A stretch of DNA of 63,207 nt, filler included, from Globobulimina sp. (Eukaryota), in assembly GCA_003354225.1 (NCBI GenBank). It is 23 parts of 23 records of this genome, joined end to end, with 100 filler letters (N's around TTAATTAATTAA, not from the genome) between each part and the next. Parts side by side here need not be neighbours in the genome. Positions count along the whole stretch, not along the records: positions 11,018 to 13,671 come from PIVH01005512.1; 22 more parts are not named here. The stretch is one strand, 5' to 3'. The translations under genes were made by a program, and so were the position numbers. Positions 1 to 63,207 of the stretch are shown piece after piece (position 1 is the first letter of the stretch; every line of letters starts with the position of its first letter). A model generated the notes under the pieces. That model was not told where the DNA came from and ran no database searches. It saw nothing but the letters and a program-made list of their open reading frames with translations.

Positions 1-11796: not shown

Positions 11797-12054
11797 CCTC
11801 CACATATATGTGGAGGAAAAGGTTCTACCTCCACATAATTGTGGAGGAAAGGGCTCTAACTCCACAAATTTGTGGAGGAAATGCGTTTCCCTCCACATAT
11901 ATGTGGAGGAAAAGGTTCTACCTCCACATAGATGTGGAGGAAAGGTCTCTTCCTCCACATACATGTGGAGGAAACAGGTAGGAAGGTTGTCTCCCTGCAC
12001 ATATATGTGGAGGAAATGTGTAGAAATGGTTATCCCTCCACAAATATGTGGAGG
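11797..12054. repeat. Array of eight 20-bp palindromes CCTCCACA-N4-TGTGGAGG
   Basis: Units start at 11797, 11828, 11859, 11890, 11921, 11952, 11994 and 12035 (spacing 31,31,31,31,31,42,41). Confidence 0.95.
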
Positions 12055-12087
12055 AAGATGGAATCGAAGTAGATTTTAGCAATAAAT

Positions 12088-12490
12088 AGTATGGTTTTAC
12101 GAGAAAAGATACAGTTTTGTGACAAATTTCATGTGTTTACAAGAAAAAGTATGGTTTTATGAGAAAAATATGCAGTTTTGTAACAAATTTCATGTGTTTT
12201 ACAGGAAAAAGTCTACTTTTATGAGAAAAATATGGACTTTTGTAACAAATTTCGTGTGTTTTACAAGAAAAAGTATGGTTTTATGAGAAAAATATGCAGT
12301 TTTGTAGCAAATTTCATGTGTTGTACATGAAAAAGTATGGTTTCGTGAGAAAAATAGGCAGTTTTACAACAAATTTCATGCATTCTACCAGAAAAAGTAT
12401 TGTTTTATGATAATAATATGCAGTTTTGTAACAAATGGCATGTGTTTTGCGCGAAAATTATACATTTTCGGTAAAATAACAACAGTTTTT
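12088..12490. repeat. Tandem repeat of about 62 bp, about 6.5 copies, with alternating T and A tracts
   Basis: Unit is approximately AGTATGGTTTTATGAGAAAAATATGCAGTTTTGTAACAAATTTCATGTGTTTTACAAGAAAA, starting at 12088, 12148, 12210, 12272, 12334 and 12396, then decaying. Confidence 0.9.
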
Positions 12491-12932
12491 ACATAAGATA
12501 ATCAATATTTGGTGAAAACTACTACAACTTTATGAATATTTCTATATTTTTATACATTTTTACAAGAAACTTTGAACATTTTGGTAACATATCCACACTT
12601 TTTGTATAAAGTGATCAATATTTTATGCAAAATATCGAAACATTGCAAAGATTTTCGGATATTTAGGAAGAAAAGTTTACTTTTTGGTGAAATGTTGTTG
12701 CATTTTCGAAAAGAATGAGTATTTTTACACCGTAAAAACAAAAAGACGTGTAAGAATGTGCATCCTATGGCGTGTTTTATTGTTATTTGACACAAATAGT
12801 GTTACATGAAATACAAATTGTCATAAACAGCCTAAATTTTCTGTCTACATAAGGTTACATTCAAAGATTTCCCCCCATTCTTGTCAATTGTAACCTTGTG
12901 TGTGGCAGTTTTCTATCAAAGCTCTCTTCAAA

Positions 12933-13671
12933 ATGTCAAAACGTTCCCATACTGATGACGATGTTTTTGAAATGTTGTCTATGGACAATGAAAAGGAGAC
13001 AGTCAAGAAGAGTTTTCTCAAGGAATATGATGATTTGACACCTGGCGGTAAGGAATATAAGCCATTTTTCATACTAAGAAACAATTATTCTGCTTTAGAT
13101 CCAGACAGGGTATACTTTAATGTTCCACCTTCAAACGAATTCGGCACCGATTTGAGCAAATGCTTTGTCGAAGTCGAATTGAAAGTTGTAAAGGAGAATG
13201 GACAAAATCTGACAAAGGAAGATGAAGAGAAAATCCAACCCTGCAATGACTTTTTCAATGCAATGTTTTCGAATGTTGACATATCGATTAATGGAACAAC
13301 TATTGGAAGCACTCTGGAACCTCATCCCCAAATTGCTTTGGTGCACAATCTTCTCAACTACGATGAGAGATTTCAAGAAAATGTGCTTTCCATGTCAAAT
13401 ATCTGGATGAAAGACTATCAATACCCTGCCGCGAATGCCGTGATTCGTCACCGATACATTGAAGGAAGCAAACGTCTTACACTCTATGGTCATTTGAACC
13501 ATGATGCCTTCACAACACAACGACTTTTGTTGCCAAAAGTTTCATTGCAAATAAAGATGAGACGCAGCGACCCAGCTTATTGTCTGATTCGTAGTGAAGG
13601 AGTGGAAGATGAGTACAAAATCGAGATTCAATCTTGCAAACTAAATGTTCGACGTGTTTTGTACTATGACT
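12933..13671 (+). CDS. Polinton/Maverick major capsid protein (double jelly-roll), 3' partial
   Basis: Ordered motifs typical of Polinton MCP: YFNVP..EFGTDLS...EVELKVVK.NG, PCNDFFNAMFSNVDISING, LLNY, WMKD, LYGHLNHDAF..QRLLLP.V.L.IK.RRS, YKIEI.SCKLNVRRV. Confidence 0.85.
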
Positions 13672-13791
13672 NNNNNNNNNNNNNNNNNNNNNNNNNNNNN
13701 NNNNNNNNNNNNNNNTTAATTAATTAANNNNNNNNNNNNNNNNNNNNNNNNNNNNNNNNNNNNNNNNNNNNTTATTTATTTACTATCTTTA

Positions 13792-15595
13792 TTATTTATT
13801 GTCATCCAACCACTCCTTCATACAATCCCTTGTAAACCGCCCTAAATCCGCTTGATTGGTTAAATGTTGATCAACTTCATCCAACTTCTGACACATTACA
13901 GCAGCAACCCTCGCAAACGACTCCTGATATCCATACACTTTCTGTTGTCCAGGAATCCAACCATTTGGCATTACGCTCTCTGGAATGTCCGGTAATGTCA
14001 TTGGACAGTCAGTCCTCGCTTCGTCCAAAGTAATAATATCCTCAAAGGTCAACGACCATTCTTCTCTCGCACTCAACGACGGCGAAGTCGGAGCAAACTG
14101 CTCTCGCATTGTATGAATCAGTGATGAATGACAATACTGCGATTCCCCATAAACCGGCTTTTTCGGTGAAATGGACCCTTTTGCAATATACGGATTCACC
14201 AAAATCGCTGGTACCCTCAGACCCAATCTCTTGAAATCAAATGATGGTTTGGTATCTGTCGAATTTTTACCATCTGGATTAGGACACGATGGCGGTGTCA
14301 CTGTTGAATATAACAAAAAATATAATATATGCATATGCAGAGCAACAATATGACTGTGTATTAAATGTAATGATAACATACCATGATCAAAGAAACCGCC
14401 ATGTTCATCATACCAGATTAACAATAAAGTTTCCTCCCAAATAGCAGATTTCCGGATGGATTCATATATATCTTTCATGAGTTGCTCTCCTTTTGTTACG
14501 TCGTGGTCTGGATGTTGGTCCGTTGCATGTTCTAATCTGCTCAATTCCAGATATGCCGGATCTATCCAGCTGAACAACGGCAAGTCGTTATTTTCTACCA
14601 TTTCGTAGAAATCTATGTAGGAAATACAAATTTTACAGTTTTTGCACATATTTGTATTGAAAGCACAAAATGGTTCAGAAACAAAGTGATTTGAAGGCAG
14701 CGGAAAAAATACAATAAATCTACCTTCCATGAAATGGAAACGGTATGGATGTAACCGCGGATATTCAAGAAACAGCGGAGTCGGTCCATCCTTAATAAAA
14801 ACAGCCCACGAATCATTTGTTGGGCCATACACATCCAACATATTAAATATATTTTCGCCACCAAATCCTAGCAACAATCTAGGAATTGTATTCGCTGCCA
14901 ATCCATCAGTATGCCCTCGCATTGCCATTATTCGATTTGGTTCGGTTGGCCCCGGAATGTCAGCAAACCAATTGTCAAATACTGCAAATTCATTCGCCAA
15001 TGTCGTGATAATTGGAACCTATAAATATTATTATAATATAATTAAATTAATGGACAGATGACTCAACATTTGGTGGATTAAAACATTTCATTATGAATTT
15101 ACCGCTGTCATTCTTAGCATGTTCGTGCGTCGAATATGATTTAACGAAACCATTCATCGGAGCTGGATATTGCACCGCATTGTTGCCATAGGCACTCGTT
15201 CCGAATATCTCAAAGGTGGTACCATCCACAGAATGATCAGGATCGCCGGGTTGGATATAAACCGCATCCGGTGATACATAGACTAAATTGTCTGTAGGTT
15301 GTGAGGGATCCAATGGATTGGTACAATTCATGCCTCGCTCGGGAATACATCCATCAATATCCGATCTATTCGCTGTCATAAACCCCATCTTGTTGTCATT
15401 GGCAAACGATTTAAGATTGTGCAGATTTTTATATTGTATGAGAGGTATTGTATACTTAACCATGTGGTCAAATGCTCTGTTTTCAAGCATTAACGCAACG
15501 ACATGTTTTATTTTACCACCAAATGCTGGAAATCCTGTATCTGCATTGGAGAGTGATACTAAAATCAAGCAACAAACGGATAATAACGGTGACAT
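13792..15595 (-). CDS. Secreted non-specific phospholipase C / phosphoesterase family protein
   Basis: Signal peptide; IKHVVALMLENRAFDHM, DPDHS, PMNGFV, FDNWFADIPGPTEPNR, DQHPDHDV..GE, YDEHGGFFDH, RLGLRVPAILVNPY. Several introns, some of them in frame. Confidence 0.9.
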
Positions 15596-15752
15596 GGTTG
15601 TGGTAGTTAAGTTGAGAGACGTTTTGGGATTTTAGCACAGAAAAACTGTTAGGAAATGCTGCAACGTTCGTTCAGAATATAGAATTGCTTTGCCATCAAT
15701 ATCGACAGTAAGACACAACAAAAAACAAAGCAAGAATTCTCATATAATTATA

Positions 15753-16425
15753 ATGGCGAACAAAATATTAAAGTATGATGAGGTTAACGTTGATAATAAA
15801 TCCATGGGTATTAACCTTAAAATATTTGAGCAAATATCAACAAATTGTAATAAATCAAAGAATGAAATCATATCAAATTGTGCATATTTACAGAGGTTAA
15901 CAATGGGCTTAAAATATTGTAATGTTTTAATAAATAATAATAAAATGAATGCAAGTAAAGTAAGTCAAGAAATATTAATTGAATTTTGTACTGAATCATA
16001 CACAAATTTTATTGATGATTTTGCGCATTTTTTAAAAGAACATAACTCAAATAATGAATTAATTGAAATTGAAAAAGAATTAAAAAATAAATATAGATTT
16101 CTAACATGTGATATTTCTAAATGTAATCAATTAAAAAGATATTATAATGAAAGAGAGAAAGAAAAAAAAGAAAATAATAATAACAATAATCAACGATTTG
16201 ATTTTTATTGTCATTTATTTGATAAGTTTCATCATCATATTTTTCATCTTTTTAGCATGGGATTAAGAGTACAAACAACGGAAAAGAAAGAGGATAATAA
16301 TAATTTATGTGTTGATAAATTATTTGAAACAAAAAGAGATTTAATTAAAAATAAACAAAAAAACTGCAGATTTGGTTTAAGAAGATTTGAAAATGAAAAT
16401 AATAAATATAATTTGTCTTTTAATT
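15753..16425 (+). CDS. AT-rich lineage-specific protein, N-terminal part
   Basis: Open to the contig end. Its C.ISKC and D..H..I.H motifs resemble the N-terminus of the 49556-51114 protein. Confidence 0.5.
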
Positions 16426-17166
16426 NNNNNNNNNNNNNNNNNNNNNNNNNNNNNNNNNNNNNNNNNNNNTTAATTAATTAANNNNNNNNNNNNNNNNNNN
16501 NNNNNNNNNNNNNNNNNNNNNNNNNAAGGTGTGCAATGGTTTGTGTCCAAGAAGACGCATTATTTGAACGAGGTGCAATTGGCGAAATTAAGCGCGTGTT
16601 GGGGCAATCATAATAATGCGCGACCGGTGCAGGAATATTTTGGTCGAACTGTCTCATTGCGGTCAAAAAGCAGTCTTCGTCTGTTTGATTAATAAATATG
16701 TCAAAATTATAAATAAAAATAAAAATATATCTGTATTGTTAATAATTTTATAATTTATAGTTGTATTTCTAATTTTTTTTTACCATTCATCCCGACAACA
16801 ACGCAGTTAGTCGCATCTGATATGTCAGATCATTCAAATGTATATGCCCAGAAATTTTCAGATATATATTCCAAATCAGGCAAAATCGCACAAAAATATG
16901 AAAATGCTAAACTCCGAAATATTGAATTTTTTTCATTTAACAAAAGTGCTCATCCTCAAAAGAAACAGGAAGTGCAGGAGGATCACGAATGACCCTCAGA
17001 TGACCTCCCCAGAATTTGAAAAAAGTAAACACGTTCTTTCAGGTTTTAGGAAAATAAAAACAACACCGAACTTTTGCCATTATCATTGCAAAAAAAAACA
17101 TGCAGTGTTTCTCTGTGATTATGATTCCCAAAGTAGTTGAAAGTTGAAACTTGATCGAAAAGTATT

Positions 17167-18355
17167 TTATCCTCCAAACAATGTCTTTATTGAAGTTAAA
17201 ACAATCCATAAAAACAATATGAGGCACAAATCAGACAATAATTGTCTAATCATTTCGATGTAACTCCATACCATCATTGCTCTATTCATCCATCTCTGTA
17301 TCATACGACTCATTTCATTGCCTCCTCCAAAGAATGATGCACCGAGAGTCCCTCCCAACATTGTCATCAATTGTCCAGCTCCGCCAACTCCTCCATTCAT
17401 TCCAATATTCTACAAACACACAAAAAAAACAAAACAGTGCAAGGATAATCAAAGTGTTGTCACACTAAACATTTGCTGTTTGGTTTTGGTTGGCATATTT
17501 TCTTTGCAGATACTGTTTATACCCATAAAACACCGAAAATAATATGATTTCAACGGACATAAAGTATGTCCATCCATCACTGGATAAATTATAATGAAAT
17601 ACAGTTATATCATATTCATACGGCAGGAATACCAATAACAACACAAATAAAATGCAAAATAAAGTGTGTGAATAAGTATTATATCTTTCAACGGTTTCTT
17701 CATGTTTCCGTTTTGCTATTCGCTGCTCCGGTGTTTGATGCATATCTGTGTCAATATTGCCGCCCAATGCGTTGAGCATTGAGTTCATCATATCATTCAT
17801 CTCAATGTTTGGATCCAACGTAGCCGAATCAGTCGGACGCATAAATGGATTCGCACCCATTCCCATTCCGGGAAACATGTGTTGCATTTCTGGATTCATA
17901 AAGGGATTATTGTTTGCATTGGAAAATGCATCACGGATATTTTGAGTGTTATTATTGTTCATATATTGCGTTGAATTTGTGACTGGGACACGTGGTGGAC
18001 TTTGACTTTTGCTCTTGTTTTGTTGCTCTTTTTTATGGAGTTCGCCTTTTGTGACACGATTTTGTATGTAGCCCATCCGCGTGGTATTGTTTTCGAGCAC
18101 TTTTTTCTCTCTTTTTGCTTTCCTTCTTTTCTATTTTAACACGTGGCGATATCAATGAATAAACTATCGAAATCTAAGGGAAAATGATGTAATATATTTA
18201 CACGAATTCGATGGTTTATTTATGCTCCCGGGGATTTACACGTGTTAATATTGTTTACATACCCTTAGTTGACGAATTTCCGCCTGAGTCAGCTTCTTTT
18301 TCTCTTTCGCGGGAACTTCTGTCGTTATTTGTTCCTTTGGTGTTGTTGTTGCCAT
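17167..18355 (-). CDS. GET2/CAML-like ER receptor for tail-anchored protein insertion
   Basis: Exon 1 (MATTTPKEQ...AEIRQLR) splices to KRRKAKREKKVLENNTTRMGYI, a basic Get2/CAML-type N-terminal motif. Three C-terminal TMs end in SDLCLILFLWIVL. Introns at about 18131-18262 and 17411-17470. Confidence 0.7.
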
Positions 18356-18417
18356 GTTCTAATGTGAATGTGAAAAAAAAAGAGTGAAAGTAGTTGTATC
18401 AAACTTTAGTCTTTAAC

Positions 18418-19179
18418 ATGTCAGCTAATATAAGCACAAATAACAAGTATGTCATCACGAGTGGAGCAAACGAACAAGCGTTAACATTTCTTATTGCTTT
18501 AATGACATGTCTCATATTTGGTTTTATTTATTATTTATTAAAACTAGTCTGGAATGCAAGGAATGAACAAATATATAAAAAAACATTAAGACCACGCAAA
18601 GCAAAGCAGTTAATTGTATCGTATGTATTAATATTGTTATCATTATTTTTGCAAACAACATGTTTATTATGTTTCTATTGGGTACCCATAAAAACAGAAA
18701 CAAGAAACACATTTTCAGATGGAACTCCGATATATTTTACAAAAGAAATTGACTATTGCTTACATTTCCTTTTTTGGTTATTATTTTTATTATTTATTCA
18801 TCTTAAATTATATGGTCTCATTTTGCAAATATCCGAATGCAACAATAACAACAGAAATATATGCAATCGTTTTGGATATTTATTAGTGATATTAACAGTC
18901 GTAATTGTAATTGCAATGCAAATAATTATCCGTACACCAATTGACAGCAATAAATTATCATTAAACTACGAACAAACACTGCTTTTTAGCCTTGCCATGG
19001 TCGAATTTGTTTTTATAAATTGGTATTTTCGGCGATACTTTGATGATAAAAAAGATACAATTTATTTGAGACAACAATGGAATAAAATATGGTGGTTATT
19101 TTGTATTGCTTTGCTTATTTGGTTTATAATATTTGTTATTTGCATGTTTTCCATAAATATTAATTTTTTATCATTGCAA
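18418..19179 (+). CDS. Multi-pass membrane protein (GPCR-like topology), 3' partial
   Basis: Six hydrophobic segments before the contig end. Confidence 0.55.
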
Positions 19180-19280
19180 NNNNNNNNNNNNNNNNNNNNN
19201 NNNNNNNNNNNNNNNNNNNNNNNTTAATTAATTAANNNNNNNNNNNNNNNNNNNNNNNNNNNNNNNNNNNNNNNNNNNNC

Positions 19281-19826
19281 TGTGTTAATTGTGCCAACAA
19301 TGTGGCAGATGACAATAAAGCACCTGATGATTATGCAAACGATAATGTTTTTTTTCATTGTGAATCAACTAAATGTAAACCAGGATATTATCCAAAGACA
19401 GAAATTAAAGCATGTGATTCACACAGGAGGGCAATTTGTAAAGAATGTGCTACCAATATTCCTATAACTCAATGCGAGAGGAGTCTCAAATTTTTTTATG
19501 GAGGAAAAGAAGAGTGTGATCCCGACATTTTTTTATCGGAGAAATGTGATACTTGTAAGCAAATGATATGCCCTCTTTGTATTAATCGACCCATTCTTCC
19601 AAATGCTGAACCAGAAGATCAAAATGATTGTTTATGTGATGGATGTGGGGAGTATTTAAAGTGTTCTGATTGTGCAAAGTGTAGTTGTTCAGGATGTTGC
19701 AGTGGACATTGTGGTTTAAAGATTTGTCCGGAATGCAAAGAAGATGTTTATTCAATACATTTGAGATATTGGATGGAAATTTATACCTTAGAAGTTTTTT
19801 TGTTCCCAACTTTTTCTATAGTGTAA
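19281..19826 (+). CDS. Cys-rich (CxxC repeat) protein, 5' partial
   Basis: Many CxxC pairs. Confidence 0.5.
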   Translation, partial: CVNCANNVADDNKAPDDYANDNVFFHCESTKCKPGYYPKTEIKACDSHRRAICKECATNIPITQCERSLKFFYGGKEECDPDIFLSEKCDTCKQMICPLCINRPILPNAEPEDQNDCLCDGCGEYLKCSDCAKCSCSGCCSGHCGLKICPECKEDVYSIHLRYWMEIYTLEVFLFPTFSIV

Positions 19827-20087
19827 CTGTGTGGTTTTATGCAAATCTATTTAATTTAATTACGCTTATAGATACCACATTTTTCTGTGGTTTCTTATCG
19901 CTAAAAAAAATATATTAAAACGTGAATTTTGTTTGCAGTCGGTGCTTGTTTTTTATTTAACGTTTTTGCACTTGACAAGTTTTTATTTTTGTAGAAATGT
20001 CAGCTCGTCTTTATTGTAAAAAACGTTGGGTTGCGCCAAGGAACCTTGCAGATGACATGTTAGTTTATGGGTGTCTTGTATTACGCA

Positions 20088-20942
20088 TTACAATTTACTT
20101 TTCTTTTTTGTAGCAATTTTTTTATTGGCATCATATTGTGGTTCTAATAATATTTCATGCGGACAGACAGTATTCCCACATCCGATAATATACTCAATAC
20201 ATTGTGCAACATCCAATGGTTTAATCATCAATGATCTCGATTGCTTGGATGAGAACCTCTTACCATGCTGTTGCTGACTGATCATATCCGTATCGGTAAA
20301 GCCAGGCAGTAATGAACATACTTTGATGCCGCTTTGTCGAATATCATGAAATAAAGAATGGCCAAATCCAACTAAACCAAACTTAGAAGCACTATAAATA
20401 GCGAGTGACGGCCAATAGACCCGAGGTGTGGAGGCACGAGAACCTAAATTGATAATTGAAGTATTAAATCGTGTGTCATATTTATTTCGCGTCTCCAATA
20501 TATATGGCAGTGCATAGCTGCTACAATGTATTAAACCGCGTAAATTTATATTTAATGCTTTGTCCATTGCTTCTAAATTCTCACTCACTTTTTTTGGTGT
20601 ATTAAGTGCCAACATACGCACTTTGAATAAAACTCCAGCATTATTTATTACGCTGGCTAATGGACCAAAATTGGTTCCAATGTAATTGACTGTTTCTTTC
20701 AATTGCTCTGTTTTTGTTATATCACATTTAAATATCTCAATATTTTTACGCATGGATTTGTTTTTAGTGCAACATAATTCTTTGGTTTCACCTAATTTGT
20801 CTACGTTCCGTGCCAATAATGCCAATTTATATAGTGGGCTATCATATCGTGACAAGTAAATCGATGTACACGGACCTATCCCTTGCGATGCTCCGGTTAT
20901 TATTATTGTTGGCAATACACCGTCTTCCGAATAGGATGCCAT
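20088..20942 (-). CDS. Short-chain dehydrogenase/reductase with C-terminal PTS1 (-SKL)
   Basis: TGASQGIG, NNAG and YSASK motifs; ends KKKSKL*. Confidence 0.9.
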   Translation of the reverse strand: MASYSEDGVLPTIIITGASQGIGPCTSIYLSRYDSPLYKLALLARNVDKLGETKELCCTKNKSMRKNIEIFKCDITKTEQLKETVNYIGTNFGPLASVINNAGVLFKVRMLALNTPKKVSENLEAMDKALNINLRGLIHCSSYALPYILETRNKYDTRFNTSIINLGSRASTPRVYWPSLAIYSASKFGLVGFGHSLFHDIRQSGIKVCSLLPGFTDTDMISQQQHGKRFSSKQSRSLMIKPLDVAQCIEYIIGCGNTVCPHEILLEPQYDANKKIATKKKSKL

Positions 20943-21138
20943 TATTAAAATGATTTGAGTTTTAAATTTTTAACTGGGGTTTTTCAACTTTTTTGTTGCT
21001 GCAACAGCAACCGTATATCCCTTGGTTTTTTTATATTCAATTTGTTGGCGAAATGGATCAAAATAAGCCAATACTTGGCGTATGTAGTTAAATACATGTA
21101 CTTACATATTAAATTAATATTAAAATTATTGATCACAG

Positions 21139-21525
21139 ATGAAATCAACGATGAATGATGGATATCAGTTAAATGTAAAGAGATTATTTGACCGTGGCAT
21201 GATCAACCAACCAGATTCATGGATAATTACACATACATCCAATGGTAAGACACATAGAATGCAATACAGAGAATTTATGAAATGTACATGTTTATTAGCC
21301 ACCGCATTATACACTAAATACAATATCTATATCGGTGATATTGTATCAACATTCCTGTGGAATAATGTGCGCCATATGGCACTCTATTACACCATACCAT
21401 GTATTGGCTCTGTCTTAAACCCATTAAATATCCGTTTACACGCCACAGAGCTATCATATATTATCTCCCATTCACAACCAAAAGTTATCTTCATTGACGA
21501 GAACCTATTACCAAATTTCGAGAAG
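21139..21525 (+). CDS. Acyl-CoA synthetase (medium/long-chain, DmdB/AlkK-like) N-terminal fragment, truncated at a junction
   Basis: GDIVSTFLWNNVRHMALYYTIPCIGSVLNPLNIRL...LSYIISHSQPKVIFID; stops before the AMP-binding motif. Confidence 0.8.
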
Positions 21526-21875
21526 TAAACCATCAGATTAGGAACTCTACGATGGTCGATATTTTTATCTGGACGTTTTAGTCCCCAAATTTTAGGATAC
21601 TTTTTAAAATTAGCCTTCATATCTTCATGAACCTCTTTTTGCAGATCTATTCCCATTTTTCTGTAGGCACGGATTACCACATCGGTACAAACGCCAATAT
21701 TTGCTGGCACATCTCCATTGGGGTAGTCTAATTTATAATAAGTGGGATCGTAGGTAACAAATTTTGTGGTGAGTGTAAGGGCTGAATCTGCTAATAATAC
21801 CTTGAATTGAGCAAAAGCACTAAATGTAAAACTCAGAAGTAGTGCTAGAACTAAATAGCGAATAAGATCTTTCAT
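21511..21875 (-). CDS. Bacterial DUF1287 (YijF-like) secreted protein, truncated
   Basis: Signal peptide, then YDPTYYKLDYPNGDVPANIGVCTDVVIRAYR.MGIDLQKEVHEDM..NF..YP..WGL.RPD.NIDHRRVPNL. After YFSKFG the frame runs into the antisense of the ligase. Confidence 0.85.
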
Positions 21876-22032
21876 AGAATTGGTTTAAGTGGGATTAATA
21901 TGGTCTTATTACCAGTCGGCAGGTTTATTATCNNNNNNNNNNNNNNNNNNNNNNNNNNNNNNNNNNNNNNNNNNNNTTAATTAATTAANNNNNNNNNNNN
22001 NNNNNNNNNNNNNNNNNNNNNNNNNNNNNNNN

Positions 22033-23655
22033 GACGTAATCATTTGCAACAAGGTGATTATATGGTATTACAACAACAGCCAAATCGTGCTCAAGTTTGG
22101 GGATTTTCAACATCTAATGACACGATTACAATTACATTACAATACCAATCCAACGCATCAATCATTGAGACAGTTACAGCACAAACGAACGCAACAAATT
22201 CTGTTTGGAAAGGTTACTTTTCACCACAACCAGCACAGAATAATATAGAATATATTGTAACAGCAACGTCAAAAACATATTCTACAAAAATCGCATTATC
22301 TCACATATTATTTGGAGACGTGTTCATTTGCTCCGGACAGTCCAATATGGTTTTCACTGTTTATAATTCTTTCAACGCAACTCAAGAATGCCAGGCAGCA
22401 AATAACTATCCCAACATAAGAGTATATACAGTGGCGCCAGGGAGCAGTGCTCAGCTTGAATTGGAGGCAAATGTGCGCGAACCATGGAGCATTAGCAACT
22501 CGTCATCAATTTGTAATGGCAGTGCTGATTTTTCTGCAGTTTGCTGGTTTTACGCTCGTGATTTGTATCCGTATTTAAATTATCCGCTTGGTTTAGTTGC
22601 AACCAGTAATGGGGGCACACCTATAAGAGCATGGATGAGCGCTGAAGCGAGAGCAGTTTGCAACGAATCAACGGCCAATTGTCCCGTCGCGGACATGACA
22701 GAAGATGCAGAATATACAGAATTTACACTTGGCGATGTACCAGATTCGGGCTTATGGAATGCTATGATTTATCCATTTACGCAGAGTACCATTAAAGGAG
22801 CTTTATGGTATCAAGGCGAGAGAGACTCAAAGGAGCCATTTTGTGCTGCACAATATCACTGCGCTATACCTGCAATGATAAATAGTTGGAGAGAATGTTG
22901 GCATTTACGGTGTGTTAATCTGAACATATTTATAATCTCAACATGTATATGTATGGCACATTAGGAGTGATACAGATGCTGTATTCCCTTTTGGCTACGT
23001 TCAAATATCGACATGGAACTGTTACTCACAAAATGAAACCTGTTCGAGTCCGACGCAGAATAATAACCAAAGTTGTTATGATGTTGGTATTGTGCGGTGG
23101 GGACAGTCTGCCAACTTTGGGTTTGTTCCCAATAAGTTGCTGCTAAATACATTTGTGGCTGGTACCATTGATTTAGGCGACCCTGCGAGTCCTTGGGGCC
23201 AGGAAGGCATTCATCCGAGGTATAAACAGGAAGTTGGCAAAAGATTATCTGATGCGGCAAAGAATGTTATTTATGGTGAGAGTGAGCTATATTTCCAAGG
23301 ACCTGTTGTTGATAAATTTACATTGGATGAACATGATAGAATACATAAAGCAGCGATTATAACGTTTAGGAATGTGGGTGAGATGGGAATGGAGATAAGA
23401 CATTTTGAAGGGTTTGAGTTTTATTCTGTGGGTGAATGGATTACAATGAATGATACAACATTTACAACGGATGGAAATGAGATTGTAATAGAATTAAAAG
23501 ATATGGACAGTTCCGTGTTTAGCAATATTGAGATGGTAAGATATGAATGGTTTCATTGTCCTTGTTTTGCGCAACTTGGACCCTTTAACTGTCCTATATA
23601 TGATAAGCAATTCCAACTGCCTGCTTTGCCATTTATTATTAACGTAACTAACTAA
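22033..23655 (+). CDS. Sialate O-acetylesterase (SASA/SGNH family), 5' partial
   Basis: LFGDVFICSGQSNM, FSAVCWFY, GGTPIRAW, IKGALWYQGE and D.......IHPRYKQEVGKRL. Intron at about 22910-22964. Confidence 0.9.
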
Positions 23656-23804
23656 CACATAAACTATGATAATATGTATAATATGTATAATTTTATATAA
23701 TCATATGGCATAAACTATAAATGTTGCATTGTTAAATAAAAATTGACATTGATCAAGATTTTTTATCTTTAAATTTAAAAACTGTTATACACAGATCATA
23801 TTTC

Positions 23805-24440
23805 ATGGCGAGTGATAATCACAACTTATTGATATCATCTTTCCTGCAGCTGGAAGATGACAGTTATTTCACATCCATGAGTGGTCAACAAATGTCAAAT
23901 TATGAAACAATTCCTTTTCAAAAAAATACGAGCTCCGAATGGCTGGGAGAAAAATATGTAGCACCATCAATAAAATATGGATCTGTGTTTATAATATCGG
24001 TTATATGCATTTCGGAAATTATTATGTTATGTCTTTATTTTGATGGAAGTGAACCTCAATCATCACAAACATGTTTATTGCAAACGGAATTTACCTATTT
24101 TATTTTAGCGAAGTTATTTTTTACAGTTGTAGCTATTTCTTGGTTTGCTGCTACAAAATTGCTGGAATGTAGCAAGTCAATAATTTTATTTTCAATCGCT
24201 ATCATTATTTTGCTAATGCTGCTGATATGGTCCATTGCATTATCATTTGAAATATTTGATTATAGCGGTAAGGACACAGTCCGTTATATGGAAAATAAAT
24301 GTAATCCATTGGTTAATTTTATGATATTTGAAGAAGTATCGATTTACTTCGCAGTAATAATATTCATATTTATTGGGTGTTGCCAATTTTTTTCCCTTCA
24401 TCACATGTTTTATAGCAGTACTTACAATATGTATGGCTAA
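23805..24440 (+). CDS. Four-TM membrane protein, unknown
   Basis: 211-aa ORF with four hydrophobic segments. Confidence 0.55.
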   Translation: MASDNHNLLISSFLQLEDDSYFTSMSGQQMSNYETIPFQKNTSSEWLGEKYVAPSIKYGSVFIISVICISEIIMLCLYFDGSEPQSSQTCLLQTEFTYFILAKLFFTVVAISWFAATKLLECSKSIILFSIAIIILLMLLIWSIALSFEIFDYSGKDTVRYMENKCNPLVNFMIFEEVSIYFAVIIFIFIGCCQFFSLHHMFYSSTYNMYG

Positions 24441-25016
24441 TGATAGCCAAATAATCCTTATATATAAATTGTTTGTGCACAGTTCAGAGTCGACCTATTT
24501 AATTTAAGTGTTGATACTTCATATCAGATTTATTCGCGTTTAATTTGGCTTTTCGATCTCAGGTTTAAATCCATTATATTTCCGGTTGTACTCTGTTTTT
24601 GTTCAAAGACATTATGCCATAAATGTTTTTTTAACTTAACTGTGAAAATACATATTTAACACGCTCAGTAAAATGATGGTTGAAGNNNNNNNNNNNNNNN
24701 NNNNNNNNNNNNNNNNNNNNNNNNNNNNNTTAATTAATTAANNNNNNNNNNNNNNNNNNNNNNNNNNNNNNNNNNNNNNNNNNNNTTTTTAGATGCTATG
24801 TATTTGTTGTCACCATATTCCTGGTGCGCAAGGATAAATATAGCAACGAGTGTTGCTAATTTGTTATTTTTGATTATATTTTGTTGCATAACTTCAGATA
24901 TGGTTTATTCCTCTTCCTTTTCTTCTTTTTCGTCTTGATTTTCAACTTTTTTATCGTCTTTAGCATCTGCGTTTTGCAAAAACCTACGTTTTGTTTTCAA
25001 CACATTTCTCGATATT

Positions 25017-26203
25017 ATGGCATATTATAGGTCAGTTAAAAAAACCTCTTCAGTTGGAATCATGTCAACGTTACACAAATTCAAATATTGCGGTGAACTG
25101 ACAGCCAAAACTGTTGGTTCTATATTACCATTAGGACATCCACTAAAAATGGTTCCATCCACCTCTGGCTTTGTATACGGACCATGGGCAGATATACAGA
25201 AAATGAATCATTTCGCATCTTATTATGAGACACAACCAAATGATTTATTCATTGGTGGTTATCCTAAAGCAGGCAATCATTTGCTATCTCAGTTAATCGC
25301 ACATATCATTAAAGAATCCGATAAAGAGCAGTGTCATGAGTTATATCGCGAGGCAGATCTCGGACAGAGAGCCTTTCCTTTTATAGATATTTCAGTGAGT
25401 GGCTTGACTGAACAAGAGATGCAAGAACGGAGAGACGCAACAGCAGATATAATAAGTATTTGGTGGCATCATTTAAGTGTTGATACATTGCCATTTAAAT
25501 CCATCAATCCACAAACAAAATTCATTCAAATTATACGCAGTTATGTAAATATATATATATGTCATATCTCTATGTACGCAGTTTGTATACACTTATAAAT
25601 TATAAATTATATATTTATACAGACCCAAAGGATGTATTTATATCCGGCTATCTTTTTTGGGAAAAAGCTTCGAATAATTTTGGATTTGAAGAACAATGCC
25701 AAAATGAGTTGAATTTGGAAGATATGTTTTCTTATTTTATGCGGGGGATTGGAGTCTGTGGCTCTTATTTTGATTATTATGAGCAATGGTGGATGGCACA
25801 GAAGAATGAGGGTTGCACAAAATGGGGGTATGGCAATATGAATATTTTATGGATATACTATGAGGATATTATAAATGATAAAAGAAAGGAGATTGAGAGA
25901 ATTGCAGAGTTCATTGGAAAGAATAATTTGGATGAAAGGGATTATGAGAAAATTATTGAGAATACAGGTATTGCGAAGATAAGAGATGATACGAATAACA
26001 ATCCACAAACATTTGAGCGTTCTGCAGATGTATTATTCCGAAAAGGAAAGAATGATGAATGGAGGGAATATTTATCTGAGAAACAATCACAGATAATGGA
26101 CGAAACTATGTTTATAAAATGGGCAAAAAATGCAAATGATATTAAATATTATCAACCATTATTTGAGGAATTTAAACAATGTAATATCGGTTATTTTCAA
26201 TGA
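25017..26203 (+). CDS. Cytosolic-type sulfotransferase
   Basis: 5'-PSB motif YPKAGNH. Removing the intron at 25540-25622 restores IIRNPKDVFISGY. Also YEDI and FRKG..DEW. Confidence 0.9.
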
Positions 26204-26306
26204 GTGTATTGTTGGAAAAAATTATATTAATTTTTAACTTTGTTGTATACTATTATACTAATTTAAATTGTACATATATTTCCATAGTAAACCGCTAATA
26301 GTTAAA

Positions 26307-26996
26307 TCAAAGAAAATGTTTTCCACACAGATTCACAAAGTGTATCAAATGCAGCTTGAGCATTTGAAAAAATTTCTCCTTCTCATTACGTGAACATTTC
26401 ATGGATGCAAACTTCTTTCGAGTATGAAATAATGTTACAAACCACACCTCTTTTTCATCAAAATGTGTGACTAATAAATATTCATCGTATCTCCTTTCAG
26501 CAATCAAACATTTAACTTCATTTGAAAGCATTGCGTATTTGCCAATAGTGACAACAATATGCTTTGGAAATGTTTCCATTTTATTCTTATTATTTTGAAA
26601 CAATAAACACCAATAAACTGCAATCTTAATCTTATCATATTCCATTTTTTTAGCAATATTTGTTTGCAGTAGTGATGTTATAATAAACTTTTTCCCATAA
26701 AATCTCATTTCAAAATGCGGTAAACCGTTAACGTTACAATTATCTTCATCTTCCTTATTTGTATTGATATTATCTGTTTTGATAAACTTTAAACCAGATT
26801 TAAAATCGAGTAACTGTTGATTTTCATTTACTTGATTGTTTCCATCCATCCATGCAGTCGCTACATCTCCAACTGAGGTTTGTCCCAATGTTTGATAATT
26901 TACACTTGAAATAATAGTTACTTTCTCAAACCCGCACATTTTGCTATAATCTACCATCTTTTGCCAGTCAATCACTTTCTGTTCTCCAACATTCAT
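26307..26996 (-). CDS. Possible divergent profilin-like protein
   Basis: The N-terminal WQKMVD...KVTII motif resembles profilin helix 1; the rest is not confidently recognised. Confidence 0.35.
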   Translation of the reverse strand: MNVGEQKVIDWQKMVDYSKMCGFEKVTIISSVNYQTLGQTSVGDVATAWMDGNNQVNENQQLLDFKSGLKFIKTDNINTNKEDEDNCNVNGLPHFEMRFYGKKFIITSLLQTNIAKKMEYDKIKIAVYWCLLFQNNKNKMETFPKHIVVTIGKYAMLSNEVKCLIAERRYDEYLLVTHFDEKEVWFVTLFHTRKKFASMKCSRNEKEKFFQMLKLHLIHFVNLCGKHFL

Positions 26997-27040
26997 TTGA
27001 ATACTTTAAAGTTTTTAAAGAGCTTGGAAATCTACTCACA

Positions 27041-27438
27041 ATGTCAACACAAGTAAATCAATTGGATGAAGACGACGGATTGGATGCAACCACAGACTAC
27101 ACTGAAGAATACGAAAGATACCTCTCAAACTTAGAAAATTCATACGACATTTGCATATCAATCGATTTTATCGCCGACCGATTGGTACTCGCACAAAAAT
27201 CAATAAAAAGCAACTTTGAGGATAATATAATAGACAGCGCCCATTGTTACCATTTATTATCCACCGTATTGCCCAAATCAGTGGAATTTCTTTGTAAAAC
27301 CGATTTAAATAATTTATACGACCAAGACATAATCCAATACCAAAAAATAAACTGTCAAACCTATACGACCAACTCCAATGAATGCAGAGAGTTTTTAGTG
27401 AACAAAATCGAGGAATATTTCGAATTTGTGCTCCAATT
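27041..27438 (+). CDS. Hypothetical protein, 3' partial
   Basis: ATG-started ORF open to the contig end. Confidence 0.45.
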
Positions 27439-27539
27439 NNNNNNNNNNNNNNNNNNNNNNNNNNNNNNNNNNNNNNNNNNNNTTAATTAATTAANNNNNN
27501 NNNNNNNNNNNNNNNNNNNNNNNNNNNNNNNNNNNNNNG

Positions 27540-29181
27540 CGCGAAATCCAAATCCTTAAAAAATTAAAATCACCCTTTATTGTGGAGCTATGCGACTTAT
27601 TCGAGACTCGTAAATATTTATACATCGTAATGGAAATGTGCAAAGGCGGCGAATTATTTGATCAGATCGCCAATATGGACTATTCCAACGGCGATAGGTA
27701 CACTGAGAAGGATATCATTGGCATTATGCATCAGTTAGCGTCGGGCGTACAGTATATGCATAAAATGGGAATTGTTCATCGAGATTTAAAGGTTTTTTTA
27801 TGTTTTTTTGAGTTTGGAATATTTAATATATCTTTTTTCACGTTTTATAAAGCCGGAGAATATACTTTGTGTGGAAGCAAACAGCATTAAAAAAATCAAA
27901 ATTGCAGACTTTGGGATATCTGCAATAATCGATCCGAATCGAATGCATTCCGCTCATCGGGCGAGTCCAAGGAAGCATTTGCCGCAAATATCTGCGTCGA
28001 TATCGCAGTCGCAACAAAATCAGAACATACATAATGTGATGAATACGCGAGTTGGTACTTTGAGTTATATCGCGCCGGAAGTGCTAAAGTGCAGACCTTA
28101 TGATGAAAGAGTGGATTATTGGTCGTTGGGAGTGATTATGTATATTTTAGGTATGATATTAATGCCAAATATAAATTAAATCATTAATAATATCTATATT
28201 TTGTATGTACAGTTTGTGGATATCCCCCGTTTGAAGGTGAGAAAGAATATGATTTATGTGAAGAGATTATAGCTGAACCAGTCGAATTTGACCAAGAGGA
28301 TTGGTGTCATGTTGGGTATGGATGCATGTTTTATTTATTTTTTGTTTATTAAATAAATATTAATGTATTTGCACAGTAAAAATACGCGAGATTTAATTAA
28401 CAGATTATTAGCTAAAAAGCCTCGGCGTAGAGCCAATTGCCAAGACATAATTGAACATTCATGGAAAATTGATGTGAAAAATACAGGTTTTTTGAAAGCT
28501 CATAACAACTTTAAACTGACTGTATTTCGACGCAAAATAGGAACGCGAAGCAGAGCAAATACTTTCATGTTTGATGAGAATGAAAATGTAAAAAATCCAA
28601 AGCAAAATATGAAGAAAAAAATTAAAGAAAGAATGGAAAAGTTACAACTTTCAAATGTCAGTTCTTTGGATGACTCAGCATTGAAATTTCAACGGATGGA
28701 TAGTAATAAAAGTGCGAGTAAATTAGCAATTGGTATTTCACAATTTGAGTCTGAGCAAAAAGAGCATCGAATTGAAGCCTGGACAGTGGGCCATAATACA
28801 CTGAAAAGTAAAGGTGTGGAATGTTTGTGTTTGCAACAAACAGATTCAAATCGTTCACACTTTGATGGATTTGTTATGGATGATCCTATGGAGGAATTAG
28901 GTGATTTTCCTGCATTGGATTTATTTTCAGATTCAAATAAAACAAATACAAATACTTACAACTATGATTTTTTCACTTCATCAACACCGACGGCGACATC
29001 GCCGACTTTGAGTGGAACCGTACAATTTTATGAACAGGTTTTGATGGAAAATTTTACAAATAAAAGGCAGTCCGCTTCAGAGTTTAAAAGAAGTGGTAAA
29101 AAAGCAAAAAAGAAAAGTAAACGGAAATATAAACAAAATAGCAATAATTTGCACGTTTTGACATTACATGATTTTTTATAA
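27540..29181 (+). CDS. CAMK-group Ser/Thr protein kinase, 5' partial
   Basis: MEMCKGGELFD, HRDLK|PEN (intron 27792-27852), IADFG, GTLSYIAPE, DYWSLGVIMYIL|CGYPPF. Further introns at about 28150-28212 and 28315-28376. Confidence 0.92.
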
Positions 29182-29586
29182 TGTTTCTTTTTTGTTTATC
29201 TACAATTTGTGTCAGTAATTGTGTAACGACGTACTATCTATTTTTATTTGTAGCATTCATATTGTTATTGTTATTATTATTAATTTGGTTGTGTTGAATT
29301 GTTTTAATACGTATTTCACATAAAACATAGTTATTGAAAAGACCGTTTCTGAAATCTGTTTTAAAAGTAGTTTGTGAAAACGTTCGTTTCTGAATATTTA
29401 GAGCTGGAATTGGCACCGAATGATAGTGAGTCAGACGGAAGGAATGTAATGGAAAATATACATCTGTCGATTTTGTTGCATTAAAAGTAAACGTAGCGCA
29501 AATTGAAAAAATATTTAATTATATATTAAATTTATAAATCTATGGATTTAATATCTTGTATGAATATTAAATCTATTAAATTCATA

Positions 29587-30191
29587 TTAAATGTTATTAT
29601 TTTCATTGAGATGTTGAACAACATTAATCAACATTTGCTGTAAATCATTAATTTGATTCTGCATATTTTGTATATTTTGTACGTTCTGATTATTATTTGC
29701 ATTATTTGGGATGTTATTTGGTTGTGGTGGTTGTGGTGGCTGTGGTGGTTGTGGCTGTTGTACATTTTGAATTTGTTGAATGATTTTATTCTGTTGATGT
29801 GATACTTTATTGTCGATTATCATTCCATTCATCCGAATTAACGATCTTTTTCGATTTGTAACATCACGTAATTTATCTTGAACTCTTTTAATCTCTCTTC
29901 CATTTTTTTGTATTCCTCTTGAAGCAGAACTTGTTATTTTAGTCATTGTTTGTGCCATAATTAAATTCGATAAATTGTTGCTCGCAGAAAATGAATTGAT
30001 AACATTTTGATATGGTGATATCACAGCATTTGTGGTTAAAGACATATTGTTAATTTGTTGAATCTGTTGGTTTAACTCATTTATTTGTTCATCAATTAGT
30101 CCAATCTGAGAATCATAATAAATACACCATACACTATATGTATGATTCTTTAATGTTGAAGCAAACTGACTGTCGTCACTGCTGCTTTGTA
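29587..30191 (-). CDS. Gln/Asn-rich coiled-coil protein fragment
   Basis: Low-complexity Q/N/P ORF, open towards the contig end. Confidence 0.4.
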
Positions 30192-30292
30192 NNNNNNNNN
30201 NNNNNNNNNNNNNNNNNNNNNNNNNNNNNNNNNNNTTAATTAATTAANNNNNNNNNNNNNNNNNNNNNNNNNNNNNNNNNNNNNNNNNNNNC

Positions 30293-32943
30293 CATTGAAC
30301 AGAGTGAGACTACGCGTACCCCCAATGAATTGCAACTACCAAATCCCAATTTCAATTACCCCATTTTCGATATCTGTACATCCAAATCATTGCCGGGGCC
30401 GACATTAATACCCTTGTCGACTCCCAGCATGCTTTCCGAATCCATAGACGGTGACTTATCCGATGAAGAATATAAACAAAAACAAGATGAGAAACACCCG
30501 AAAATATACCGGCAACATACTTTTACGCCTTCACCTTCTTATTTTGAACAGGATACAGTGGAGAATACGTCCTCTGAAGTGGTGGTCGACGGACAAGAGA
30601 TAATATCCATTGTAGACCGTGTATTATTAAGTAATTTCAGTTTAAATCATAGCAGTTCTTTAATACATGAACACTTAACGGATTATACCCAAACCCCGTC
30701 CAAACCCGACCCATTACCGGAAGTCAGAGATGCGCCGCCGGACAAAACCTGGGTCGAACCTACGGTATTCCGGAAATACCAATACTACCATGCTCATATG
30801 AACGGTGCCAAACAAACCCTATTATCCCTGCATAGGAAGAACATTCCTTATAAACAGAGAATAGACGCTTCTTTCTGTGAATTTACAGTCACACATCAAG
30901 TGATTGTCCCATCGCAACAAACTGATCCAGATAATATCAGCGGTGTGTCTGGCATTGGTCCTTTAATGTCTGCCACATCCATCGTGTCACAAACCTCACA
31001 TAATACGAACAAAATGTATGTAAATCATAGTTATGCGTTTTCCAAAACATTTACTGGTCTATGCATGCATGGCAATGTATTACACGAAGATAACTCAGAC
31101 TTCACATCCAACCAATCGGGTGTTTTAAATTGGTTATTTGGATCAGGCAAAGCTGTGGTCTCTCCCAAGTCCAATAACGAAGCAAATAATAAAAGTAAAC
31201 CCGAATTGAATGTCAATATTAATTTGTTGCGCAATCATTTTATGCGCGCTTTTGCTTCGCTATTATGTGGTTTTTGGAAGGTATGAAAACGTTTAATGTA
31301 CCGAACAATTTAAATTATCATCATCTCCCCAACAATACACAGTATATCGTACCAGTCAAATATTCGACCACTACCAATGTGCAATTTGACTCTCATGGTT
31401 TCCTAGGTAGCAGACAAGAATTTAATTACAATAAACAGCCGTTGGAAGAGCTATTATTAGCCTGCGATGAGCGACAAAAGGACGAGATTGAAAATATTAT
31501 CCTGCGCTTACAATTGCAGTTTGATATCTTTTTTGTGCACGAACTATTCATTCCACCCAATCCGAAATTTAACCAATTGTACATGCAAACTTTTTACAAT
31601 ATAAACAACAATGATTTGATATTAACGCCGCGTGCCATTGCAAAATTTTATTTGACGCAAGTGTACCAAGACGCGGCGGACAGCAAAGTCGACATCTTTT
31701 TAGATGAATACCTGCCGTCCATCATCGATTCGGCCACCATCATTGCGGACAATTTCGAGAAAATAAACGAGCACAACAACGAGTCCATGATGAACCGGAG
31801 CATGAATGACGAGATCAGTGCACAGTCCAATGTTTTATTTGCATTTGAAGAGAAACACAGTGAATATACGTATAGCAATGCCGGCGTACATTCGAATAGC
31901 AATGAATATGAAGCGTGTGTACCAGCGGCCAGAGACGAATTATCCTCCTTGATATTATCACAGTTTTTAGATGGTTTATTATCCACCTTATTATGGACGC
32001 ATTTAATCACTCATTGGCACTATAACGATAACTTAAATTACAACAGTATTATACACCCGTTTCAATCCATAAATAAGTCATTGGTGTTACCCACCGATAT
32101 ATACTTCAATTATATTGACATCGCCTTACGTGCGTACAAAATCGACAGGGAAAAGTTGCGAGCATTACGCTGCAACATACTGCTGTCAATGAGCAAAACC
32201 AGCGAACGCAACCCCATCATGTTCAAACACACGCAATACAAACACAACAAATCCAAGAAGTCCATCGTCGTCATCCGCAAACCCAAAGAGAAAAAAGACG
32301 AATTACACTGCGGATTCAGCAAACCGTGGAACATCCGTTTTTGCCGCGACACCGCCGAATCTGTGCAGGATTTACAGAATATTTTCCGCGAAAACGTGCA
32401 CATGATCGTGGTCAATGTGTCATGGAACTATAGAATCGGAGCTGTCATCGGCTACCAACAATCCAAGTTATTGTTTGAGTCTTGGTTCGCTTCCTTCATC
32501 CGCAGATTGAAGGAATTGTCCTTAAACGAGCCAGCTTTGCATGAATATAAACACCTCCGTACCTCCTATGACTGTGAGGAAACTATCAACATATTATCCG
32601 ACAATATCGGTATTCAAATATTCGTCCGCGATCCCCGCTCGTTGAAAGCAGTGGTTTCTACCTTAAAACGCAGGAAAGAGCGGCACGATTTGGGCGGCTT
32701 ATCCCCTGCACGCATCTGGATCTCTGCCAATATGTTGAATGCCACACAGCCTTCGGCCATCGCCAAGGAACTGATCATATCACCCGCGAAATTCTTCAAT
32801 TACGTAGACTTGATCCCGGAATTCACGATCTGTTTGGCGTGGTGTACGCGCGGCGGCGGCATCTTCACCAAAAAGCACATGGACGATATGAAGAAGATTG
32901 TGGACCAATTCATCTTCAAGAAGTCTCAATGCAAGCTTGCTAC
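30293..32943 (+). CDS. Large protein with a possible dDENN-like segment and a C-terminal FAM151/menorin-like (PLC-type TIM-barrel) domain; both ends partial
   Basis: A phase-0 intron at 31281-31342 joins the two ORFs (LRNHFMRAFASLLCGFWK|YIVP...FDSHGFL). The C-terminal HMIVVNV, GIQIFV, RIWISANML and FTICLAWCT parallel FAM151 HMIEADV, GIKLDF, PVWINADIL and TFSLGWTT. Confidence 0.6.
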
Positions 32944-33082
32944 NNNNNNNNNNNNNNNNNNNNNNNNNNNNNNNNNNNNNNNNNNNNTTAATTAATTAAN
33001 NNNNNNNNNNNNNNNNNNNNNNNNNNNNNNNNNNNNNNNNNNNTGATCATTCATAATATATATATATACCTGCATTGTGTAT

Positions 33083-33936
33083 AGATATAATAATGATTCT
33101 GGGTATCATTGGTATTGGCAGAATGATAAGAAATCATATCAACCATTTTCTGACAATGATTCATGTATTTTGGATCAATTAAACATTGGAAATGTTCATG
33201 AAATGTACATAGGGAGCAGGAAATATGAAATTACAAAAATATCACAGAATATATGCAAACAGAAAAACACAAAGACAGACTATGAAAGAAATGTCATTCG
33301 AAAAGCAAAAGGCGATGATAATAAGTTATGTCATCTATTATTTTTATTTTTATCTTTGTGATCTATTATAATAAGTTATGTGATCTTTGTGGCTACAGAG
33401 ATGAATCTAAAAATGAGGATTATATTAATAAAGTGAATGAATTATTCTTTGCATCATTATCCAAGTCAAAATATAAAATTATTGACGTAAAAGATATCAC
33501 AAAAAGCGACAATGCTAATATTTATGAGAAAATAGTACAGGAAAAATGTAAAAACGGTAGAAAAAGAGATGAAATCGAGAGATATTTATGGCATGGCACT
33601 AAAAAGTTAGATAATTTAAAATTGATTTGCCAGAATGGATTTGATCGATCATATAATACGACATCTCTCTATGGAAAAGGCACTTATTTTGCTCGCGATT
33701 CAAAGTATTCCGTGAATGGTTATTGTGGGAAGGATGGTAATGGTATTTATTCCATATTGTTATGTAAGGTGATTGTCGGGGCGTACACTGTCGGCAAACG
33801 GTCAATGAAAACCATTCCAAGAAAGAAAGATGGATCGGAGTACGAGACATTGGTCAACAATATAAAAGACCCATCGATATTTGTTGTATGGAGAGATTAT
33901 CATTCTATCCCTTGTTATTTGGTAAAGTACAAATAA
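33083..33936 (+). CDS. WWE domain plus PARP catalytic domain (mono-ART, PARP7/11/12/14-like), 5' partial
   Basis: WYWQND...YQPF...IE-like WWE, then LWHGT, GFDRS...YGKGTYFARDSKYS, LCKVIVG.YT.G, PSIFVV and PCYLVKY. Intron at about 33325-33398. Confidence 0.9.
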
Positions 33937-34133
33937 AATACACCATATTTCACCATATTTTTCTACAAATATTTCACCATATTACACCATATTGTTATTT
34001 GGTAAAGTACAAATAAAATGTTTTACTTTATTAAAACACCATATTTCTATTTACTGTGTGATTGTTGATTTTAATTTCACTTTAAAGTTAAGAAGTGAGA
34101 AGAAACTCTTTTCTAAGTCCGTCTCCTTTCGCA

Positions 34134-35687
34134 ATGTCGATGTCCAGTTCCGTAAACAGAGGCCACAATGATCTAATTAGTTACCCTCTGTTGACTAGAA
34201 AAACAAATGCAAATAATCCATTTGTAATGTTTGACGAATCCCAGCTACCAAATTACACAAACCCAATGAACCAGAAACAAATAATGAAGCCTCATGCAAC
34301 GAATATCCTCATCGATGATAAACAAATGACAGACAATGAGCCATATGCATCCACAGCCTCATCCATATCGACTGCATTCAACATAACCAAAGGTATAATG
34401 GGCGTAAGTTTACTAACTTTGCCGTGGTGCCTCTCAAACATTGGTTTATTGCCAGCCTTTATATTGATACTAATCTCCTTCACATTGTCCTACATTTGTT
34501 GGATTTTACTATGTTTACTATGTTCGCAATACAATGTATATACGTACCGCGATATTGGCTTAATTATATTTGGCCACAATTTTGCAATTGCATTGGATAT
34601 AATATTGCTGATATTTTTATATTTGGTATGCATTCTTTACGTCGTATTTTTAAGTGAATTTATTGTGGACGGTTTAGCGGAATTTAACATCACTATCAAT
34701 GCAAGCATTTCCTTCAATAATTTAGCAAATATCACTTCCTTTCACGGCTTTATTGTCACCAAATTTGGTATTATTACAATTGCAATGTTTGCCATCTTAT
34801 TTCCGTTATCATTGATAGAACAGTTAGATTCTTTGAAATATTCTTCTTTCCTGGGCATAATCGGTTGTTTTTATACCATTGGTCTGGTGGTCTTTACTTA
34901 TTTTGATGCCGATGCTGATATGAATGCATCTGTACAGTTAGTTAATTATCATCATACTGATGAGCAGGAAAACAAATTTGTGTGGTTTTGGTTGTCTTCG
35001 TTCAGTGTATTTGTGGCCTGTTTCAACACTCATTATAATTGTCCTGCGTTGTATGGCGAATTAAGGAATAAAACGGCAAAGAAATTCATAAATATATCCT
35101 CGATTTCATTCATTTTGGTGTTATGTCTGAATTTTGCGATTGGAATATGCGGATATTTTACGTTTGGTGCGCAAAGTGCAGAAAATATTTTAGATACTTT
35201 GAATAATGGTTTAGTGGTTGGCATTGCTCGCTTAATTATGACATTAACCATCATTGGAACCTATCCATTGTTGTATTGGAATATAAAGATATCGATCAAT
35301 AATCTCCTTTTATACAAAAATGTGACAAGAGTTGTGAATGGAAATGAGATGAAGATTGAAAAAATAGCCAGGAAATATACCTGTTTATGTTCAAAATTGT
35401 TTATTAATTTGATTATAACTGCAACAATTTGGGTGACTGCGATAATTGCATTCGATGTAGCGGTGATGATAACTTTTATGCAATCGTTGCTAGGAAATGC
35501 CATTGTTTTTATATTTCCCGCGATATTTTATTTACAAATGCTAAAAAATGAGAAAAGTGATAAAGAAAACATTACGAAAATATTTTTAATCACAATTTTA
35601 TGTTATATTCTTGTCATATTTGGATTATTTTGTGTGTTGGGCGGTTGTATTGCTTCCATTATGTTTTGGATTGGTTATATACAATGA
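34134..35687 (+). CDS. Amino acid transporter (AAAP/SLC38-like)
   Basis: AFNITKGIMGVSLLTLPW, LFPLSL...LDSLKYSS, FNTHYN.PALYGEL and GICGYFTFG; about 11 TMs. Confidence 0.92.
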   Translation: MSMSSSVNRGHNDLISYPLLTRKTNANNPFVMFDESQLPNYTNPMNQKQIMKPHATNILIDDKQMTDNEPYASTASSISTAFNITKGIMGVSLLTLPWCLSNIGLLPAFILILISFTLSYICWILLCLLCSQYNVYTYRDIGLIIFGHNFAIALDIILLIFLYLVCILYVVFLSEFIVDGLAEFNITINASISFNNLANITSFHGFIVTKFGIITIAMFAILFPLSLIEQLDSLKYSSFLGIIGCFYTIGLVVFTYFDADADMNASVQLVNYHHTDEQENKFVWFWLSSFSVFVACFNTHYNCPALYGELRNKTAKKFINISSISFILVLCLNFAIGICGYFTFGAQSAENILDTLNNGLVVGIARLIMTLTIIGTYPLLYWNIKISINNLLLYKNVTRVVNGNEMKIEKIARKYTCLCSKLFINLIITATIWVTAIIAFDVAVMITFMQSLLGNAIVFIFPAIFYLQMLKNEKSDKENITKIFLITILCYILVIFGLFCVLGGCIASIMFWIGYIQ

Positions 35688-35795
35688 ATGACATANNNNN
35701 NNNNNNNNNNNNNNNNNNNNNNNNNNNNNNNNNNNNNNNTTAATTAATTAANNNNNNNNNNNNNNNNNNNNNNNNNNNNNNNNNNNNNNNNNNNN

Positions 35796-38447
35796 AGCAA
35801 TCTCAGGATCTCCGGGTCCAATGAGTGTCTTTATAGTTCTAAATGCATTTAATTTGCTTAAAATAAATATCGTAATCTCGCCAGAACTCCATTCTCTACA
35901 TATTGCATCCAAATCATTTGAAACATAGTCCTTTTCAAACGCATCAACAAATGCATCGTACGGTAAATTTAAATGTTTCTCAGACATTATTTCAAAGTCT
36001 AAATTAATTAACCTCTGTTTTATATAATTTACATTGTTTGAGGTTATATGCGGTTTAATAATCAATAGACACTTTTGCTTCTTACTATTTTTCTGCAGCT
36101 GAATTAATTTTAATTTTTTATCTTTAATTTGTTTTTTAAATACTTGATACGAAGTAGTCTCAGATATATTGTCTTCGTCATCGAAAAACACGTCATAATT
36201 CTCCAAAAAAACCTCCTTTGTAAGCGATACCTCAATGGCGTTCTGTATCAGATTTGTGCCATATATCGCTCGTATACTACCCGGTTGTTCCTGTACTGCG
36301 ACATTTGGATCCCGGTCGCCAGCCATTTCCACAATATCTTGCAAACCATTTATTTTCTCCAACACCATCACAATGATTTGATCCGACGCTAAATATTGTA
36401 TTTCTTCCTCAAAATAATGCTGCGGTATATCCAATTTTAAATTGGCATACACGCTCTCAGACAAATGCACAACTTTTTGTTTAACAATGTCGAAGCCGCC
36501 ACCAATTAGTTGCGTACGCACGCGATCCCCGTACAATTTGGCCGCATTCGGTTTGATGATTACAAAGATTCGATCTGTGGCCTGATTGAGTTTATGTTTA
36601 TATTTGCTATGACTGTTCCCACTGTATTGTGAGTGCGAATCTTTCATGGAATTCACCACAAAGTCCTCTTCAAAAAATAGCTCAGATTTTTCCGTCAACA
36701 CATCTTGCTCAGTCCCACTGCAATGAAATCCATTGTGGATCAAATCAATGCCATATATGGCACGCAAACAGTGCGGGGAATGCAATTTTGCATCATTTGG
36801 ATCAAAGGGACCCACCAATTCATTCAAGCACGAAATGGCATTCACGCGATATAGCATATAACATATGATCTGGTCCTCGGCCATGGCGGCACATAATTTC
36901 TCGAAAAACGATTTATTCTCATATTTGCGATAAAAATCCTGCCATACCATGGCCGGCATATTCATCGGTCGCGATTTGCCGATAAAAAAGCCTCGTTTTG
37001 CTAATAACCTCTCAACGTCGCCTGCATACTCCGTAGCGTGCGGCTTAATGATTAATATCGTCTCTTCAATGGGGTCCAACGCAAACATGGTCGACAACTG
37101 TGTCTGCGCAGAGTGCACCGACTCATTCACCGACAACACCGCGTTCTGAATGGCCGTATTCCGTTTATTCACTTTTAAACTATGATCCTCAGACAATGCA
37201 GGGGTGCCAAATCTTTTTCGTTTGGATTTTAAAGTGTTTACACTGCCATTATCAGCAAAGTGGACAGCACCGTCATTGAAGAAAAAGAATGCTCGATCGC
37301 GCCAAAAATCCGCCTCGCAGCGGCAAACATACACCGCTTTGTCGGCAATGCTCGAATCGCCCGAACTGTACATCGATTGTATCTGTTCTGTGAACTGTTG
37401 CAAGGCATTTATGCAATTCCCCACACGGGACACCATAATCACCGCCCATTGGCCAAACGTCATAGACTCACAAAACTCGTCAAAGCCTTCGATGGTCGCG
37501 AAATATGGATGGAAAAATTGCTGCGCCACCGACAATTCCATGGATTGCATCTTTTTGTTGACGACCACATTGAATTCCTTTGACTTCAATAAGTGGAGGA
37601 TTTTGGTCCTATACTTGAACCCGTTGGGCTTTACAATCATAAATGAATATTGATACGAATCATCGATGGATTCGTGTTTAAAGAAAACGGAATCTAGAAA
37701 GAAAAACTTGCGCTGCTTCCTCATTTCTGGAACATCGCGTGAACAGTACACGGCATTGCGTATCTGGTCTAAGCCGTACTTTTTGGAGATGATTTGGCTG
37801 ATTTCCAGCACTCTATTTAGTCCTTGTTGTACTTTGCCAAATGATTTATTGGTTTCATCGCCCAAACTGTACACACACACATCGCCGGTGCACATGTCCT
37901 CCACTATTAAGCTCATAACCTGTTTGTTCAACGACTGAAAGCTCGCATTTGCTTTCAAAAAACCATAGATAGCATCGGCATGGATAGCCGCAGTGCGTTT
38001 GGCCAATATGTTAATGTCATGCGACTGCAATAAGTGTTCAATGGCATGCTGATGTTCCATGGCATGCGGCTTAATTATCAATACTGCGCAAGGCGCGCAT
38101 TGGTTGTAATAATTATGACTGTTATAACCGTACGAAGTGGCACTGGCAGTCTCGTAATCATGTTCCACTTCGACTTTATAGTCATTGATAGATGGCACTG
38201 TATACGCATCATTGTCAGGGTTGCCATCCAACAGTGCAGAATTGCTGTTATCTGCGTCACCAGTTTCGTCCAATGGGTTTTCCGATACATCCTCAAAGAA
38301 AAAGAAGGAAAACACTTTTTTATAGTGTCGCTTTGATTTGGTGTAATAGACGCAATTGCGTACTACGTCGATACCATACAGCGCACGGATTGAATGTGGA
38401 GCTACTTTGCCCGCTACGTTTGGGTCTGAGGGCCCAACGATACGTTT
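35796..38447 (-). CDS. Tandem NDK-domain protein (at least 6 nucleoside diphosphate kinase-like domains), both ends partial
   Basis: One open frame spans the contig. An upstream partial domain (GPSDPNVA..VAPHSIRALYGIDVVRNCVY) is followed by five I(I/V)KP-starting domains. Confidence 0.88.
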
Positions 38448-38640
38448 NNNNNNNNNNNNNNNNNNNNNNNNNNNNNNNNNNNNNNNNNNNNTTAATTAAT
38501 TAANNNNNNNNNNNNNNNNNNNNNNNNNNNNNNNNNNNNNNNNNNNNATGTTAACATTCAACAATAATCTCAGCAGAGATTGATACTGTTTGCTGTACAG
38601 ATTTTGCTGTTTATCACTGTAATTATGGAGGTAACTAACT

Positions 38641-39176
38641 TTGCATTCTTTTATATCGTCATCAGAGTCCGCGCCATGGCCAAAACAATGTGGACATAAC
38701 ACAGTTCTGTAAATAGATAAATCATAGATATGCCCTGCGTATATTTCATGTAAACGCAACCAAAGATCAGCCTCAATGTCTTCACCGCGACGGTCCTCGG
38801 GGTTATCATCTCCGCCTCCACCACGATTGAAAAACATATCGAATATTCCGCCACCGCGCCGCGATGATTTGGACGCTTGCTGTTTTTCGTGCTCTTTTAA
38901 GCCTTCCTCGCCGTATTGGTTATACACGCGACGTTTGTCCTCATCAGACAACACTTCGTACGCTCGGTTGATGCGAATGAACATATCATGCGCTTCTTGG
39001 TCGCCTTGGTTTTTGTCTGGATGGTATTTGGTGGCTTTGCGGCGAAATGCTTTTTTGATGTCGCGGGAGGACGAATCACGACCTATTCCGAGAGTTTTGT
39101 AATAATTTGGATCCTCATCGCTGAGTATCAGTGTGGTGATGATTATGAATAATAATGTCAATAAGTGGCACTGCAT
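38641..39176 (-). CDS. ER-lumenal type I DnaJ (ERdj3/Scj1-like), 3' partial
   Basis: Signal peptide, J domain with HPD, G/F-rich region, CPHCFGHG zinc motif; a splice donor follows at about 38640. Confidence 0.88.
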
Positions 39177-39368
39177 GATGTGTTGCAATAAATTGCTGAC
39201 CAGAAATGTTAAATTGCTGTGTTGTGAATAATTAATAATTTCAAATTTATTACCAATGATGTCTGGAATTCACAAGAAATCTGACATGCACATAATGGAC
39301 AAAACCAGTTGAAGTCTGAACAAGTTTTTTTTTGAGTTTTCACTAGCTTTATATAATTAAGTTTTCAT

Positions 39369-40640
39369 TTATAGCTCATCCGAAGGCTTACTTGGAGTTT
39401 GATCAACTTTCTGCTGCATGCGCACATCCTGAAGATTGATCATTTCCCGCTTTACTGTTGATCCAATAACGGGTTGACCATCGGCCTCTAATTCCTGGTC
39501 AATTAACAATTCGGTGCCTAACACATATATCTCATTGCTCATTGTCGGCAACGATTCCAAAATAATCAACAAAATCATAGTCCACAACATTTGATAGCCG
39601 ACCATCACAGTCATATCTGCCGTATCTGCATAAAACTCGCAATCTAACGATGCCGACCCCCACCAATAAAGTGTCATTGCTATGAATAATATCACCAACT
39701 GTGCTTTGGTTATTTTCTTTTGGCAAAACACAGGAATGCACCATAAAATCATTAGACCTGATCCAGTGGCACTAAACCAGCGAGCTCCGATACTCTCATA
39801 ATTGCCCGATACGTGTGCATCAATGACCCATTCTACAAAATAGGCAAACGTTACAGTTGAATGTGTGAATAGAAACAATGTCCATAATTTTATGCGGAAC
39901 ACTCGACTTTCAATTCGCATATAATAATCAAACGTCAATGTGCAAATATAGTATACCACCAATAAACAATTCATTGCACGATAAAAGTTATCAGCTGCTG
40001 GCTGTTATGCAGTTATATAATATCAGTCATGTTGCATTATAATACATTGTCTGCGGCACAAAAAATTATATATAAAGTGTCAATACATTGCCATATATTG
40101 CATCTACGCACAGTTAACAGACAGAAATATGTCGTTTTCTGCGGTTAAAAGGCTCGCAGCTTCAATATATGACAGCTTTTTTTTGTTGAACAGGATAATG
40201 TATTATGTTATAAATGGCAGAAATATATTGGTAATCGGAGGAAAACAGTGATTATGCAAATATATATTCTGCGATTGTGCGCATTTATATTTATTACTTA
40301 CGACATCAACAGATTTATTGATCCATCCCCATTCGTCCCAAGTTCCTAAGGATACAGAAGCGGATATAATTAACCATAAAATAAATGCAATAATATTTGC
40401 AAAGATCATTTCTTGGTTTTTTTCATGTGTGTTGAATACTAATCGTTTGCATAAATACCACCAATTAAACATTGCCATCACATATAACAAGGGGATTAAA
40501 TTTAAAACAAGGTTGACGTGCCAGAACATTTCAAATGAGACAAATGATGAACCGGATACTACGCTGAAAAAAAATAATAATGTCGCTTCAAATTGAATAC
40601 GTTTGTCCCATTTTTGTAATAAATCTTCACAGTATTTCAT
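39369..40640 (-). CDS. Polytopic membrane protein, probably spliced (ORFs 40203-40649 and 39369-39974)
   Basis: Two hydrophobic ORFs on the same strand separated by intron-like sequence. Confidence 0.45.
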
Positions 40641-40762
40641 GTTGAACAATGTTGATCGATACTTTATCTTTTGTTAGGTTGACATGTTCACAAAGTTTTC
40701 AATTATTCAAAATCAAAGATAAAGTCAACTGAAATCAAATTTGTTTTTATTCTGCTGATCAA

Positions 40763-41095
40763 ATGTGGAGCTACGATAAATGGAAAGATATTGTTGTTGA
40801 TTCAGACGAGTATCGCGAAGATGAGAGCAACATAAATGACCAAAAATTCTCACCGGATGAGAATCCTACAAAGCAGACGAAAGAATTTATGGATGCACTA
40901 ACCACACAATATGTCGGTATGCAAGAAAACATGGAAAAGAATAAACAATCGAAAGATGATAAGATGCCAACATTAGACAATAATCATCGAAGAAGAGTAT
41001 TAATGAAACACGAGGCATCATTAAAGCATAACGCTCAAAGCCATTTTAAATTTAGTAGTTTACAAACAAACAGTGATCCCCTGGAAGGAAAATAG
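40763..41095 (+). CDS. Protein with an N-terminal Y.KW..I..DSD motif (Cdc37-N-like)
   Basis: MWSYDKWKDIVVDSDE resembles the Cdc37-type N-terminal motif; probably continues by splicing. Confidence 0.35.
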   Translation: MWSYDKWKDIVVDSDEYREDESNINDQKFSPDENPTKQTKEFMDALTTQYVGMQENMEKNKQSKDDKMPTLDNNHRRRVLMKHEASLKHNAQSHFKFSSLQTNSDPLEGK

Positions 41096-41299
41096 GTTAA
41101 TAATAAAATGTTAAAGGTAACATTTAACTTTTTGCTTTTCAGTTTGAAATTACTGTTTTTACTGTAAACTCTTTGAATTTACAGTTTTTTACAGATTATN
41201 NNNNNNNNNNNNNNNNNNNNNNNNNNNNNNNNNNNNNNNNNNNTTAATTAATTAANNNNNNNNNNNNNNNNNNNNNNNNNNNNNNNNNNNNNNNNNNNN

Positions 41300-43951
41300 T
41301 TTGCAAAGAGTCGCCAACCTGAGCTAAATCGGTCAGATCTTGCTCGCGTAACGACAGCCCGGCTAAGTAACGCATCAATGCAGTGTAATGAGGGAAGGAC
41401 TGATCCAATAAATTCTGGCGTAATAAGCGTTTCACTGAGCGTAAGGCGCCAGATAATTGAGCCATCATTGCGTTGTTTGCGTCATCTAACAGTCGCAGCA
41501 TCTCTTCAAAGCGTGAAGTATCGGCAAAATCCGCATTGGTCGCCATTTCTACAACAATGTGTTTCTTGGATAATAGGGTTGATAACCAGTTGCGATGTAG
41601 TTTACTGAAGTCGATGCCGATCGATTTGGACACGTCTTCATACATTTTGGCCGCATCTGCGATGGGTTGATCCCGTTGCAGTTTCCGCCCACTTTCTAAT
41701 TTCTTCACCAAACCTTTCCAATTTTTATCTTTGACGATATTGCATTGCGTCTTGCCGCCCTTTTTCACGCGCTCCGCGTCGATTTTTCGCATATACTCGA
41801 CGATTAATTGAACCACCTGCACCAAATCAGAAGTAAATCGCAATAAAGGTTGTAATTTTAGAGCTTCACCTTGTTGCATACAAAAAAATATATAAATAAT
41901 AAATATCAATGTGTTTCTACAACATACCTGCATATAAATGGACTTTGCTGATGACATTGCCCGGTAACTTCATAATCTTTAATTCCTTGGACAGCTCCAA
42001 ATCAATAAACCAATCTAAATCGGCGATCTTTAGCTTCCTATTCGACACTGAGGTGACTAATGTGTCCCAAGTGTCGCAAGCTTCCGCAAATAACTCAGTC
42101 ATATACAGTTCAAACGACCATTCGAAGTGCGTAATGTGTTGGAAATGGAACCTTTTCCGCCCACTCCGACTGGCCATCGCATACAATTCCTCCGCGTCGT
42201 CGCCTGACTCATCGCCAAATAAATCCACTATCTTTTCTTCCTCATCATCCGCCGGCTTTTGCTCCTGTTTTCCATCATCTTTTCCCTGCACAATATTCTT
42301 TTTAATCCTATATCTCTCATACAATGCTTTCTGTTCCCGCTCAATATCTAATCGTTTATCGTACCATAAGCGGAGGAAAACTTTGCTTTCCTGCCGTTGA
42401 TTCAAAACATTTAAAATCTCTTCGTGTTGCTGCAGTAGCTTCCATTGCGACTTCTCGTCAATATCCATTATAGATTTATGATTCCATTGTTTTAAATATT
42501 CCAAGAAATGGTTCAATTCTTTAATATCTTTGCCTGCGGTATCGTCGATCTTTATATATCTCCGAAACATAATAATCAAATGCTCGCGTAACTTGTACCA
42601 ATGTCTATAATTCAGAATCACTGCATCCACTTCATCGTCATAGCACATTCGATGCTTAATCTCAACCAACAATTTCTTGAATCGCTGCTCTTCGTTACGC
42701 AATAAATCCGCACATAGCATACTCAACGTATGATACGACATTTCCATCTGTAACTTATCCAATTTATTATTAATAAACTCCAATAAATTGCCCATAGGGA
42801 ATAAATGTTTCATCTCCATCGCAAATTCAATCCACGGCTGACATGATATACAATAGCTTATCTGTTCTAGAAATTCATTTTGTAGCTCCTCCCCTCGCTT
42901 CCCATGCTCCTTATTCACAGTACGCTGCCTCGCCTCGATCCCGCTGATATGGCCACTGCCAAACCTCGGCGGGGGCGGTGGCGGCGGTACGTTTTCCGCG
43001 ATACCGGACACGGGCACTGGCGCTGGGATAGGCGCGTCATTTTGGCCTTGCTGCAGTATCAATTGTTGCAAAAACGCAGGCAAATGAGAGATATCCTGCG
43101 CACGTGGCCGAGGAGCCGGTTCCGGAGATAACGCGACCTCTTCCTCGGATTCGTACTCCTCTTCCACCACCATATCCAATGGCAAATGTATCAATTTATC
43201 CAACAGCAACTCCCATAATGTCACGCCCTTCGCGTGATCAACAGTCGCATACTGCATACTGATCTGTTTGATTTTCAACGTATGCTCCACTCCCCATTTC
43301 GCCAAATCTTTATTGGCTCCGCTCATCACCAGATCCACATACAACACATGCATACTTGCAGGCAGCTCATAAAACACCTCATGTCCGCAAAACATAGCAA
43401 TCTTATCCGGTATCGAGTTTTTTGTCATCAATATCTGCTCCAATGCCTCCATGCACGCCTTCTCAAACACGTGCACTTTGTTCACTAATTTGGCCTTTTC
43501 TTTTTTCTTCTTTTTCTTTTTGCGTCGGGGCACAATCGGCAACGCAGCTTTTTCTTTCTCCTCTGCCTTTTCTTTGTGATCATCTTTGCCGTCCTCTGCA
43601 GTCTCCGCCACCACAGCCAATTCGTTCAATATCTTTTTATTTATCTTTTTCTCGCCAATTCGTTCAATATCATTCATCTCGCGCTCCTTGACAGATATTA
43701 GCTCTTTTTCATCATCTTTTGCGTCGTCTTTCTCCTCAATTTTAGCCTCATTTTCTTGCCGTTTCGTCTCCGCTTCAGATTGCGACAACGCAATGGCCAG
43801 TTTTGTGTCATCATCGTCCAACGAAGTGATCACCGGCACCGCCACAGTTAGCTCGTCCTCTGAGGAAGCATATAAATCATCCTCCTCTGCATCTAACTTA
43901 GCTTCATCCATTTCGGTCTCTGGCGGAGAAATAAATAATTTCAAGCCAACT
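41300..43951 (-). CDS. Fragment of a very large helical protein with a ubiquitin-interacting motif
   Basis: UIM-like DDDTKLAIALSQSEAE. An intron at about 41872-41940 joins the two ORFs. Both ends are open. Confidence 0.6.
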
Positions 43952-44052
43952 NNNNNNNNNNNNNNNNNNNNNNNNNNNNNNNNNNNNNNNNNNNNTTAAT
44001 TAATTAANNNNNNNNNNNNNNNNNNNNNNNNNNNNNNNNNNNNNNNNNNNNG

Positions 44053-44475
44053 CAATATGATAAGTTGCAAAAATCGATTACAAACAGTTGGGTTCGGATA
44101 GCCATGTCATTGACAATTATCATGTGTTATAATATTATGCCGTCCGGTTACATGTATTATGGTAACTTCCATCGCGAGTTATATCCAAAAATCTTAATAT
44201 TGATAAACAATGCGATTCAATTGATATTGTTTATTATTTTTGTATATGTATTTAATCGCCATTTAGATGGCCATCATCATGAGAAAATAATACAATATGA
44301 TATGGAGGATAGGTATGAAGATATTATATTAATTGGATGGCAGATCATATTGGCTGTTTCGTGGGTTATTTATATAATTTCATTGTATTTGTTTTATCGC
44401 GAAGGTACAAAACATTTGGAAGAACAGTTGGAAACACTTATACCTTCATACGAAGACGAATCTGTTGCATATTGA
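44053..44475 (+). CDS. Membrane protein C-terminal fragment
   Basis: Three hydrophobic segments. Confidence 0.45.
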   Translation, partial: QYDKLQKSITNSWVRIAMSLTIIMCYNIMPSGYMYYGNFHRELYPKILILINNAIQLILFIIFVYVFNRHLDGHHHEKIIQYDMEDRYEDIILIGWQIILAVSWVIYIISLYLFYREGTKHLEEQLETLIPSYEDESVAY

Positions 44476-44674
44476 TCATATCTCTCTTAATTGTTTTTAA
44501 TATATTTTGATCAATCCGATTTTTCTATGAACTCTATTTTTCAATCATTCACAGCGTTGAACGACATAACTCGAAAGCAGAAATATCTAGAAAATTAAGA
44601 TTAAAAACAGCTTTGACAAAAACATAAAACAACTCTATATAGCATGATATTTGTGTGTATACTGCATGCTATAG

Positions 44675-46703
44675 CTACATGACTATGCACGGCGAGAAAG
44701 AGTCGCCATTATTTTGAAACCATCGGTTCAATATCTCCGTGGCAACAACACTGAGACTACTTTTGTTGTTTTGTACATGTTGCAGATATCCTCTTTCTTT
44801 GCACATACTATAATTTACCAACGATGTTCCATTGAGCAATAATGCTAAAATAGAATCCGTACCAAACTCACAACAATACAAAATGCCAATATTTATATCA
44901 AACTCATGATCTTTCATTATCTCAATCTTTTCATTGATACTATTTTTCTCCACTATTAATAATCTGAAAAATAATTTTAAATTGCAATTTTGGACATTAT
45001 TTATTTTTTTTATTTTCGTCTTACAAATATGCTCCAAAAAGACATATTGAAAAATTGAGGTATCCTCTCTGCACTTTACTTTATATTTGACAGTTGTATT
45101 CAATATTAATTGCATCAAATTAGTGTCAATTTTAAACGTTGTATATAATAATACAGCATTAATAAACAATGCCCAGTCAATATCTTTCATATTTTCTTTG
45201 CTCGATTTAATTAAACATGACATTATATTCAATACAATTTTCATACTTTTTATTTTATTGAGAATTGCTGCATTCAACATTTGATCGATAACCAATGCAG
45301 TTGGCGTATAGACGGCTAATATGGTATTAACATAATCAATTTTATTCGGCTCCACATTAATTATAAAAGCATATAAACAGCATTCAAATATACAACAACT
45401 ATCCAATAACTTCTCTATGAATTTATGATAATTATAATTATTGTTTGATAATTCATTAATTAAATATTTTATTGTATCATAGTCCAAAATTTCTAAATGG
45501 TTCAAAAAATTATCGATATCGTTTTCGTACACGTTTGAACACAAAATATTTAGCAAATGCATTAATAATCGCTTATTTCTAATATTATCCAGCACAAATT
45601 GCCAGGTCTCATACTTTTCGATGGCAAATGACAACTTCTCCCTTAATATGGAGCCATTGTATAATAAATTATCACCAATCCATTGCAACCATTCATCATT
45701 TAAATTCTCAAAATGCAAAAACCATAAAATTAATATCTTATCATTATAATTCTTAAACAAAAATGATATATTTTGCCAACAAAACGATTTTATAATTCCA
45801 ATAATCTCTTTATACGGACAGTAATTTGACGGGAAATATTGATCAAATATCTCCCGTTGATAATATTCAAAATATTGTTTTATATTAAACAAATAGGACC
45901 AAATCACAGTATGTCTGGTTTTATCCCTTACTATGAATTTATTCTCCAAAAAGCATGAATTTATTTTATAATCAATCAATGCATTTATTCGGTTTTCATC
46001 CATTTTACGTCCATTATTTACAATATTCACTCCTTTGTAATACACAATCAATGATTTATCCTCTTCCACCACCGGCAGACCGCAGGGCTTCTCATAAAAT
46101 TGAATGATCCCATTGCTACAAATTGGGAACTTATCCAAACACCATCGAAAAGCCTGAGGACCAAAATCAATCCCCATTCCCTTAAACAGCGAGGCAACAA
46201 TACTGAAGCGAGCAGCGGCAGCATTCTGTACATCGCATAGGAAGAATATGGGAAAACCCACCGGAAAGTCTGAGTTTTCATAACAAATTTGCGTATCACC
46301 CACTTCGATTAAAGTGTACTGCTCACACATTCTGCTGCCGCCATACATTCGTTTCATGCTTTTCTGATATTGTTTTAATATTTTTTTCAAATCGCGATGC
46401 ATTTTTTTATTCATTGGATACGTCGATGTTATTTTATTGACAATCATTTGTTTAAAATTAGTGTTTGTTTGATGTGTTAGCTTTTGTATCAAACGAATGC
46501 GCTGTCTGCTGTTCACTGCATTCATTGTATGGTTCCTATGACAATAACCATAGAATTTGAGTAATAAACATTTGATTGAGGATGATAATGACAATGAAGA
46601 TGATACTTTGTTATGTTTGATCCATCCAATGATTAAATATTCAGATTGTTGCTGAATATCTAAATTTGAGGGTTTCAATTTGTTTAAAACAGTCAAAGAA
46701 TTT
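44675..46703 (-). CDS. Hypothetical helical-repeat protein, 5' partial
   Basis: 673-aa open frame; no family recognised. Confidence 0.6.
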
Positions 46704-46803
46704 NNNNNNNNNNNNNNNNNNNNNNNNNNNNNNNNNNNNNNNNNNNNTTAATTAATTAANNNNNNNNNNNNNNNNNNNNNNNNNNNNNNNNNNNNNNNNN
46801 NNN

Positions 46804-47472
46804 AACATCATCACTTAGTTCATTGGTGGAAAATTCACGGAAATTTATAGCAAACCCAAATTGATTGAATTTCAGTGCAGTTAATGTGCCAATATAACCG
46901 GCGAATGTAGTATATCGATATAAGTACTCATTGCCTCTATAAACCTGTATATCAATGGTCAAATTGCGCAATAACTGTTCATCAAAATCTATCCAATCCA
47001 ATGTCCGACCCAACACTAAAGAATTCTTGTTAGTGTTTCTAGTGTTTTTGGAGATGATTGAAGTGCATCCACAAAATGATTCATATAACAAATGTGTCAG
47101 TAATATGTGCTCAATGGTTATGCCATCCTTTTTAAATAATTTGGCAATTCCTTTCATTTCGTCAATGTATGCTTTCCCGCCCAAAGTGTGCAATCTTTCA
47201 AATATTCCAATGGTTAAATTACTAAAAAAATCACTATTTGCATCGTCATTATTCTTGTTTTTTTGTTGGCCGTGTGATGATATTTGATATTGCTCCAATG
47301 ATAGAATTGCGTTAATTAATCTTTTAATTTCTTTGCGATATGCTGTTGCAATGTGTATCCATCTCTGGGCTGGAGAGCATTGTAAGTCAATTCGAAAGGA
47401 TGGAACAGAACATTGAGCCACTTGCTTTTTATTCTTTCTTTTCTTTTTGTTCCTGCGAAAGTATTTCGACAT
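46804..47472 (-). CDS. Acid ceramidase/NAAA-like Ntn hydrolase, 3' partial
   Basis: IDL..SPAQRW, EMKGIA, LLYESFCG|CTSII (catalytic Cys), GRTLDW and TTFAGYIGTLT. Confidence 0.88.
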
Positions 47473-47547
47473 TGCAAATAATTAGTTGCAGTTTTTGGCT
47501 TTTGAAGTTAAAATATATCAATGATAATAATTACGTAATTACGAATC

Positions 47548-49431
47548 ATGGCACAGCAAGGTGATTTTACGGAATTTAGAGCCTCCAATTTATTGCATGA
47601 ACTTTTATTATCTATAAACAGTGTCGTGACATCTGTTTATGATGGATTAAGAATAAATCATTTGTCAACGGAACAACAATACAAATTCCGTAATGATAAA
47701 CAGTTACAATATAAATTGAAGCGATACATAAAATTATTATTATTCGATAACAACACTTTAGCAGTCACCAAACATAAATCTGCCTTAAATACATTTAATA
47801 TTTTAATCCATAATATCGATCAATATATAATATTAATATCAGAATCATTGTATTTTGATTCATTAAATTACAAATTATACAGAGAATTACATTATAAATT
47901 ATTAATCAATAACATATTATCTACATTATTTTCATTTAAATTTAAAGTTAATGAGGACAATGAAATACCGCTATTTTACGACAATGAACTGATTTCCACA
48001 CAAAGTGCCTTTAAACAATTAATTTATTCATATTCCAATGATAAACAATCAATTCCAAGCGATACATTGCATGGTATTTCAAGATACTTTCAAGTTATAA
48101 TAAATTTATATATTTTCCTTCTTTTCTATATAATATGTTCTATACAGAATGAGTATTACTGGTATTTGAATAAATATAATATTTTATATTTGAATGGATT
48201 GGATTTGAATAAGACATTAGATTTCAAGAAAGGATATGCGCGGATATTATCAACCAATTACAAAGATATTGATATGATTGAAAGCAATTATACCGAGGAT
48301 ATAATAATAAATACAATATGTGGATGGAGTGTCTGTTTATTACTGCAAAATACGGATAAATTGTTATTTGCATCGTATGTGTGTTTAGTTGAAGAGTATT
48401 ACGGTTATTTTAAAGCAAAAAAACCATTTTTATGCTTTTATTGCAATAAATTAATGTCAAAACAACTCGGTTTGCTTCAACACATCCGAGCTTCACATGA
48501 AATATATGATGATTACAATAGTGAATGCACTACAACGCCATGCATGGACTATATATGCTATATCATGTTAATACAATTATTCATATTGATGCATAAAATG
48601 AATTATGCTACGAATACAGAATGGTTTCCTGATAATGTATTAACAAAATATATAAATCGATTGCAAATAATATCAAAACAATTCAATTTAAACCACATAG
48701 AAACGGAAATGGAAATGAAAATGAATAAATTGGAGCGATTAGAATCAATTATAAATAATACAAATAATATTTTATTAACAAATAAAAATGAAAATGACAC
48801 AGAACCCACAGAAATAAACGACACTTATTATGCATCATTGACACCACCAGTTTCCCCACAATATGCTGATGAGTCGAAAGAAAAAACAGAATTTGATTCA
48901 TTGCCATTTGAGACAAAAAGGGCAATGGTGACTGGACATTATATCGCTTGCAAACTGCATTCATATTTTAAACGACATCATTACTGTACAGAATGTGATG
49001 AAAATTATATGTTTATACTCGACCATATGTACATTGTGGGAGGCGCGATTAGAAATTATTTAATCGGCCGAAATATCAATGATTTAGATATCATTGTTGA
49101 TACTTTAAAGTTACAGTATCTACAAAATAAGCATTTGTTTTATTATCATGAATTAAAATATGACGAGGAAGCATTCAAACTTTCTGAAAATATCAACAGT
49201 AAATATGTTAGCAACACCGATGATAAATTATGGGATAAAAATGCAGAAATTCCGGTGATTCCACAGGATACAGATTATGGTTTGCAAAAACACTCTGCGA
49301 ACTACAAAAAATGGATACTTGGCAAAAAAGCAAATTGTAAATGTTTGTGGTATTTGCAATTTTATAAGAAAATAACGTATGGCTATAAATATCGGAGAAA
49401 CGATGAATGTCTGGATTGGAGATTGGCCTGA
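47548..49431 (+). CDS. C2H2 zinc finger plus class II nucleotidyltransferase (CCA/poly(A) polymerase head) protein, probably truncated
   Basis: CFYCNK...LLQHIRASH and MYIVGGAIRNYLIGRNINDLDII (motif A, DxD). Confidence 0.65.
   Translation: MAQQGDFTEFRASNLLHELLLSINSVVTSVYDGLRINHLSTEQQYKFRNDKQLQYKLKRYIKLLLFDNNTLAVTKHKSALNTFNILIHNIDQYIILISESLYFDSLNYKLYRELHYKLLINNILSTLFSFKFKVNEDNEIPLFYDNELISTQSAFKQLIYSYSNDKQSIPSDTLHGISRYFQVIINLYIFLLFYIICSIQNEYYWYLNKYNILYLNGLDLNKTLDFKKGYARILSTNYKDIDMIESNYTEDIIINTICGWSVCLLLQNTDKLLFASYVCLVEEYYGYFKAKKPFLCFYCNKLMSKQLGLLQHIRASHEIYDDYNSECTTTPCMDYICYIMLIQLFILMHKMNYATNTEWFPDNVLTKYINRLQIISKQFNLNHIETEMEMKMNKLERLESIINNTNNILLTNKNENDTEPTEINDTYYASLTPPVSPQYADESKEKTEFDSLPFETKRAMVTGHYIACKLHSYFKRHHYCTECDENYMFILDHMYIVGGAIRNYLIGRNINDLDIIVDTLKLQYLQNKHLFYYHELKYDEEAFKLSENINSKYVSNTDDKLWDKNAEIPVIPQDTDYGLQKHSANYKKWILGKKANCKCLWYLQFYKKITYGYKYRRNDECLDWRLA

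Positions 49432-63207: not shown

Follow-up and report, generated by a model that had tools for sequence, protein, structure and literature searches.

A helically phased palindrome array in a Polinton-type element as a probable recognition platform for the element's own zinc finger-ATPase

DNA pumps are made sequence-specific by a DNA-reading domain in several systems, namely the FtsK gamma domain with KOPS, Streptomyces TraB with clt and the phage small terminase with pac, where a winged-helix or HTH domain does the reading and the recognition sites, close to the reader's own gene, are direct repeats with a polarity. Zinc-finger nucleases bind inverted GNN-type half-sites with the finger C-termini pointing inward towards the dimerising domain. 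The sites described for such nucleases have a 6-nt centre (PMC5859405, available part). The adenovirus packaging domain, as given in the accessible sections of two reports, consists of seven redundant A-repeats (A1-A7) at a two-turn spacing of 21 bp that are bound by the packaging ATPase IVa2 together with L4-22K; IVa2 also acts on the major late promoter, and the domain must be near the genome end (PMC5033970, PMC4346872). According to the available parts of three further reports, Polintons encode a protein-primed polymerase, the core genes of Caenorhabditis Mavericks are called intronless and Polinton particles are inferred from gene content only; neither a finger-ATPase fusion nor a palindrome array is described in these parts (10.1101/2023.08.22.554363, 10.1101/2022.07.12.499685, PMC8502044). 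Introns in such elements are known in the form of dinoflagellate introners (PMC12166617, in part), stand-alone finger genes occur in Tetraselmis PLVs (PMC9356565, in part), and the accessible portions of PMC12090768, PMC12085832 and PMC11814242 held nothing of use on the element. A literature search, with most subscription journals, supplements and Repbase-type annotations outside its coverage, did not find a self-addressed array with a finger-ATPase of the kind reported here.

The array lies in a window (the whole stretch of 63,207 nucleotides that was analysed) made of 23 unrelated short contigs joined by N44-TTAATTAATTAA-N44 spacers, so that only the contig at 11018-13671 (2,654 bp, 36% GC) is relevant to it. 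Both ends of this contig fall inside genes, with at least 780 bp of the ATPase gene between the array and one end and 1.6 kb between the array and the other; there is no polymerase or helicase gene on these 2,654 bp. It may be noted that the contig joints create spurious repeats at 2,754-bp spacing as well as ORFs spanning the joints. Other contigs of the window hold a local duplication (7010-8038, offset of ~680-710 bp, 91-98% identity), an ORF with three nucleoside diphosphate kinase domains (35799-38060, minus strand) and an ORF with C-terminal C2H2 fingers (61142-62470, plus strand).

A pattern scan of the 63-kb window gave 8 matches of CCTCCACA-N4-TGTGGAGG, all within 11797-12054, for a chance expectation of 0.06 on average, and 8 matches were reached in 0 of 100 shuffles. 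The motif has no further match in the window at up to 3 mismatches and is absent from the other 22 contigs; the count elsewhere in the assembly, which the initial annotation had proposed, thus stands at 0 other copies inside the 63-kb window only. The feature at 11797..12054 (no strand assigned) is an array of eight 20-bp dyads with the core CTCCAC-N6-GTGGAG and 15 intact GTGGAG half-sites, and the dyads start at 11797, 11828, 11859, 11890, 11921, 11952, 11994 and 12035. It had been described as eight near-invariant palindromes with mismatches in copies 3 and 7 and with variable centre and spacers, and the motif scan and the column conservation bear this out (one mismatch in each of the two copies; conservation of 0.97 and 1.00 in the arms, 0.78 in the 4-bp centre, 0.64 and 0.75 in the flanks). 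The start-to-start spacings, 31 five times, then 42 and 41, came out the same on recount. Of the claim that all sites face one side of the DNA at 10.5 bp per turn, the phase-locking stands and the period has to be changed, because the coherence of the dyad centres is R=0.97 at 10.4 bp and 0.80 at 10.5 bp, which makes 10.3-10.4 the best helical period. Of the 26 distances in the range of 25-50 bp, only 4 come to within 1 bp of some multiple of 10.4, and the chance of both irregular spacings (41 and 42) keeping the phase is therefore ~0.02. Also, a 93-bp higher-order unit does exist, but it is made of copies 1-3 repeated as copies 4-6 (91% identity) and not of copies 1-2 and 4-5. The array start, placed earlier about 90 bp upstream of the zinc finger-ATPase start, is 87 bp from dyad 1 to the first ATG of the finger gene; from the array to the capsid start codon it is 879 bp.

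The intergenic region between the divergent ATPase and capsid genes measures 1,222 bp. Adjoining the array, between it and the capsid gene, is a 62-bp tandem repeat (12074..12448, no strand assigned, 6.1 copies) of alternating T- and A-tracts, which is a candidate for bent or phased DNA. The AA/TT period is 10.3 bp in this repeat, with a weaker continuation to ~12930 that fades towards the capsid gene (power of 17.9 in the repeat and 4.8 in the continuation, as against shuffled 99th percentiles of 1.8 and 2.1). Since the array and the A/T tract are both phased, most of the intergenic region is helically periodic. The tract resembles bent DNA or the A/T clusters that occur periodically in nematode genomes. 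Its 62-bp unit has no similarity to the dyad unit beyond 8-bp words, and therefore the relation 62 = 2x31 reflects a shared helical period and not common descent. A bacterial promoter/terminator scan stayed at chance level.

On the far side of this region lies the 5' part of a double-jelly-roll major capsid protein gene (12933..13671, plus strand, 246 codons), which ends with the contig. The capsid model has a pLDDT of 86.5, and the top Foldseek matches are the mavirus MCP (E=1.3e-6), vaccinia D13 and the Sputnik MCP; in the Atlas, the protein goes to a DJR-like cluster (0.98) and to F54H12.2-like clusters too. Its homologues number 1114 (~440 aa). Pfam gave no match for the capsid or its homologues, and the sequence search of the PDB gave only weak hexon matches (E=0.13 and 0.76). 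The array had been placed between the capsid and packaging-ATPase genes of a Polinton-like element: the capsid side holds, through Foldseek, the Atlas and the fold itself, and on the other side is a putative ATPase, identified by its motifs, with an A32 profile that is not significant. We therefore call the element Polinton-type, an assignment that rests on the capsid fold and falls short of a proven Polinton. Intronless core genes are typical of the described nematode Mavericks without being strictly defining; here two GT-AG introns are predicted, at positions common to a relative (L014) that is described below. Short introns with TTTCAG acceptors look nematode-like, and the top Atlas cluster of the capsid is commonest in Nematoda. 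A nematode host was considered and not accepted, the other contigs of the window having given only generic eukaryotic domains. In sequencing run X1, 100 contigs match the stretch, 50 of them at below 95% identity, and runs X2 and X3 have none. Run X1, possibly the source sample, shows that several diverged copies are present and is not counted as independent support.

The finger gene lies on the minus strand. Its exon 1 (11363..11710) encodes two C2H2 fingers, a linker and the start of a P-loop up to the first half of Walker A. The fingers, at ~aa 7-57 (Pfam zf-C2H2, E=1.6e-9), are 28 residues apart, with helices H18-28 and H46-56 in the model and base contacts at positions -1, 2, 3 and 6; the helices read RQDNYDR in finger 1 and RKDSLKR in finger 2. 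The pair aligns gap-free to Zif268-type structures, and the inter-finger linker is not of the canonical TGEKP type. The linker at aa 63-90 is of low confidence in the structure model. Intron 1, a sequence prediction (11308..11362, minus strand, 55 nt, GTGAGT...TTTCAG), splits Walker A and has an L014 counterpart of 53 nt at the same position. Exon 2 (11220..11307, minus strand) carries the second half of Walker A (GKTT) and the next strand and is 62% identical to L014. The predicted intron 2 (11168..11219, minus strand, 52 nt, GTAAGT...TTTCAG) has an L014 donor site at the same position, and exon 3 (11018..11167, minus strand) ends with the contig at a Walker-B-like LIIIDD. When intron 1 is read unspliced, the frame stops after 122 aa and gives a fingers-only product, and all 12 homologous exon-1 ORFs (a weak thirteenth match, P0164, was left out of the counts) have the same layout and stop shortly after the same point. 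Intron 1 retention could thus yield a separate fingers-only regulator.

For the ATPase part, both the Walker A motif and the Walker-B-like one are collinear with giant-virus A32 (24% over 103 columns, E=0.2, for an incomplete gene), and a two-sequence A32 profile scored 0.6 bits on this incomplete gene as against up to 4.5 in shuffles. The separate ATPase exons had no match in Pfam or PHROGs, exon 3 had none in the Atlas and a search of the phage collection was likewise blank. Exon 1 and the capsid had 0 related loci in the viral contigs, and no longer forms of either protein were found at E<=0.001, which is weak evidence because introns break the predicted proteins. The family call, a putative P-loop ATPase, draws on the motifs, on their spacing relative to giant-virus A32 and on the neighbouring capsid gene.

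An Asp at helix position 2 of a C2H2 finger permits G or T as the next base. In the available part of one source, Arg reads G, Asn reads A, small residues permit more variation and finger arrays run antiparallel to the read strand (PMC13752505). The part of a design table that is accessible for the target GTGGAGGAA lists RQDNLGR and RSDNLVR as GAG fingers and RTDTLAR and RSDDLVR as GCG fingers (PMC5260015). By the zinc-finger code, the predicted target of our finger pair is 5'-G(T/C)G-GAG-3' followed by G or T, with which the array arm, T-GTG-GAG-G, agrees; the chance of G[TC]GGAG[GT] in an arbitrary 8-bp arm is 3e-4 to 1e-3. G or T follows GTGGAG in 34 of the 35 half-sites at three loci. The fingers account for 7 of the 8 conserved base pairs of the arm, leaving the invariant 5' T unexplained. 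It may be noted that RxDS fingers can also read GCG, and that no paper was found to assign the exact finger-2 helix to GTG. Also, the RxDNxxR helix is very common in giant-virus finger genes (89 loci), so that finger 1 alone is not distinctive.

Metagenome contigs scanned for two adjacent dyads gave one locus, L014, with 8 full dyads, 1 partial dyad at the contig edge and 1 decayed dyad at spacings of 31, 32 and 62 and with a phase coherence of R=0.98 at 10.4 bp. This array stops ~160 nt before an orthologous finger gene, which has both intron positions in common with the window gene, is 39% identical to it in the exon-1 protein and encodes the helices RPDNLKR (finger 1) and RTDSLKR (finger 2). 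Between the two arrays the arms are 98% identical and the inner spacers 31-39%, whereas within each array the spacers are alike at 70% and 89%; the unit is therefore re-homogenised in each lineage while arms, centre length and period are kept. This pattern, drawn from one relative, is as predicted for selected protein-binding sites and not for a drifting minisatellite. The initial annotation had asked whether arm sequence and helical spacing are kept in relatives and had named absence from close relatives as a ground for rejecting its reading: L014, the one relative with DNA, has the array in the same place, with the 31-bp period retained, arms that are 98% identical and a phase of 10.4 bp. 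In the 13 family sequences, finger 2 has R at -1, D at 2 and R at 6 in 13 of 13 and S at 3 in 12 of 13, P0161 having N there. Finger 1 has R at 6 in 13 of 13, position 3 is N in 10 and D in 3, and positions -1 (N, Q or I in some relatives) and 2 vary. As finger 1 is variable and finger 2 near-invariant, lineage-specific arrays are predicted. By eye, a diverged copy in run X1, at window position 11679, has an Asp at position 3 of finger 1, like P0155 and P0162. A single sample may thus hold copies that differ in their predicted address.

Among viral contigs, one exact dyad was found at 13 loci, of which 12 lie without a related finger gene. The exception (L005), first found via the palindrome, has a two-finger gene whose helices read RSDNMKR and RADSMKR, with its dyads lying at -547 and -139. 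By a count that gives no positions, its giant-virus bin (G001, 835 kb) contains only 2 CTCCAC-N6-GTGGAG sites in all at up to 1 mismatch, and two dyads within 700 nt upstream of this gene have an expectation of 3.5e-7. Among the 9 paralogous finger genes examined in the bin (taken from 11 loci, out of 17 matches), GTGGAG lies upstream of the L005 gene only, and the reverse scan by helices, for which the first Asp codon was taken as GAT only, gave 8 matches with 1 real finger gene, again that of L005. The finger gene of the element matches L005 in tblastn at E=2e-4, confined mainly to the fingers, and the best viral match to the Polinton-type fingers (E=5.6e-8, 128 sequences) is weaker than generic C2H2 matches in the PDB; judged by sequence, the Polinton-type fingers are no closer to giant-virus fingers than generic C2H2 similarity allows. 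At 3001-3430 of L005, before the finger gene, the dyads are 408 bp apart and bracket a 25-bp tandem repeat of 8.3 copies; dyads paired with a minisatellite are common to L005 and the window. Two G001 paralogues have another dyad in common, at -267 and -307. Relaxed double-motif loci (14 in viral and 21 in prokaryote contigs) were mostly pairs with no finger-ATPase or capsid match and were set aside as unrelated; one of the scanned loci (L033 near 8001, in a Prevotellaceae bin) has five TCCACA-N4-TGTGGA-like dyads at an exact 41-bp spacing. The other prokaryote and phage matches, mostly pairs, resemble inverted DnaA-box-like sites.

Viral finger genes, gathered solely on a protein motif (89 loci, of which 80 had flanks, plus 15 loci), came to 65 non-redundant genes, of which 60 were classed and 5 mixed or other were left out. 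In the 56 non-redundant genes of the first set, CCTC..GAGG led the 256 inverted 4-mer dyads upstream, at 6 loci as against 0.3 expected; compared with neighbouring genes (6 of 55 vs 0 of 38) its p is 0.08 and not significant. The upstream excess of GAGG over neighbouring genes (4.9 vs 1.6 per kb) is matched by that of GGGG (4.1 vs 1.2 per kb). With upstream regions only, the S/A genes in which GTGG exceeded GAGG were 6 of 8, as against 11 of 52 among the N genes (p=0.003). A first downstream control in the S/A genes had 4.4 GTGG per kb as against 4.9 upstream, and it is GTGG-rich because phased repeats lie inside the 5' coding region; the regions were redefined after this control was seen, as upstream plus 5' coding vs 3' coding. 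With the redefined regions, GTGG exceeded GAGG in 7 of the 8 RxD[S/A]xxR genes (1 tie) and GAGG exceeded GTGG in 45 of the 52 RxDNxxR genes (2 reverse, 5 ties), a class contrast of p=2e-7, and in the 3' coding control the classes did not differ (p=0.66). In the comparison of helix classes, CCT is the synonymous Pro codon used before C in 93/108 vs 9/30. Word spacings on the same strand peak at 10-11, 20-21, 30-32, 40-42 and 63 nt, i.e. multiples of ~10.5. On a quick tree of 51 of the 65 rows (14 were left out), the 5 placeable S/A genes are scattered, with 5 changes of which at least 3 are forced. Within the own 5' coding region of the C2H2 genes at loci L059-L138 and L148-L162, viral contigs of which many come from giant-virus bins, we also saw repeats of 10-, 11- or 21-bp period. 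The word in them depends on helix position 3, being GAGG where this is N and GTGG where it is S/A, and the dependence reaches as far as the choice of synonymous Pro codon. Tandem finger genes at L150, L157, L158, L160 and L162 have GIY-YIG-like N-termini by eye, with GTGG-rich leaders and dyads. Natural viral genes thus appear to pair S/A at position 3 with GTG and N with GAG, and, this being so, the window protein has both helix types in the order that spells the arm, GTG-GAG.

We consider it likely that the array is a self-recognition platform to which the element's own finger-ATPase is predicted to bind. The proposal of a cooperative platform with the adjacent zinc finger-ATPase as its reader had been made at the outset, and conservation in L014, the match of helices to arm and the viral covariation all argue for it. 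The half-site T-GTG-GAG-(G/T) would be the docking site of the two N-terminal fingers of the ATPase, with finger 2 (R-1, D2, S3, R6) on GTG and finger 1 (R-1, D2, N3, R6) on GAG, where D2 of finger 1 would permit the G or T that follows. Because finger 2 would sit nearest the 6-bp A/T-rich centre of the dyad, the C-termini of the two finger pairs should point inward over it and the C-terminal domains should face each other, so that two ATPase-bearing subunits would meet at each dyad centre. Eight dyads at 3-4 turns would line up on one DNA face and favour a cooperative assembly, which would adjoin the 10.3-bp-phased A/T tract. We infer the binding, the dimer and the higher assembly on one DNA face as well as the splicing and the ATPase family.

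The same position and phasing would also serve an enhancer read by a dimeric transcription factor of the host, in which case its agreement with the element's own fingers would be a coincidence or a relic: the promoters on either side are divergent, with start codons at 87 bp and 879 bp from the array, a cooperative factor of any kind is suited by helical phasing, and one would expect the conservation in L014 just as much if both elements have one host group. We find a host factor quite unlikely, however, as it leaves unexplained the finger-arm match (3e-4 to 1e-3 by chance), the conserved contact residues of the fingers and the recurrence of the same helices with the same dyad in an unrelated giant-virus gene. 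That the repeats are a selectively neutral minisatellite, which slippage or unequal exchange amplified and which both elements took over from their common ancestor, is very improbable, since the arms are 98% identical across lineages as against 31-39% in the spacers, the irregular spacings of 41 and 42 stay in helical phase (4 of 26 distances would) and none of the other 22 contigs of the window has the motif. The 31-bp tandem unit with its 93-bp higher-order repeat, the spacers homogenised within each array (70% and 89%) and the second minisatellite alongside do fit such an origin, and slippage is very likely the mode by which the copy number of the array turns over.

Baculovirus hr and EBV oriP are the repeat-type origins or enhancers with which the array has been compared, and palindromes within tandem repeats that adjoin a long phased A/T-rich tract could make a replication origin or enhancer that the finger protein, or some other protein of the element, would bind and in which the A/T tract would be the region of unwinding. 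We give this little credence, because a protein-primed polymerase such as that of Polintons starts at the genome ends and needs no internal origin, and the contig is without a polymerase or helicase gene. Folding of single strands, be it into DNA hairpins or cruciforms or as a structured RNA, is hardly credible: the region as ssDNA does reach -75.9 kcal/mol (z=-12 vs shuffles), but this follows trivially from repeated palindromes, the arms do not vary and show no compensatory change from one lineage to the other, the spacing is tied to the period of the double helix and Rfam gives only 14 matches, all below threshold.

If the self-recognition platform is accepted, there is about an even chance that it serves mainly for feedback on the divergent ATPase and capsid promoters, which is the simplest use, as the array is 87 bp from its own gene start and inside the element and the giant-virus layout is the same without a motor. 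Selection or loading of the element's own DNA for packaging, alone or with feedback as in adenovirus IVa2, would be a serious possibility at somewhat less than even chance; it is considered because the fingers are fused via a flexible linker to an apparent packaging motor and because of the adenovirus precedent, and it is counted against by the adenovirus domain having to be near the genome end when the array lies between two genes. Some other use, as an origin or for tethering, is unlikely. Taken on its own, the stronger statement that a Polinton lineage has its cis-acting packaging signal in this array, and in its ATPase a built-in reprogrammable 'small terminase' of two C2H2 fingers, is doubtful. 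Under this packaging reading, the ATPase would assemble on the phased array beside its own gene, each co-resident lineage would pick its own genome from the host DNA, and a variable finger 1 with a fixed finger 2 would supply each lineage with an address code of its own, changing in step with its array. The predicted protein-site pair is small and readable by the zinc-finger code, and it bears on two questions about Polinton-type elements, the control of their capsid module and the distinction of their own DNA from host DNA. Should the packaging role be true, the array would be a candidate recognition signal for the virus group, parallel to the adenovirus A-repeats with IVa2; should only feedback be true, it would still be a case in which a motor is joined to its own regulator. 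That giant-virus finger genes follow the same helix-to-word rule suggests a self-addressing design that recurs among eukaryotic DNA viruses.

The array with its predicted reader works like the adenovirus, DNA-pump and giant-virus finger systems but is a member of none of these, as sequence, reader fold or C-terminal domain differ. The element is like a Polinton/Maverick module (eupolintovirus, adintovirus) in having a double-jelly-roll capsid gene beside a putative P-loop ATPase gene with an FtsK-like layout of packaging-ATPase motifs, and unlike the described modules in the finger-fused ATPase, the palindrome array and the two predicted ATPase introns. Adenovirus and the element belong to the same virus lineage with double-jelly-roll capsids. 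As with the A-repeats, short redundant repeats lie at whole helical turns (31, 41 and 42 here), and, going by the available parts of the adenovirus reports, the predicted reader is again the element's own packaging-type ATPase, for which IVa2 would be the double-role precedent. By the same partial accounts, the A-repeats are non-palindromic (TTTG-N8-CG) and near the genome end and IVa2 has no C2H2 fingers and needs L4-22K, whereas the element has dyads of another sequence between divergent genes and a fused C2H2 pair as the predicted reader. With FtsK-KOPS, TraB-clt and terminase-pac the element would have in common a DNA pump made specific by a DNA-reading domain and sites near the reader's gene; compared with them, it has C2H2 fingers and symmetric dyads in a eukaryotic context. 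It resembles zinc-finger nuclease sites in the inverted half-sites around a 6-bp centre and in the predicted inward finger C-termini, and differs from these nucleases, which are engineered, have 3-4 fingers per side, act at a single site and have a nuclease output. Giant-virus multi-copy C2H2 genes, which we take to be of the MIGE type, have a C-terminal part that is no P-loop ATPase, lack introns and lie in giant-virus genomes, while the fingers here precede a P-loop region and face a Polinton-type capsid gene. They are alike in that a two-finger protein has helices matching short phased words around its own gene, and in L005 both the helices and the dyad are those of the window.
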